Source: Bryobacterales bacterium (lineage in GTDB: Bacteria; Acidobacteriota; Terriglobia; Bryobacterales; UBA6623). From it: a stretch of 64,000 nucleotides of DNA. A program made the translations under genes and the position numbers. The first letter of the stretch is position 1. The number at the start of each line of letters is the position of its first letter. The stretch lies in assembly GCA_963422375.2 (NCBI GenBank), contig OY729427.2, forward strand, positions 1,760,001 through 1,824,000, written 5' to 3'. Below are positions 1 through 64,000 of the stretch, piece by piece. The notes beneath the pieces are model-generated. The model was given only the letters and a program-made list of their open reading frames with translations, did not search any database and was not told the origin of the DNA.

Positions 1-229
1 AGAGGGTGAAGCCGCCCACCTGGCGCGGCACCGTACCTTCAGTCGTCAGCAACGGCCAGCTCCACGACACCTCCACCGAGTCCGCGACCTGCCGAGCCGC
101 GAGGTCGTTCACCGGCAGCGGGAGCTTCAGCAGCGGCGGCAGCGGATCCCCGACGGAACCGCAGGCGCAGAGCGCCAGCGCCCAGGCTGCGATCGGGCGC
201 AGCGGCGTCCCGCGGTCCCACCCGGGCAT
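1..229 (-). CDS. Lipoprotein, fibronectin type III-like (5' part only; runs off the window)
   Basis: Manual translation from ATG 229: MPGWDRGTPLRPIAAWALALCACGSVGDPLPPLLKLPLPVNDLAARQVADSVEVSWSWP. Lipobox Cys followed by a GxxGxPLPP motif; starts 3 nt after the hslU stop. Confidence 0.65.
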   Translation of the reverse strand, partial: MPGWDRGTPLRPIAAWALALCACGSVGDPLPPLLKLPLPVNDLAARQVADSVEVSWSWPLLTTEGTVPRQVGGFTL

Positions 230-232
230 TCG

Positions 233-1597
233 TCAGAGAATGTAGCGGCTCAGATCCTGGTCCTTGACGATGGAGGCGAGCTGTGCCCGGACGTAGGCCG
301 CGTCGATCTTCAGGGACTTCTCCTTCATGTCGGGAGCCTCGAAGGAGACCTTGTCCAGCACCTTCTCCATGATCGTGTGCAGCCGCCGGGCACCGATGTC
401 CTCGGTCTGCTCGTTGACGAGCATGGCGGTCTGCGCGATCTCTTCGATCGCGTCCTCGGTGAATTCCAGCTCGAGGCCCTCGGTGTCGAGCAGGGCCTCG
501 TACTGCTTGGTGAGCGCGTTCTTCGGCTCCGTCAGAATGCGGACGAAGTCGTCCTTCGTGAGGGGCTTGAGCTCGACGCGGATCGGGAAGCGCCCCTGGA
601 GCTCGGGGATCATGTCGCTGGGCTTGGTCACGTGGAAGGCGCCCGCGGCGATGAAGAGAATGTGATCCGTCCGGATCATGCCGTGCCGGGTGTTGACCGT
701 GGTTCCCTCCACGATCGGCAGCAGGTCGCGCTGCACGCCTTCGCGACTGACTTCCGGCCCGCGGCCTCCCTCGCGGCCCGCGATCTTGTCCATCTCGTCT
801 AGGAACACGATGCCTGACTGCTCGGTGCGATCAACGGCTTGGCGCGTGATTTGCTCCATGTCGACGAGCTTCTGCTCCTCCTCTTCCTCCAAGGCATCCA
901 GCGCATCGATCACCGTCATCTTGCGCCGACGGGTGTTTCCGCTGAAGAGGCCCGGGAGCATCTCCTTGATGTTGATGTCCATCTCCTCGATGCCTTGGTT
1001 GGTGACGATCTCGATCGGGTTGCTGCGGCCTTGGGTCTCGATCTCGACCATGCGGTCATCGAGCTTGCCCTCGCGCAGCTGCTTGCGCAGCTTCTCGCGG
1101 GTCTTCGACGTCGAGTCGTCCTCGTCGTCGGACTCTTGCGGCGGCATGAGGATCTTCAGGAGCCGCTCCTCGGCGTTCTGTTCGGCCCGCTCTGCGACGA
1201 GCTCGATCTTCTCGTCGCGTAGCATGTCGATCGCCATTTCGATCAGGTCGCGGATCATGGAGTCGACATCGCGCCCCACGTAGCCCACCTCGGTGAACTT
1301 GGTCGCCTCGATCTTGACGAAGGGGGAGTTGGAGAGCCGCGCCAGGCGCCGGGCCACCTCGGTCTTACCGACGCCGGTGGGCCCCATCATCAGGATGTTC
1401 TTCGGCATGACCTCCTCGGCCATTTCCGGCTCCAGGCGCTGCCGGCGGATGCGGTTGCGCAGGGCGACGGCGACCGCTCGCTTGGCATCGTTCTGCCCGA
1501 CGACGTGCTTGTCGAGCTCCTGCACGATCTCGCGCGGCGTGAGCTCGTCCAGCGACGGATGCTCCGAGCCCGAGTTCCCGGGAAGGTAAATGACCAT
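233..1597 (-). CDS. hslU: ATP-dependent protease ATPase subunit HslU
   Basis: [11 protein letters not shown] start, Walker [52 protein letters not shown]-terminal DLSRYIL. Confidence 0.98.
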
Positions 1598-1601
1598 GGC
1601 G

Positions 1602-2147
1602 CTAGCCCAGCTCCTCGTACGCGATGCTGGCGTTCGTGTAGATGCAGATTTCAGCGGCTATGGTCATGGCGGCCTCGGCGACAGCGTGCGCCCCGAGGTT
1701 GGTGTGCTCGAGCAGCGCCCTAGCGGCGGCTACCGCGTAGGGGCCGCCCGATCCCACGGCGGCCACCTTGTCGTCCGGCTCGATCACGTCGCCCGTCCCG
1801 CTGAGCAGCAGCGTCGACCTGGCGTCGGCAACGAGCAGGACCGCCTCCAGGTGACGCAGCGTCTTGTCCATGCGCCACTCCTTGGAGAGCTCGACGGCGG
1901 CTCGGCTGAGATTTCCGCCGTACTCCTTCAGCTTCTCCTCGAAGCGCGTGAACAGCGACATCGCGTCCGCCGTCGAGCCGGCGAAGCCGGCGAGGATCTC
2001 CTCGTTGTGGAGCCGGCGGATCTTGCGGGCCGAGGACTTCACCACCTCGGATCCCATCGTGACCTGGCCGTCTCCCGCCATCGTCACCTTGCCGTCGCGG
2101 CGCACGCACAAGACGGTTGTTGAGCGAATGCTGGGATGCAAACCCAT
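1602..2147 (-). CDS. hslV: ATP-dependent protease peptidase subunit HslV
   Basis: [22 protein letters not shown] with catalytic Thr, [18 protein letters not shown]. Start taken at ATG 2147; the longer ORF-track extension is spurious. Confidence 0.97.
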
Positions 2148-2623
2148 TGGGCGAGCCCCGGGCAGGCCCGAACTCTCATTATAGGAACTGCCCGGGTGCG
2201 CGCCCGCCGCTGAGCGCAGCGGCGGGCGACTGGCATTGCGCGACCGGGTCAAATCTGTTGCGGCGCTTCTCGGAAGCAGTAAGCGCAGGTCCCGCCCGAC
2301 CGCGTTGAGATTCTCGCGCCCGGCGAGACTCTCCAGCGCGCCCGGTTCCGCTTCTCGGTGGTAGAGATCCGCCCCGCCGTCGCGGAATCGGACGGTCCGA
2401 GCGGGTCGAGAGACATCTCCGACTTCGACGGTTGCCGACTGCGCCCCGGCCTGTGCCGAGATTGGAAGCCGCCGCGGGCAAGCGGCGTGCTGCGCGCCCT
2501 CGTGGGAGCCGTGCGGTCTGAAGTTGCACCACCCCGCCCTGCGGAACGGACGGGCCGCCGACCTTCTCACAAGCCACCTTGCTAGAGTGTTCCTCGTCGG
2601 AGGGTTAGGCCTCGTGAAGAAAG

Positions 2624-3858
2624 GGGATTATATATCTCAGGGCCGACGACGCCATAGCCGGCTAGAACTGCTCTGATCGGGGACGTCGGCGTCTAGCTCG
2701 GTCATTCGTGTGCAGCCGAGGTGGGCACCGAACGGTCGGTTCGTATCTGAAGCACACCGGCCAGCGGATTTCGCGGCGCACGGACTAGAGAGGCTGCCGC
2801 GGACCGGCAAGGCCGTGCTCGGGCCGCGACCGCCGCCTTGCCGACCAGTCGCCGGTAGGTCAGCGTCTTGCCGACCAAGCTCCGCGCCATGCGCCGCATC
2901 CGTTCCGCCGTGTCGCAGTTGCGGGCGTTGCGCCGTCCCGCGAACTCCGCGAGGTAGCGGCCCGAATGACCGACGCTCATCCGGTGATTGGTTCCCCAAA
3001 GGCCGCGCTCGAACCGGGACCGGAACGACTCGATGCCGTTCGCATGCGCTGCCCCGCGCACGTACTCGCCGCCGGAGTGCTTGACGCCCTCGCGCGGGAA
3101 CTCCGCCATGCCGGCGCAGGTCGCCGCCTCGTCGGAGCGGACTTGCGCGCCCGGCGCGACCCGGCCGCGCACGAAGCCCTGCAGGTCGCCCTCGGTCGTG
3201 CCCGGCAGCGGCCGGGCGGCCACTTCGCTCGTGGCGCGGTCCCGCGCGCCCGCCACGGGGGTCTTGCCGCCTGGGCCGCGCCTGGCCCGGGCTTTCTTGC
3301 TCTCGTGCTTGTTGCGCTCCTTGCCGCCGCCGCAGGTCTCGTCCACCTCCACCGGGCCGACGAACGGGTCCCGGTCCCGCTCCCGGCACGCGCGGACGCG
3401 GTGCGCCAGGTGCCAGGCCGACTTCCGGCTGATGCCCGTGTCGCGGTGCAGCTTCACGCCGGAGACGCCCTTGAGGCCGGTGGTCGGCACGAACATGGCG
3501 ACGGCCCGGACGCGGTAGCCGTGCTTGGTGTCGGCCATCACGCTGCCGGTGCGCACGGAAGAGCGCTTGCCGCAACCGCGGCAACGGTACGGCATCGAAT
3601 GGTGGGTCGTGCCGGACTGCACGCTGGAGCCGCGGCAGCGGGGGCATTCCGGACCGTCCGGCCAGCGCATGGAGGCGAACCACTTTTCCGCGGATTCGTC
3701 ATCGGGGAACATGGCGATCACTTCGATCAAGGTGATGCTTTTACGAAACCACTTCCCGGGACCTTGCTACTTAATTGACGACCTCCCATATTGGAATTCT
3801 TCTATCAAGAAATTCTACAGAAGTTCAACAGAGATTTGGAAGGAATATCAAATTAATT
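2624..3858 (-). mobile_element. IS1595-family insertion sequence with a decayed transposase (coding part about 2840-3775)
   Basis: Zn ribbon CPRC...YRCRGC, GPVEVDET, SDEA, HANGIESF, RYLAEF. Probable ancestral start reads ATT AAG TAG after a GGAGGT RBS. Terminus GGGATTATATATCT at 2624; the other boundary is approximate. Confidence 0.85.
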
Positions 3859-3859
3859 C

Positions 3860-4324
3860 ATGAATTTGGAACGCCTTCAGCGCCTCCGGCACCCTGTAAC
3901 CGAGCCCCGCCATCTCCAGCGGCCCGGCCCAGGGCTTCTTGCCGTTGTAGACCACCGTCGCCAGCACCGGCGGCAGCAGCCCGCGCCCCCGCACCTGTCC
4001 GCTCGCCAGCAGCCAGTTGTACAGCTGCAGCACGTATTCGGCGACGCGCAGCGGCATGCGGCGCTCGCTCTTCGACTGGAACTCCAGCATCAGGTACAGG
4101 TACAGCGCCCGCCCGCGCCAGGTCGCGCGCCAGATCAGGTCGTTGCGGCGCAGCCGCGGGTCGGCGGCCACGTGCTCGGTCGCCACCGGAGTCAGCGTCG
4201 ACCGATCCAGGTGCCGCGCCCAGTCCGCCCCGCAGTAGGCCGTCAGCGGGTCGGCCATGATCGCCGGGCAGCCGAATGCCAGCTTGTAGGACTCGTAGTG
4301 CCTGCGCCTGCGCTTGCCGGCCGT
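3860..4324 (-). pseudogene. Rpn/YhgA-like (transposase_31) recombination-promoting nuclease, truncated
   Basis: HYESYKLAF, RNDLIW, YLYLMLEFQS, RMPLRV..Y, LPPVLATVVYNGKKPW. C-terminal half cut off at the IS1595 boundary. Confidence 0.8.
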
Positions 4325-5379
4325 CCCCGCGCATCGCCCTGCCGTCCCGTCCGGCCGCGACAGTCCGATTATGGCACGTGCGCCATGCGGCCGGAGGCCA
4401 CCGCCCGGGCGGACCGAATCCTGCTGGCGGCCGTGCGGCGCGGCGCGCCGGTCTGCGGCGAGAGCCGCGTGCCGGAGGTCGGATCGAATCGCGGGAATGC
4501 CGCGACTCCTTCCGGCGTTCAGCTGTTTCAACCGGGCCTCGGAGTTCCGTACATGGGCCGGCTCGGAGTGTCCGCGGATCGGGGCCACGCGTCCCGTTCG
4601 AGCGGTTCGAGCGAAGGGCGGGGGAGCGTCGGGCCGGTCGGCAGGGGCTCGCAGGCCAAGCGCGGGCTGGTGCCGGGACCGACCGTCCGTGATCGGTCGA
4701 GCTCGGTGATCGGCGGTGCGGGCGCCTGGTCCCGGGCGGGGGCGGACTGGTGCAGCAGGCCCGCGGCGAGGGTGCCCGCGCCCGGGTCCCGGAGCGGGCC
4801 GGGCAGGGCTAGCGCGCGCCCGGCGGGGTCCGGCTCGCCGGCCGGTGCTCGGAGCGAGTCAGACTTCCCGAAGGCACTCAAGTCGCTGAATATCGGAGAG
4901 TTGCGAGACACGTGACGCAAGCGCCCGTCCCTACCATCTGCCTACCATGTGCGGAACTCCGAGCCTCCCATCGTGCAGCCCGGTCAGCCAAGTCTCCGGC
5001 AATCAGTCCGCAGCGCTGCCCCCGGCCGAACTTGGTGCCGTGTTGAAGGCAACTGGGACTAGTCCCAGCGAGCGACTAGCCAACGCCTGGCCCATTCAAG
5101 CAGTGCGGTCCGCCGCGGTTGCGCGCACATTGGCTTTGGCAGGGCCGGCCAGGCGCCCCTGACCGTGCGCGGCGCACACTGCTGCACCGCGCTTGGCTAT
5201 GCTCTTGGTCACCGGCAGGCCCTCCGGTCGAAGCCCGGCGGAAAGAGACGTCGGCCGGAGCCGACGTATGCCTGCCAGATTCGACTGCCGCATCCCGCGC
5301 CGCCGGCAGCGCTCCGAAGCTAGCCGCGCTCGCTGCCGTCTGCGTGGCTTTCGGAGCGCTTGTGAGTCCTGTCAGCCGA

Positions 5380-6255
5380 CGGTGCGAATCAAGCGCTTGC
5401 TTGATGCCCCGATCATCAGCCTTGGCGCTCCCCCCAGCATCGGTCCGAACGTCTAGGGCCCGTCGCTGATCCGGGTGCCGGGCTGGGTCAGGAAACCGCT
5501 CGGCAGGTACTACCCGTATTTCGCGGATCACAAGGGCAGCTAGATCCGCCTTGCGTACGCTGACGACCTGCTGGGTCCGTGGAGGGTCCATCCCCCGGGC
5601 AGCCTGCAGATCGGCGAGTCGCACTTCCCAAGCGAACTGCCCCTTGTGGACCCCGAAGAACTGGAGCGAGCCAAGGGGCGCCGTGCGGAGACTTACGGCG
5701 GGAACTGCTTGCCGCATTCGCTCCTCAAGGAATTCACCGCTCCCCATATCGCGTCTCCGGACGTCAACGTGGACAAGACGAACCGTCGCTTCATCATGTA
5801 CTTCCACGGCTTGGAGGGCTTCGGACGGCAGGCGAGCCGGGGAGCATTCTCGGACGACCGCATCGATTTCGCCGTGCGTCCGGAGATTCTCGGACGCACC
5901 TACCTTCGAGTCTTTCGGCACGCAGGCAAGGCATTCGCGATCGCCATGCCCGGCCAGGTCTATCGGATCCGACGACGGCCTATCGAACTTCCAAGAGGGA
6001 CCGCTGCTATTCAATCCCAGCATGCGGCACTGCGCCCTGCTAGAGCGCGGGGATCGGTTGCACGTGTCTTGGCCCCAAGTAGGCCACGCGTCGGAACGGA
6101 TCCTGCTGAGCGTGATCCTCCTGTCTAGGCCGTGGACGGAGTGGAAGGAGGGCGAGCCGGTCGAAGTCCTGCGACCCGAACGCGACCGGGAAGCAGCGAA
6201 CGAGCCCAACGAACCGTCCGTCCGCAGCGTGGGCTACGGGCCCGTGAACAGCGAT
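5380..6255 (+). pseudogene. Conserved hypothetical, glycoside-hydrolase-like beta-propeller, pseudogene
   Basis: Reconstructed NV*GPSLIRVPGWVRKPLGRYYPYFADHKGS*IRLAYADDLLGPW...PHIASPDV...MYFHG, then a frameshift to SDDGLSNFQEGP...RHCALL. Two TAG stops and one frameshift; 3' end truncated. Confidence 0.65.
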
Positions 6256-6660
6256 TTAGAATTTGGGCATGTTGGGATTTACAGAGTGTCTGAGAAGGGC
6301 GCCGAAGGCAGGCTGGCAGAGGCTGGTACTCGACTTTTCCTAGCGGAATCTGTGAGCTAGGATGCATGCCCATTGTCATTGGACTCGCTCCTGAGCGCCT
6401 TCCGCCAGACTGCCGTCGGCCTGCCCGACCGTCGCACGGGACGCAACACGCGGTACGAGGTCAGCGACGCCGCCGATTGCGCCCTGGCCTGCTGCTTCAC
6501 CCACTGCGAGTCGTTTCTCGAGTTCCAGCGGCGCATGGATCAGGACGGATCCCGCTCCAACTGCCAGACCCTGTTCGGCGTGGGGCGCGTCCCCTGCGAC
6601 AACCAGATCCGCAACTTGCTCGACGGCATCCAGCCGGCTGCCTTCGACCCACTGTTCCTG
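6250..6660 (+). mobile_element. ISNCY-type transposase N-terminal fragment (coding from 6373)
   Basis: LPDRRTGRNTRYEVSDAA..A..FTHCESFLEFQRRM...NCQTLFGV..VPCDNQIRNLLD; no catalytic domain follows. Confidence 0.7.
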
Positions 6661-7155
6661 CTTCCCCGACTGGCCAACTCTGCTGGCGCCGGACGTGCGC
6701 CACAGCCCTGCCAGCCGTCCGACGCTCCCGCGGGGCGGCGTCAGGATCTCGACCGCTCGGTCAACTTGTTCATCTCATCCTCCTCAACAACGTTCACGCA
6801 CCACCTTGATGGCCATATTGAGAATCGGTGCCTCCCGGGCGCGCAACTGGCGCTCCCTGGCCTGCCTCCGCAGACCCTCGTCGCCTCCGCGGCCGGTCTC
6901 GTCGCGCCCACGCCCCGCCGGCTGTCCGTCCGGCTCGGCCTGGCTCCGCTCCGCGTCAACGACGACGCCCGGCCCGAGCGCCCCGGGCTGCTGCCCTCCT
7001 ACTGCAACACACACCCGCAGCCCCCAGCCCTTCACGGAGACCTCACCCCTCTCTCTGCCTGTAGTAGCGGATCAATGGGAGAAAACGCCCGTTTCAACCG
7101 CAGCAATAATCTGAGGAATACCGCCCATTCAACTCCGGAGTGCGGGAAGAGGATT

Positions 7156-7331
7156 GGAATTATTTGTCTGAGTGCCGACGACGTCATATCCGGCTAGAAC
7201 TGCTCTGATTGGGGATGTCGGCGTCTAGCTCGGGTCATTCGTGTGCGGCGGAGGTGGGCACCGAAGGGTCGGTTCGTATCCCAATCGCTCCGGCAAGCGG
7301 ATTTCACGGCGCACGGACTAGAGAGGCCGCC
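7156..7331 (+). repeat. Orphan second copy of the IS1595 3' end (direct repeat of 2624-2798)
   Basis: Alignable throughout, e.g. GCCGACGACG.CATA.CCGGCTAGAACTGCTCTGAT.GGGGA.GTCGGCGTCTAGCTCGG...GGCGCACGGACTAGAGAGGC. Confidence 0.85.
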
Positions 7332-7488
7332 TCGATGCATACGAGCCCCATCCGCCGCAGACGGTGAGTCAACCGAGCGAGCGCATGATGCACGGGAACG
7401 GCAGGCACGGACCGAGCCGAATCGCGCGCGCCCGACTCTCCGACTCTCTGCGGCGGTTTGATCCGGAATGTCGCGTGAATGGTAGTTA

Positions 7489-7743
7489 GTGCTTGTGACA
7501 AAACCCCTGAATTCTGGCCTGATCAGCATTTCATACTACATCTTGATGTCGGATGGATCTCCAAACACAACATATAGAGCCCAAGGTCGGAAGTTGCTCA
7601 GCCGCCAATCGCGAAGATTTCCGCGCTCTACCCAGAATTGGCAGGATTTCGGACCAGTCGTAGCATTCCAGTGAAATCTTCGCCTTGAGAGATTGGACCT
7701 AACACCTTTTTTATCAAGGGGATACGAGTTTTGTCACAGGCAC
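7489..7743 (+). mobile_element. 255-bp MITE, copy 1
   Basis: TIRs GTGCTTGTGACAAAAC / GTTTTGTCACAGGCAC, TA on both sides, near-identical to the copies at 10727, 28448 and 62888. Confidence 0.92.
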
Positions 7744-8277
7744 TAGTTACCGCGAGACCAGCGGGAGGCCGGCCTGCCAGAGGATAGGTGAGGATGCATC
7801 CGAGTCGTCTCTGCGACGCATTCCGGGGCTCTACGCGGTCGGCGTCGCGATTGCGGCCATTCTCGACTGCCTCGGATGGAATCGCCGGGCGACAGGCCGT
7901 GTCTGGCGGTCTCAACCGCGCCACTTGAGGAAAGAGATGCCGCTGGCAGAGGACGAAATGCGAACTGGAATGGGCCCTGTTCCGGCTAGCGGACGAACTC
8001 GGGATTCTTGACGCCGGGGAAGATGAATCGCAACCCGTGCGTCGACGCCCGCCCGCTCGGGGCCGCCGGTCCAGCCATGGTCCCGGACTGAAACGCTCAA
8101 CCAGGGCCGCCGAGCGTCCCCTCGACCGGATTCGGGAGGTGGGCGATGGATCCGGCCCAGGGGCCGCCCTCGACACGAGCCTCGCCACGGCAACGGGACA
8201 GCATTCCGTAGCGGCTCAGCACGTCGGCGCCGACGGCGTCCGTCCCTCTCGCCGGAATGTACGATGGAGGGTCAGAG

Positions 8278-8655
8278 ATGGCCGACGATGCACGCGCCGC
8301 CCAGCAGCGGCCCGAGATCCCGGACCGGGTGTTCTTCCGGATCGGAGAGGTCAGCGAGATCGTAGGCGTAGACCCGCATGTCCTGCGCTACTGGGAGGGC
8401 AAGTTCCCGTTGCTGGAGCCGCGCAAGACTTCGAGAGGCTACCGGCAGTACCGTCGCAAGGACGTTGAGACGGCGCTCGCGATCAAGGAAATGCTGCATG
8501 TGAGGAGGTACACCATCGAGGGGGCGCGCAAGGCGCTGCATTCGCAGGGCAAGTCCGCTTCCCGGTCGGCCGCGCCCAGTCCGCCGCCGGCGTCTCCGGA
8601 CGCCTTCCGCGAGATCCGAACGCAGCTCCAGCAGATCCTCGACCTGCTCGCGTAG
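8278..8655 (+). CDS. MerR-family transcriptional regulator
   Basis: FFRIGEVSEIVGVDPHVLRYWE..F..L.P.K..RGYRQYRRKDV...YTIEGAR; GGAGG RBS upstream. Confidence 0.92.
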   Translation: MADDARAAQQRPEIPDRVFFRIGEVSEIVGVDPHVLRYWEGKFPLLEPRKTSRGYRQYRRKDVETALAIKEMLHVRRYTIEGARKALHSQGKSASRSAAPSPPPASPDAFREIRTQLQQILDLLA

Positions 8656-8680
8656 CCGGGGCGCCCCTCCTGCAATGGCC

Positions 8681-9823
8681 TCAGACGGCCACGCTCAGCG
8701 TCGCCTCGTCGCGCGACACCTCGCGGTAGAGCGTGTCGCGCTCGGTCGGCTCGCGTCCTGAATCCCGGATCAGACGGTACAGCTGCTCCCGGCGCAGCGC
8801 TTGGGGCGTGCGGGCCCCCGCGTCGTGGTAGATCTTCTCCTCGACCACCGTGCCGTCGATGTCGTCCGCGCCGAAGCGCTGCGCCACCTGCGCGATCTTC
8901 GGCGTCATCATGATCCAGTAGGCCTTGATGTGGGGGAAGTTGTCCAGCAGGAGCCGCGCCACTGCGATCGCCTTGATGTCTTGGAAGCCCGAAGTGATCG
9001 GGAGGTGATGCATCGGGGTGTTCTGCGGATGGAAGGCGAGCGGGATGTATGTCTGGAACCCGCCGGTGTCGTCCTGCAGGGCGCGCAGCCTCAGCAGGTG
9101 GTCGACCCGGTCCTCTTCCGTCTCGATGTGCCCGTATAGCATCGTCGCGTTGGACTTCAGCCCGAGCCGATGGGCGGTACGCGCGGTCTCGATCCACTCG
9201 TTCCCGTCGATCTTGTGATCGCAGATGATGCGCCGCACGCGCTCGGCGAAGATCTCCGCGCCGCCTCCCGGCAGGGAATCGACGCCGGCGTCCCGCAGCC
9301 GCTCGAGCGTCTCGCGAATCGAGAGCCTCTCTCGTCGCGCCAGGTAGCCGATCTCGACCATCGTCAGCGCCTTGATATGGACGGAGGGAAAGCGCCGCTT
9401 CAGCCCGCGGAACATCTTCGCGTACCAGTCCAAGCCGAGCTCGGGGTGCAGTCCGCCCACCACGTGGAACTCGGAGATCGCCTCGCTGTAGCCAATTCCC
9501 GCCGTGTGCCAGACCTGTTCCAGCGACATGGTGTAGGCGGTCGGGTTGCGCTTCTGCTTGCCGAAGGCGCACAGCTTGCAGGCCGCGACGCACACGTCGG
9601 TCGGATTGATGTGCCGGTTGACGTTGAAATAGGTCCTGTTGCCGTTGAGCCTCTCGCGGACCGCGTTAGCGAGGTAGCCGATGCCCAGCAGGTCGCTGGA
9701 CTCGTACAGGGCCACGCCGTCATCGAAGGACAGGCGCGTCCCTTCCATCACCTTGGCGGCGATCGGAAGCAGTCTGCTGTCGGCGAATCGGGGCGGCAAG
9801 GGCCTCTTCCCGTGTTCATCCAA
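8681..9823 (-). CDS. mqnE: Aminofutalosine synthase MqnE (radical SAM)
   Basis: NRHINPTDVCVAACKLCAF, LPGGGAEIF, NATMLYGHIE, HIKAYW, FGADDIDGTVVEEKIYHDAGA. Start codon uncertain. Confidence 0.92.
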   Translation of the reverse strand: MDEHGKRPLPPRFADSRLLPIAAKVMEGTRLSFDDGVALYESSDLLGIGYLANAVRERLNGNRTYFNVNRHINPTDVCVAACKLCAFGKQKRNPTAYTMSLEQVWHTAGIGYSEAISEFHVVGGLHPELGLDWYAKMFRGLKRRFPSVHIKALTMVEIGYLARRERLSIRETLERLRDAGVDSLPGGGAEIFAERVRRIICDHKIDGNEWIETARTAHRLGLKSNATMLYGHIETEEDRVDHLLRLRALQDDTGGFQTYIPLAFHPQNTPMHHLPITSGFQDIKAIAVARLLLDNFPHIKAYWIMMTPKIAQVAQRFGADDIDGTVVEEKIYHDAGARTPQALRREQLYRLIRDSGREPTERDTLYREVSRDEATLSVAV

Positions 9824-9871
9824 CGTACCAGATCGCCGCCCCGGGCCGGACCGTCGCCGGGACGCTACGGC

Positions 9872-10714
9872 CTAGCGCCTCTCGGCCGCGAGCTGTTCCA
9901 GATACAGGGACTCCAAGCGCTCCACGGCGGCCAGAAAGCCCTCCGGGTCCACGAAGGTTTCGGGGCTGTAGGATTGGCCGGCGCGGTACTTGCGGTGGAG
10001 GCCGTACTGGGATCCGTGCGCCGCGAGCCAGACATCGACAGCCATCGCTTTCTGGCGGCGGAAGGTCTTGGCGAAGTCGTCCGCGACGCCGGGATAAGTA
10101 GGATCCGCGACTAGGCGCTTTCCCGCGTTGATCGTTCCCATGTTCGCGATCACCACGCGGTAGTCCCTGCCGCCCTCGCGGACGGTCATGGCGTAGCTGG
10201 AGCTGCCGGCGGTGTGGCCCGGCGTCTCGATCACCTCGAGCTTGGTGCTGCCCAGCTCGATCACCTCGCCGTCGCTGAGGATCTTGTCGACCTTGACCGG
10301 CCGGAACGACACCCTCCCGCCGAAGTGCGGGTCGCTGAAGCCGCCGTCCTCCAGCACCGGCGCGTCGCCCGCCGTCGCCCACATCTCGGCGCCGGCGAGC
10401 TCCTTGATCTCGGCGAGGGCGGCCGTGTGATCCCAGTGAGCCTGCATCGTCAGGAGGATTCTCACGTCCTCCAGTTCAAAGCCGAGAGCCTCGACGTTCC
10501 TGCGGATGAGGGGAACCGAGTCTTCCAAAGCCGTGTTGATCAGGATGTGGCCGTCCGCCGACGCGATCAGGAAGACGCCCAGATCGTAGGTCCCGACGGC
10601 GTGCAGGTTGCCGATCACGCGGTGGCCGGGGAAGGGGCGGCTCCAGCCTTCGGGCTGGGCCGCCAGCGGCGCCGCGAGCGCGGCTAGGAGGCAGGCGTGT
10701 GACAGGCTGCGCAT
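9872..10714 (-). CDS. Subclass B3 metallo-beta-lactamase (QHH/DHH variant), secreted
   Basis: Signal peptide MRSLSHACLLAALAAPLAA, PFPGHRVIGNLHAVGT, QAHWDH, TPGHTAG, WLAAHG. Confidence 0.88.
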   Translation of the reverse strand: MRSLSHACLLAALAAPLAAQPEGWSRPFPGHRVIGNLHAVGTYDLGVFLIASADGHILINTALEDSVPLIRRNVEALGFELEDVRILLTMQAHWDHTAALAEIKELAGAEMWATAGDAPVLEDGGFSDPHFGGRVSFRPVKVDKILSDGEVIELGSTKLEVIETPGHTAGSSSYAMTVREGGRDYRVVIANMGTINAGKRLVADPTYPGVADDFAKTFRRQKAMAVDVWLAAHGSQYGLHRKYRAGQSYSPETFVDPEGFLAAVERLESLYLEQLAAERR

Positions 10715-10726
10715 GCGGATAGTGTA

Positions 10727-10981
10727 GTGCTTGTGACAAAACCCCTGAATTCTGGCCTGATCAGCATTTGATACTACATCCTGATGTCGGATGGATCTCC
10801 AAACACAACATATAGGGCTCAAGGTCGGAGGTTGCTCAGCCGCCAATCGCGAAGATTTCCGCGCTCTACCCAGAATCGCCAGGATTTTGGACTAGTCGTA
10901 GCATTGCAGCGAAATCTTCGCCTTGCGAGATTGGACCTAACGCCTTTGTTGTCAAGGGGATACGAGTTTTTTCACGGACAC
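10727..10981 (+). mobile_element. 255-bp MITE, copy 2
   Basis: Same TIRs (right one slightly degenerate) and TA flanks; ends 12 nt upstream of the beta-lactamase ATG. Confidence 0.92.
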
Positions 10982-11056
10982 TAGCGTAGGGTCTCCCCGC
11001 CCGTCGCGGTGCGGAAACGCGGCGAGACTGCGCCGGGCCTCTTCGGCCGCTCGCGG

Positions 11057-11941
11057 CTAGGCCAGCTGGATCCACAGGTCGGCGGCCCAGAAGGCTAGGA
11101 ACAGCACGCTCACCCATCCGTTCACCGCAAAGAAGGCGGCGTCCACGCGGCTGAGATCGTCGGCGCGCACCAGGGACTGCTCGTAGGCCAGCAGCGCGGC
11201 GATGGCTGCGACGCCGGCCAGCGCGAAGGGCCCGAGATCCAAGTTCCGCCAGCCTAGGACCAGCAGGGTCACCATCCCGGCATGCAGGAGCCGCGAGACG
11301 AGCAGCGCCTTCGCGACTCCAAGGCGTGCGGGGACGGAGTGCAGGCCCGCCGAGCGGTCGAATTGGACGTCCTGGCAGGCGTAGATAATGTCGAATCCCG
11401 CCGTCCATAATGTGACCGCTCCCGCGAGGTACAGGATCACCGGGTCGAACGTGCCGCGGATAGCGATCCAAGCCGCGACCGGGGCGCTGCCCAGCACCGC
11501 TCCGAGCACGAAGTGCGACAGCGCCGTGAAGCGCTTGGTGTAGGAATAGCCCAGCGCCAGCGCCAGCGCTGCGGGGCTGAGCTTCAGGCACAGCGGGTTG
11601 AGCAGAGCCGCGGCCAGAACCAGCGTCGCACTCGACACGGCCACGAAGGCCGCGGCGAAGCGCTTCGAGACGGTGCCCGCCGGGAGCGCCCGCCCGCCCG
11701 TGCGCGGATTCCGCGCGTCGAGCCGTGCGTCGGCCAGGCGGTTGAAGGCCATCGCCGCCGACCGCGCCGCGACCATCGCCGCCACGATCCAGCAGAGCTT
11801 CCAGGTGGTCTCCCGGGCGGAAAGGCCGGCACCCTGCAGAGCCAGCAGCGCCCCGGTGAGCGCGAAGGGCAGGGCGAAGACGGAATGCTGGAACTTGATC
11901 GCCTCCAAGACGCGGACCGCCTGCCTCGGGATCCCGTTCAT
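11057..11941 (-). CDS. UbiA-like polyprenyltransferase (futalosine pathway, MqnP-like)
   Basis: IKFQHSVFALPFA, ARSAAMAFNRLADARLDARNPRT..RALPAG, YSYTKRFT, AGFDIIYACQD; near mqnE. Confidence 0.92.
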   Translation of the reverse strand: MNGIPRQAVRVLEAIKFQHSVFALPFALTGALLALQGAGLSARETTWKLCWIVAAMVAARSAAMAFNRLADARLDARNPRTGGRALPAGTVSKRFAAAFVAVSSATLVLAAALLNPLCLKLSPAALALALGYSYTKRFTALSHFVLGAVLGSAPVAAWIAIRGTFDPVILYLAGAVTLWTAGFDIIYACQDVQFDRSAGLHSVPARLGVAKALLVSRLLHAGMVTLLVLGWRNLDLGPFALAGVAAIAALLAYEQSLVRADDLSRVDAAFFAVNGWVSVLFLAFWAADLWIQLA

Positions 11942-12714
11942 CGGCCGCTTCCGAGCAGGTTCGCCAGCGCCTCGCGACGGTCCGGCTGCCGCATCAGGCT
12001 CTCGCCGACTAGGAATCCTTGATAGCCAGCGTCTAGAAGGCGCTTCAGGTCGTCCGTCGTGCGGATGCCGCTTTCGCTGATGCGCAGGACGTCGCTCGGA
12101 AAGAGCCCCGCCAGATCCAATGAGGTCTTGAGCGAGACCTCCATCGTCCTGAGGTCCCGGTTGTTCACTCCGACCAAGCGAGCGCCCGCCGCGAGCGCCC
12201 GCTCGAGTTCGCTCGCGCCGTGGACCTCGACGAGGGCATCGAGGCGCAGCTCCCGCGCCGTCGCGAGCAGCTCGCGCAGCTCGCTGTCCTCGAGCACCGC
12301 GACGATCAGCAGCACGCAGTCCGCGCTGCCGGCGGAGGCCTGCAGCAGGTGATAGCGGTCCAGCGTAAAGTCCTTCCGCAGCACGGGCAGGGACGTAGCG
12401 GAGCGCGCCAGCGCTAGGTCGTCCATCGAGCCCTGAAAAAACTGCCTGTCGGTGAGGACGGACAGCGCGGCCGCTCCTGCTCGCTCGTACCCTCGCGCGA
12501 TTTCCGCGGAATCGAAGTCCTCGGCGATCAGTCCAGCCGAGGGAGACGCCTTCTTGATTTCGGCGACCACCGCCGGGCGCTTGGCCGCGACAGCGGCCCG
12601 GAACCCTCGCCGCGGCGGAATCGGCTTGCGTTCCAGGACCGCCTCGCTCTTGAGCGAGCGGTCCACGACGAGTTCGGCGCGCTTGCGCACGACGATCTGG
12701 TCCAAGACCGTCAT
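11938..12714 (-). CDS. trpC: Indole-3-glycerol phosphate synthase
   Basis: AEIKKASPSAG, LSVLTD, LPVLRKDF, LVEVH, GVNNRDL, SESGI, FLVGESLMR. Confidence 0.96.
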   Translation of the reverse strand: MTVLDQIVVRKRAELVVDRSLKSEAVLERKPIPPRRGFRAAVAAKRPAVVAEIKKASPSAGLIAEDFDSAEIARGYERAGAAALSVLTDRQFFQGSMDDLALARSATSLPVLRKDFTLDRYHLLQASAGSADCVLLIVAVLEDSELRELLATARELRLDALVEVHGASELERALAAGARLVGVNNRDLRTMEVSLKTSLDLAGLFPSDVLRISESGIRTTDDLKRLLDAGYQGFLVGESLMRQPDRREALANLLGSGR

Positions 12715-12737
12715 GTCCCTGCCCCGCGGGCCCGCCA

Positions 12738-13463
12738 TTACATGTACAGCCCGCCGCTGACGTTGAGCACGTGACCGGTCACGTATCCCGCCTCCTCGCT
12801 GGCGAGGAAGCAGACGGCCGCGGCGACCTCTTCGAGCCGGCCCATCCGTCCGAGCGGCACTTGGGCCAGGATCTTGGACCGTGCCGCCTCTCCGAGCGCC
12901 TGCGTCATGGCCGTATCGACGAAGCCCGGCGCCACGGCGTTGACCGTGACGCCGCGACCCGCCAGTTCCAGCGCGAGGGACTTGGTCAGCCCGATCAAGC
13001 CCGCCTTGGACGCAGCGTAATTGGCCTGGCCCGCGTTGCCCGATAGTCCTACCACCGACGAAACGTTGATGATGCGGCCCCAGCGCTTGCGCGCCAAGTG
13101 GCGCATCAGCGCGCGGGCGCAGCGGAAGCTTCCGGTCAGGTTGGTGTCGACCACGCGCTGCCAGTCCTCGTCGCGCATTCTCATGGCGAGGCCGTCCGCC
13201 GCGATGCCCGCATTGTTCACGAGAATGTCGATGGTTCTGCCGCGGGCGGCGGCCAGACCGTCAATCGAGGCCTGGTCCCTGACGTCGAGCGCGACGGCTT
13301 CTGCCGCCCCTCCGTCCGCTTGGATCTCGTCCACCAGCGCTGCCAGCTTGCCCTCCTGCCGGGCCGCGGCGATCACCCGGGCCCCTCTTGCCGCAAGCGC
13401 CTTGGCGCAGGCCCGGCCGATTCCCTGGCTGGCGCCCGTGACCAGGGCGACGCGGTCTGTCAC
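12738..13463 (-). CDS. fabG: 3-oxoacyl-ACP reductase
   Basis: TGASQGIG, NNAGI, GNAGQANYAASKAG, VAPGF, NVSGGLYM; GTG start overlaps the fabD stop. Confidence 0.93.
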   Translation of the reverse strand: MTDRVALVTGASQGIGRACAKALAARGARVIAAARQEGKLAALVDEIQADGGAAEAVALDVRDQASIDGLAAARGRTIDILVNNAGIAADGLAMRMRDEDWQRVVDTNLTGSFRCARALMRHLARKRWGRIINVSSVVGLSGNAGQANYAASKAGLIGLTKSLALELAGRGVTVNAVAPGFVDTAMTQALGEAARSKILAQVPLGRMGRLEEVAAAVCFLASEEAGYVTGHVLNVSGGLYM

Positions 13464-14383
13464 GGGACGATGGCCTCGACCGCGGCTAGGTTGTGAGTGG
13501 TCATGCCCCGCAGCGAGCGGTCGATCCCTCGCAGCAGCCCGGTCAGCACCCTGCCGGGTCCCACTTCCACGAAGCGCTCGACGCCGCGGCTGACTAGGTG
13601 GCGGACGGTCCGGGTCCATTGCACCGGGTTGGGGATCTGCTCGAGCAGTCCGGAGCGCGCCTCGTCGGCCAGGCGGATCTCTCGAGCCTGCCAGTTATTG
13701 ACCAGCGGCACCCGCAGGTCCGCTAGGGGGGCGGCCTCGATGTCCGCGGCCAGCCGCGCCCTCACCGGCTCCATGAGGGCGCAATGGAACGGTGCGCTGA
13801 CCTCGAGCTGCACGGCCCTCCTCGCCCCGGCCGCATTGGCCAGCTGCACGGCTCGCCCGACCGCTTCGGCGTGCCCCGCGATGACGACCTGGGACGGCGT
13901 GTTCAGGTTCGCGGGAGCCACCACCTGTCCTTGGGAGGCATCCCGGCAGACCCTCTCCGCGGTCTTGTCGTCGATTCCCAGCAGGGCGGCCATCGAGCCC
14001 AAGCCCGCAGGCACTGCGTCCTGCATCAAGCGCCCGCGCTTGCGGACGATGCGCACGGCGTCCTCGAACGGAATGGCCGCGGCCGCGACGAGGGCCGAGT
14101 ACTCGCCTAGGCTATGGCCGGCGACGAAGTCCGGCTCGACCCCCTGCGCTCGCAGGACGGCAAGGGTCGCCACCGAGACGGTCAGTATTGCCGGCTGGGT
14201 GTTCTCGGTCCGCTTGAGATCCTCGGCGGGCCCCTCGAAGCACAGTCGGGACAGGGGGAACCCGAGCGCGTCGTCGGCCCGTTCAAAGACGCCGCGCGCC
14301 CGGGGGTGCCGTTCTGCCAGCTCGCGGCCCATTCCGGGTGCCTGCGATCCCTGCCCCGGAAAGAGAAACGCGGTCACGGGCAT
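13460..14383 (-). CDS. fabD: Malonyl-CoA:ACP transacylase
   Basis: FLFPGQGSQ, TQPAI, AGHSLGEY, VSAPFH, EVGPGRVL. Confidence 0.96.
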   Translation of the reverse strand: MPVTAFLFPGQGSQAPGMGRELAERHPRARGVFERADDALGFPLSRLCFEGPAEDLKRTENTQPAILTVSVATLAVLRAQGVEPDFVAGHSLGEYSALVAAAAIPFEDAVRIVRKRGRLMQDAVPAGLGSMAALLGIDDKTAERVCRDASQGQVVAPANLNTPSQVVIAGHAEAVGRAVQLANAAGARRAVQLEVSAPFHCALMEPVRARLAADIEAAPLADLRVPLVNNWQAREIRLADEARSGLLEQIPNPVQWTRTVRHLVSRGVERFVEVGPGRVLTGLLRGIDRSLRGMTTHNLAAVEAIVP

Positions 14384-14458
14384 TGGACGGCGGTCGAATT
14401 CCGAGTGTAGCAACCGGTCCGACCGCTGCCCGCCCGGGGCGGTGAGAGAATCGGATCC

Positions 14459-15670
14459 GTGCGCGCGAAGGTGCGGATCGAGAAGCTGGTCTACGGCGGG
14501 GCCGGCTTGGCGCGTCACGACGGCGCGGCGGTCTTCGTTCCCTACGTCCTGCCGGGCGAGGTCGTCGAGGTCGACTTGTCGAAGCGGTCCGGAGGCGTGC
14601 TGCACGGCGCCGTCGCCTCGTGGGAGGAACGCTCCCCGGAGCGCTCCGAGCCCCCGTGTGCGGTCTTCGGCCGCTGCGGCGGCTGCCATTACCAGCACGT
14701 CCCCTACGACCGCCAGCGCGAGCAAAAGGCGGCGATCCTGCGCGAGACGCTGCGGCGCTTAGGTGCCCTCGTCTGGGAGAGCGAGATCAAGGTCGCGTCC
14801 GCGGAGCCTTGGGGCTACCGGAATCGAGTCCGACTCCATCTCGACCGTCGGCGCGGCCGGGCGGCGGTCGGATTCATGGCTGCCGGCTCGCGTCGCCACG
14901 TCGAGGCTCCCGAATGCCCGATCAACTCCCCGCGGCTCAACGAGCTGCATCGGACCCTGCGGGAGATGGCCGCGGAGCGCAGGTTTCCCAAGGGCCTCGG
15001 CGAGGCGGAGTTCTTCGCCAGCGGCGGCCAGGTCCAGATGAACCTGCCCCGGCGTCCGGGGCCGCTGCCCCGGAAGTTCTGGGCGTGGTGCGACGACCGT
15101 CTTGGCGTGCCCGGCCCTGGCCGGTCCGTCGACTACCCTTGCGGGCCCGACCTGTTTCGGGTCAGCGGGCGCTCCTTCTTCCAAGTCAATCGGTTTCTCG
15201 CGCCGAAGCTGGCCGGCAGCGCGCTGGGCTGTGCCGACGGCCGCCTGGCGCTCGACCTGTTCTGCGGGGTCGGCCTGCTGACGCTGCCTCTCGCCAGGCG
15301 CTGTCGAAGCGTGATCGGAGTCGATTCCGCCGCTACCGCGGTGCGCGACCTGCAGAGCAATGCCGCTCGCGCGGGCCTGTCGTTGCAGGCAGTTCACATG
15401 GAGGTTGCCGAGTTCCTCGAGGGCTGTTCCGAGCGGCCCGACGTCATCGTCGCCGATCCACCGCGTGCCGGCTTGGGCGCTCGGGCGGTCCGTCAGATCT
15501 TGCGCCTGCGCCCCTCCCAGCTGCGCTTGGTGTCCTGCGACCCCGCCACGCTGGCCCGGGATATCAAGCTCCTCGTCGCCGGGGGCTTTGCCGTCGAGAG
15601 CCTCGAGCTCGTGGACATGTTCCCGCAGACCTACCACATCGAAGCGGTCGCGGCGCTTCGAGGGCCTTGA
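14459..15670 (+). CDS. rlmD: TRAM-domain RNA (uracil-5)-methyltransferase, RlmD/TrmA family
   Basis: TRAM N-terminus, C...CGGC Fe-S motif, SFFQVN, LDLFCGVG, DPPRAG, VSCDPATLARD, DMFPQTYHIE. Confidence 0.85.
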   Translation: MRAKVRIEKLVYGGAGLARHDGAAVFVPYVLPGEVVEVDLSKRSGGVLHGAVASWEERSPERSEPPCAVFGRCGGCHYQHVPYDRQREQKAAILRETLRRLGALVWESEIKVASAEPWGYRNRVRLHLDRRRGRAAVGFMAAGSRRHVEAPECPINSPRLNELHRTLREMAAERRFPKGLGEAEFFASGGQVQMNLPRRPGPLPRKFWAWCDDRLGVPGPGRSVDYPCGPDLFRVSGRSFFQVNRFLAPKLAGSALGCADGRLALDLFCGVGLLTLPLARRCRSVIGVDSAATAVRDLQSNAARAGLSLQAVHMEVAEFLEGCSERPDVIVADPPRAGLGARAVRQILRLRPSQLRLVSCDPATLARDIKLLVAGGFAVESLELVDMFPQTYHIEAVAALRGP

Positions 15671-15697
15671 CCGGGGGCGCGCCTGCGCCGTCCCGCG

Positions 15698-17140
15698 CTA
15701 GGCGAGGATTTCGCGGATCACGTTGCCATGCACGTCCGTGAGGCGGTAGTCGCGGCCGCCGAACCGGTAGCTCAGCTTGTTGTGGTCGAGCCCCAGCAGG
15801 TGCAACACCGTTGCGTGGAGGTCGTGGACCGTGCATTTGCGCTCCACGGCCCGGTAGCCGTACTCGTCGGTGAGCCCGTGGATGTACCCCTTCCTCAGGC
15901 CGCCGCCGGCCAGCCACAGGCTGAATCCGAACGGGTTGTGGTCCCGCCCCGCGGTGCCTTGCGCGAACGGGGTGCGGCCGAACTCGCCGGAGAAGATCAC
16001 GAGCGTCTCGTCGAGCAGCCCGAGCGCCTTGAGGTCCTTCAGCAGCGCTCCGACCGGCTGGTCCACCGTCAGCGCGTTCGCTCCGTGGCCGACCTCGAGG
16101 CCGCCGTGCTGGTCCCAGGGGTTCCCCATGCCGTCGGACTTTCCGGGGGTGCTGACCATCGTCAGCTCGACGAAGCGCACGCCGCGCTCGACCAAGCGCC
16201 GGGCGAGCAGGCACTGCTGCGCGTAGGCGGCGGTGGACGGGTTCTCGGAGTCGACGCCATACATCTTCCGGGTCGCCTCGGTCTCGCCGGCCAGGTCGAC
16301 GAGCTCTGGCACCGCGCTCTGCATGCGGTAGGCCGTCTCGTAGTTGGCGATCGCGGCCTCGATCGGCTCGTGGCCGCCCACTCTCGCGAGGAAGCCGTCG
16401 TCCATGCGCCGCACGAAGTCCAGCTGCCGGCGCTGCCGCTCGTCCGGCTCGGAAGGCACCACGTTCCTCAGGGGCTCGTCGCGGCCGGGGTGGATGAGAG
16501 AGGCTTGGTTGACGGAGGGCAGGAATCCGTTGCCCATCATGTTGATCCCGCCGTGAGGGATGCCGCCGCCGCCCGTGACCACGAAGCCGGGCAGGTTGCG
16601 GTTTTCGCTGCCCAGCCCGTAGGTCACCCAAGCGCCCATGCTGGGGAATCCGGCGAACGGCAGTCCGCAATGGAAGTAGTAGTTGCCCTGCGCGTGCTCC
16701 ATGAACTTGGCCGTCATCGAGCGGATCACGCAGAGGTCGTCGGCCATCCCGCCGATGTGCGGGAAGAGATCGCTGACAGGGATGCCGCTCCGGCCGCGGC
16801 GGCGGAATTCCCAAGGGCTGGGAAAGATATTCCCGTCCTTGTTGAACATGGTCCGCTCGGTCTTGAACGGCATCGGCCCGCCGGACTCCCGGGCGAGGCG
16901 CGGCTTCGGGTCGAACGAGTCGACGTGCGACATTCCGCCGGACATGTAGCAGAAGATGACGTTCCGCACCTGCGGAGCGAAGTGCGGGTCCCTGGGGCCG
17001 CCCGTCGCCTGGGCCTCCTCGGCGAGCAGCGCCGCGGCGGCCAGCATCCCGAAACCCGTCGACGAGCCCCGCAACATCTCCCGGCGGGTGTACCCTCGGT
17101 CGATCCGACTTCGGCCGCGCCAACGATCCCTAGCGGACAT
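15698..17140 (-). CDS. DUF1501 family protein (Tat-like signal)
   Basis: TRREML, YMSGGMSHVDSFDPKP, PSMGAWVTYGLGSENRNLPGFV, ARRLVERGVRFV, GEFGRTP, GRDHNP, RLTDVHG. Confidence 0.92.
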   Translation of the reverse strand: MSARDRWRGRSRIDRGYTRREMLRGSSTGFGMLAAAALLAEEAQATGGPRDPHFAPQVRNVIFCYMSGGMSHVDSFDPKPRLARESGGPMPFKTERTMFNKDGNIFPSPWEFRRRGRSGIPVSDLFPHIGGMADDLCVIRSMTAKFMEHAQGNYYFHCGLPFAGFPSMGAWVTYGLGSENRNLPGFVVTGGGGIPHGGINMMGNGFLPSVNQASLIHPGRDEPLRNVVPSEPDERQRRQLDFVRRMDDGFLARVGGHEPIEAAIANYETAYRMQSAVPELVDLAGETEATRKMYGVDSENPSTAAYAQQCLLARRLVERGVRFVELTMVSTPGKSDGMGNPWDQHGGLEVGHGANALTVDQPVGALLKDLKALGLLDETLVIFSGEFGRTPFAQGTAGRDHNPFGFSLWLAGGGLRKGYIHGLTDEYGYRAVERKCTVHDLHATVLHLLGLDHNKLSYRFGGRDYRLTDVHGNVIREILA

Positions 17141-20100
17141 ACAGGAACTCCTTGAAGTTGAACAGCGCATGCGCGAAGCCGCTCCACACCCGCGGCTCGC
17201 CGAGGACATCGCGCTCCGCGGTGCCCTCCTCGTCGGCGAAGCGGGCCACGAAGGCCGTCGCCTCGGCCCGTTCCGCGTCCGAAGGCGGGCGTCCTAGGGC
17301 CTTGCGGTACATGTAGGCGACCCGGCTGGCGACGGTGAGGCCCTCGCCCGCCGCCAGCCGCTTGCCCCAGGCCTTGGCGGATTCGACCACGAACGGGCTG
17401 TTCATCATCGCGAGCGACTGTGCCGGGACGTTCGTTTCGTCGCGGCGACCGCGGGTGGTCGAGGGGGTGGGCTGGTCGAACACCTCCAGGAACGGGTTGG
17501 TGCGGTTGCGGCGGATCTCTTGGTAGACGCTGCGCCGGTCGTCACCGTAGGGCGAGGAGGGCGGCCCCTTGATCTCGTCGTACATGCTGCGGGAGTCGGG
17601 AGGCGAACCGTACATGCGACGGTCCAGCCTGCCCGACACAGCTAGGACGGAGTCCCGGATCGCCTCGGCTTCGAGGCGGCGGACGGGCATGTGCTGCAGC
17701 AGGGCGTTCGATGGATCGGACGCCAGCGCGGCCGCGGACGGCGTGCTCCGCATCCGGTAGGTGCTGGTGCTGACCAGGCGTTCTATGAGGCGCTTGATGG
17801 ACCAGCCGTCCCGGACGAACGTGGCGGCGAGATAGTCCAGCAGTTCGGGGTGAGACGGTCGCTCGCCGAGCGCGCCGAAATTGTCGGGCGTCGCGACGAT
17901 TCCGCGCCCGAACAGGTGCTGCCAGACGCGGTTCGCCATCACGCGGGCGGTCAGCGGGTTGGACGGGTTCGCTACCTCCTCGGCCAGTCGCAGCCGCACC
18001 GAGCCGGCGTCGGCGTAGGCGGCCCCTCCCAGCGCGGTCAGGAACCGTCGCGGCACCGGGTCGCCGGGCCTCGCGGGATCCCCTCGGATCAGGAGCGGCT
18101 GGTCGGGCGCACTCTCCTCGACGATGCCCGGAAACCTTCGCGGGACGGGAATCCGCGACTCCAGGCGCCGGTACTCCGCGAGGAGGGGGCCCGCGCCGTC
18201 GATCTCGTCGGCCGACCTCGGCAGCAGGCCGCGTCGCGCGAGGTAGTCGAGGAAGGCCGCCTGGCGTTCGTCGAGGCCGCCGGCGCCCCAAGCGCGGGCC
18301 GCGGTCCTGACCCTAGCGGCGAATACGCGCGGGAGCTCTTCGGGCGCCCTGGGAGCCTCGCCGTCCAGGAAGTACAGGACGGGCTCGACCGTCGACCGCG
18401 GCGTGACCTTGTCGTTATGGAAGGCGACTGCGGACGCGCCGATAGCCGAACGGCTGTGCTTGGGGCGCTCGGGACGCGGCTCCTTGGCGCCGTCGACAGG
18501 GTCGAGGACAAAGTTGGTCGCGTCCTCCCGCGTCGCGAATTCGACGTAGCCGGTAAAGCCTTTCCAGAAGTCCGTCTTCCAGCTCCACCACCGCATGGTG
18601 TCGCTGCGCGGGCTGTAGCGCTGGTGGTAGATTCCGCCGAGAGGCAGCGAGTAGTTCTCGACGATGAGCCGCGCGAAGCTGAAGGCGCTGCCCAGGACCC
18701 GCACGCTTACGTAGTCGGTGTCGATCTCGAAGCGCGGCGACTGCATCACCCCGGCGTGCTTGGTCGACAGCAGGTGCGTGTAGGCCCCGCCCGGATAGAT
18801 TCCTTCCAGGACGAGATCGCCCTCGCGGATGACTTGGAACTCGCCGGGAGCCGAAGGGGCCTCGCGGAAGCCCGCGCCGTGGCCGATCCAATCGCGGTAG
18901 TCGCTGCCGGCGAGGTCCCAGACGCGCTCGAAGCGCTCCGCATTGAAGGCGGCGCGCGACTCGATTTCGCGGCGCCATTCGTCGCGCAGCTCGAGCCAAG
19001 CCTCTTGGAACAGCCCGCCTTGCTCGTCGGCCAGGCGCATCCATGCGTGGAGCGGGCTGGACTCGTCGCAGGCGGCTTCCTCGAACGCCTGTCGCGTCGC
19101 ACTGTCCTCGCCTTCCCAGAGTCGGCGCCCGATCTCCTGCGACTGCGCGACCCATGCGTCCGCGACGGTCTTGCGGATGCGGTTCTTGAGGACGCCAAGT
19201 TCGTTCGCGTGGAGCTGGAGGCGGCCCGGGGAATCCGCGGTCCGCATGGTTGGTCGCGCTCCGTAGAGCACGCCGAACAGCGCGTAGTAGTCTTGCTGGC
19301 TGATCGCGTCGAACTTGTGGTCGTGGCACCGGGCGCACGACACGGTGAGGCCTTGGAAGGTCTTGGAAAGCACGTCGATCTGGTTGTCCGTCCATTTGAC
19401 GCGTTCTTCCCACGGGTCGACCGGCTGGTAGCCCAGCTCGACCACGCGCAGGTGGGCCGTGCCGAGAATCGACTCGTTGAAGCCCTTCTCGGCGTCGACC
19501 CGGGGGCTCTCGAGCAGGTCGCCCGCGAGGTGCTCGCGGACCAGCTGGTCGTAGGGGACGTCCGCGTTGAAGGCGCGGACGAGATAGTCGCGGAATTGCC
19601 AGGCTTCCGGGACATCGGGATCGCCTTCGCTGCCGTGCGAGTCGGCGTAGCGCATGAGATCCATCCAGCGGCGGGCCCAGTGCTCGCCGAAGCGCTCCGA
19701 GGCGAGCAGGCGCCGGACCAGGCGGGCGTACGCGTCCGGAGACTCGTCGCGCGCGAATTCCTCGGTCTCGGCCGGGGTCGGCGGAAGCCCGGTCAGTCCG
19801 AACGACAGTCGCCGGATGAGCGTCTGCCTGTCGGCCGGAGGAGCCGGCCGAAGCCCCTCCGCCTCGAGCTTCGTCAGGACGAAGCGGTCGATCGGGTCGG
19901 CCGGCCAGTCTTCGAGCGTGACCCGAGGCGCTTCGACGGCGCGGACGGGCTGCCAGGCCCAGTGCGCCTGCTTGCGCGCTTCTAGATCGAACACATCGCC
20001 TGACGCTGCGGGTGCCTGCTCGTCCGGCCAAGGCGCTCCCATGCCAATCCACTCCGCTATGTCGTCGATCCTGGCCTCGGGGAGGCGGCCGCTAGGCGGC

Positions 20101-20429
20101 ATCAGCACGGGCGTGCCCCGAAGCACTTGGATGAGGCGGCTGCCTGCCGGGTCCCCGGCCAGCACGGCCGGTCCGGAGTCTCCTCCCGCGAGCACCGCTT
20201 GGCCGCTGTCCAGCCGCAGCCCGGCGAAGGCTGCTTCGACCTCCGAGCTATGGCACGCGTAGCAATGCTCCGCTAGGACCGGTCGAACCTTCGACTCGAA
20301 GAACTCCAGGTCAGCAGCCGAGGGCGTGGCGGCGCTGGCGCTTCCTGCCGTCCCCGCGGGAACGAGCGTCGCCACGGCGAGCGTCGGGATCCGGACCGCG
20401 GTTCGAAGACTGGCCCAAGGAATCGTCAT
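17130..20429 (-). CDS. Planctomycete cytochrome c / DUF1549 / DUF1553 protein
   Basis: [81 protein letters not shown]. Confidence 0.92.
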
Positions 20430-20636
20430 GGCACGCTCAACACCTTACAGGTCCGTGACGGCAGGTACCGGCGCGAGATCGCTGAAGCCCGGGCCGCGCC
20501 TGATCAACCTTGGCCTGGACGAAGGGCTCCCTGCTTCCAGCTGCCGTTTCCCAGAGGCTTGCTAGCTGCCTGCCCCGGGGGCGATAATCGAGGCGGGATA
20601 TGGCCCCTCGGCCCCGAGAACGCGTCCCCTTCTCAA

Positions 20637-21968
20637 ATGAGCACTTCCCGTCGCACGTTCATGACCTCAGCGGCCATCGGCTCCGCCCTACCGATGACTG
20701 CCGCGTCCGCTAGTCGCATCCTAGGGGCCAACGACCGAATCCGTCTCGGTCTGATCGGGTGCGGCGGGATGGGGCGCGGCGACCTGCGCGACATGCTGCG
20801 CGCCGGCAAGACCGAGGCCGTGGCGCTGTGCGATGTCGATGACTCCCAGATCGAGAAGACACAGAAGTCGGTAGTGGCGGCGTCCGGCCAGAACGCCGAG
20901 TTCGGTACGAGCGACTTCCGGCGCGTGGTCGAACGCGATGACATCGACGCAGTCATCGTCGCGACGCCTGACCACTGGCACGCCATCCCCACGGTAGAGG
21001 CATGCAAGGCCGGCAAGGACGTGTACGTCGAGAAGCCGCTCGCGATCACGGTATGGGAGGGCCGCCAGATGGTTGACGCAGCTCGCAAGCACGAGCGCGT
21101 CGTCCAGATGGGTACTCAGCAGCGGTCGGGCGCCCAGTATCTCGCCGCCAAGGAATACATCGACAGCGGCAGGCTCGGCCGAGTGCGCCTAGTGCGGTGC
21201 TGGGCCTACCTGGACTGGAAGGGCGAGACACCCCATATGCCGGACGGGCCCGCACCCGACGGCGTCGATTACGACATGTGGCTCGGCCCGGCCCCGGAGC
21301 GGCTGTATAACCGCAACCGCTTCCACTTCAACTTCCGATGGTACTGGGACTACTCCGGCGGTCTGATGACCGACTGGGGCGCGCACATGATTGACATCGC
21401 CAACTGGTACATGGGTATCAAGTCGCCGACCTCCGCGATGTCGGTCGGCGGCAAGTTCGCCTACCCTCAGGACGCGATGCAGACTCCGGACACGCAGCAG
21501 GTGCTGTACGAGTTCCCGGATTTCTCGATGGTCTGGGAGCACGCGCTGGGCGTTGGCCGCGGGCCCGCTGACCGCGAGCACGGCGTCATGCTGCACGGCG
21601 AGAACGGCATCCTGATCGTGGACCGGCAGGGCTGGGAAGTGCTGCCCGAAACCGACCGCATCGGCAAGCGGGTGCGGGAATACAAGGCGCCGGGCGTGCC
21701 GCACCAGGCCTACCGGCCCGACCGGGAGAACATGCATCAGGACCACGTCGAGAACTTCCTAGATTGCATGCGCACCCGGGAGCGCCCTCGGTCTGACGTG
21801 GAACTGAGCCACGACTCGATGATCGGCTGCCACCTTGGCAACGCGGCGCTGCGAACGGGCCGTCGGGTCTACTGGGACGTCGACAGGGAACGGGTCGTAG
21901 ACGACCCGGAGGCCGAGGCGATCATGTACAGGCGCCCCTACCGCAAGCCGTGGAAGCTCAGGGTGTAG
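20637..21968 (+). CDS. Gfo/Idh/MocA oxidoreductase with Tat signal
   Basis: SRRTFM, GLIGCGGMG, ATPDHWH, YVEKP, QMGTQQRS, DWGAHMID. Confidence 0.92.
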   Translation: MSTSRRTFMTSAAIGSALPMTAASASRILGANDRIRLGLIGCGGMGRGDLRDMLRAGKTEAVALCDVDDSQIEKTQKSVVAASGQNAEFGTSDFRRVVERDDIDAVIVATPDHWHAIPTVEACKAGKDVYVEKPLAITVWEGRQMVDAARKHERVVQMGTQQRSGAQYLAAKEYIDSGRLGRVRLVRCWAYLDWKGETPHMPDGPAPDGVDYDMWLGPAPERLYNRNRFHFNFRWYWDYSGGLMTDWGAHMIDIANWYMGIKSPTSAMSVGGKFAYPQDAMQTPDTQQVLYEFPDFSMVWEHALGVGRGPADREHGVMLHGENGILIVDRQGWEVLPETDRIGKRVREYKAPGVPHQAYRPDRENMHQDHVENFLDCMRTRERPRSDVELSHDSMIGCHLGNAALRTGRRVYWDVDRERVVDDPEAEAIMYRRPYRKPWKLRV

Positions 21969-22245
21969 GTGGCGCAGTCCGGCCGAGCCGCGGTCAGATG
22001 CATCTGGCGCCTCGAAAATTGAGCTAGGAGAAGTCAAGTGCCTGCCTAGGACACCCTTCGCAGGCACTCTGGAAATCCCGAATTGCCTCAATGTAGAGTC
22101 CCTACCCACCCGGCACGGCTGCGCTTGGGCAGTCTAGGATTCGGTAGCCAACGGGTCAGAGGCGGCTCCGATTGTAGCTAGATCCCGGATCGAGTAGAAT
22201 CGGTGGGGAGCGTGCCGGGGGCACGCAGAGGAGAAAGGTATCTCT

Positions 22246-25200
22246 ATGAACCGGAACAAGCATCCCATCTTGGCGGCGCTGTTCGCCACGGCGCTCGTGC
22301 TCGTGCCTGTCGCGGCGAATGCCCAGACCACGAACGCGGCGCTCGTCGGCGACGTGACTGACGAGAGCGGCGCGTTGGTGCCAGGTGCGACGGTCACCGT
22401 CACGAACACCGACACCGGAGTCCAGCGCTCAGTCTCCACGAACGAAAGGGGCGCGTACCGCGCCTACCCGGTCCAGCCGGGCACATACGAGATCGCTGCC
22501 TCGAGCGAGGGCTTCAAGACCCGCGTGCAGGGCGGCGTGATTGTCCAAGTTGCCGCGACTGTCAAGGTTGACCTCAGGTTGGAACTCGGGCAGGTGACCG
22601 AGACCGTCGAGGTGACGGGCCAGGTGCCCGTGCTCCAAACACAGGACGCCTCGGTCGGAGGCACCGTGACTACGACCGAGATCGAGCGGATTCCTGTCAA
22701 CGGTCGCAACTACACCCGCCTGATCCTGATGATGCCCGGTACCAGCGGCATGACTTACAGCCAGTCGCGCGGCACCCAGTCCGGCACGATGCTGATCTCG
22801 GTCAACGGTGCCCGCCCGCAGGACAACAACTTCACGATGGACGGCGTGGACAACAACATGATGATGATGAACTCGCCCGGCGGCACGCCACCGATGGACG
22901 CCATCCAGGAGTTCCGTGTGGCGACCAATAACAACGCCGAGTTCGGTCGCTCGATGGGCGCAAACGTCAACATCGCGATCAAGTCCGGCACTAGGGACCT
23001 GCACGGCTCAGCCTACTGGTACGTGCGCAACGACAAGTTCGACGCCAACGACTTCTTCGCGAACCGCAGCGGATCCGGCAAGGTTGCCTTCAGGCAGAAC
23101 CAGTACGGCGGCGCGGTTGGCGGCCCGGTGCCGAGCCTGCGCGACAGCACGTTCTGGTTCTTCAACTGGGAGGGCTATCGCTATCGACGTGGCAACAACG
23201 CCCTCGCGAACTTTCCGACGCAGCTCCAGAGGAATGGAGATTTCTCCGAATTCACGCAGAATATCTACAACCCTTTTTCGGGCCGTGCCGACGCGGACGG
23301 TCACGTCGTGCGAGATCTGTTCGAGAACAAGACCATCCCTCAATCGCTGCACCATCCCGCGATCACGTCGTTCCTCGACATCATGATTCCTCTGCCTAAC
23401 CGTCCTGGAATCTCGCAGAACTACATCAACACTACCTCGGCGCAAAATGACAGGGACTTCTACATAATGCGCGGCGATCACACAGCGGGAGAGAAGGACT
23501 CATTTTCAGTTCGCTACCTGCATCAGAACGTCTCGACATTTTCGCCAAGCTCGAATCCACATCTCTCAAGGGAGAATGATTTCGACGTACGAAATCTGTC
23601 CACACAGTGGACCCGCTTGTTGACTGCGGCGTCGATTCTCGAGGTCCGGTTCGGTTACAACGCGCCTTGGAATCCCAACTGCACCAACAACTCGGCGATT
23701 GACAGACCCGCGTTTTTGGATCGCACTGGGATCCAAATGTTCCAGCGCGAAGTCCTGTGCTCCCCAATTCCCAACATGAGTTCGGACGGAGAGTTCAGCG
23801 CCGGTGGCGGAGGCACGAACACGGGCGACAAAGTCTGGCAGTTCATATCGAACTACTCCAACGTTATGGGTGCCCACTCGATCAAGTTTGGCGTGAACTA
23901 TAGCCGGAGGCATTTCTATACCAACACATCCAACCCGATGAATGGAAACCTGTGGTTCAACGGGGAGCTGACCTCGCTGTACAGCGATCCAGGCTCGGGT
24001 TTCAGCACGGCGAGTATGCTGCTGGGCACGCCGCGACAGTTCCGTCGCTCCACGGGCGAGACCATTACGAACGGACGGATCAATGCTTGGCAGTTCTACC
24101 TTCAAGACGACTGGCGCGCAACTTCGAAGCTGACCATCAATCTAGGCTTGCGGTACGAGTACAACAATCCGCCGTACGACACCACCGATCAGCTCGGGAA
24201 TCTTTGGGTGACACCCAACCCGGTGACTGGAAGCCTTGGCCGACTGATGTGGTCGACGGTCAACCCGGAGGTTGACCCGGAGACTGGCGAGCGCAATCAG
24301 CCGGCTCGCAGGCTAGGGACGACTCGCGCATTGATGTTCGCCGACCGCAACAATTTCGGACCGCGCGCTGGCATTGCGTACCAGATCGACAACAGAACAG
24401 TCATCCGCACCGGGATCGGTGCGTTCTACAACTCCACGTTCGTGCAAGAGCTGCAGGACCTGCGCAAGTTCTGGCCCTACACGCCTCAGCAAGTGGCCAC
24501 GGTCAATACCATTACGGATGAGTCCCCCCGTCCGACATTCTTCGCTGACAATGCCGGGCCTTCGTATTCATCGACCGCGGCGATCGGCGGATGGCCTCAG
24601 AACCCCACCAACCGCTCGCCCTACTCGGTCCAGTGGAATTTCTCCCTCCAGCGGGAGCTGGTCGAGGATCTTTCTCTAAACGTCGGGTACGTGGGGTCGT
24701 CGAGCAAGAAGCAGATCGGCTACACGGCGATCAACACCCCGATGACGCCGGGTCCCGGCGCGATACAGCCCCGTCGGTTCATGCCCGATTTCGGCAACGT
24801 CGATGGCGGAAACAACCGCTTCTCGGGCGAGTACAATTCGCTCCAAGTTGAGCTGAACAAGCGCTTCAGCAGGGGGCTAGGCTTCCGCATGAATTACACG
24901 TGGTCCAAGGCGATGGACGAACAGTCCTCGCTGGCCGAGTGGAAGACGCAGGACCCGTTCAACATTCGCAACGACTGGTCGCGGTCCAGCTGGGACCTGC
25001 AGCACGTGTTCCAAGTGGTCTACATGTGGGACCTGCCTTTTGGTCGAGGCCGTCGCTGGGGCGGAGACTGGAGTGGCGTAGCAAACGCGGCGCTCGGTGG
25101 ATGGGCGCTGGAAGGCTTCACACGCTTCAACTCGGGGCCGCCGGTCAATGTGCTTTCCGGCCGGGACATCGCCAACGTCGGACGTTCCTACCAGCGCCCC

Positions 25201-25545
25201 GACGTCACCTGCGATCCGAATCAAGGCCCGAAGACTGCTGAGCGATGGTACAACGTAGACTGCTTCCAGTTCCCGAAGCAGTACACGTATGGAAACGCGG
25301 GTGCGTCGTTCGTGGAGGCTCAGGGGATCAACTCCTGGGACGTCTCACTCGCCAAGCAGTTCCGCGTGGCCGAGGGGCACCAAGTTACCTTGCGGGCAGA
25401 GTTCTTCAACACGTTCAACACAACTCACTTCCGCAAGCCAGGGAGCAACAGGAACGACACGCTGGCGTCCGGTTCCGTAGGGAGAATATTTAGGACGCAA
25501 GTAGCGCCACGACAGATTCAATTTGTTCTGCGCTACGAATTCTAA
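22246..25545 (+). CDS. TonB-dependent receptor with carboxypeptidase-like regulatory N-domain (Acidobacteria type)
   Basis: Signal peptide, G.VTDESGA.VPGATVTVTN, P.NGRNY, DAIQEFRV, KSGT..LHGS, QDDWR, C-terminal RQIQFVLRYEF; GAGGAG RBS. Confidence 0.93.
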   Translation: MNRNKHPILAALFATALVLVPVAANAQTTNAALVGDVTDESGALVPGATVTVTNTDTGVQRSVSTNERGAYRAYPVQPGTYEIAASSEGFKTRVQGGVIVQVAATVKVDLRLELGQVTETVEVTGQVPVLQTQDASVGGTVTTTEIERIPVNGRNYTRLILMMPGTSGMTYSQSRGTQSGTMLISVNGARPQDNNFTMDGVDNNMMMMNSPGGTPPMDAIQEFRVATNNNAEFGRSMGANVNIAIKSGTRDLHGSAYWYVRNDKFDANDFFANRSGSGKVAFRQNQYGGAVGGPVPSLRDSTFWFFNWEGYRYRRGNNALANFPTQLQRNGDFSEFTQNIYNPFSGRADADGHVVRDLFENKTIPQSLHHPAITSFLDIMIPLPNRPGISQNYINTTSAQNDRDFYIMRGDHTAGEKDSFSVRYLHQNVSTFSPSSNPHLSRENDFDVRNLSTQWTRLLTAASILEVRFGYNAPWNPNCTNNSAIDRPAFLDRTGIQMFQREVLCSPIPNMSSDGEFSAGGGGTNTGDKVWQFISNYSNVMGAHSIKFGVNYSRRHFYTNTSNPMNGNLWFNGELTSLYSDPGSGFSTASMLLGTPRQFRRSTGETITNGRINAWQFYLQDDWRATSKLTINLGLRYEYNNPPYDTTDQLGNLWVTPNPVTGSLGRLMWSTVNPEVDPETGERNQPARRLGTTRALMFADRNNFGPRAGIAYQIDNRTVIRTGIGAFYNSTFVQELQDLRKFWPYTPQQVATVNTITDESPRPTFFADNAGPSYSSTAAIGGWPQNPTNRSPYSVQWNFSLQRELVEDLSLNVGYVGSSSKKQIGYTAINTPMTPGPGAIQPRRFMPDFGNVDGGNNRFSGEYNSLQVELNKRFSRGLGFRMNYTWSKAMDEQSSLAEWKTQDPFNIRNDWSRSSWDLQHVFQVVYMWDLPFGRGRRWGGDWSGVANAALGGWALEGFTRFNSGPPVNVLSGRDIANVGRSYQRPDVTCDPNQGPKTAERWYNVDCFQFPKQYTYGNAGASFVEAQGINSWDVSLAKQFRVAEGHQVTLRAEFFNTFNTTHFRKPGSNRNDTLASGSVGRIFRTQVAPRQIQFVLRYEF

Positions 25546-25559
25546 CTGTCACACCTAGG

Positions 25560-25594
25560 TTCAAGCTCGGACGCGTCAAGTGTCCGAGCTTGAA
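25560..25594 (+). terminator. Hairpin after the TonB receptor gene, putative terminator
   Basis: Perfect 13-bp stem TTCAAGCTCGGAC / GTCCGAGCTTGAA, 14 nt after the stop; weak U-tract. Confidence 0.55.
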
Positions 25595-25925
25595 TCGCAG
25601 TTATATATTTGCTGGTCTCGGTGCGGCGAATATTGGTCGGCAACCGACGGATTCCTAGGTCCCTGGCTGACAATGCAGCAGGGATGAATGCCGGGCTGCT
25701 ACGAGCACCGTGCGATTAGCCGTCACGCTGCCTGCGATCAAATGTACGGGAGCCCTCAATCGTGACCGACCTCTGCGGTCGTTTCAGAATACGGTGAGCT
25801 GTCGCGACGGAACCCTCCGACTGGCTCCGTTCGCCGATAAAGGCTCCTGGTTGAAGCTCTCGCGGCAGACGGCGCAAGGAGCTCCGGATCGAGCATGTTG
25901 CCTGCGAATCGGTCGGGAGAGCGAG

Positions 25926-26860
25926 CTAGCCAGACTGGCCGGACATGAGCGGAGTGAGGTTGTCGCCAAGTATATCCTCAGCTTCATGCGTGTGCAGGCC
26001 GCGCGAGCGCACTGCCTTGCACTGGGTCTCGAATACGCCTCGGTTCCAGCCCCCAGGAAAGAAGGACGAGTCGGAACCGAAAAGGAGTCGTTCCGGCTCG
26101 ACCACGTCTAGCGTGCGTCCGAACACCTCGCTCAGGCTCGGTCTCGGCAGAAGATACTTCGTCCAGCTGTTAGTGCTGGACGTGTCGAGGTATACATTCC
26201 TCGCCAGATCGGCCAGCATCAGCGCCTCGCGGAAGAAGCCCGCTCCGAAATGGGGGATCACGAACGTCGTCGCCGGATGCGCGAGGCCCACGGGGGGCAG
26301 GTCAACCGGGTTTGAGCGGCTCAGGTCGAACCTCGACGCGAGTCCCAGCCTCGCCCTGACGCCGACTGTCAGGACTGCCGCGTGCACGAACACGACACGC
26401 CCCGACAGCCGGCCCGCCATCTCGTACATTCGTACAGGGGCGCGAGGCGCTCGGCTTGAACCGAGAGTCGGTGCATGGCCGGGGAGTGGCAGAGCCCTCG
26501 CAGCCCGAATCCCACGAACGCTCTCTCGGCTCGTTGCCGAGCCCCGTCCGCGAGCGGGTCGAGCATGAAGTAGCCGTGAAACCGGTGCGGAAAGGCCCCG
26601 ACAGCGTCCGCGACCGACGATTCGCCGCCCGGCACGCGGGCCATCGGCACTGACATGGACACGCCGTGCCGGTCCAGCTCACGGGCCCAGTCGCCGGGTA
26701 GTTCCGCGTTGCTCGCCGACGGAGGGTCCCACCCGGGGGACGCGACCATTGGTCCACGTCCGCCGCGCCCTTCTGCCGGGCCAGCGCCTCGAAGAATGAT
26801 CGGGAGAATGGGTGCGCGTGGGCGTCCTGGACTGCGACCTCACCCCAGGGAGCTTGTACG
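25926..26860 (-). pseudogene. Amidohydrolase_2 family protein, frameshifted
   Basis: Three frames join: DAHAH...; WARELDRHGV...PAMH; VFVH...VIPHFGAG...YLDTS...LLFGSDSSFFP. A short TGTACGA duplication at about 26422-26436 causes one shift. Confidence 0.8.
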
Positions 26861-27133
26861 CGCTCGGTCCCGCCCGCCGGATATCGCCGGCACGAAATGC
26901 ACCTCGGAGTCTTCCTCCACGTCGTCCAGCATGCCGAGCGTGCTGACCTCGCCGTCGATAGCCACGGAGATACTGCGCCGAAGCTGCTCGCCGTCAAGCA
27001 GGCGGCTCCGCAATGCGGGAAAGCGCGCCGTCAAGTCGTCCGCGACCTCTCGGACGGTAGAGCCGCTGGTATGGACGATCTCGCAGCCGTCCGCGAGCGG
27101 GCGCAGCATGGAGGGAATGTAAACGGTGGGCAT
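26840..27133 (-). CDS. MoaD/ThiS family sulfur carrier, with 10 extra residues after GG
   Basis: MPTVYIPSMLR...GSTVREV..L...FP.L...VAIDG...EVHFVPAISGG-RDRARTSSLG. Confidence 0.8.
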   Translation of the reverse strand: MPTVYIPSMLRPLADGCEIVHTSGSTVREVADDLTARFPALRSRLLDGEQLRRSISVAIDGEVSTLGMLDDVEEDSEVHFVPAISGGRDRARTSSLG

Positions 27134-27277
27134 GCGGGAATCGATCATTATGCACTGACAGCGGGGGACCGTCGGCGTGGAACGGCGACCGGACGGGGCG
27201 GGCGAGAAGGCTAATCGCGCGGCGATCACCTCGCAACTGCCGCCCCCGATGCCGAGGAACGGGTCGTCGCTGGTGGC

Positions 27278-27600
27278 ATGCGGATGTACAACACAGATGG
27301 CCCTTTCTTAGCCGAGCGCCACAATTGCATCCCGTCGCACCGACGGGCCGCCCTCGACGAAGTTCTCGGGCTGATCCGCCAGTGGAAGTACTTCAGCCTA
27401 GACCCCCCGGGCCAGTCGCGCAAGACCTCGGCGCCACTCGCGCTGCAGGATTTGCTCAGCGGCAGCGCCAAGGCCGACTGACGCTGCGCTAAGTGGTCCA
27501 TTGAGTGACAACGGGTGGGATAGTCGCGGGATGTCTGCTGCATGCATGGGCGGATGCGACACTCCCAGCCCGCCACATGCAAGTCGCCAGATGGCGGCGA
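27278..27600 (+). pseudogene. AAA-family ATP-binding protein N-terminal remnant
   Basis: MRMYNTDGP..AERHNCIP...LDEVLGLIRQWKYF...PGQSRKTS resembles MRFFNTAGP..HY...APRQTGKTS with a degenerate Walker A. Confidence 0.6.
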
Positions 27601-27887
27601 GGCCGCTCTGGGCCTACGGCCGTGCCCGTGCTCCGCTGTTCTTCGCGACACTGCCCTCTCCCTCGTTGCCGTTCCGCGAACCGACGCGCTGCAGTCAGCC
27701 GCTGGACTGTCCGACGGACCAGGGCCACCTCATCTGCCCGCGCAGACAATGATCCCAAGGCACCTTAGAGCCCAAATTGAGAATTGATGATCAACGGACA
27801 TGCGAATGACTCAGCGGTTCCCTTCCGAACACACAGGAATACGCAGGCCAGCGGCAGGGTTGGCAGACTCGGGCGACTGCGCGGAAG

Positions 27888-28148
27888 TCAGACCAGCGGG
27901 GCAATCTTGCCGGGATCAGCGTTGCGCGCAGCCCGTCCCCACGCCTCCATCAATTCCGCTCGGTGAGACGATGCCCACTCCAACACCAGACCTAGCGCGC
28001 GGCGCGGCAGATCGCCCCTCAGAACAGTTAGCTCCGGAATTCCGATCACGGCAGTCGACCCGCCGTAAGCCGCGTGAAAATGCGGTGAATGGTGATCAGC
28101 GCAGTACATCCTGACGACGATTCCCTAGAACTGGGTCAGCTCAGGCAT
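27888..28148 (-). pseudogene. DUF4160 protein (TA component) with premature TAG
   Basis: MPELTQF*GIVVRMYCADHHSPHFHAAY...G.LPRRALGLVLEWA..HRAELMEAW. Confidence 0.8.
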
Positions 28149-28430
28149 TTCGGGTGGGCCCTTGGGGTCGGAGAACAGCTCTGACGGGCTCGTGCCTGTA
28201 AGACGCAGGTACATGGCGTCCGGGCAGAGGTCCAGCCGGTCGCTCCAGCTGATCGAGCCGTCTGGACCGATCCGAACGGACGCGAAGAATTCGGGATCGT
28301 TCCAAGATTCGAACACCCCCTTTCCGGCGATGTCAGTCAAGTCGACCTCGCCGCTCACGCCGTCGTCGTACTGCAGCCAGATCCGGAAACCCGAGCGCGT
28401 CTCGACATGCCTGGGGCGAGCCCGACCACT
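28125..28430 (-). pseudogene. DUF2442 protein (TA partner); start damaged next to MITE copy 3
   Basis: FRIWLQYDDGVSGEVDL...GKGVFESW.D..FF..V...GSISW.D.LDLCPDAMYL. Confidence 0.78.
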
Positions 28431-28447
28431 TCCTTCGCTCCTAGTTA

Positions 28448-28702
28448 GTGCCCGTGACAAAACTCGTATCCCCTTGACAACAAAGGCGTTAGGTGCAATC
28501 TCTCAAGTCGAAGATTTCGCTGGAATGCTACGACTAGGCCGAAATCCTGGCGATTCTGGGTAGAGGGCGGAAATCTTCGCGATTGGCGGCTGAGCAACTT
28601 CCGACCTTGGGCGCTATATGTTGTGTTTGTGGCTCCATTCGACCTCAGGATGTAGTATGAAATGCTGATCGGGCCAGAATTCAGGGGTTTTGTCACAAGC
28701 AC
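28448..28702 (-). mobile_element. 255-bp MITE, copy 3 (inverted)
   Basis: Reverse complement of copies 1 and 2; same TIRs and TA flanks. Confidence 0.92.
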
Positions 28703-29265
28703 TACCTACGCTGCGGCTGCCGAAGCGGGCGCTCGGCTCGTCGGAATCATACCTGAACTGGGTGGCCCGATCATGTAGGCTCGGCGCTACCGGCGGGTCC
28801 GCCGCCTCTTGAGGGCTGCTTGGAATCCCGGAATTCGGCGAGCCTGATGGCTTTGCGTCTTGATCTGACTGCCTGGATGCGACATTCCTTGGAAGCGCTT
28901 GCCGCCCGTTGCGGGCACTGGGGCCTTCAACCGATGTTCGCCACGTGATAGCATCCGGAGATCCATGATTCGTTTCGCTTGAACGACTCCCGGATCACCG
29001 CGGACTCACTTGGCCCTACAAGAATTGTGCCGGGACACGGCGGTTCGCTCGATTCGGTCCTCGACGCGCTACCGGTGCAGCTGCGAAACCTCTTCCCAAT
29101 CCGGGGCGAGGGTCACGGGCTCCGCAGGCGGGCGCGTGCCTTAGCGATTCTCAATCTTCCGCCCGTCCGCGATGCACGGGGTGGCCCTCACTCGGCGCTA
29201 GTCCTCGAGCTGGTTGCGGACAGTCTGCCGACTGTAGCGGATGCCATGCAGCGCAAGACACCAGC

Positions 29266-29560
29266 CCATATCCGTTCGACGAGCTCTCGAAGCTCTACCA
29301 CGGACGCTGGAGAGTCGAGGACCCGTACAAGATCTCGAAACAGCTGCCGGACGCGGACGACTTTCGCGGCCGCAGCGAGCGCACGGTCCGCCAGGACCAG
29401 TTCGATCGCCTCAACCTGATCTCGATGAAGCGGCTCTTGTCCAACTGCAGCGAGGAGGGCCACCGCACACCGCTGGACGAGCGACACCGCTGGACGAGCG
29501 CGGCAAGCCGGGCATGCAGGCCAGCGACCGGGTGTACCGCAAGGCCTGGCCGGGGCGGAG
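29266..29560 (+). pseudogene. IS4-family transposase C-terminal fragment
   Basis: Manual translation YPFDELSKLYHGRWRVEDPYKISKQL....FRGRSERTVRQD matches the Y-(2)-R-(3)-E-(6)-K signature. Confidence 0.7.
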
Positions 29561-30140
29561 GCAAGGATTGGTACGGTGGGTCCCGGCATTCCCGAGCGGC
29601 GCTATTGCTTCCCGCCTCTCCGGAGAATCTTTCCAGACGATGTTCTCTGGGGCATCCGTCGGCGGAAGCACTCCATCCTGCGCTGTCAGCCCGGGATTTC
29701 AGGAGCGCAGCCCGCCGCTCGTATCGGCGGGGACCCCGGGCGCCACCGCGCTGAAGCTGCCGCAGCACGCAGAGCGACGAGGAGGCACTCCGTCCGTTGG
29801 AAGGCCATCCCCGGTATCGAGGGCTCGCGCCTTGACTTGCCGCGAATCGCAAGGGGCGGGCCAACAACCTTGTCGGCAGCGAGCCGGCTGGCTCGTAGGA
29901 AGCGGTTCCGGGCCGCTCAAGGGCCGAGTGCCGTCACGTCCTGACGGGCTCGTGGTCGGGGGCACCACTCCCTGTAGGCGCGCTCCCAGAAGGCTTGATC
30001 CGCATGGGCGAGGCTGGCTGTAGCGCCGAAGGGACCATTCGTGCTAGCCTTTCGGGGTCGCAGCGCGCCACGCTCGTGTACCTTTGGATCGCGGAAGTTC
30101 GGCTGCAGAAGCGTTCCACGCCTAAGAAGCCGAACCTTCC

Positions 30141-31727
30141 ATGAACATTCTTCTCTATAATCCGGACAACCAAGTCACCAAGAACTACATGCCGCACCTG
30201 TGGATGTTCGTTCTGCGGGCGGTGACGCCGCCTGGGCACAAGGTCTTTTTGATCGACGGCAACGCCCAGAGCATGACCGAGCGGAGCATCGCCGACTTCG
30301 TCCGGGAGAACGACATCCAGCTCGCGGGCATCGGGGCCATGACGCGCATGGCAGCCCGGGCCTACCGCATGGCCGACGCGATCCGTGCCGCGGGCGCGAA
30401 GGTGGTAATGGGAGGGCCCCACGTCACCGAGGTGCCGGACGAGCCGATCGGCAAGGCCGGCGAGCCCCGCCACGCGGACGCCGTCGCGTTAGGAGAGGCT
30501 GACGAACTGTGGCCTCGGATCGTGACTGACGCCGCGGCAGGCCGCTTGCAAGAAGTCTACATGCCGGTCGACGAGAGCGGCTGCGAAGTCAAGCCGTCCT
30601 TGGAGAACTATCCTTCAATCCCGTGGGAGACGATGGACCTCTCGCAGTTCGACCTCGTTGCGAAGATTCCCGCATGGGGCCGATACCTGCTGGAGAAGGC
30701 GGGCAGCACGTGGAAGAGCCTGTACGTCGTGCCGATCGAGTCGGGGCGCGGCTGTCCGTACGGCTGCGACTTCTGCACAGTGACGGGGTTCTTCGGCGAC
30801 TCTATCCGCTACCGCTCGAACGACAGCGTGGTCGGCGAAATCCTGCGGCTTAAGGCCCGCGCAGCGGCCGAGGACGGCAAGGTCGGGGTGTTCTTCATCG
30901 ACGACAACTTCGCGATCAACGTCAAGCGCACCAAGTCGCTGCTGCGGGCAATGATCGACCGAGGGGCCCAAGTGCCGTGGGTGGCGCAGATAAGCATGAA
31001 CCTGCTCAAGGACGAGGAATTGTGCGATCTGATCAAGGAGAGCGGCGGGCGCTGGATCTTCATGGGCTTGGAATCCATCGACGCGGCCAACCTCAAGGAC
31101 GTCAACAAGGGGTTCAACAAGCCGGCCAAGTACGGCGAGGTGCTGGATCGTCTCGCAAGCCGCGGGATCTACGCGATTACCTCGTTCATCTTCGGAATGG
31201 ACGGTGACCGTCCCGGTGTTGCCCGCCAGACGCTTGACGCCATCGACGAGTGGCCGCCGGGCCTGCCCGTGTACGGCCTGATGACGCCCTACCCGGCCAC
31301 CCCCCTGTACGACCGCCTGATGGCGCAGGGGCGCCTGACCCGCCCGAAGCACTGGCTGGACTTCCGGCCGTTCCAGATGGCGTATACCCCGGAGAACATC
31401 AGCATCGAGCAGGCGGAGGCCGAGGTGCGCCAGGCATGGACCGAATCGTATTCGCCCCAGTCCACGGCGCTCGCCCTGAAGCGAATCGAGGGAAGGCCGT
31501 TTCACGAGCGCGCCGTGATGTTCTTCACCCGCCTGGCGTTCCGGGGCATCTACTTCCCGCAGATGACCAAGCGCCATTGGGTGGCCCTGCTCTGGCAGAA
31601 CCGCGGCAGCCTGATGCGGATCATTGCCGAGGGCTACAATCTGCACCGCAACCGTCGGCGGAAGGGCGAGGGGCCTTCGGCCGGGCGTCCATTGCCCGCT
31701 CGCGAGTCCGAGCGCGTGGCCGCGTGA
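30141..31727 (+). CDS. B12-binding-domain radical SAM protein
   Basis: N-terminal cobalamin-binding fold (VVMGGPHVT, GEAD), RGCPYGCDFC, FFIDDNF, GLES, FIFGMDGD, TPYPATPLY. Confidence 0.9.
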   Translation: MNILLYNPDNQVTKNYMPHLWMFVLRAVTPPGHKVFLIDGNAQSMTERSIADFVRENDIQLAGIGAMTRMAARAYRMADAIRAAGAKVVMGGPHVTEVPDEPIGKAGEPRHADAVALGEADELWPRIVTDAAAGRLQEVYMPVDESGCEVKPSLENYPSIPWETMDLSQFDLVAKIPAWGRYLLEKAGSTWKSLYVVPIESGRGCPYGCDFCTVTGFFGDSIRYRSNDSVVGEILRLKARAAAEDGKVGVFFIDDNFAINVKRTKSLLRAMIDRGAQVPWVAQISMNLLKDEELCDLIKESGGRWIFMGLESIDAANLKDVNKGFNKPAKYGEVLDRLASRGIYAITSFIFGMDGDRPGVARQTLDAIDEWPPGLPVYGLMTPYPATPLYDRLMAQGRLTRPKHWLDFRPFQMAYTPENISIEQAEAEVRQAWTESYSPQSTALALKRIEGRPFHERAVMFFTRLAFRGIYFPQMTKRHWVALLWQNRGSLMRIIAEGYNLHRNRRRKGEGPSAGRPLPARESERVAA

Positions 31728-31838
31728 GCTAGGCGCGACGGGGGATTCTCTCCGCCGTACCTGCCGGACGATGCCGGCACCGGGGATTGGACGGTCTCGC
31801 CCGGCAACCCGGTTCCTCCGGCGCCGGAATCCCGGCTG

Positions 31839-33029
31839 CTAGGCCGCGACGGTCCGGCTGCTCTTCGTTGGCACCCACTTGCTCAGTGATCGTGCAAATT
31901 CGGGGATCCGGCTCGCGGGAATCGCGGTGATCCTGTCGTCCAGAGAGTACGCCTCCTCGCCGGGATATACGACCCACAGGTGTTCGAGGCTGAGGTCCCG
32001 AAGGGCCGCGCGCATCGACTTGGTGGTGCTAGGGGCGTCCGCGTACTTGCATTCGAAGCCGTGCCGGCGCCCCTCGACGTGAATCAGAAAGTCCAGCTCG
32101 GCTCCCGCGTGCGTTGCCCAGAAGTACGGCGCCGAGTCGAACGCTCCGGCCACCTGCTCGAGGACGAACCCCTTGAAGGACGCTCCCACCTTCGGGTGGC
32201 CGGCGAGGGCGTCGGGCCGGTCCACCGAGAGGAGCGTGTGGAGCAGCCCCGAATCGCACACGTACAGCTTCGGCGACTTGACCTGGCGCTTCCTGAGATT
32301 CTCGATCCAGGCCGGGAGAACCCGAACCATGTGCCCTCCGGCAAGGATTCCAAGGTACTTCCTCGCCAGCGCTTGGCTCGCGCCCATGGCGCGAGAGAAT
32401 TCGGCCGCATTCCATGCCTTGCCATGCCAGTGGGCCACCATCGTCCAGAATCGGTAGAGTGGCTCCGACGGAGCAGAGACCCCCATCTGCGGCAGGTCGC
32501 GCTCGAGGAAATCCCGAACGAACCGTCGCCTCCACCGGACCGACGACCGATCACCGGGCGCGAGGAAGCTTCGCGGGAAGCAGCCTCGCTGCCAAAGAGT
32601 CCGCCAGGAGTCGGACCCGACCTCGGCGATGCTGAACCCGCCTAGGTTCTCCACGGCGGCATGCCCGGCTAGCGATTCCGAAACATCCAGCGCGAGAGTC
32701 GGCGACGCGGTTCCGAGCATCAGGAGCTTTGCTGGGTATCCCGGCCGGTCAAGCAGCGCCCGCAGCGGATCGCACAGCGATGGCCGGCGCTGGATCCCGT
32801 CGATGACAACGAGTCCGCGCAAGCCCGCAAGCGCTTGGAGCGGCACCTCCAGCCTCCGTCGGTCCGCGGGATCTTCTAGGTCGAACCAAGCGCCAATGGA
32901 ACTCTCGCGGGCGATGGCACGTGCCAGCGTCGTCTTGCCGCATTGCCGGGGCCCGAGGAGCGCCACAGCCGGGTGCAAGGCGAGCGCTTCGCGCAGGCGC
33001 GCTGCGGGATACGGCCGTGCTACCTGCAT
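31839..33029 (-). CDS. AAA_14 + DUF4143 ATP-binding protein, possibly decaying
   Basis: GPRQCGKTT, KRQVKSPKLY..DSG, ELD..FECK; Walker B reads IDGIQ instead of IDEIQ. Confidence 0.8.
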   Translation of the reverse strand: MQVARPYPAARLREALALHPAVALLGPRQCGKTTLARAIARESSIGAWFDLEDPADRRRLEVPLQALAGLRGLVVIDGIQRRPSLCDPLRALLDRPGYPAKLLMLGTASPTLALDVSESLAGHAAVENLGGFSIAEVGSDSWRTLWQRGCFPRSFLAPGDRSSVRWRRRFVRDFLERDLPQMGVSAPSEPLYRFWTMVAHWHGKAWNAAEFSRAMGASQALARKYLGILAGGHMVRVLPAWIENLRKRQVKSPKLYVCDSGLLHTLLSVDRPDALAGHPKVGASFKGFVLEQVAGAFDSAPYFWATHAGAELDFLIHVEGRRHGFECKYADAPSTTKSMRAALRDLSLEHLWVVYPGEEAYSLDDRITAIPASRIPEFARSLSKWVPTKSSRTVAA

Positions 33030-33384
33030 CGCCCTAGAATAATACTTGAAATTACGAAACATGAGTACTGGTTTTCAAGGATTTTAGTCGATCAGCCCTT
33101 CTGATCGCCGTGACCTGCTCGGTCGCGCTGCCGCTCTTTCGCCGCGCCGGGCCGCTCCTGCACGGCGGTGTCCCGGGCGGCATCCGATCTGCCGAAGCGA
33201 GTCGGCGAGCGCTCGCGCCGTCCGGTTCGCGCGCCTCGCGAGCACGCCCTAGCACCGCCCGCGCTCGAGGTCGCCAGCTGCCTGCGCTCGACCCGAGGTG
33301 CCGGTGCCGGCAGGCGTCGGCCGGGCCGCGTCGGGTAGGATTCGCCGCTGCCACAGGCAGATGCACCGCCGGATCATGAACTTG

Positions 33385-33910
33385 GCACTTACCTGCAATT
33401 AGGTCTGCGCGAACGGCTTGGTGCTGCTGCGGTCGAGCGTGAGCTGCCAGTCTGCTCGCGGCGGCGGCGGCCTGCTGGAGCGCCTGGAGTTCGAGATCTC
33501 CCGGGGCCAGTTCCAGGATCTCCGAGCCTAGTTCCGCAAGTTCCCGCGGCCGCTGCGTCAGTGCGCGATCCCGCGCAAGCACTTCGTGCAGGTCGCCTGC
33601 TCCGCGCTCGGCATCCCCGCGCCAACGGTCACGCCTGGCGACGCCAACGACGACTGGGCCGCGTTCGCGAGTCGATTCGAGTCCCTCGGGGAGACCTGCA
33701 GCTGGGAGGTGGGCGGCAACGCCTGCGCCCTGCTAAACGCGGTCACCGCGATCGCCTCACGGTCCCAGGAGGCCGGCCTGCACTCCGGGGAGCGCCACTC
33801 TCTCGAGCGGAGGGTCGGTGCCTGGCTAGTCGAGTTCAGCCCAGAGTGTCGCCGGGAGGCGTTCGACACCGCCCGCTACGCGGCCCACTGCCGCGTCCGG
33901 TCAGGCGCTT
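33385..33910 (+). pseudogene. Possible DUF932-like remnant
   Basis: *VCANGLV and NACALLNAVTAIAS segments with in-frame stops; weak similarity only. Confidence 0.3.
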
Positions 33911-33972
33911 GCCCGCCTGACCGAGCGCATCGCGGCCGAGGAGACGCCGGGGATGCTGGCCTACGCGGCCGG

Positions 33973-34764
33973 CTAGAACCGCATCGCGGTGAAGCCGCCG
34001 TCGACGAAGATCTCCGCCCCGGTGACGAAGCTCCCGGCCCTTCGCGCGACCAGCAGCAGCGCGGCGCCGACCAGCTCGGGCGGCTCCCCGAAGCGGGCCA
34101 TGGGCGTTTGCTCCATGATCTTGCGGACCCGCTCGGGCTGGAGGATCTTGCGGTTCTGCTCCGCCGGGAAGAATCCGGGGTTCAGGGAGTTCACGCGCAC
34201 GCCGCGCTGCGCGTACTCCCGCGCTAGGTTCTTGGTCAGGTTGTTGACGGCGGCCTTCGAAGCCGCGTAGGCGAATACCCGCGACAGCGGGAGATGGGCG
34301 GTGACGCTGCCGACGTTGAGGATGGCGCCGCCGCCCTCCTGCCCGGCCATCGCCGGAGCGAAGGCCTGGCACCCGAGGTGCGTGGCCGTCAGGTTCGTAT
34401 CGAGCACCAGCTGCCAGTCCTCGTCGGTGATCCGTTCGTATGGCACGGCCGAGTTCACCCCGGCGCAGTTGACTAGGATGTCGGCGCGGCCATGTCGCTC
34501 GAGGACGGAGTCGCGAAGGGCCTCGAACGACACCCTCGACGTAACGTCGACCGGAGCGAACTCGGCGGACCCGCCCGCCTGGCGGATCGCCTCGGCGCGC
34601 CTCTCGCCGCGCTCCCGGGAGCGTCCGGCGACGACCACGCGCGCTCCCGCCGCCGCCAGGCCTTCGCCCAGCGCGCCGCCCAGCACGCCCGTTCCGCCGG
34701 TCACGACCGCCACGTCCGAGTCGAGACCGAACAGCCGGTGAAGGAATTCCGCCGACGCCTGCAT
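33973..34764 (-). CDS. SDR-family oxidoreductase
   Basis: TGGTGVLG, LVNCAG, YAASK, PGFFPAEQN, VDGGF. Confidence 0.92.
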   Translation of the reverse strand: MQASAEFLHRLFGLDSDVAVVTGGTGVLGGALGEGLAAAGARVVVAGRSRERGERRAEAIRQAGGSAEFAPVDVTSRVSFEALRDSVLERHGRADILVNCAGVNSAVPYERITDEDWQLVLDTNLTATHLGCQAFAPAMAGQEGGGAILNVGSVTAHLPLSRVFAYAASKAAVNNLTKNLAREYAQRGVRVNSLNPGFFPAEQNRKILQPERVRKIMEQTPMARFGEPPELVGAALLLVARRAGSFVTGAEIFVDGGFTAMRF

Positions 34765-34779
34765 ACTATCGTTACGATG

Positions 34780-35169
34780 TCACGTCCGCAGCGGCGAGCG
34801 CAATCCGGTCCACGGGCCGGACTGGACGATTCCGGGGTAGGTGTCCACGGGCCGGCCGGCTTCGATGTCGGCCAGCAGCAGGCTGGCGTCCCGCTCGATC
34901 GCTCCTGTGCGCACCCCGTCCCATTCGGGCAGGTAGCCCTGGATCTTCCGCAGGCCCTTGAGCAGCTGTCGCGTCGCGCCGTTGCGATTGCCCTGCCGAT
35001 GGTGGTAGAAGCCGACCGCGAAGTGGATCAGGGCCTGCAGGAACCAACGGTCCGGAGGCTGCGAATGGGTCCAGATCTCTTCCAGAACCTCGTGGCACTC
35101 GAAGTAGTCGCCCGCGTTGAACAGGTCGATGCCTCGCCGGAACAAGGCCTTGGTTTCGACGGGAGACAC
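34780..35169 (-). CDS. DUF309 family protein
   Basis: GIDLFNAGDYFECHEVLEEIW...LQALIH.AV..YH...N..GA. Confidence 0.9.
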   Translation of the reverse strand: MSPVETKALFRRGIDLFNAGDYFECHEVLEEIWTHSQPPDRWFLQALIHFAVGFYHHRQGNRNGATRQLLKGLRKIQGYLPEWDGVRTGAIERDASLLLADIEAGRPVDTYPGIVQSGPWTGLRSPLRT

Positions 35170-35220
35170 TAAGCAATCCTACAGCCTAGGCGGGACCGGT
35201 CGCTAAACTCAGATGAGGCC

Positions 35221-37707
35221 ATGCCCTTCCGACTGCCAGTCTGCGCGCTGCTGCTCGCCGGCCTCCTGCGAGCGCAGCCCACCCCCTTGAGCGGCGCGGC
35301 CGAACTCCACGAGCTGCTTGACCGCCTGAACACGGTAGGGACCGTCCTGATGCTCGGTGCCCACCCGGACGACGAGAACACGGCCGTTCTCGCCTATTTC
35401 GCGCGGGGCCTGCACCTGCGGACCGTGTACCTGTCGGCCACCCGGGGCGAGGGCGGCCAGAACCGCATCGGCACAGAGCAGGGCGAGCTGATGGGGGTCA
35501 TCCGGACGCACGAGCTGCTCGAGGCCCGGCGGATCGACGGCGGGGAGCAGGCGTTCGCCAGCGCCGTGGATTTCGGCTACACCAAGACGCCCGAGGAGGC
35601 CTTCGCTGTCTGGGGAGAGGAGCGGCTCCTGCGCGATATGGTGCGCGTAATTCGCGAGGTCCGTCCCGACGTCATCGTGTCGCGGTTTCCGCCGCGGCCC
35701 GGCAGCGGGGGGCACGGCCAGCACACCGCCGTGGGCTGGACCGGTCCGTCGGCGTTCGAGGCTGCGGCGGACCCGGAATTCTTCCCGGACCTCGGCTTGG
35801 CGCCGTGGCGGGCGCGCCGCTACTACTACAACCTGCCGACCTTCAGCCCCCGCATGGAAGCCGAGGCCGCGCGCCGCCCGGGCCTGCTCCGCGTTGACAC
35901 GGGGAGATTCGATCCCGTGCTGGGCAAGTCGTATGCCGAGATCGCGGGTGAGAGCCGCAGCATGCACCGCAGCCAAGCGATGGGCGCCCCCCAGCGAAAG
36001 GGCGCCGTGCCGGCGTTCTTCGAGCACGTGGCTGGGGAGAGTGCGGGCAGCGATCTGTTCGGCGGCATTGACACGAGCTGGGGCCGCATCGAGGGCGGCG
36101 TCGCGGTCGGAAGATGGCTCGCCGCGGCGCGGGAGAGCTACGATGCGCGGCGGCCGCGCGAGGCGCTGCCGCATCTTCTCCGCGCTCACGAGGAGCTCGC
36201 GTCCTTGACCGGGCCCGAGGCCGCGTACAAGCGCGGCCAGCTTGTCCGGGCCATCGAGCTGGCGTCCGGTCTCTGGCTCGACGCGGCGGCGGACGCTTGG
36301 CACGCGGTTCCGGGGGGCGAGATTCGCGTGACGGCGCGCGCCCTGCGACGCTCGGACCGGCCGTGGATCTGGCGTGCCACGCGGCTCGAGGGCGTCGCGG
36401 CGGCTTCGTTCGGCGAGGCATTGGAGCTGGAACCGAACCGGGTGGCGGAGCGGTCGGCTCGGCTGGGCGTGCCCGAGGACGCCTGCTACTCGCAGCCTCA
36501 CTGGCTGCGCGCGGCCCGCGAAGCGGAGCGCTGCCACGGCGGCGGGAGTTCTCCGGGACCCGAGCCGCCGCTGCGAGCCGTCTTTGAATTCAGCTCGCCT
36601 GACGGCGCGGCAATCGAGTTCGTCAAGCCGGTGCTCTACCGCTGGGTCGACCCGTCCGTTGGCGAGCGTTCGAGGCCGCTGGCGGTGGTTCCTCCCGTCG
36701 CGGTCTCGTTCGCGCGCGAAAGCCGGATCTTCGCCGACTCCGTGCCGGCCGAGGTTCCGGTGCGCCTCCTGTCGAACACGGGCAAGGCCGCCGCCACCGT
36801 GCGGCTGAGCGCTCCGGACGGCTGGGAGGTGCGCCCCGCCGCCCGCGAGGTGACCTTCGACCGGCCCGGCCAGGAGCGGACCGCGGTCTTCGAGCTGATT
36901 CCCCCGCCGCGCCCGTCCGGCGGTGATCTCGCGGCCGTGGTTCTCGTGGACGGTCGCCTGCTGCGCTCCGGCATGCGGGTCATCGAGTACGGCCACATTC
37001 CTCAGACGCCCGTCTTCCCCGAGGCCTCGATGCGGGTCGAGCGGCTCGACGTGAAGCTTCCGGCCAGAGAGATCGGCTACGTGATGGGCGCGGGCGACAA
37101 GGTGCCCGACGCCTTGGAGCAGCTGGGAGCGACGGTCACGCTGCTCTCCGCCGAGGATCTCGCGGTGGGCGATCTGGGACGCTTCGACGCCGTGGTGACG
37201 GGTGTCCGCGCCCTCAACGCGCGGCCCGACTTGCTGGCGGCCCGCGAGCGGGTGCTCGAGTACGTCGAGAAGGGCGGCACGCTGGTCGTGCAATACAACA
37301 CGGCTTCGTTCAGGCGGCGCGGCGCGGCGGGCGCTTCCGCCGTTCTGGGACCGTTTCCCATGACGGTTTCCCGCCTCAGGGTGACTGACGAGCGCGCGGC
37401 GGTGCGCTTTCCGGACCGCGGCCACCCCTTGCTGCAATTCCCCAACAAAATCACCGCGGCGGACTTCGACGGGTGGGTGCAGGAGCGGGGACTCTACTTC
37501 ATGTCGGAGTGGGACGAGCGCTATGACGCCGTGATCGCCTGCAGCGATCCCGGCGAGGAGTCCCTGCGCGGCGGGATGCTCTACGCCCGTTACGGCAAGG
37601 GGGCGTACGTGTTCACCGGCTACTCGTGGTTCCGCCAGCTCCCGGCCGGCGTGCCCGGGGCGTACCGGGCGTTCGCCAACCTTATCAGCGCGGGGCAGGC
37701 TCGCTGA
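35221..37707 (+). CDS. PIG-L/LmbE family deacetylase, secreted, multidomain
   Basis: GAHPDDE, TRGEGGQN, R..ELL.AR..DG, DFGYTK, HGQH, SRSMHRSQ, WVQERGLYF, FRQLPAGVPGAYR. Confidence 0.92.
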   Translation: MPFRLPVCALLLAGLLRAQPTPLSGAAELHELLDRLNTVGTVLMLGAHPDDENTAVLAYFARGLHLRTVYLSATRGEGGQNRIGTEQGELMGVIRTHELLEARRIDGGEQAFASAVDFGYTKTPEEAFAVWGEERLLRDMVRVIREVRPDVIVSRFPPRPGSGGHGQHTAVGWTGPSAFEAAADPEFFPDLGLAPWRARRYYYNLPTFSPRMEAEAARRPGLLRVDTGRFDPVLGKSYAEIAGESRSMHRSQAMGAPQRKGAVPAFFEHVAGESAGSDLFGGIDTSWGRIEGGVAVGRWLAAARESYDARRPREALPHLLRAHEELASLTGPEAAYKRGQLVRAIELASGLWLDAAADAWHAVPGGEIRVTARALRRSDRPWIWRATRLEGVAAASFGEALELEPNRVAERSARLGVPEDACYSQPHWLRAAREAERCHGGGSSPGPEPPLRAVFEFSSPDGAAIEFVKPVLYRWVDPSVGERSRPLAVVPPVAVSFARESRIFADSVPAEVPVRLLSNTGKAAATVRLSAPDGWEVRPAAREVTFDRPGQERTAVFELIPPPRPSGGDLAAVVLVDGRLLRSGMRVIEYGHIPQTPVFPEASMRVERLDVKLPAREIGYVMGAGDKVPDALEQLGATVTLLSAEDLAVGDLGRFDAVVTGVRALNARPDLLAARERVLEYVEKGGTLVVQYNTASFRRRGAAGASAVLGPFPMTVSRLRVTDERAAVRFPDRGHPLLQFPNKITAADFDGWVQERGLYFMSEWDERYDAVIACSDPGEESLRGGMLYARYGKGAYVFTGYSWFRQLPAGVPGAYRAFANLISAGQAR

Positions 37708-37749
37708 GGCCGGGCCCCGCGGCCGCTTCCGGACGGCGGCGGAAACGGT

Positions 37750-38454
37750 TCAGCCGGCCAGGAGGCAGTCCGCCAGCGCTTCGAAGTCGCGCACCTCAAT
37801 GTCGGGCAGCAGGCTCGAATCCTCGTAGGGCAGGCTGTAGCGGTTGACGTAGGCCCCGCGGTAGCCGCAGGCGCGGGCGCCGAGGATATCGAAGGCGTGT
37901 GCTGCCACCATCAGAATCTGCCCCGGCTCGCGTTCGAGCTCCAGGCAGGCCATGCGGTAGACCGACGGGTGCGGCTTGAACCGTCCGACCCGGTCGACCG
38001 ACAGGCAGGAATGGAACGGGGCCTCCAGGCGGTCCTCCACCAAGTGCTGCAGCAGGTCGGTGTCGCCGTTGGACAGAGCCACTAGGTCGTACCGCTTGGC
38101 GAGACGGAGCAGCCCCCGCTGGGCGTCGTCGAAGGCCTCCAGCCGGCGGAAGTTCTGGAGCAGATCCAGGACGTCGACGTTCTCGTGGGCGATGCCGCGT
38201 CGCCGCAGCGTGTACGAGAGGGCCCTGCGGGCGGAATCCAGGTAGCCTCGGTGCCCGAGGGCGAGAATCGTGTCCTGGTGCTGCTCAAGACGCTGCCTCG
38301 ACCGCCAGTCCGCCCACAGCTCGGCCGGCTCAGCCCGGGATCCGGCAGAGGCGACGAACTCGCGAAGTGCCGGCACAATGGTCCCGGACAGGTTGAGAAC
38401 CGTGCCGAAGATGTCGAATGCCAGCGTGCGTACGTCGGAAAGCGCCGGTTCCAT
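37750..38454 (-). CDS. Haloacid dehalogenase type II
   Basis: AFDIFGTV, WRSRQ, LSNGD, FKPHPSVY, VAAHAFDILGA. Confidence 0.88.
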   Translation of the reverse strand: MEPALSDVRTLAFDIFGTVLNLSGTIVPALREFVASAGSRAEPAELWADWRSRQRLEQHQDTILALGHRGYLDSARRALSYTLRRRGIAHENVDVLDLLQNFRRLEAFDDAQRGLLRLAKRYDLVALSNGDTDLLQHLVEDRLEAPFHSCLSVDRVGRFKPHPSVYRMACLELEREPGQILMVAAHAFDILGARACGYRGAYVNRYSLPYEDSSLLPDIEVRDFEALADCLLAG

Positions 38455-38492
38455 TGAGCCGATGGTAGCGAACGGCGGGGTGCCGTTCGCGC

Positions 38493-39440
38493 TTACTCGC
38501 TGGCGCCCTGAGACGGCTTGCGGAACGACTCGCCCGAAGGCGGCGTGTCGCCCCCGGCGACGGTCGGCAGGTGCTCCAGCTTGCGGCGGGCGATTTTCGC
38601 CCAAGGGCTCGACGCGTCGAGCTTGAGGAACAGCCGCCAGTGCTTGGCCGCGCGGAGGACCTGCCCGCGGCGCTCGTAGACCACGGCTAGATTGAAATGG
38701 GCGTCGGCGTAGTCGCACTGGCAGACCAGCGCGCTCTCGTAGTGTTCCGCGGCCTCGGCGAGCCGGTTCGTCTCCTCGCAGACGTTGCCTAGGTTGAAGT
38801 GGGCGAGGGCGTACTCGGGGAAGATGGCCAGGGCCTCCTTGTAGCTGCTCTCGGCGTCGTGCAGGCGGCCCTCGCGATGGTGCAGCGTCCCGACATTGAC
38901 CCATGCCCCGGCAGCGCGCGGGTTGAGAGCCAGAATCTTCCGGTAGACGTCGATAATCTCGCTTGGCCGCTCGCCGGATCGCTCGAGGTCCAAGGCGTAC
39001 TGGAACAAGCTCGCCTCGCCGCGGCCCGGCATGCCGTTGTCCTTGGTCCCGCGATCCTGCTCGAGAGTGGTGACGGCTCGCGCGCTCCCGGACCTGAAGT
39101 CGAATAGCATCTGGCCGGTAAGCGCCTCTATCCGTTCGCCCGGCAGCTCGACCGCGATGCGACGGCCGTCGGAGACGATCTTGAGCTCGTCCAAGGGGCG
39201 GTCTATGTGGTCGAAGCGAGTCCTGAGCTGCCGGATGGCCTCGGCGATCTCCTTCGGGGGGATCTGGTGGCTCCGGAGGTTCTGCAGGGTCTTGAGAGAC
39301 ACTAGATCCGTAAAGCTGTATCCCTCCTGCGCCGCGGTCAGGCCTGCCCGCTCCCAGGAGCGCAGGCTGTTTTCCTTGATGCCCAGGATCCGACGGATCT
39401 CGGACCTTGTGTAGGTATCGGAAGTCTTTTCAGACTCCAC
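38493..39440 (-). CDS. MerR-like HTH + tetratricopeptide repeat protein
   Basis: YTRSEIRRILGIKENSLRSWERAGL...YSFTDL HTH, GQMLFDF, then TPRs (AWVNVG, AHFNLG, AHFNLA); GTG start 6 nt after TATACT. Confidence 0.85.
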   Translation of the reverse strand: MESEKTSDTYTRSEIRRILGIKENSLRSWERAGLTAAQEGYSFTDLVSLKTLQNLRSHQIPPKEIAEAIRQLRTRFDHIDRPLDELKIVSDGRRIAVELPGERIEALTGQMLFDFRSGSARAVTTLEQDRGTKDNGMPGRGEASLFQYALDLERSGERPSEIIDVYRKILALNPRAAGAWVNVGTLHHREGRLHDAESSYKEALAIFPEYALAHFNLGNVCEETNRLAEAAEHYESALVCQCDYADAHFNLAVVYERRGQVLRAAKHWRLFLKLDASSPWAKIARRKLEHLPTVAGGDTPPSGESFRKPSQGASE

Positions 39441-39514
39441 GTAGCGAGTATAGCGCGGGCTGGGGCCGAGCTTGTCCCTCGCCGAGCGCGGGGAATCGCG
39501 ACGATACTGGCCGC

Positions 39515-40129
39515 CTAGCCCCGTTTCGGGCCGCCTGCCCTCGCGGCGATGGCCCCGCCCGCTCCGGCCGTCAGGACCAGCAGCAGGGCTTCGAAGGCCA
39601 TGCTGAACGCCATCATCATCGCGAATACCGCGGGATCTTCCAGCAGGCGCTGGACTTCCGATCCGAGGCCGAGGCTCTCGACTTGGTCTCGCATCGGTCC
39701 GAGGATCGCTTCGCGGCCCTGCGTCGCGAGAACCGAGACCAGCAGCAAGAACGAGGGCACGAAGCAGGCCAGGCCGGTCAGGGCGCCGATGCCGAATCCC
39801 TGCCACCCGCCTTGCGCGACGGGGTGGCGCTTCTCGAACCGCCGCACGGCCAGGAAGCCGGCTCCGCCCGGGACCAGGTAGCCAAGCCACGCGAAGAGAG
39901 CGCCGCCGCCCAGGATGGCGAGACGCACGCAGACGGCGCCCAGCGCCGGCAGGAACGCGGCCCGGACATACGCGTCCATGCCGGGCGGCAGCTGCGCGCT
40001 CGGCTCGTCGCGAGCCTCGAAGGCCCGCTCGAAGGGCTCGCCGATCCCCGCGTGCAGGGGCCGCCCGCAGCGGGGGCAGAACGACGCCCCGTCCGGCAGG
40101 GGGCTGCCGCAAGTGCAGTGAGCGACCAT
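39515..40129 (-). CDS. Zinc-ribbon membrane protein
   Basis: CTCG..LPDGASFCPRCG followed by about 4 hydrophobic helices. Confidence 0.8.
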   Translation of the reverse strand: MVAHCTCGSPLPDGASFCPRCGRPLHAGIGEPFERAFEARDEPSAQLPPGMDAYVRAAFLPALGAVCVRLAILGGGALFAWLGYLVPGGAGFLAVRRFEKRHPVAQGGWQGFGIGALTGLACFVPSFLLLVSVLATQGREAILGPMRDQVESLGLGSEVQRLLEDPAVFAMMMAFSMAFEALLLVLTAGAGGAIAARAGGPKRG

Positions 40130-40233
40130 CCGACCGGGACTCGAGGCAGGCGGCGGGCCTCGATCCCTACAAAGATTGTATTCCCGGGCCGCTCCCTGCC
40201 GGGGACGGCGCGCCGGCGCGCCCTGTTGGCAGC

Positions 40234-43200
40234 CTACGTTTCGACCGTGCGCACGATCCTGAGGATGTGCGCGCCGTACCTGCCGGCGACCGACGGACCC
40301 ACCCCGGGCGCGGACAGCAGTTGCCGCTGGTCTCGCGGCTTGGAATCGGCGATCCAGTCGAGAGAGCGGTTGTGCAGGATGACGTACGGCGGTTTCTTGG
40401 TCCTGGTCGCCTCCTCCTTGCGCCAGGCGCGCAGGGCGGAGCGTATCAGCTCGCTCGCCGCGTCCGGGGCGGGCACGTTGTCCAGCCCGAGCCGCGAGGC
40501 GGGGGCCGGCCCGTCGGGCCGGGCGCGTCGGCGCGAGGTCGAGCTCTTCCGGCCGGCGCGCTGCTTCGCGGGGCCGGCTAGGCCGGCCCCCTCGGCCGGG
40601 AGCCGCACTTCGCTCCCCGGGCGCGAGGCGCTCCTCCCGGAATCGGTCAGGCACAGCCTGCGGAACTCGATGCGCTCCTGCTCCTTGTTGACGAACGAGT
40701 CGTTCTCCACCCGCGCCAGCCCGGCGGCCGCGATGGCGTCGACCAGTCTCTCGTAGGCCCTGCGCTCCATCCGGCGCGTTTCCGCGTGCTCGCGGAACAG
40801 CTTCCCCACGGACTGCCCGTCCCGCAGCCGCAGCGATCCGAGCACCTCGCCCACGACCTGCGCTTCGATGGCCGTGGGTTCCCGGAACGTCTTGAGCGCG
40901 CAGGACGACGGCTGGCAATTGTCGCACCGCCCGCACGGTTTGAGGGAGTCCTCGAGGTCGCCGAAGTGGCGCACGAGGTCGAGCATGCGGCAGTCCTGGG
41001 AGCGGGTGAATTCCCAGACCTGGTTCGTCTGGGCGATCTTGTGATCGCGCTGGCGGACGTAGCTGTCCAGCCAGCGGTCTTCCCCGCGGGTGGCGTTCTC
41101 GTCCGCGTCGATGCGGATGCCGCCGTGGATCCACATCTTCTCGACCGCTTTCTCCAGTTTCTGGAAATCGCCGCCGAACAGCCCGAGGAGGTCCGCCACG
41201 GGGCGCGCTTCGGCCGAGAGCTGGCCGAAGAGCGTCTCCAGCGCGCTGGGCTCGGGATAGTCGCGCTCCAGGAAGAACTCGTGCGTCTTGCGGTCGATCC
41301 AGGAGTAGAGCAGGACCGCCTTCGACGGCTTGCCGTCGCGCCCGGCGCGCCCGATCTCCTGGTAGTACCCCTCGATCGACCCCGGCAGGCCCGTGTGAAC
41401 GACCGTGCGCACGTCGGCCTTGTCGATGCCCATGCCGAAGGCGATCGTGGCGACGATGATGTCGATCTCGCCCTGCAGGAACGATGCCTGGACGCGGTCG
41501 CGATCCTCGGCGGGCATTCCGGCGTGGTAGGCGGCGACCTTGTGGCTCGCCGCGAGTGCTTGCGCCTGCTCCTCGGACGCCTTGCGAGTCGGGGCGTAGA
41601 CGATCGCCGGTCGCCGGCCCTCGTCCTCGAGCAACCGCACGAGGGCGGGCGGCCGCAGCTTCGGCACGAGCTCCACCAGTTCGATCTGGAGGTTCTCCCG
41701 CCGGAAGCCGTGGATCAGGCGCCGGCAGTCCGCGAGGCCTAGCTGCTCCGCGATGTCGTCTTGGACGCCCGGCGTGGCCGTCGCCGTCAGGGCGATGACC
41801 GGCGCGGGACGCAGCGCCGGCACGCGGTCGCGCAGCCGCCGGTATTCCGGCCGGAAGTCGTGCCCCCACATCGAGATGCAGTGGGCTTCGTCGATCGCCA
41901 CTAGTCCGGGAGCCCGGCGCGCCAGCAGCTCCGGAAAGCCCGGCACCGCCAGGCGCTCCGGGGCGATGTGCAGGAAGTCGAGCTCCCCGGCTAGGTAGTC
42001 CTGGCAGACGCGCCGGGACTCGAGCCGGTCGCGGCCGGAGTGGATGCGCTCGGCGCGGAAGCCCTGCTGCCGCAGCTTCTCGGTCTGGTCCTCCATCAGG
42101 GCGATCAGCGGGCTGATCACCAGTGTCGTCCCGCCTCGCGCGACGCCGGGGAGCTGGTAGCAGAGGGACTTCCCGGCTCCGGTCGGCATGACGAGCAGCA
42201 CGTCCTCGCCCGCGAGGACCTGCCGGCAGGCATCCTCTTGGTGCGGCCGGAACGCGTCGTGGCCGAAGCGCTCCCTCAGCAGGGTTCGCATCCGCCCGGG
42301 GGAGGTCGGCGCAGCGCTCGGCCCCGACGCGGACAGGCGCGCGGCGTGCGGCCCGTCCGAACCGCCCGACGGCTCGCGGTCGCGGGCCTGTCCGCGGCCC
42401 CCCTGCCCCTCGGAGGCGGCTGGCGCTGTCCGGCCGTTCGGCCCGGGCTGCTGCGGCCTTCCGAGAGGGCCGGCCGCGCGGTCGGTGCGCTGGGAAGCCG
42501 CCGCGGGAGCCGCGTGTTCGGCACTGGGCCCTCGCGCCGCGGCGGGCGGCTCGTCGCCGCCGAACGGCGCGTCCGGCGCCCCTGGGTCCGGCCGCGCCCG
42601 AGCCGGCGCGGAGCCGTTCGCGCCGACGACCTCGCGCACGAACTCCTCGATGCCTCGCATGAACGCGTCGAAGCCCCCGTCGCCCCGCTCGATCTCGCGG
42701 AGCTGCGACTCCCACTCTCCCGTCATCGCAGGGCTGCGGACCTTCGGGTGGACGATCTCCAGCAGGCGGATGCCCTTGTCCGTGGCGCTCAGCTGCTTCT
42801 TGTCGCGACGGGCGTACTCGCGCTTGAGCAGCGTCTCGATGATCGACGCGCGGGTGGCCGGGGTCCCGATCCCGCGCTCCTTCATCGCCTCCGAGAGCTG
42901 CTTGCTGTCGAGCGTCTTGCCCGCCGATTCCATGGCGGTCAGCAGGGTCGCCTCGGTGAACCGCGCGGGCGGCCGCGTCCGCTTCTTCAGCGCCTCGGCC
43001 TTGGCCACCTTGACGCGCTGCCCCTCTCCCAGCCCGCCCGGCAGCTGGGGCTCTTCGCGGCGCTTGCCCGCCGTCTTGATGTCGAGCACCTTCCAGCCTT
43101 CCTCGTCCACGGCCGTGCCGGCGGACAGGTACTGGTCGGCGTCCGCCTTGCACGCGATCCGGGTGATCACCGTGGTCGCGGAGTACTTGTGGTCGCCGTG

Positions 43201-44430
43201 CCACGCCTGCAGGAGGCGGCGGCTGATCAGGTCGAGAATCTTCTCCTCCGCCGAGCCGCCCGCGACGCCCTGCGCCGCGCCGGTCGGCACGATCGCGTGG
43301 TGGTCGGTGACCTTGGCGTCGTCCACGAAGCGCTTGCCGAGCGGCCGGTCGCCGGTCCCCTCGGCGATCGCCGCCGCGTCGTATCCGCTCGCGACCCGCT
43401 TCGCGACGGCGCCGACGCCGCTCGCGACCTCGCTCGACAGATGCCGGCTGTCGGTGCGGGGGTAGGTGATCGACTTGTGCCGCTCGTAGAGCTGCTGGGC
43501 GAGCGCGAGCGTGCGGTCGGCGCTGTATCCGTACAGCCGGTTGGCGTGCCGCTGCAGCTCGGTCAGGTCGTAGAGCAGAGGGGGGGGCAGGCGCTTGTTG
43601 GCCTTGCGGATCGACTGGATGTCGGCCTTGCCGACGGCGGCGCGTTCCACTACGGCAGCGGCCTGGTCGCCGTCGGCGGGCAGGCGGGTCTGGCGCTTGC
43701 CCTTCACCAGCCTGAAGTAGGTGCCGCGGTAGACCCGCCCCTCGCCCGCGTCGAACTCCGCCTGCACCTCCAGGTAGTCCTCGGGCACGAAGTTGCGAAT
43801 CGCCAGCTCGCGCTCCACCAGCATGGCCAGCGTGGGCGTCTGGACGCGGCCCACGGAAAGGACCTCGTCGCGGTCGATCGAGTAGACCCGCGTCAGATTC
43901 ATGCCGACCAGCCAGTCGGCCCGGCTGCGCGCCTTCGCGGCAGACGCGAGATCGTCGAACTCGCTGGAAGGGCGCAGCTGCTCGAAGCCCCGGCGGATGG
44001 CGTCGCGCGTCAGGGACGAGATCCACAGCCGGTCCACGGGCTTGTCGCAGCCCGCGGCTTCGTAGATCAGGCGGAAGATCAGCTCGCCCTCCCGCCCGGC
44101 GTCGGTGGCGCAGACCACCCGCCCGATGCGCTGGTTCGTCAGGATTTTCCGGACGACCTCGAACTGGTCGCTCCGGCCCTCGTCGACCCGCAGCGGCCAG
44201 CGGGACGGCAGCATCGGCAGCGTGGACCGCCGCCACGCCTTCCACTGGGGATCGATCTGGTGCGGTTCGGCGAGCGCCACCAAGTGGCCGATGGCCCAGG
44301 TGACGACGAAGCCGTTGCCGGCATAGTACCCGTCTCGGCGAGTGGACGCTCCCAGTGCCGCCGAGATATCCCGGCCTACGGACGGCTTCTCGGCGACGAT
44401 GGCGGTATGCGTGGCTGGCCCGCGATGCAC
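40234..44430 (-). CDS. topB-recQ: DNA topoisomerase III - RecQ helicase - HRDC fusion protein
   Basis: Toprim AEKPS and ATDAGREGE, catalytic ITYPRTD, GTPATR; Pro/Ala/Gly-rich linker; RecQ motifs [41 protein letters not shown]; Zn CR...CGRCDNC; C-terminal HRDC. Confidence 0.93.
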
Positions 44431-44578
44431 AGGTTACACGCTCAGTGTAGCGCCGCGACGCGGCGGCGGGGCTACACTTGGAGGCTCGCTGCCTCATGAC
44501 CCGCCATGGCAGAGTCGCGCTCGCGGGCCGTCCCCGCCCGGCGGTCGCGCGGCGACCGCTCCGCCGGGGATCGGGCGC

Positions 44579-45505
44579 GTGAACCGGCTGGCCGAGCGGA
44601 TCCGCGCCGGCGATCCGCGCGCCCTCGCCCGCGGCCTCAGCTGGGTGGAGAATCGCGCGCCGGGCTCCGTCGGCCTCCTGCGCGCCCTGCACAGCCCCGA
44701 GCGCCGGGCCTTGCGGCTCGGCATCACCGGGGCGCCGGGCGCCGGCAAGAGCACCTTGGTGGACTGCGTGGTCCGGCTCCTGCGCCGGGAGGGGCGGTCC
44801 GTCGCGATCCTGGCCGTGGACCCGAGCAGCCCGTTCAGCGGCGGGGCGGTCCTCGGCGACCGGGTCAGGATGCAGCGTCACCACGGCGACCCGGGCGTGT
44901 TCATCCGCTCGATGGCCTCGCGCGGCCAGCTCGGCGGCCTCGCCCCTGCGGTGGGTGACGCCCTCGCCCTGCTGGAGGCGTTCGGCGCCTTTGCTGTCGT
45001 CATCGAGACCGCCGGTGTCGGGCAGAGCGAGGTGGACGTGGTACAGCTGGCCGCGACCGTGGCCGTGGTGCTGGTGCCGTCTCTCGGCGACGACATCCAG
45101 GCCGCGAAGGCAGGCATCATGGAAATAGCCGACCTGTTCGTCATCAACAAGGCCGACCTGCCCGGCGCGGACGAGCTGGAGCGCCAGCTCCTGGCCATGA
45201 CCTCGCTGGTTCCGCGCGGCCGCCCCGGTCCGCCGGTCGTGCGAACGGTGGCCAGCCGGTGCGAGGGCGTCGAAGAGCTGCTTCGCCTGCTCCGGCGGGG
45301 CGGGCGCGACCGGGACGGCGCGGGCTACTGGAAGAGGCTCCTGCTCAACAGGATCGGCGCGGAAGTGCGGGGCATGCTGGAGTCAGGCGGGGCGCTCTCC
45401 GCCGACTTGGAGCGTGCCGCGGAGGCCGTCGCCGCGGGTCGTCTCAATCCGTACTCCTTCGAGAGCGAGATGCTGGCGCGTCTGCGACCGCAGTGGAAGA
45501 CATGA
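44579..45505 (+). CDS. meaB: Methylmalonyl-CoA mutase-associated GTPase
   Basis: GITGAPGAGKST, AVDPSSPFSGGAVLGDRVRM, IETAGVGQSE, KAGIMEIAD, NKAD. Confidence 0.93.
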   Translation: MNRLAERIRAGDPRALARGLSWVENRAPGSVGLLRALHSPERRALRLGITGAPGAGKSTLVDCVVRLLRREGRSVAILAVDPSSPFSGGAVLGDRVRMQRHHGDPGVFIRSMASRGQLGGLAPAVGDALALLEAFGAFAVVIETAGVGQSEVDVVQLAATVAVVLVPSLGDDIQAAKAGIMEIADLFVINKADLPGADELERQLLAMTSLVPRGRPGPPVVRTVASRCEGVEELLRLLRRGGRDRDGAGYWKRLLLNRIGAEVRGMLESGGALSADLERAAEAVAAGRLNPYSFESEMLARLRPQWKT

Positions 45506-45942
45506 CAATCGATCACATCGGAATCGCCGTGCGCTCGATCGACGAGGCGCTCGAGCTCTACCGGGGCTGCTTGGGTTTGGAGCCCACGCGGCGGACGAGG
45601 GTCGAGCACGAGCGGGTGGAGGCGGCCGTGCTCCCTGCCGGGGGCGGGCGGATCGAGCTGCTGGAGCCGACCGCCGCCGACTCCGCGATCGCGCGCTTCC
45701 TCGAGAGACGCGGGCCGGGCGTGCATCACATCGCGCTGCAGGTGGACGATCTCGAGGGCGCCATCGAGTCCGTGCGCCGGTCCGGCCGTCGGCTCGTCTC
45801 CGACCGCGTCGGGATCGGAGCCGAGGGCTACAGGTACGTCTTCGTGCATCCCAGCGCCGCGGGCGGGGTGCTGCTCGAGCTGGTGGAGCGGGCCGGGCAG
45901 CGTCAGGACGGCGGCGCGCAGGGACTAGGAGGCACGCCGTGA
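45502..45942 (+). CDS. mce: Methylmalonyl-CoA epimerase
   Basis: IDHIGIAV, IELLEP, FLERRGPGVHHIA, FVHP...GGVLLELVE; coupled to meaB. Confidence 0.92.
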   Translation: MTIDHIGIAVRSIDEALELYRGCLGLEPTRRTRVEHERVEAAVLPAGGGRIELLEPTAADSAIARFLERRGPGVHHIALQVDDLEGAIESVRRSGRRLVSDRVGIGAEGYRYVFVHPSAAGGVLLELVERAGQRQDGGAQGLGGTP

Positions 45943-47252
45943 GACCGACCCACCCGCCGGACGCGGCCGCGCACGTCGCTCGCCTGGAGGCCGAGAACTC
46001 CCGGCTCAAGCTCGCCATCGAGGAGCTCTCGATTCTGAACGAGGTCTCCACGGCCGTGTCGAGCACCTCGTCCCTCGAGGCGACCGTTGACCTCATCGTC
46101 AAGAAGTGCGTCAAGCACCTGAAGGTGGAGCAAGGGGCCGTTCTGCTGTTCGACCGGCTCGAGGGCGGATCCGCGCTGAAGACGATGGTGCGGCAGGTCG
46201 AGAGCGACGCGGCGGGCATTCCGATGCGGCTCGGCGACCAGATCACCGGCTGGATGCTGAAGAACCAGAAGCCGCTGGTCGTGGACGACTTCGAGCGCGA
46301 CAGCCGGTTCCGGGCGCCGTCCGGGCGGGGCCGGATCCAGTCGCTGCTGTGCGTCCCGATGAAGCTCAAGGGACGCCTGATCGGCGTCGTGAACGTCTTC
46401 AACAAGTCCGGCGGGAGGGTCTTCAGCCCCGGGGACCAGCGCCTGCTCAGCATTATCGCCACCCAGTCGGCGCAGGTGGTCGAGAACGCCCGGCTGATGG
46501 AGGAGGAGAAGGCCTTGGAAATCCTCCAGGAGGAGCTCCGGCTGGCCCGCGAGATCCAGAAGAAGCTGCTACCCAAGGAGCCTCCCGAGATTCGCGGCTA
46601 CGATGTCGCCGGTCACTCCGAGCCGGCCAAGCGGGTGGGCGGGGACTACTTCGACTTCCTCGATCTCGGGCAGGGGCGGCTGGGGCTGTGCCTGGCGGAC
46701 GTTTCCGGCAAGGGCATCACTGCGGCGCTGCTGATGTCCAACGTGCAGGCGACCATTCGCAGCCAGAGCCGCCTGGCGCCCGACCCCGGCGCGTGCATGG
46801 CGCGGTCGAACGACATGCTGCACGCCAGCACCGACTCGGACAAGTTCGTGACGATGTTCTACGGCGTCCTCGACACGCGCGCCCACCGGCTGGAGTACTG
46901 CAACGCGGGGCACAACCCGCCCCTCCTGCTGTCCGGCGGCGACGCCCCGGCCCTGCTCGAGACCGGCGGCCCGGTACTCGGCGTCGTGCCGGGATACCCC
47001 TACGAGCGCGGCGAGACGGAATTCGGGCCGGGCCAGACCCTGCTGGTGTACAGCGACGGCTTCAGCGAGGCGATGAATCCGCGCTTCGAGGAGTTCGGCG
47101 ACGAGCGCCTGCGGGCCGCGGCCGTCGCCAAGGCGCCCCTGACGCCGCAGCGAATGCTCGCGGAGCTCCTGCGCGAGGTCAGCGAGTTCTGCGGCGACGC
47201 CTCGCAGGCCGACGACATGACGATCATGGCCGTCCGGCGCCGGGCGCGGTGA
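45939..47252 (+). CDS. GAF + SpoIIE/RsbU PP2C phosphatase
   Basis: GAF (SLLCVPM..IGVV.V.NK), AREIQ..LLP, VGGDYFD, DVSGKG, NAGHNPP, YSDG..EA, DDMT. Confidence 0.93.
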   Translation: MRPTHPPDAAAHVARLEAENSRLKLAIEELSILNEVSTAVSSTSSLEATVDLIVKKCVKHLKVEQGAVLLFDRLEGGSALKTMVRQVESDAAGIPMRLGDQITGWMLKNQKPLVVDDFERDSRFRAPSGRGRIQSLLCVPMKLKGRLIGVVNVFNKSGGRVFSPGDQRLLSIIATQSAQVVENARLMEEEKALEILQEELRLAREIQKKLLPKEPPEIRGYDVAGHSEPAKRVGGDYFDFLDLGQGRLGLCLADVSGKGITAALLMSNVQATIRSQSRLAPDPGACMARSNDMLHASTDSDKFVTMFYGVLDTRAHRLEYCNAGHNPPLLLSGGDAPALLETGGPVLGVVPGYPYERGETEFGPGQTLLVYSDGFSEAMNPRFEEFGDERLRAAAVAKAPLTPQRMLAELLREVSEFCGDASQADDMTIMAVRRRAR

Positions 47253-48615
47253 GGGCCGGCCGGCCGCTCGCGACGGCAGCGGCGACGCGCCGGCTGAGCC
47301 GCACGCAGTCGGGCACGCCGAGCCCCTCGTAGCCGTTCCCGGCCAGATGGAGCCCCGGCAGGGCCTGCAGCCGCCCGGCGATCGCGGCCGCCAAGCGGTC
47401 GTGACCCACGGCGTAATGCGGCATGGCGGCCCGCCAGCGGTAGACGCGGGCGGCCTCCGGTGCGTTCCGGAGGCCCATCCACCTGCGCAGCTCTCTGTCC
47501 GCCCGCCCGGCCACCTGGACGTCGCGCTCCGCGAGGGCCCGGTCGGCGTGCGCGCCCGTGAGAAACGCCCGCAGCAGCGCCGCGCCCGGCGGTGACCGGG
47601 CGGGGAACTTGGTCCCGGACCAGGTACATGCGGCGACCGTCCCGCCCTCGGCGCGCGGCACGAGGAAACCGAAGCCGTCCAGCGGATGGCCGAGGCCGGC
47701 CCGCCCGTACGCCAGCGCCGCGACGACCGCGGACGAGTAGGGGATGCCCGCCAGCTGGTCGGCCAGCGCGCTGTCGAAGGACCGGGCCAGGCGGGCCGCT
47801 TCGTGGGCCGGCGCGGCCACGATCACGATGTCGGCCGCGCACGCGCCGCCGTCCAGGAGCAGGGTCCAGCCGCCGTCGGCGCGGCGCAGGCCGCGCACGC
47901 GCTCTCGCGCGAACTCGCAATGCCCGGCGGCTTGCCGCTCGAGCGCCGCGACCAACCCGGCCATGCCGTCCCGCAGGGTCAGGAACAGCGGTCCGCCGGC
48001 CTTGCGGCGCCGGTTCCGGTAGGCGCCCCGCAGGACGCTGCCGTAGCGCCGCTCGTACTCGACGAACCGGGGCAGGACCCGCCGCGCGGACAAGGCTTCG
48101 GGCGGGGCGCCGTACACGCCCGCCGTCATCGGCTGCGCGAGATACTCCACGGCCTCGTCGCCGAAGTGGTCGCGGACGAACTCCGCGACCGAGCGGTCGC
48201 GGCGCTCGCGCGGCCGCCGGAACCACTCCAAGGCCATGCGCGCCTTCGTGCCGGGGCCGAGAAGCGGCGTGGCGGCCGCCTGCCAGGGCTTGCTCGGCGC
48301 GAGCAGGCGCATGCTGCGGGGCAGGGCCACCAGCCGTCCCTTGCGGGCGACGAACGTGCGCCGTCGGTCGTCGTTCGACCCGATGACCTGGTCCCCGAGG
48401 CCGAGTTCGTCCACGAATTCGCGCATCCAGCGCTTCTCGCCGAGCCAGCTGTCCGGTCCGGCCTCGACCAGGCAGCCGTGCATCCTGTCCGTGCGGATCA
48501 GGCCGCCCCGGCGCGAGCGGCTTTCGAACAGCTTGCTGGGCACCCCCGCCGCCCCGAGGAAGTACGCCGCCGACAGTCCGGAGATCCCGCCTCCTACGAT
48601 CGCGACCCGTTTCAC
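47224..48615 (-). CDS. hemG: Protoporphyrinogen oxidase (HemY-type)
   Basis: VAIVGGGISGL, EAGPDSW, GFGFLVP, RW..AMPHY.VGH, G.GVPDC; downstream of hemE. Confidence 0.92.
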   Translation of the reverse strand: MKRVAIVGGGISGLSAAYFLGAAGVPSKLFESRSRRGGLIRTDRMHGCLVEAGPDSWLGEKRWMREFVDELGLGDQVIGSNDDRRRTFVARKGRLVALPRSMRLLAPSKPWQAAATPLLGPGTKARMALEWFRRPRERRDRSVAEFVRDHFGDEAVEYLAQPMTAGVYGAPPEALSARRVLPRFVEYERRYGSVLRGAYRNRRRKAGGPLFLTLRDGMAGLVAALERQAAGHCEFARERVRGLRRADGGWTLLLDGGACAADIVIVAAPAHEAARLARSFDSALADQLAGIPYSSAVVAALAYGRAGLGHPLDGFGFLVPRAEGGTVAACTWSGTKFPARSPPGAALLRAFLTGAHADRALAERDVQVAGRADRELRRWMGLRNAPEAARVYRWRAAMPHYAVGHDRLAAAIAGRLQALPGLHLAGNGYEGLGVPDCVRLSRRVAAAVASGRPALTAPGAGRP

Positions 48616-49646
48616 GGCTTGCGGGCGGCGCAGTACTCGCGCACGAAACCCACCGCGGCGCGGACATGCTCGACCGGGGTCTGGGGGATGATGCCGTGGC
48701 CGAGGTTGAAGATGTGGCCCGCCCGGCCCGCCGCGCCGTCCAGCACCGCATGCACCTTGTCGCGCAGCTCCGGGAGCGGCGCGAGCAGCGCGACCGGGTC
48801 GAGGTTGCCCTGAACGGCCAGGTTGGGGCCGATGCGCTTCCAGGCCGCGCCGATCTCCACGCGCCAGTCGAGGCCCAGCACGTCGCCACCGGCCTGCGCG
48901 AACAGCTCGAGGTAGGCGCCCGTGCCCGTGCCGAAGTGGATCACGGGCACGCCTTCGGCCTGCAGCTGCCGGATCAGGCTCCGCGAGTGCGGCAGCGCGA
49001 ACCGCTTGTAGTCCGACGGGGAGAGGGCGCCGGCCCAGCTGTCGAACACCTGAATGGCCGCGGCGCCGCCGGCGACCTGGAGCGCGGCGTAGGGCACGAG
49101 CACTCGGACGATGCGCTCCATCAGCTCCCGCCACACCGTCGGCTGGCTCCACATCAGGCTCTTGGTACGGGCGTAGCGGCGCGTCCCGCCGCCCTCGATC
49201 ATGTAGCTGGCCAGCGTGAACGGCGCCCCCACGAACCCGATGACCGGCAGGCGGTCTCCGAGCTGCTCGCGGGCCAGCGCGATGGACTCCCCGACGTACC
49301 CGAGGTCGGCGGCGCGTCGGGTCTCCAGGCCGCGGACGTCGGCCGCCGACCGGACCGGCCTGTCGATCCGCGGCCCCGCCCCGCCGGGGAAGGCAATGCC
49401 GAGGCCCATCGCTTCCAGCGGCAGCAGCAGGTCGGCGAAGATGATCGCGGCGTCTACGTCCAGCGCCTCGACGGGCTGCTGCGTGACCTCCGCGGCCAGG
49501 CGCGGCGTCTTGCAGATCTCAAGGATCGAGTGGCTCTGGCGCAGGCGGCGGTACTCCGCCATGTAGCGGCCCGCCTGGCGCATGAACCAGATCGGCGGGC
49601 AGTCCGCCGGTTTGCGGGCGCAGGCGCGAAGGAATCGCTCGCGCAT
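48612..49646 (-). CDS. hemE: Uroporphyrinogen decarboxylase
   Basis: PIWFMRQAGRYM.EY, DAAIIFADLL, GAPFTLASY, QGNLDP, HIFNLGHG. Confidence 0.97.
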   Translation of the reverse strand: MRERFLRACARKPADCPPIWFMRQAGRYMAEYRRLRQSHSILEICKTPRLAAEVTQQPVEALDVDAAIIFADLLLPLEAMGLGIAFPGGAGPRIDRPVRSAADVRGLETRRAADLGYVGESIALAREQLGDRLPVIGFVGAPFTLASYMIEGGGTRRYARTKSLMWSQPTVWRELMERIVRVLVPYAALQVAGGAAAIQVFDSWAGALSPSDYKRFALPHSRSLIRQLQAEGVPVIHFGTGTGAYLELFAQAGGDVLGLDWRVEIGAAWKRIGPNLAVQGNLDPVALLAPLPELRDKVHAVLDGAAGRAGHIFNLGHGIIPQTPVEHVRAAVGFVREYCAARKP

Positions 49647-49659
49647 CGCCCCACTATAT

Positions 49660-50489
49660 CGAGTGCTTGCGCCCGCCACGGCGCTGGAGGCGCGGCGGCG
49701 GGTACGTCCCGCGCATCAAGGGCCTGCCGCAGATCAAGATTAGGCCGCAGCGCGGGTTGCCGAGCCTCGAGCCTCGGTTCGTCCGCATCACCCGCACGGA
49801 CGCAGGGATCAACGTGGACATGGTGCTCGACGGCGTCTGCAAGCAGCTGCTGCCGCCGTCCGAGTCCGCCGCGGGCAGCGACCCGGGCGTCGCGGATCAA
49901 CTCGCTACCAGCGATGGCGAGCGTATCCGAGGCGTTGACGACACGCAGCATCGCAAGGCGACCCGCGAGCGCAGCCGTGCTGTCTCCCGCTCGAAGAAGG
50001 GCGGCAAGGCGCGCCGCAAGCAGCACGTTTCCAAGCGCAACGCCTGCCATCGCAAGCCCGCGCGGCCGGTCCGCAAGCACGGCACCCTCGTGGGCGAGGA
50101 TCTGGCCGTCGAGACCATGACGCGTTCCGCGAAGGGCACCGCCGAGGCGCCCGGAACGAACGTCAAGCAGAAGGCTGGACCGCAGCGCTCGATCCCGAGC
50201 CAGGCACGGGGATTGCTGCCAGGGCAGCTTGCGTGCAAGGCGGGATGGGCCGGTCGCAGGTCCGAGCAGGTCCATCCCGCCCATACGTCGCAGCGGTGCC
50301 ATCGATGCGCCGAAGCGGACGGCTCGAATCGCAAGGGCACGCGCTGCGGCTGCTCGGGCGATGCGGACGTCAATGCGGTGATCAACGTCTTGCCGACTCC
50401 GAACTCGCCTGCGGCAGCTGCCAACCGCGGCAACGGTCGCGGTGCTGCCAGGAATCGTCCCAGTCAGCAATGACTCGTGACGCGTTCAG
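49660..50489 (+). mobile_element. tnpB: tnpB (RNA-guided nuclease) remnant, copy 1, 5'-truncated and decayed
   Basis: RuvC-like GSDPG, EDLAV, MTRSAKGTAEAPGTNVKQKAG, TSQRCHRC, DADVNAVINVL. Confidence 0.85.
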
Positions 50490-51499
50490 TCGAAGCGCTT
50501 CCCGTAGCCTCCCGGGGGCACCCGGCGCGGCGCTCCGAGCAACGCGGACTCCTCGATGAAGTACACCTGCCTGCCGACATACGCGTAGGTGCGCTCGCGG
50601 AGCTCGCCCTCCCGCTCCAGCACGAAGCGAAAGGCCGTGCCCCTGCCTTGCCTCGTGTCGAAGTTGCGCTCGATCTCGACCGGCAGATAGCCGACCAGGT
50701 CCGAGACCTGGCGGATGACGAGATAGCGGTCGCGACGGCTGTCCCACCGGAAGACTCGGAGCAGGTCGAAGTCGTGCGTCTTGCCGCGGCCGGTCGACTG
50801 GAACCACAGCCACGTGGGCTTGGTCTCGCCGAGCGATTCGTCCTCGACCTCGCCGATCTTGAAGTAGGCGACGATCGAGCGCCCGCCCGCCAGCATCGCG
50901 ATATGGAGCGGAAGATCCGCGTAGGCCATGTTCGCGATCAGCCAGCCGGTCTCGCCGACGGCTGGGACACGCACCAAGTACCAGTAGTCCTCGCCTGTCG
51001 GCGCGGGCTTCGGCTCGTCCTTGTCGTACGAGGGCAGCCGGTCCACCACCATGCGGTCGAGAATCTCGAACTCCTCGTCCGTTTCGAGCTGATAGAACGT
51101 GGGAGCCCAGCGATACGGCTCGGTATGCACGTTCAGCGTGTCCCGCGCCCGCGAACGGCCCTGGCTCGTCAGGGCCGCCGACTGGTTGGTGAGGGCCCGG
51201 AGCTGCTGCCGCAGCTCGCTGTCGAGCAGCATCCTCGTGTCGAGCCAGCCGTCAAGCCGGTCGCCGGTCAGGACCCGGGCGAAGCTCCGATGGCGCTCCT
51301 GGATGATCACGGTCGAGTCGAAGTCCAAGATCGCGAGCACCGGCGCGTCGCGCTGCAGGTCGGCGTAGAGGGGGACTTCGTTGCGTGTGTAGTGGTAATC
51401 CGGCGGGACGGGCTCGTCCGATCCCAGGCACCCCACCAGGAACGTCACGGCGAGCGGAACCGCGCCGCGGCACCAAGGATGGCGGAACTGGAACTTCAT
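50486..51499 (-). CDS. Putative lipoprotein with SH3-like domains
   Basis: Lipobox FLVGC; VLT..RLDGW and WYLVR...TGW SH3b-like segments. Confidence 0.65.
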   Translation of the reverse strand: MKFQFRHPWCRGAVPLAVTFLVGCLGSDEPVPPDYHYTRNEVPLYADLQRDAPVLAILDFDSTVIIQERHRSFARVLTGDRLDGWLDTRMLLDSELRQQLRALTNQSAALTSQGRSRARDTLNVHTEPYRWAPTFYQLETDEEFEILDRMVVDRLPSYDKDEPKPAPTGEDYWYLVRVPAVGETGWLIANMAYADLPLHIAMLAGGRSIVAYFKIGEVEDESLGETKPTWLWFQSTGRGKTHDFDLLRVFRWDSRRDRYLVIRQVSDLVGYLPVEIERNFDTRQGRGTAFRFVLEREGELRERTYAYVGRQVYFIEESALLGAPRRVPPGGYGKRFD

Positions 51500-51571
51500 C
51501 TTCTGCGCTCCGTCCCTCGTTGCCTCGCCGCTTCGCGGCGGTGCGCTTCGCTCTGTGTCTAATTGAATCAG

Positions 51572-51817
51572 ATGACCGACGGCCCTGCCAGAGGCGGCGC
51601 GACCGTAGCTCTTGGGCTGCTCTGCGGCGACTGCCGGCGTCCGCTGGGGTCTCCCGGCCCGGAGGCCCGGCCCGGCCGCGTCGCGGACGCCGACATGTAC
51701 TGCCCGGGCTGCAAGGCTGGTGGAGTCCTCGCACTCGAGTGCCCGGCGTGCGGAAGCGTGGTCTGCAGCGCGTGCGGATCGATCCTCGAGTCTTCCGCCG
51801 ACCTCGGCTACGGCTGA
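51572..51817 (+). CDS. Small Cys-rich putative zinc-binding protein
   Basis: Four CxxC motifs (CGDC, CPGC, CPAC, CSAC) in about 81 aa. Confidence 0.6.
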   Translation: MTDGPARGGATVALGLLCGDCRRPLGSPGPEARPGRVADADMYCPGCKAGGVLALECPACGSVVCSACGSILESSADLGYG

Positions 51818-51956
51818 CTCCGGCCCGCCGACTGTAACCAAGCGCCGCTAGCGTCTGCCTATCCAGTTAGGCGGGCGCTCCCGCCAGTCCGTTGGCACCT
51901 CCCGCAGGTCAAGCGGTGCGGGTCGCCGGCGCAGTTTCTAGACGGAGGAATCACTC

Positions 51957-52490
51957 ATGCTCGCACTCGTTGGCAGGGCCGCGCTCTTGGGCGCGGTCGC
52001 GCTGGCCGTCACCCCGTTCGCGGCGGCCGACAATCACGCCTACGCGGAAGAGGCCCAGGCGCGCCTCAAGACCCTCGAGGAGAGATTCGGCGGCCTGGCG
52101 GGTGCCCTGCCCGCCGACAAGTACACGTATCGGCCTGGCGAGGGCGTGCGCTCGGCGAGCGAGTTGCTCCTGCACGTGGCGGGAGCCAACTACTTCGTGG
52201 CGCGGGCTTTCGGCACGGCACCTCCGGAGGGGCTGAACCTCCGCGGCCTCGAGAAATCGACGACGGACAAGAGTGACATCCAGTCCCGCGTGGCAAGCTC
52301 GTTCGAGCACCTCGGGCGTGCCATCGGCAAGGTAGGCCCTGGCGACGCCGAGAAGGCTATGAATCTCTTCGGCGGCAGCACGACGACTCGCGGTGCGCTG
52401 TGGAGGGCCATGGGCCACCTGAGCGAGCACCTCGGCCAGTTGATCGCCTACACCCGAGTCAACGGCGTCACCCCTCCTTGGAGCGAGTGA
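51957..52490 (+). CDS. DinB family protein, secreted
   Basis: Signal peptide, YRPGEGVRS..ELLLHVA, H..EHLGQLIAY.R.NGV.PPW; GGAGG RBS. Confidence 0.9.
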   Translation: MLALVGRAALLGAVALAVTPFAAADNHAYAEEAQARLKTLEERFGGLAGALPADKYTYRPGEGVRSASELLLHVAGANYFVARAFGTAPPEGLNLRGLEKSTTDKSDIQSRVASSFEHLGRAIGKVGPGDAEKAMNLFGGSTTTRGALWRAMGHLSEHLGQLIAYTRVNGVTPPWSE

Positions 52491-52503
52491 TGACAGCGGA
52501 GCG

Positions 52504-53274
52504 GTGACAGCGAGTTTGCTCGGAAGACGGACCGTGTTCCGGAATGTCGGGGGCCCGGCTGTCGCGGCCGCCTTCGCCGGGCTGCTGGCGGTGCAGGCCT
52601 TCGCGACCGAATTCTCCTTGGAGTCCGCCGAGGGCCTCGAGCTTGTCAAGGTCGAAGCCCTCCCCGACACGCTGAACGGCAAGAAGGGCCTCAGGGTCAC
52701 CGGGGATGCAGAGTCGCTGAGGGCGGCGGTCGCCCGTGCCGGTGGCGGGAGACCGCCCGTGCCCGGCGCGCGCGAGCGGACGGACCACCTCGCGATCGTC
52801 AAGGGAGTGCGGTTCGGCAACGGCACGATCGAGCTGGAGGTCGCCGGCCAGCCCGCGCCCGGGTCGCGGGGCGGCGCCCGCGGATTCGTCGGCGTCGCTT
52901 GGCGCCTGCAGGAGGACGGCAAGACTTACGACTGCTTCTACCTGCGGCCGACCAACGGCCGGGCCGACGACCAAGAGCGGCGGAACCACACGGTGCAGTA
53001 CATCTCGCATCCGGAATGGACTTGGTTCCGCTTTCGCAATGAGACGCCGAGCAAGTACGAGACGTACGCGGACATCGTTCCCGGGGAATGGATCCCAGTA
53101 AAGATCGTGGTCGACGGGGAGAAAGCCCGACTTCACCTCAACGGAGCGGAACAGCCGACCCTGATCGTGAACGACGTGAAGTCGGGGCCCGGAGCCACCG
53201 GCAACGTGGCGCTCTGGCTCGAAGGGTCCACCGTCGCCCATTTCCGGAACCTGCGGATCACGCCCGGCGACTAG
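52504..53274 (+). CDS. Conserved secreted protein, DUF1080/LamG-like
   Basis: NGTIELEVAG, RGFVG.A, FYLRPTNGRADDQ.RRNH.VQY, HFRNLRI. Confidence 0.6.
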   Translation: MTASLLGRRTVFRNVGGPAVAAAFAGLLAVQAFATEFSLESAEGLELVKVEALPDTLNGKKGLRVTGDAESLRAAVARAGGGRPPVPGARERTDHLAIVKGVRFGNGTIELEVAGQPAPGSRGGARGFVGVAWRLQEDGKTYDCFYLRPTNGRADDQERRNHTVQYISHPEWTWFRFRNETPSKYETYADIVPGEWIPVKIVVDGEKARLHLNGAEQPTLIVNDVKSGPGATGNVALWLEGSTVAHFRNLRITPGD

Positions 53275-53569
53275 GGCCGGGCCGACGCGAGAGCCGCCAT
53301 TCGCAGGTATCCTTGCGGAGCGGGACCCATGCCCCGCCGGATGCACGGCTTCGGCTCGTGGGCGATTTCCCGCTTGGCCGTGGAGGCTGCCCGCGATGGG
53401 CCCGTGTCCGACTCCTTGCGGACATCGGCGCGCCCTGAAATAGCGCGGCTGTCCCGGCGAGTCTCGCCGCCCGCGACTCGGGTGTCGGCGCTGCCCGGCC
53501 GTGCGGTGCCTTGCTCGGGCGGGCCGGGGTGCAGGCGGCACCGTGCTAGCCTGTTGCACGGAGACCGAC

Positions 53570-54463
53570 ATGCAACGTCGCGAGTTCATACGTCACGCTC
53601 TCGGTGCCGGGGCGTCCGTGGCAGCGGTCCAGGACCGTCTCTTCGGCGCGGCCGCGGGCTATTCCTCGAATCCCGCCCGTCGCTTCGCCCAAGACACTGT
53701 CCCGCTCGGTCCCGACAGGCTCGCGCCCTCGCGCCTCGCCATGGGCACGGGCACCAGCGGCTTCCGGGGCGCCTCGAACCAGACGCGCAAGCTCGGCGTC
53801 GGCGGTCTCACTGACATGTACCGCTTCGGTTTCGACAGCGGCCTGACATTCTGGGACACGGCGGACGGGTACGGAAGCCACCCGCACCTCAGGAACGCCC
53901 TGGGGCATATCCCTCGCGAGAAGGTCGTCATCATGACCAAGTCGCAGTCCAAGACTGCCAAGGGCATGCGTGACGACATCGACCGGTTCCGCAGGGAGCT
54001 CGGAACGGACTACATCGACTTGCTCCTGCTGCACGCTGTCCGCGAGGAGGACTGGCCCGTGCAGCGGGCCGGCGCGATGGAGGTAATCAACGAGTTCAAG
54101 CAGAAGGGAATCGTTCGCTCGAGAGGCATTTCCTGCCACTCCCTGCCGGCGCTGCGGCAGGTGCATCTGCAGGAGTTCATCGACGTCGACTTGGCGCGCG
54201 TCAACGCGATCGGCGCGCGCATGGACGCCGATCCGGCCACGGTGATCGAGGAGCTCTGCAAGATCAAAGGCGCGGGCAAGGGCGTCATCGGCATGAAGAT
54301 CCTCGGCGAGGGGCTGCTGCGGAACCGGGTCGGCGAGGCCCTGCAGCACGCCTTGGCGCTCGACTGCATCGACTGCTTCACCATCGGGGCGGAAAACCGC
54401 TACGAGCTGGCTGACCTCATCCGCCGGATTCCCGAGGCTTCGACCCTCGGCTGGAACGCCTAG
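53570..54463 (+). CDS. Aldo/keto reductase with Tat-like signal
   Basis: MQRREF, DTADGYGSH, TK, LGTDYIDLLLLH, GISCH, MKILG.G. Confidence 0.9.
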   Translation: MQRREFIRHALGAGASVAAVQDRLFGAAAGYSSNPARRFAQDTVPLGPDRLAPSRLAMGTGTSGFRGASNQTRKLGVGGLTDMYRFGFDSGLTFWDTADGYGSHPHLRNALGHIPREKVVIMTKSQSKTAKGMRDDIDRFRRELGTDYIDLLLLHAVREEDWPVQRAGAMEVINEFKQKGIVRSRGISCHSLPALRQVHLQEFIDVDLARVNAIGARMDADPATVIEELCKIKGAGKGVIGMKILGEGLLRNRVGEALQHALALDCIDCFTIGAENRYELADLIRRIPEASTLGWNA

Positions 54464-54478
54464 AGAAAGGATCGATTC

Positions 54479-54922
54479 GTGAAGGTCTCAGTATGGAGCG
54501 GACTCCTGTCCGTGCTGATTGGAGGGGCCGCGGCCTGCGGCGGGGCCCCCGAAGGAGAGTCGGGTGCCGCCCCCGAGCCCGTTGCGAGCGCGCCGGCGGA
54601 ACCGGCGGAACTCGACGTGGAAGGGGTGTCTGCCCGGCTAGCGGCAGGCGAGGACATCGTCCTGCTCGACGTGCGCACCCCGGAGGAGCTGTCGACGGAC
54701 GGCGCGATCGAAGGCTATCTGCACATCCCGATTGACCAGCTGGAGGCGCGATTGGCGGATGTCCCCAGGGACAAGCCGATCGTGGCCTATTGACGGCGCG
54801 GCGGTCGGGCCTCCCGTGCGGCGGCCCTCTTACGCGAGAACGGCTACGAAGGCGAGATTCAGGTGGGCGGCATCGAGGCTTGGAAGGCCGCCGGCAAGGA
54901 AGTTGTCCATCCCGAGCAGTGA
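54479..54922 (+). CDS. Rhodanese-domain lipoprotein, probable selenoprotein (in-frame TGA at 54791)
   Basis: Lipobox AAAC, LLDVRTPEE, HIP, PIVAY-TGA-RRGGRASRAAALL..NGY.....GGIEAWKAAG; the domain completes only by reading through the TGA. Confidence 0.82.
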
Positions 54923-55223
54923 CCGGGACCTGCCTCGCAAGGCATTCGCTTGGCCGATTTGGGATTCGTCTAGCTGAGCCGGGGCCTGCAGGGCCCGTTC
55001 GCGCCCCTCCCGGCGGCTGTCGACGCATTCGGCCGTCGCCGAAGGCACGAATCGCGCGTCCAGCCCATCGTCGAGACCGAGCTAGATCGGATCAACAGTC
55101 CGACGGTCGTGCTCCCGTCGCCGGTCCGGCTCGACTGGAACGGACGGTCGAATTACCCCGGCGTGCCGTCGTCGGATCGTGCCCGAAGCGCGGCTTCGTC
55201 CGATTCTCGATGGTCGCCCGCTC

Positions 55224-56325
55224 GCGCCCGCTACGGAATGCGTCGAGGGTCATCGCAGAGAACGCAGCTCTTGGCTTGTCCTGGCGCACTTGACGCTGCA
55301 TGGTGAATCCAGTACCGGCAACCGTCACATATCAAGAGCGCGGCTATTGCCGCAAGTCCGTGTACGCTCGCATCGACTCCGTGCTGGGCTGGCTCCGCCC
55401 GCAGTACAACAAGGTGCCAGCCGAAAGGAAGCAGGCTTGGGAAGACCGCAAGGAGGCGCCGAGCTTCTTCGACCAGCTGGCGCAGGTGGCCGAGCTGCGC
55501 CAGTCGGAGCCGACGAGGCTCGGCGCGGCTTGCTCGCGGCGGCGCCAGGGCGTGGTGTCCCGCGTGGACAAGGTGGCCAAGGCGTTCCTCCTGCGCTGCA
55601 AGTCAGGCGAGCGTCCGGCGTATCCTCGCTTCGGGCCTGCGTCGCCGTTTCGCGAGCTGGATTGCTTCACTCCGGCGAAGCTCTGGCCGCGCCGTAACGG
55701 TCGCTTCGTCCTGCGTCAAGGGGCTGCCCCATATCGTCATCCGCCCGAGCCGCGAGCTGCCGTCGTTGAAGTCGAAGTTCGCGCGCATCACGCGCACGGA
55801 CGCCGGCGTCAACGTGGACTTGGTGTTCGCCGGCGTCGACAAGCAGCCGCTGCCTCCTAGCGAGTCCGCCATCGGACGACGACGCGCTGGGTCCAGCAGC
55901 AAGGCACGCTGGCTGCGGAGGATTTGGGGATTCGGACCATGACTCGTTCGGCCCGGGCACGGTCCACGCTCCGGGAACGAACGTCCGGCGGAAGTCGGGG
56001 TTGGACGGGTCCGTCCTGTCACGGTCAGGGGAAGTGCTTCTGGACCAGGTGGTGTACAAGGCCGAATGGGCCGGTCGCAGCTTCGAGAAGGACCGACCCG
56101 CCGATATGTCGCAGCGCTGCCATCGGGGAGCGCTCGTCGCAGCGTCCCAGGGCCGGGGGAAGCGGTAGGCGTGCAAGCGCTGCGGCTACGCATACGATGC
56201 CGACCTCAACGCTGCGATCAACGTCTTGCAGGCGCTGAAGTTTCCCGCGACAGCTTCCAACTCTGGCAGGGGCCGGAGCGCTGTCTGGAATCGTCAAGGT
56301 CAGCAATTACTCTTCGCACGTGCGG
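55224..56325 (+). mobile_element. tnpB: tnpB-carrying element, copy 2 (frameshifted, internally deleted), with imperfect TIRs and TA flanks
   Basis: YN...ERK.AW, AF..RCK.GE.P.YPRF, EDL, YKAEWAGR, SQRC, DADLNAAINVL; alignable to copy 1. Confidence 0.82.
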
Positions 56326-56577
56326 TAGGATCCGACCCGGGCGATTCGTCGGACGCGGTATTCCACCCCGAGCGCCGTAGGCGCGATCGGGACCGCTTCG
56401 TCAGCCGAGGCCGCCTTCGGCACGGCTTGGCGAGGGAACGGCGGCCTCGGTCGGCGCGATCGCTTCCGCGGGTCGCGTTCGGGCCGAGGCGCTGACAGCG
56501 GGACTCATCCTCCGAAGGCCGACCGGCCCTGCATGGCCGGACCTGGGAGCCTCGTCCCCTGCTGGTATAGTCTCGCC

Positions 56578-57744
56578 ATGCGTCGCAGGCACTTCCTAGC
56601 CGCCTCCGCAGCGGCCGCCGTTCGGCTGGACGCCAAGCCGTCATACCGCGTGGGCGTGATCGGCCACACCGGCCGCGGAGACTACGGTCATGGCATCGGC
56701 GACGTATGGCGTGCCTTCCCCCAGGCGGCGGTGGTGACCGTCGCCGACCCCGACGCGGATGGCCGAGCCAAGGCCAAGGAGCGGACGGGAGCCGCGACGG
56801 CCTACGCCGACTACCGCGAGATGCTCGCCAGGGAGCGTCCCGACATCGTGAGCATCTGCCCGCGCCACACCGACCAGCGGCTCGAGATGGTGAGCGCCGT
56901 CGCCAAGGCCGGCTGCCACACATACATGGAGAAACCCTTCGCCGGGACGCTCGAGGAGGCCGACCGGATGGTGGCTGCCATTCGCGGGGCCGGTGTCAAG
57001 GTGCAGGTCGCGCACCAGATGCGTCGGTCGCCCTTCACTCTCAAGGCGCTCGAGATAATCGAGGCCGGCGAGATCGGCGAGATTCACGAGGTGCGCGGGC
57101 GGGGCAAGGAGGACTTCCGAGCAGGAGGGGAGGACCTGGTCGTGCTCGGGTCGCACATCTTCGACATGATGCGCGGGATCCTGGGCGACCCGGAATGGGT
57201 CTTCGCCCACGTCACCTCCGGCGGCGAGGAGCTGCGCTTCGATCACATGACCAAGCCTAGGGAGCCGATCGGTCCCGTCGCCGGTCGCCAGATGGCGGCG
57301 ATGTTCTCCTTCGGCGGCGGACGGCACGGCTTCTTCGGCAGCAAGCGCTCGAGCGCCACCCACGCGTGGCGCTTCGGCACGCACGTCTACGGGGCCGAGG
57401 GCCGGATTTTTCTCCCGAACGAGATCTACGGCGCCAAGTCGGAGGGATTCGTCCTGCGGTCGCCCGCCTGGCTTGCCGGCAGGGGCCGGCAGTGGGAGCC
57501 GCTGGAGCCGGACCACCGCAGCTTCGGGGACGAGCGCTACCTGACGGCGAACGCGCTGATGGTGGAAGACCTGCTCGAGGCCATCGAGAATGACCGGGAG
57601 CCGGCCTGCAGCGAGAGAGCCGGCCGCTGGACGGTCGAGATGACGCAGGGAGTGTACGCGTCGCAGCTGGACCGGGCCGTCAAGAACTTCCCGCTCGAGA
57701 GCCGAGCCCACCCGCTGGAGGCGCTGCGGGCCGCAGGCGCTTGA
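56578..57744 (+). CDS. Gfo/Idh/MocA oxidoreductase
   Basis: RRRHFL, VIGHTGRGDYGHG, YMEKPFA, GKED.RAGGEDL.VLGSH. Confidence 0.9.
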   Translation: MRRRHFLAASAAAAVRLDAKPSYRVGVIGHTGRGDYGHGIGDVWRAFPQAAVVTVADPDADGRAKAKERTGAATAYADYREMLARERPDIVSICPRHTDQRLEMVSAVAKAGCHTYMEKPFAGTLEEADRMVAAIRGAGVKVQVAHQMRRSPFTLKALEIIEAGEIGEIHEVRGRGKEDFRAGGEDLVVLGSHIFDMMRGILGDPEWVFAHVTSGGEELRFDHMTKPREPIGPVAGRQMAAMFSFGGGRHGFFGSKRSSATHAWRFGTHVYGAEGRIFLPNEIYGAKSEGFVLRSPAWLAGRGRQWEPLEPDHRSFGDERYLTANALMVEDLLEAIENDREPACSERAGRWTVEMTQGVYASQLDRAVKNFPLESRAHPLEALRAAGA

Positions 57745-57747
57745 CTG

Positions 57748-58488
57748 CTAGATCACGCCTCGGCGCCCGCCGCTTCCGGCGAAGCGGGGATCGGCCGGCG
57801 TCCGGCGGTCCTTGTGGAACATGCGCCAGTTGTCGTAGACGACCTCGCCCACGTAGTAGGCGTCCCGGTAGAGGCTGTGCATCTGCGGGAGCTCCGCGGC
57901 GTCGGCGGGATGCTTCAGTTTCGGGCTCAGGATGAAGTCCATGTACGTGAACGCCTTGAAGTTGGCCCCGAAGAACGCGATCCCGGACACTTCGTCCGGG
58001 CACTCGCGACGCATGATCGCGGCCGCTTCCTCGGCATCCGGATCCTCCGGCAGGTCCGCCATGATCCGGTTGATCGCATCGAGTTCGTCGGCGACGGCTT
58101 GCTTGCAGCCGCCGCGCCAGATGCCCAGCCGTTCGCGGAACGCCCTCAGCCGCGAAATGCCGATCAGCCCCAGGACGAGCGCGGCCGCGGGAGGCGCCCA
58201 GCGCAGGAAGGCCCCGGTTTCGCTCCAGTCGGGCACGGCAGCGGCCCCCCAGTAGGCAAGGAGCGCTATAGCGGCCAGCAGGGCCGCGGCACCGGGCCAG
58301 ACCTTCGAGGTCACGACGAAGCGCGGAAAGAAGGATTGCAAGTTGTCGCGCGCGACTGCCAGGGCTTCGCGAGCCCGCGCCGCGGCGTAGAACGACTTGT
58401 CCCACGCCTCGTGAGCCGCCGCGGGAGGGTAGTACAGGACGAACAGCTTGTCCGTCGGCACCGGGAGGCCGCTGAAACTGCAACGCAT
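57748..58488 (-). CDS. Hypothetical membrane protein
   Basis: Coding-like ORF with two hydrophobic segments; start uncertain. Confidence 0.55.
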   Translation of the reverse strand: MRCSFSGLPVPTDKLFVLYYPPAAAHEAWDKSFYAAARAREALAVARDNLQSFFPRFVVTSKVWPGAAALLAAIALLAYWGAAAVPDWSETGAFLRWAPPAAALVLGLIGISRLRAFRERLGIWRGGCKQAVADELDAINRIMADLPEDPDAEEAAAIMRRECPDEVSGIAFFGANFKAFTYMDFILSPKLKHPADAAELPQMHSLYRDAYYVGEVVYDNWRMFHKDRRTPADPRFAGSGGRRGVI

Positions 58489-58636
58489 CGAAGACACCGA
58501 ACAGGACGGCCTCGCCCTCCGGCCCTCGCCGCCAGCGTGGCGACCCCGCAGTTCCGAGAATATCACAAGTCCGGCTCGAAGCCGCGACGGACCCCGACGG
58601 CCCGGCGGCTCCGGGCTGCGACTACAATGCGTGGCC

Positions 58637-59428
58637 ATGCGGGAGCTCTTGCGCCAGATCGAGGAGTGCCGGTCGATCGACCTCGCCCAGCCGTACTACG
58701 TCGGCATGCCGCATCACCCCAGCCACCCGCCGTTTCTGTACGGCCTGAGCAAGGCGCACGGCGACGCTACCTGCGAGGGCGTCAGCGCGGCGGCGGAGTC
58801 GATCGCGCTCGGAGGGCACGTCGGGACCCACATCGACGCCCTGTGCCACTTCTCCCTGCGCGGCCGGCTGTTCGGCGGAGGCGACGCCGCGGCCTCCCAG
58901 TCCCATGCCGCGGGGCTCGCCGAGTTCCACGCCGACACTATCGGGCCGATGTTCCGGAGACGGATGCTACTCGACGTCGCCCGGGGTGAGGGGCGGGACG
59001 TCCTGCCGGAGGACTTCGTGGTGGATGCGGACTGCATGGAGCGGACCGCGGCCCGAGCCGGCGTGGCCGCCGAGCCCGGGGATGTCGTCCTAGTCCGGAC
59101 GGGATGGGCGGCCTACTGGGGCGACGCGGCACGATTCGTCAACGGCATGCGCTGTCCCGGCGTCAATCGCGAGGCCGCGGAGTGGCTCAGCGCGCGGGAG
59201 GTCTTCGCGGGCGGGTCCGACACCCTCGCCTTCGAGGTGCTGCCGGCACCCGCTATGCCCGTGCAAGTCCACCTGCTCGTGGAAAGCGGCAGACACATCA
59301 TCGAGGCGTTGGATCTCGACCGGCTCGCGGCGGAAGGGATTCACGAGTTCGCCTTCGTGGCGGCTCCGCTGCGTCTCGCGGGCGGCACCGGCTCTCCGAT
59401 TCGCCCCGTGGCGCTCGCTCCGCGGTGA
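58637..59428 (+). CDS. Cyclase family (kynurenine formamidase-like) protein
   Basis: HVGTHIDA..H, GDVVLVRTGW, GSDT, H.LVESG.HIIE, GGTGSPIRPVA. Confidence 0.9.
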   Translation: MRELLRQIEECRSIDLAQPYYVGMPHHPSHPPFLYGLSKAHGDATCEGVSAAAESIALGGHVGTHIDALCHFSLRGRLFGGGDAAASQSHAAGLAEFHADTIGPMFRRRMLLDVARGEGRDVLPEDFVVDADCMERTAARAGVAAEPGDVVLVRTGWAAYWGDAARFVNGMRCPGVNREAAEWLSAREVFAGGSDTLAFEVLPAPAMPVQVHLLVESGRHIIEALDLDRLAAEGIHEFAFVAAPLRLAGGTGSPIRPVALAPR

Positions 59429-59546
59429 TTGTCGGCGGGGGAGCGCTTGCCGGTCCGGCCGTCGCGCTCGGGGGGCTGCGGGATCGGCTGGGGGGTCCGT
59501 CGATCCGGTCAAGAAAAAAAAATTCTACAAAATTTGGAATTTCCCC

Positions 59547-59575
59547 TTGCCATCGGCTATGAGATTCGGTAGAGT
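59547..59575 (+). promoter_or_regulatory. Sigma70-type promoter with AT-rich UP element
   Basis: TTGCCA-N17-TAGAGT preceded by an A/T tract at 59511-59542. Confidence 0.7.
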
Positions 59576-59580
59576 AATAA

Positions 59581-59700
59581 CTGCCGGGGGGGCAACCCCA
59601 CCAACGCATACTAATCCTCAACCAAAGACCCCTGAAATAAACCCCTCCGGCACCTATTTCGCAACGCCGGGCCCCTGCGGGGCCCGGCGTTTTTCTTTTC
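59581..59700 (+). ncRNA. Candidate small RNA or attenuator leader
   Basis: Begins just after the promoter; 11-bp closing stem around an A/C-rich interior; ends in an intrinsic terminator; no ORF. Confidence 0.6.
59663..59700 (+). terminator. Rho-independent terminator
   Basis: AACGCCGGGCCCC-TGC-GGGGCCCGGCGTT followed by TTTCTTTTC. Confidence 0.88.
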
Positions 59701-59779
59701 CGCCTTGTCGGGTGCCTCCGCTGCCGCTCGGTTATGCTGATTGGGCTGGGAGCTGATTGGCGTCCCGGCGGTTCATAGG

Positions 59780-60223
59780 ATGAATCCCGCCATGCTTGCA
59801 AGACCGTTTGTCGGCTGGCGCTGCATCGGGGCGCTGGCGGTGTCCGCCGGACTGGCGGGGGCGGCCGGGCGTCCTTCCCCTGAGGAGGCCCGGGCGCTGC
59901 GGAATCCCCTGCCGTACGCGTCCGACGTCGTCCGCGAGGGCCGCAAGACCTACCTGCGCCTCTGCCAGTACTGCCACGGAGCGGACGGCCGCGCCCAGGC
60001 GAACCCGGACTTCGAGGCGCCCAGCCTGCGCGCGCCGGGCGAGTGGCGCTACGGCTCCTCGGACGGCGAGTTGTTCGTGTCGGTGCGGGACGGGGCCGGC
60101 CACGACATGCCCCCGTTCGGCAAGCAGCTGGACGACGAGCAGGTCTGGCAGCTTGTTCAATTCATTCGCAGCATCGGGCCGGAGGAGAGCCGCCCCGCCC
60201 CGCCGGGGCGCGACGAGCGATAG
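59780..60223 (+). CDS. Monoheme c-type cytochrome
   Basis: Signal peptide, NP...G...Y...CQYCHG, DGELF, MPPF...L....W.LV.FIR. Confidence 0.9.
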
Positions 60224-60240
60224 CACGAGGGAGGCAACCC

Positions 60241-62193
60241 ATGTCGAAGCGCACAGCCGAAGGGGCCGCGCCCGTGTCACGGCGCAATTTCGTAGCCCGA
60301 GGCGCCGTCGCGGCTGCGGTAGCGGCGGGCGGCACCGCTAGGGCTTCGGTGACGGAGCGTCGCGACGCCAACATCACGATTCCCGGAGAGGTGCCGGCGA
60401 GCTTGACGGAGGATGCCGCCTCGGCCGAGTTCCCGATGACCGGGGCCCAGGTCTTCGCCAAGGCCTGCAAGCGGGAGGGCCTTGCGGCCCTCTTCTGCGC
60501 GCCGGGCAACTACGTGGTCATCAACGCCATCGCATCGGAGGGAATCCCCTGCTACGGGGGGCGGACCGAAGGCATGATGTGCGCCGCCGCGGACGGATTC
60601 GCGCGCGTAACGGGGGACGTGGTCGCCGCCTCGGGCACAGAGGGTCCCGGCTTCACCAACATGATCATGAACATCGCCTGCGCCAACGCGGCGCGGACGC
60701 CCCTGCTCGTGCTGGCGAGCAACATGACACTGGGTCTCGAGGACACCGAGCAGGGCATCCAGCGGGTGTACCAGCAGCCCACCACCGCGGGCATGAAGAA
60801 ATACGGCAAGCGGCTGATCAACCCGGAGCGCGTCCACGAATACGCCGGCTACGCGTTCCGCCAGCTCAAGAGCGGCGTCCCTAGGCCCGTCCACCTGGAC
60901 TTTCCGGGCGAGGTGGCGCGCCAACGCTTCGAGAGCGCCGAGGATCTGCGCTACTTCCACGACAAGTTCAAATACCGCACCGAGGCGAAGCCGCATCCGT
61001 CGCCCAAGGAGATTGCCAGGGCAGCCGGATTAGTCGACCGGGCCGAGCGTCCCATCATCGTCGCCAGCGCCGGCGTCTTCTACAGTAAGGCTTGGGACGC
61101 CCTCAAGGCCGTGGCCGAGAAGGGGGACGTCGCGGTTGTCGAATCGGGGCCCAGCCGCGGCCACTTCGCCGACGACCATCCCCTGTCCGCCAGTACCGCC
61201 CCGGACGCACTGCTCAGCGCCGACCTCGTTTTGCTCGTGGGCCAGTACTGCATGCCCGGCCTCGGCGAGTACTCCTTCGACCCCGACGCGACACTGATCC
61301 GCATCGACCCGGACGCGGCCGACATCGGCCGCAACCTGCCGGTCGACCTCGGCATCGTCAGCTGCGAGAAGGCGGCGCTGGAAGCGCTGGCGGAGGATCT
61401 GCCGCCGAAGAAGCGCCCGGCTTGGCGGGACGAGCTGGCGGCGGCCCGAGCGGCCTTCGAGGCGGAGAATGACGAGCACCTCGCGCTGGGCCTTCGGCAC
61501 AGCGAGCAGACCGGCTGCGTGCATCCGGCCGTGATCGCCAGGGGCATCCACGACCTGCTCTACGCCGGCGACATCCCGAAGGAACAGACCACTGTGGTGT
61601 CGGGTGGTTACGGGATCGCCCGGTACACCCGCCGCCGAATCCGGGCCTTCCGGCCGGGCCAGATCCTCAACGGCGCCTACCAGTACGGGGCGATCGGCCC
61701 CGACGTCGGGTACACGGTCGGCGCCGGGGCGGCCGTGCAGCAGGGCACCGGCCCGCAGGCCCCGTATCAGGGGGCACCGGTCCTCGCGGTCACCGGCGAC
61801 GCCGGCTTCGCGTACTCCGGCATGGAGGTCGAGACCTTGAGCAAGTACCGCATTCCGGCCGTGGTGATCGTCTACAACAACAACGCCTGGGGCGTCTGGC
61901 GCAGCGGCGAGAGCGGCGGCCGCAGCGGCACCGCGCGGGCGCAGCACATGTACCTGTTCCAGGAGAACCTGCGCTACGAGAAGATCGGCGAGGCTCTCGG
62001 CGCGCGCGGCGAATACGTCACCAAGGCCTCCGACTTCCTGCCGGCGCTCCGGCGGAGCTACGAGATTGCGGCCGCGGAACGTATCTCGACAGTGATCAAC
62101 TGCCAGGCGATCAAGGAGTTCTCGAGCGCCCGGGACTACCCGCCCGGCCACCTGCAGAAGGTCGAGCCCGGATGCATGGCGTACTACCACTGA
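60241..62193 (+). CDS. Thiamine diphosphate-dependent enzyme with Tat-like N-terminus
   Basis: SRRNFV signal, RTE catalytic Glu, [18 protein letters not shown]...NNNAWG ThDP motif; GGAGG RBS. Confidence 0.9.
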
Positions 62194-62672
62194 GGGGCGG
62201 CAGCCGCGCCGCGACGGCGGCCGTCGAGGCCCTGCTTCGGGACCGCGCGGACCGCGGCGTCTTCCGGGCGTTCGCCTCGGCACGGCTCCGGGGCAAGCTG
62301 GACTGCTCCTTGGTGTGGCTGCAGGAGCAGCCCTTCCGCGTGGTATTCGACCCTCGACGCGGCATCTTGGTCTTCCGGGATCTGCTGCCGAACATGGATC
62401 GCTCCACGCAGATCTACGAGGACTTCAGGGATTTCCTGGCGGGCCGAGCGGACGAAGGGCTGCCGGCCCACCGTCGCATCGACCCGGAGCGGGTCAGGGT
62501 GCGCGCCTTGAATCGCAAGGCCACTGTTTCGCTGTCGCTGGAGAGTCTCGACGGAGACTGGGAGTATGCCGTCGCCAAGAGCCTGAAGCTTGTCAACGAA
62601 GTCTTCCTTGGGTTCCTTCGCGGGCCGTATTTCGAGTACATGGCCGAGAACTTCGGGGAGCCGGAAGACTGA
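62172..62672 (+). CDS. Hypothetical protein
   Basis: Coding-like ORF overlapping the end of the ThDP enzyme gene; start uncertain. Confidence 0.6.
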
Positions 62673-62887
62673 ACCGCCTAGTCTCGCGCAATCCGGCAGA
62701 GCGTTTGAAGCGGCAAGTACCGCTGTCGCCATCAGTGAGACCTTGGAGTGGCGTAGTGGCTGAAAGTCTACGCAGGTGTTCATTGGTGACAGGATACAAA
62801 CGGACAGGCGCAATAGCATGACAAATACAAGAGATTGATCTCTCGCTAAATGCTGAAAACTTTCATTACTTCATCACCCAAGAGGTT

Positions 62888-63079
62888 GATGAATTTCCAA
62901 ACACAACATATAGGGTCCAAGGTCGGAAGTTGCTCAGCCGCCAATCGCGAAGATTTCCGCGCTCTACCCAGAATTGGCAGGATTTCGGACTAGTCGTAGC
63001 ATTCCAGTGAAATCTTCGCCTTGAGAGATTGGACCTAACGCCTTTGTTGTCAATGGGATACGAGTTTTGTCACAGGCAC
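62888..63079 (+). mobile_element. MITE copy 4 (right ~190 bp; left arm diverged or replaced)
   Basis: Matches copy 1 from CCAAACACAACATATAG to the TIR GTTTTGTCACAGGCAC, followed by TA. Confidence 0.88.
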
Positions 63080-63091
63080 TATATAATTCCC

Positions 63092-63344
63092 AATCGTTAA
63101 TCGTCGAGGTCAGGTCGTATTGCTGGTCGCCGCTCTCGATCGTGCTAGCGTCCTTGTCAAATACAAGGACCCGCTGTGCCCTCCTGCCCTGCCTTGACCT
63201 AGGGATGGGCGTGATGAACGAAACCTCCCGACGCTGCTCTAGTATCCGGTTGGTCGGCTGGCGCTGCCCGTCAAGCTCCCAATGGCGGCGCGGTTCCACA
63301 TACGGGGAGTTCAGGATGGGGTTGCCGAAGAATCGATTGTCCAT
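63092..63344 (-). pseudogene. Type III restriction endonuclease (BPTD_3080-like) N-terminal fragment
   Basis: MDNRFFGNPILNSPY.EP.RHWELD..QPT..I...RR...FITPIP...QQYD...IN; truncated after about 84 aa. Confidence 0.75.
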
Positions 63345-63712
63345 GTCGCGGTCGACCTCGGGACACTGGGGCGGACCGATGGCACCGCCCGTCAGGCCAT
63401 GCGGCGGACGGACAGGCTATCACAAGTCTGGGCACGAGGCTCAAGGACACGTGGGCGTTCGTCTCGGCTCGTCTTGAAGGGGCCGCTCGGCCCAACATCT
63501 CTGGGGCCCGTCCGAGGTGGGTGGCCAAGGCGCTTCCGTAGGGGCACAGCGCGTGTTGACGACGGCACGGCGAGATTCAGCCTTGTTGTCGCACCATGAA
63601 GCCGCAAGCGCGGTGTCGGCAAAGAGATCGACTCGAAGCCCGACGTCAGCATCCCGCCATGGACCGAGGCTCCGCGACGCTACAATTTCGGTGTCGTCAG
63701 TCCGGAGGGCCA

Positions 63713-64000
63713 ATGAAACTCAGATTCGCAATCGTTATCGGCGTGCTCAGTGCCGTCGGTTGCCAGACTGCACCCGAGGGCACGGTGGCCTTCGAGAACG
63801 TCAGCGTTGTCCCGATGGATGCCGAGGGCGTCCTGGAATCGCAAACCGTCCTGGTGTACGCCGGCCGCATCACCGAGATGGGGCCGGCGGACGAGACATC
63901 GGTCCCGAGAGGGGCGCAAGTCGTTGACGGCCGTGGCCGGTACCTGCTGCCCGGATTGACCGAGATGCACGCCCACCTGCCGGGACCGGACGCCCCGGCC
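63713..64000 (+). CDS. Amidohydrolase family lipoprotein (partial, runs off the window)
   Basis: Manual translation MKLRFAIVIGVLSAVGC...FENVSVVPM...QTVLV..GRI...VDGRGRYLLPGLTEMHAH; GGAGG RBS. Confidence 0.88.
   Translation, partial: MKLRFAIVIGVLSAVGCQTAPEGTVAFENVSVVPMDAEGVLESQTVLVYAGRITEMGPADETSVPRGAQVVDGRGRYLLPGLTEMHAHLPGPDAPA

Follow-up and report, generated by a model that had tools for sequence, protein, structure and literature searches.

The gene at 40234..44430 (minus strand) in the window, i.e., the whole 64,000-nucleotide stretch of Bryobacterales DNA that was analysed, joins a topoisomerase III (TopB), a predicted disordered linker and a RecQ helicase in one polypeptide. To judge from its relatives, TopB-linker-RecQ is a genuine, conserved single-polypeptide gene and not a read-through artefact. 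On the combined evidence of sequence comparison, structural models and analogy with the separate E. coli enzymes, we consider it probable that the chromosome carries a real gene, inherited vertically within the genus, whose TopB-tether-RecQ product performs helicase-driven strand passage.

Gene structure and domain organization

The single uninterrupted ORF of 1398 amino acids noted in the preliminary description was confirmed on the minus strand. Its GTG start lines up in an alignment with the starts of five same-genus genes, all of which are GTG. The features of the gene and its product are as follows.

40234..44430, minus strand: whole TopB-linker-RecQ fusion gene, 1398 codons plus stop (40234-40236), GTG start at 44430-44428
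44444..44449, minus strand: TACACT, a -10-like box 13 nt upstream of the GTG, identified by its conservation in the genus
44014..44403, minus strand: Toprim domain, residues 10-139 (Pfam), with E14 and DAGREGE (D110, E114, E116)
42658..43959, minus strand: type IA topoisomerase core (Topoisom_bac), residues 158-591 (Pfam E 8e-110)
43462..43464, minus strand: catalytic tyrosine Y323 (motif ITYPRTD), unchanged throughout the alignment and matching the Tyr of E. coli ITYPRSD (1d6m)
42286..42606, minus strand: disordered Ala/Pro/Gly/Arg/Ser-rich linker, residues 609-715 (pLDDT 30-37, no secondary structure)
41764..42249, minus strand: RecQ helicase lobe 1 (DEAD), residues 728-889, with Walker A K754, DEAH at 847-850 and the aromatic loop at 855-863
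41332..41646, minus strand: RecQ helicase lobe 2 (Helicase_C), residues 929-1033 (Pfam and alignment)
41080..41250, minus strand: small winged-helix-like insert within the Zn-binding domain, residues ~1061-1117 (AlphaFold model)
40912..41064, minus strand: RecQ Zn-binding module (RecQ_Zn_bind), residues 1123-1173, with cysteines C1147, C1166, C1169 and C1172
40648..40872, minus strand: RQC winged helix, residues ~1187-1261 (AlphaFold model)
40465..40554, minus strand: second disordered, basic stretch between winged helix and HRDC, residues 1293-1322 (pLDDT below 50)
40252..40440, minus strand: HRDC domain, residues 1331-1393 (Pfam E 1.7e-15; helical bundle in the model)

No Shine-Dalgarno sequence was found between the TACACT box and the GTG codon. 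The ACTGA core (44443-44447) was invariant in all six genus sequences, and the T at 44449 was G in one of them. The box is a candidate promoter for a putative near-leaderless mRNA. A consensus sigma-70 scan of 39400-44800, which was uninformative, returned no promoters, and terminator-like sites numbered 2 against 1.7 expected. An overlapping 1789-aa ORF (39515..44884, minus strand) was rejected as a shadow frame in 72% G+C DNA, of which only the last 204 codons are a real gene.

The topoisomerase III half

Pfam, NCBIfam and alignment bore out the complete type IA TopB core, with its catalytic tyrosine in ITYPRTD, that had been proposed for this protein. Two NCBIfam topB models scored above their cut-offs (NF005829/PRK07726, 642.7 vs 597; TIGR01056, 547.2 vs 515.75), and the score in the whole-genome search, 549.5, was also above cut-off. 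In the AlphaFold models, for which the Topo and RecQ halves were modelled separately, the folded four-domain Topo III toroid comprised residues 4-608 (pLDDT ~90). The best Foldseek matches of this half were E. coli Topo III structures (2o59, 2o5c and 1d6m; E 1e-49 to 1e-51, TM 0.81-0.84), and the value for Topo III (E 1e-51) was far better than that for Topo I (1e-36) or reverse gyrase (1e-26). Y323 was invariant across 25 fused homologues.

The Toprim acidic residues claimed in the preliminary description were present, with one nuance: E14, D110, E114 and E116 are conserved, the last three within DAGREGE, but the second Asp of the E. coli DxD motif is replaced by Gly. Because DAGREGE occurred in 119 of 120 fused proteins (the remaining one has DSGREGE) and in all 11 stand-alone TopBs of the phylum, the Gly is a subfamily trait rather than a sign of decay. 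The alignment to 1d6m was ungapped opposite the region of the Topo III-specific 'decatenation loop', which we take to be E. coli residues 502-519; residues 499-523 align there, with a sequence that is only partly similar.

The RecQ half

The RecQ half was as complete as had been described, with aromatic loop, Zn module, winged helix and HRDC all present and the catalytic motifs intact. The GKS lysine K754, DEAH (847-850), WGHDFRPEY (855-863) and the four Zn cysteines were invariant across the 25 fused homologues, and the helicase motif at 1024-1033 was invariant or nearly so in their alignment. The score for recQ_fam (TIGR00614) in NCBIfam was above cut-off (378.9 vs 219.8); that for the NCBI recQ equivalog (TIGR01389) was below it (469.7 vs 640.2), with the match falling in three stretches. 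Foldseek returned the RecQ catalytic cores 4tmu and 1oyw (E 1e-33 to 1e-34, TM 0.73). The winged-helix-like insert was modelled as three helices and a beta-hairpin (pLDDT ~90). It is common to unfused 'long-type' RecQs, and the region can be aligned in unfused relatives.

The linker and the reading frame

The linker measured 107-112 aa (112 aa by alignment, residues 604-715), in line with the low-complexity linker of ~110 aa first reported, and disorder was predicted by AlphaFold at residues 609-613 and 618-715 (pLDDT below 50). Among 120 homologues its length ranged from 29 to 203 aa (median 100.5), a sevenfold variation over which the frame was retained, and no column was conserved. R..[ED]..FG, noticed in one subgroup, was considered as a conserved docking motif and rejected because only 12 of the 120 homologues have it. 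Since the linker is disordered, 29-203 aa long and without conserved sequence, the coupling looks like a flexible tether and not a docked machine.

The domains themselves raise no question of chance, but the linker on its own does: its DNA is 83% G+C (GC1/2/3 0.84/0.80/0.87) and lacks stop codons in every forward frame. That the fusion is genuine is thus argued from the relatives and not from the gene's own open ORF. Sequence data spanning the linker, proposed earlier as a check, were available as contigs from the runs of two studies. These were identical to 41416-44600 (X1, X3) and 41416-42866 (X5), with 0 differences and no indels, with the caveat that the best-matching contig set may be the source sample itself.

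Both halves (PF01131 and PF00270) were found in all 119 other clusters listed (52-70% identity, 1293-1501 aa). The junction was spanned by 77 of the best 150 representatives at 50% identity, and the same domain set occurred in at least six ESM Atlas clusters. One open frame was present in 16 of the 18 species genomes of the genus and in 9 of 13 named loci, so that the suggestion that relatives might carry two genes, with the linker as a read-through region, fails for most of them. Frame changes inside the linker were seen in two relatives, one a named locus (L027) and the other a genus genome (G014); either assembly errors or naturally split forms may explain them.

Distribution and genome context

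The fusion occurred in 18/18 genomes of the genus, 0/12 of two sister families and 5/300 others in the phylum sample. Further copies came from MAGs carrying the labels Myxococcota, Bdellovibrionota and 'proteobacterium'. This architecture occurs widely, and public databases already list it under the product name 'DNA topoisomerase 3', which conceals the only canonical RecQ of these genomes. Our literature searches found no published characterisation of a TopB-RecQ fusion; the preliminary description had likewise known of no biochemical work.

This 96%-complete genome has no TopB besides the fusion and no other RecQ that carries Zn and HRDC modules. The neighbours of the fusion gene (MeaB, a Zn-ribbon membrane protein and MerR-TPR) were retained at 5 of 5 loci of the genus. 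No defence or mobile genes lay directly beside it, the nearest being a TnpB-like fragment 5 kb away. On account of this sole TopB and canonical RecQ, the kept synteny and the lack of adjacent defence or mobile genes, the fusion gene is of housekeeping character. In three other fusion-bearing genomes, TopA and the fusion were the only type IA enzymes. The genome gave no match to RMI1 (PF08585), a result that is uninformative because control genomes were equally silent. The names of the nearest relatives point to a soil-type acidobacterium as host, with no sign of thermophily.

Evolution of the fused and unfused forms

In the trees, the fused Topo halves formed one clade against stand-alone TopBs, and unfused RecQs nested among fused RecQs. 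Together these patterns suggest that the fusion arose once and that the Topo half was then lost repeatedly. The same subclades appeared in the Topo and RecQ trees; by this measure, the two halves evolved together. On a 39-row tree, which is a hand-picked subset, 7 changes between fused and unfused states were required, and monophyly of the fused RecQ halves was rejected (p-AU 3e-48, for a group named after the tree was seen). Four broken loci (L027, L030, L048 and L051) were omitted from the trees, as were RecQ rows with fewer than 300 aligned residues and two thirds of the outgroup loci with a conventional RecQ.

The RecQ of the fusion fell in the 'long-type' RecQ clade (support 100*), which includes unfused members. 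One unfused RecQ (G184) was nearly identical to the RecQ of a fused congener (G125). Because unfused RecQs nest among fused ones and this pair belongs to a single genus, covalent coupling is, on the evidence of the trees, evolutionarily dispensable. The 1204-aa frame at the G184 locus (L109) was considered as a third architecture and rejected, since its first 685 codons are non-coding-like, R/P-rich (GC3 0.61) and without a Pfam match.

Stand-alone TopB was present in 19 of the 24 TopB-bearing genomes of the phylum sample, which ruled out the idea that TopB exists only as a fusion in this phylum and indicated that the fusion is not required for TopB function there. The stand-alone topB genes that were checked (G229, G169, G202 and G066) lie far from recQ, indicating that co-expression alone was not the ancestral arrangement. 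At the unfused loci examined, no topB was found within ~4 kb directly upstream of long-type RecQs; thus, an ancestral topB-recQ operon is not supported.

Comparison with known systems

According to published work, RecQ and Topo III of E. coli act together at converging forks and on Holliday junctions (PMC2647321), pairing of RecQ with type IA enzymes is universal (PMC7245102), and Topo III is the better decatenase (PMC4191389). E. coli RecQ and TopB, which act with SSB, were the best solved relatives of the fusion (1d6m, E 1.4e-87 over residues 11-643; 1oyw, E 9e-87 over residues 715-1047). The folds, catalytic Tyr, DEAH box, aromatic loop, Zn cysteines and HRDC are alike, and by analogy the expected chemistry would also be alike, namely helicase-fed single-strand passage on converging forks and junctions (PMC2647321). 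However, the E. coli enzymes are two proteins encoded by unlinked genes, whereas here one chain runs from TopB to RecQ. Where E. coli Topo III ends in a basic C-terminal tail, the fusion continues with the linker and RecQ, and the Toprim motif is DAGREGE instead of DPDREGQ. The RecQ half differs from E. coli RecQ in its winged-helix-like Zn-domain insert and in a longer spacer between the winged helix and HRDC.

The eukaryotic complexes Sgs1-Top3-Rmi1 and BLM-TOP3A-RMI1/2 likewise combine a RecQ-family helicase with a Topo III-type enzyme. As in Sgs1-Top3-Rmi1, a long disordered region N-terminal to the helicase connects it to the topoisomerase; the Sgs1 N-terminus is described as disordered and as binding Top3/Rmi1 (PMC3905885). 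The HRDC domain of BLM is reported to matter for dissolution (PMC2995041), and an HRDC domain is present in the fusion. In contrast, the attachment is covalent in the fusion and non-covalent in the eukaryotic complexes, and both halves of the fusion are bacterial subtypes (TOP3A 4cgy was matched by sequence at only E 2e-15).

Reverse gyrase has a packed interface between helicase and topoisomerase, whereas a disordered linker joins the halves of the fusion. The helicase is N-terminal in reverse gyrase, whereas TopB precedes the helicase in the fusion, and the SF2 module of reverse gyrase is unlike RecQ, without Zn module, RQC or HRDC. The opposite order and the different helicase of reverse gyrase had been stated earlier; the score of the fusion against the reverse gyrase model (TIGR01054) was 113.7 vs a cut-off of 471.7. 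Among the papers found, PMC2647321 included, no fusion of a helicase with a type IA topoisomerase other than reverse gyrase is described.

Alternative explanations

The two enzymes could share a gene and still be uncoupled, with the fusion providing mere co-expression or with the chain divided in vivo through an internal start site or through proteolytic cleavage of the exposed linker, so that the link would add nothing mechanistic. A linker that is disordered, very variable in length and without conserved sequence would be compatible with this, as would the unfused RecQs nested among fused ones, the fused/unfused pair in one genus, the linker frame breaks in two relatives and the presence of M714 just before RecQ motif 0 in this protein. 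M714, however, is not conserved in the homologues, and the frame is kept over linkers of 29-203 aa in the 119 other listed clusters and in 16/18 genus genomes. In addition, the Topo and RecQ halves show the same tree subclades, and the stand-alone topB genes checked lie far from recQ. We therefore regard uncoupled enzymes as rather unlikely. The same recurrence of the frame relation in 119 other listed clusters and 16/18 genus genomes makes it extremely improbable that a sequencing or assembly error, or intergenic read-through, has made one gene out of two. With a linker of 83% G+C and three open frames, a single indel would escape notice in this genome alone, but the contigs from two studies show neither differences nor indels relative to it (41416-44600; 41416-42866).

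An activity like that of reverse gyrase, in which helicase unwinding would drive directional strand passage and change supercoiling (e.g., positive) instead of unlinking DNA, would use the same two module classes, an SF2 helicase and a type IA topoisomerase. Reverse gyrase was also the nearest different architecture in the ESM Atlas (0.86, under the 0.9 line). Such an activity is nevertheless quite improbable, because the domain order is reversed, TIGR01054 scored far below its cut-off (113.7 vs 471.7), a ~110-aa disordered linker stands in place of a packed interface, the helicase has the full RecQ build, including Zn module, winged helix and HRDC, and E. coli Topo III, not reverse gyrase, is by far the nearer match of the Topo half. 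The patchy distribution (18/18 in the genus, 0/12 in sister families, 5/300 others in the phylum sample) and the copies in MAGs labelled Myxococcota, Bdellovibrionota and 'proteobacterium' would fit a horizontally acquired accessory or conflict gene, serving for example to process foreign or plasmid DNA and not to maintain the chromosome. Such a role is scarcely to be expected of a gene that is the sole canonical RecQ and sole TopB of its genome, that stands in a housekeeping neighbourhood with synteny in 5/5 genus loci and that has no adjacent defence or mobility genes, the TnpB-like fragment 5 kb away being the nearest.

Proposed function

By analogy, the function of the fusion is likely to be tethered helicase-driven strand passage, in decatenation and dissolution; the steps below are extrapolated from the separate E. 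coli enzymes. RecQ would load on forked, gapped or junction DNA and unwind it in the 3'-5' direction, driven by ATP. The exposed single-stranded DNA would be the obligatory substrate of the tethered Topo III, which would cut one strand via Y323 and pass another through the gate. As an outcome, late replication intermediates and converging forks would be unlinked, and double Holliday junctions would be dissolved without crossovers. The physical coupling of RecQ and Topo III is covalent here, in one conserved reading frame. The tether would set a 1:1 stoichiometry and keep the topoisomerase within reach of the helicase without a rigid interface. Elsewhere, recruitment is mediated by SSB or by RMI1 and an N-terminal domain, for which the tether may stand in.

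It is possible, although doubtful, that the fusion goes further and acts as a self-sufficient dissolvasome or decatenase. The tether would then replace both SSB bridging and recruitment by RMI1 and the Sgs1 N-terminus, strand passage would be processive and ATP-directed, following the translocating helicase, and the enzyme would be the main system that unlinks converging forks and suppresses crossovers in the carrier lineages. In that case, the linkage would confer a property absent from the separate proteins, such as the unlinking of many crossings per binding event or, as another possibility, a bias of linking-number change in one direction.

RecQ helicases and Topo III cooperate in all domains of life, and work on the handover from unwinding to strand passage still relies on mixtures or on complexes of several subunits. 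A natural and widespread single-chain enzyme would provide defined 1:1 material for single-molecule and structural work. It would also be a second, independent helicase-type IA fusion for comparison with reverse gyrase, and it offers a Rosetta-stone argument for a genuine partnership of RecQ and Topo III in bacteria other than E. coli. The natural linkers of 29-203 aa represent a ready test of how much proximity matters, with the natural 'split' and 'Topo-less' relatives as usable controls.

Domain architecture of the fusion gene

In DNA of 71–73% G+C, Pfam and NCBIfam confirmed what the preliminary description had read as a single frame of 1398 aa holding a complete TopB core and a complete RecQ. 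The gene and the Pfam domains of its protein were as follows.

40234..44430, minus strand: TopB-RecQ fusion ORF, 1398 codons, GTG start
Residues 10-139 of the fusion protein: Toprim
Residues 158-591: Topoisom_bac
Residues 728-889: DEAD
Residues 929-1033: Helicase_C
Residues 1123-1173: RecQ_Zn_bind
Residues 1331-1393: HRDC

The protein exceeded two Topo III subfamily models of NCBIfam (642.7 vs a cut-off of 597, and 547.2 vs 515.75) and the RecQ family model (378.9 vs 219.8). It did not reach the cut-off of the E. coli-type recQ equivalog (469.7 vs 640.2), and its reverse gyrase score of 113.7 was far under the cut-off of 471.7. Sequence comparison with solved structures placed E. coli Topo III (1d6m) nearest, at E 1.4e-87 over residues 11-643, together with the RecQ core of the same species (1oyw), at E 9e-87 over residues 715-1047; it found no PDB chain spanning both halves.

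The catalytic motifs had been described as intact, and this held. In an alignment of 25 sequences, the catalytic tyrosine Y323, the Walker A lysine K754, the DEAH box (847-850), the aromatic loop (855-863), motif VI and the four zinc cysteines were invariant or nearly so. The description needs a nuance in the Toprim motif, which read DAGREGE in 119 of 120 fused proteins and DSGREGE in the remaining one; where E. coli has the second Asp of its DxD, glycine stood in 120/120 fused proteins and in 11/11 stand-alone TopBs of the phylum. The substitution is a subfamily trait.

An overlapping ORF of 1789 aa (39515..44884, minus strand) was rejected as a gene: rich in Arg, Pro, Ala and Gly, it is a shadow frame in high-G+C DNA, and a real gene occupies just the final 204 codons.

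39515-40129, minus strand: Zn-ribbon membrane protein gene
44444-44449, minus strand: TACACT box, 13 nt upstream of the GTG

The GTG start was shared by 6/6 fusion genes compared within the genus. The box core ACTGA (44443-44447) was invariant in the same six, and the T at 44449 was G in one. No Shine-Dalgarno sequence was found between the box and the GTG, and the arrangement hints at a near-leaderless mRNA.

Continuity of the reading frame across the linker

The linker has 83% G+C and is open in all three forward frames, so the case for a fusion from this genome alone was weak: two neighbouring genes joined by a read-through intergenic region could look the same. Sequence spanning the linker, a check proposed in the preliminary description, was found in public-run contigs from two studies, which had 0 differences and no indels relative to the fusion gene, although the best-matching run may be the source sample itself. 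A single contig spanned 41416-44600 in runs X1 and X3, and two overlapping contigs spanned 41416-42866 in run X5. Relatives argued against two genes: all 119 other protein clusters among the matches listed (1293-1501 aa, 52-70% identity) carried both PF01131 and PF00270. A junction-spanning query was compared with representatives at 50% identity; of the best 150, 77 had the two flanks in the right order, 31 of them at least 1200 aa long and the others fragments. At least six ESM Atlas clusters (70, 322, 96 members and more) had the same domain set; their automatic names were 'DNA topoisomerase 3 family' or 'RecQ family'.

Full-length uninterrupted matches occurred in 15 of 18 other species of the genus. 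Both pieces lay inside one 1371-aa frame in genome G012, a TGA interrupted the fusion in the linker in G014, and the pieces sat at contig ends in G006, an assembly of 800 contigs. Among 13 named loci with both halves, nine had a single open frame; one (L027) had one frame change, within the linker, and three (L030, L048, L051) had many breaks, some within domains. The record names of these three look like those of long-read MAGs.

Across 120 fused proteins, the linker ranged from 29 to 203 aa (median 100.5), was composed largely of Pro (19%), Ala (15%), Gly (12%), Ser (10%) and Arg (10%), and had no conserved column. Its length and sequence vary without constraint while the frame is kept, and such a segment is under selection for linking rather than folding. 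The fusion is thus real and conserved.

Distribution of the fusion

The fusion was present in 18/18 genomes of the genus and in 0/12 searched genomes of two sister families, which had a conventional RecQ at ~44% identity and topoisomerase matches at TopA level only. At least 5 of 300 other genomes of the phylum sample carried it (G040, G059, G075, G125, G299), a floor set by a stricter search filter; three of these made up 3/3 genomes of family f16 (G040, G059, G075). Genomes G054, G079 and G182, flagged as unpublished and counted in the phylum-sample tallies, were without it. TopB exceeded its cut-off in 24/301 genomes of the sample, 5 fused (the window included) and 19 stand-alone, and the stand-alone topB genes checked lay far from recQ. 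Named carriers were MAGs of Bryobacterales, Solibacteraceae, Terriglobia and Thermoanaerobaculia, a Polyangiaceae MAG, an Oligoflexus MAG and two 'proteobacterium' MAGs; partial TopB matches bore the labels Myxococcaceae, Myxococcales, Labilithrix and Vicinamibacteria. TopA and the fusion were the only type IA enzymes in 3/3 fusion-bearing genomes checked, and Tunturibacter had an unfused long-type RecQ with TopA as its only type IA enzyme.

Two further observations were made in the genus. One member, G017, carried the fusion a second time (C5:1705695-1709021). This copy matched in separate pieces inside a single frame of 1526 aa, and roughly the first 190 residues of the Topo half had no match. 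RecQ-like motors of ~43% identity, not seen in the window's genome, lay in open frames of 1450-1990 aa across many species (for example G005:C8:2056225, G001:C3:3959323 and three places in G003).

Origin of the two halves

The RecQ half fell within the long-type clade, which was separated from conventional RecQs with support of 100 and also has unfused members. The Acidobacteriaceae long-type clade was wholly unfused (support 96 with FastTree, 93 with IQ-TREE), and its sister (support 92-93) comprised all fused sequences and seven unfused ones. In the RecQ tree G199, a genome of the window's class, adjoined Tunturibacter (Acidobacteriaceae), which would place the window in Acidobacteriota, within the class to which Acidobacteriaceae belong. 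On the 39-row RecQ tree, whose rows were hand-picked, parsimony required the state to change 7 times, and forcing the 22 fused rows together cost 410.8 log-likelihood units (p-AU 3e-48), for a constrained group named after the tree was seen. Both states occurred within one genus: G125 (L101) was fused and G184 (L109) unfused, with near-identical RecQs (support 100). The RecQ of G184 was preceded by a non-coding-like frame, and this 99%-complete genome had no TopB-level match.

In the Topo tree, 39 fused halves lay on one side of a branch (support 99) vs 11 stand-alone TopBs of the phylum, to which they had only 39-44% identity, and the subclades mirrored those of the RecQ tree. The trees were unrooted within the long-type clade, and two came from FastTree or quick searches. 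No topB was found within ~4 kb upstream of unfused long-type RecQs, so no operon intermediate came to light. The simplest reading of these trees would be that a TopB fused once, long ago, with a long-type RecQ, that the halves were then inherited together and spread horizontally to some extent, and that the Topo part was lost repeatedly.

Predicted structure and proposed mechanism

AlphaFold models were made separately for residues 1-715 (Topo) and 701-1398 (RecQ). The Topo half had a mean pLDDT of 81.9, with ~90 across residues 4-608; linker residues 609-613 and 618-715 had pLDDT 30-37 and no predicted secondary structure. The folded Topo part was closest to E. coli Topo III (E 1e-49 to 1e-51, TM 0.81-0.84), followed by Topo I (1e-36) and reverse gyrase (1e-26). 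The RecQ half (mean pLDDT 87.9) was modelled as two RecA-like lobes, a Zn domain, an RQC winged helix and an HRDC bundle, with a disordered basic stretch at residues 1293-1322, and matched the RecQ cores 4tmu and 1oyw (E 1e-33 to 1e-34, TM 0.73). The model also placed a small insert within the Zn domain.

41080-41250, minus strand (residues ~1061-1117): winged-helix-like insert, predicted

The insert was common to fused and unfused long-type RecQs and was not found in E. coli RecQ, where the alignment is broken at this point.

Type IA enzymes require single-stranded DNA, and RecQ generates such DNA. Given this need and the cooperation of the two partners, we infer that the fusion, in each of its activities, would work as a tethered strand-passage enzyme. 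The RecQ half would bind and unwind DNA, and the Topo III half, on a disordered chain of ~110 residues, would stay within reach to cleave and pass strands. According to excerpts of the literature, Topo III of E. coli works together with RecQ where forks converge and on Holliday junctions (PMC2647321), Topo III is the more effective enzyme in decatenation (PMC4191389), and in the eukaryotic dissolvasome junctions are migrated by the helicase and unlinked by the topoisomerase (PMC4109787). The disordered N-terminus of Sgs1 recruits Top3/Rmi1, as a further excerpt has it (PMC3905885), and the fusion may be likened to this system in that the topoisomerase lies N-terminal to the helicase across a disordered join. 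Nothing in the data, in which the halves were modelled separately, pointed to a packed interface of the reverse gyrase kind.

Open-access full text yielded no publication describing a natural Topo III-RecQ fusion, although subscription journals could hold a mention; the preliminary description knew of no biochemical characterisation, and none surfaced in the same full text. In the parts consulted, a phylogenomic review (PMC2647321) named no topoisomerase fusions other than reverse gyrase and Topo V, a 2021 review of type IA enzymes lacked the words fused, fusion and chimer (PMC8191776), and a 2020 paper called hyperthermophiles 'uniquely' provided with fused helicase and type IA units (PMC7245102). 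Public databases show the architecture under the name 'DNA topoisomerase 3'. The fusion is uncharacterised and joins two well-known partner enzymes; it is neither unique to this genome nor mechanistically mysterious, and it offers a good experimental handle.

Place in the genome

Besides the fusion, the assembly (6.0 Mb, 3 contigs, 96% complete) encoded a single further type IA topoisomerase, which was TopA-like; only the fusion reached the TopB cut-off. Two loci reached the recQ_fam cut-off: the fusion (368 bits) and a shorter protein (225.5 bits).

G000:C1:27399-29534 (L004:1399-3534, plus strand): second RecQ-family match, 711 aa, DEAD/Helicase_C, without Zn or HRDC modules

The genome's two other HRDC matches lay at sites without a recQ_fam match. 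Therefore, the fusion supplies the sole TopB and the sole canonical RecQ. The 711-aa protein showed weak phosphoribosyltransferase-like similarity (E 7e-4) at its C-terminus, and the top HRDC match of the genome (71.9 bits; G000:C2:2847633-2847824, minus strand, L011) lay in a frame of 131 aa that contains a single in-frame TAG.

The neighbourhood is ordinary. On one side lay, in order, SDR, DUF309, PIG-L, HAD hydrolase, MerR-TPR and Zn-ribbon membrane protein genes, and on the other a divergent MeaB, GAF-SpoIIE, an amine-oxidase/protoporphyrinogen-oxidase-like gene and HemE. Flanking by MeaB, Zn-ribbon and MerR-TPR genes was found in 5/5 genus loci and was absent in 14/14 fused loci of other lineages.

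44342-45505 as listed, plus strand: MeaB-like GTPase ORF, divergent, overlapping the fusion 5' end by 89 nt
49667-50473, plus strand: 268-aa ORF, ~5 kb from the fusion

Because the Pfam match of the MeaB-like ORF begins at residue 95 and in-frame ATGs follow at ~44495 and 44506, its true start is probably downstream of 44342. The 268-aa ORF matched a Cas12f1-like/TnpB TNB domain (E 4e-12) and is probably a remnant of a TnpB-type transposon.
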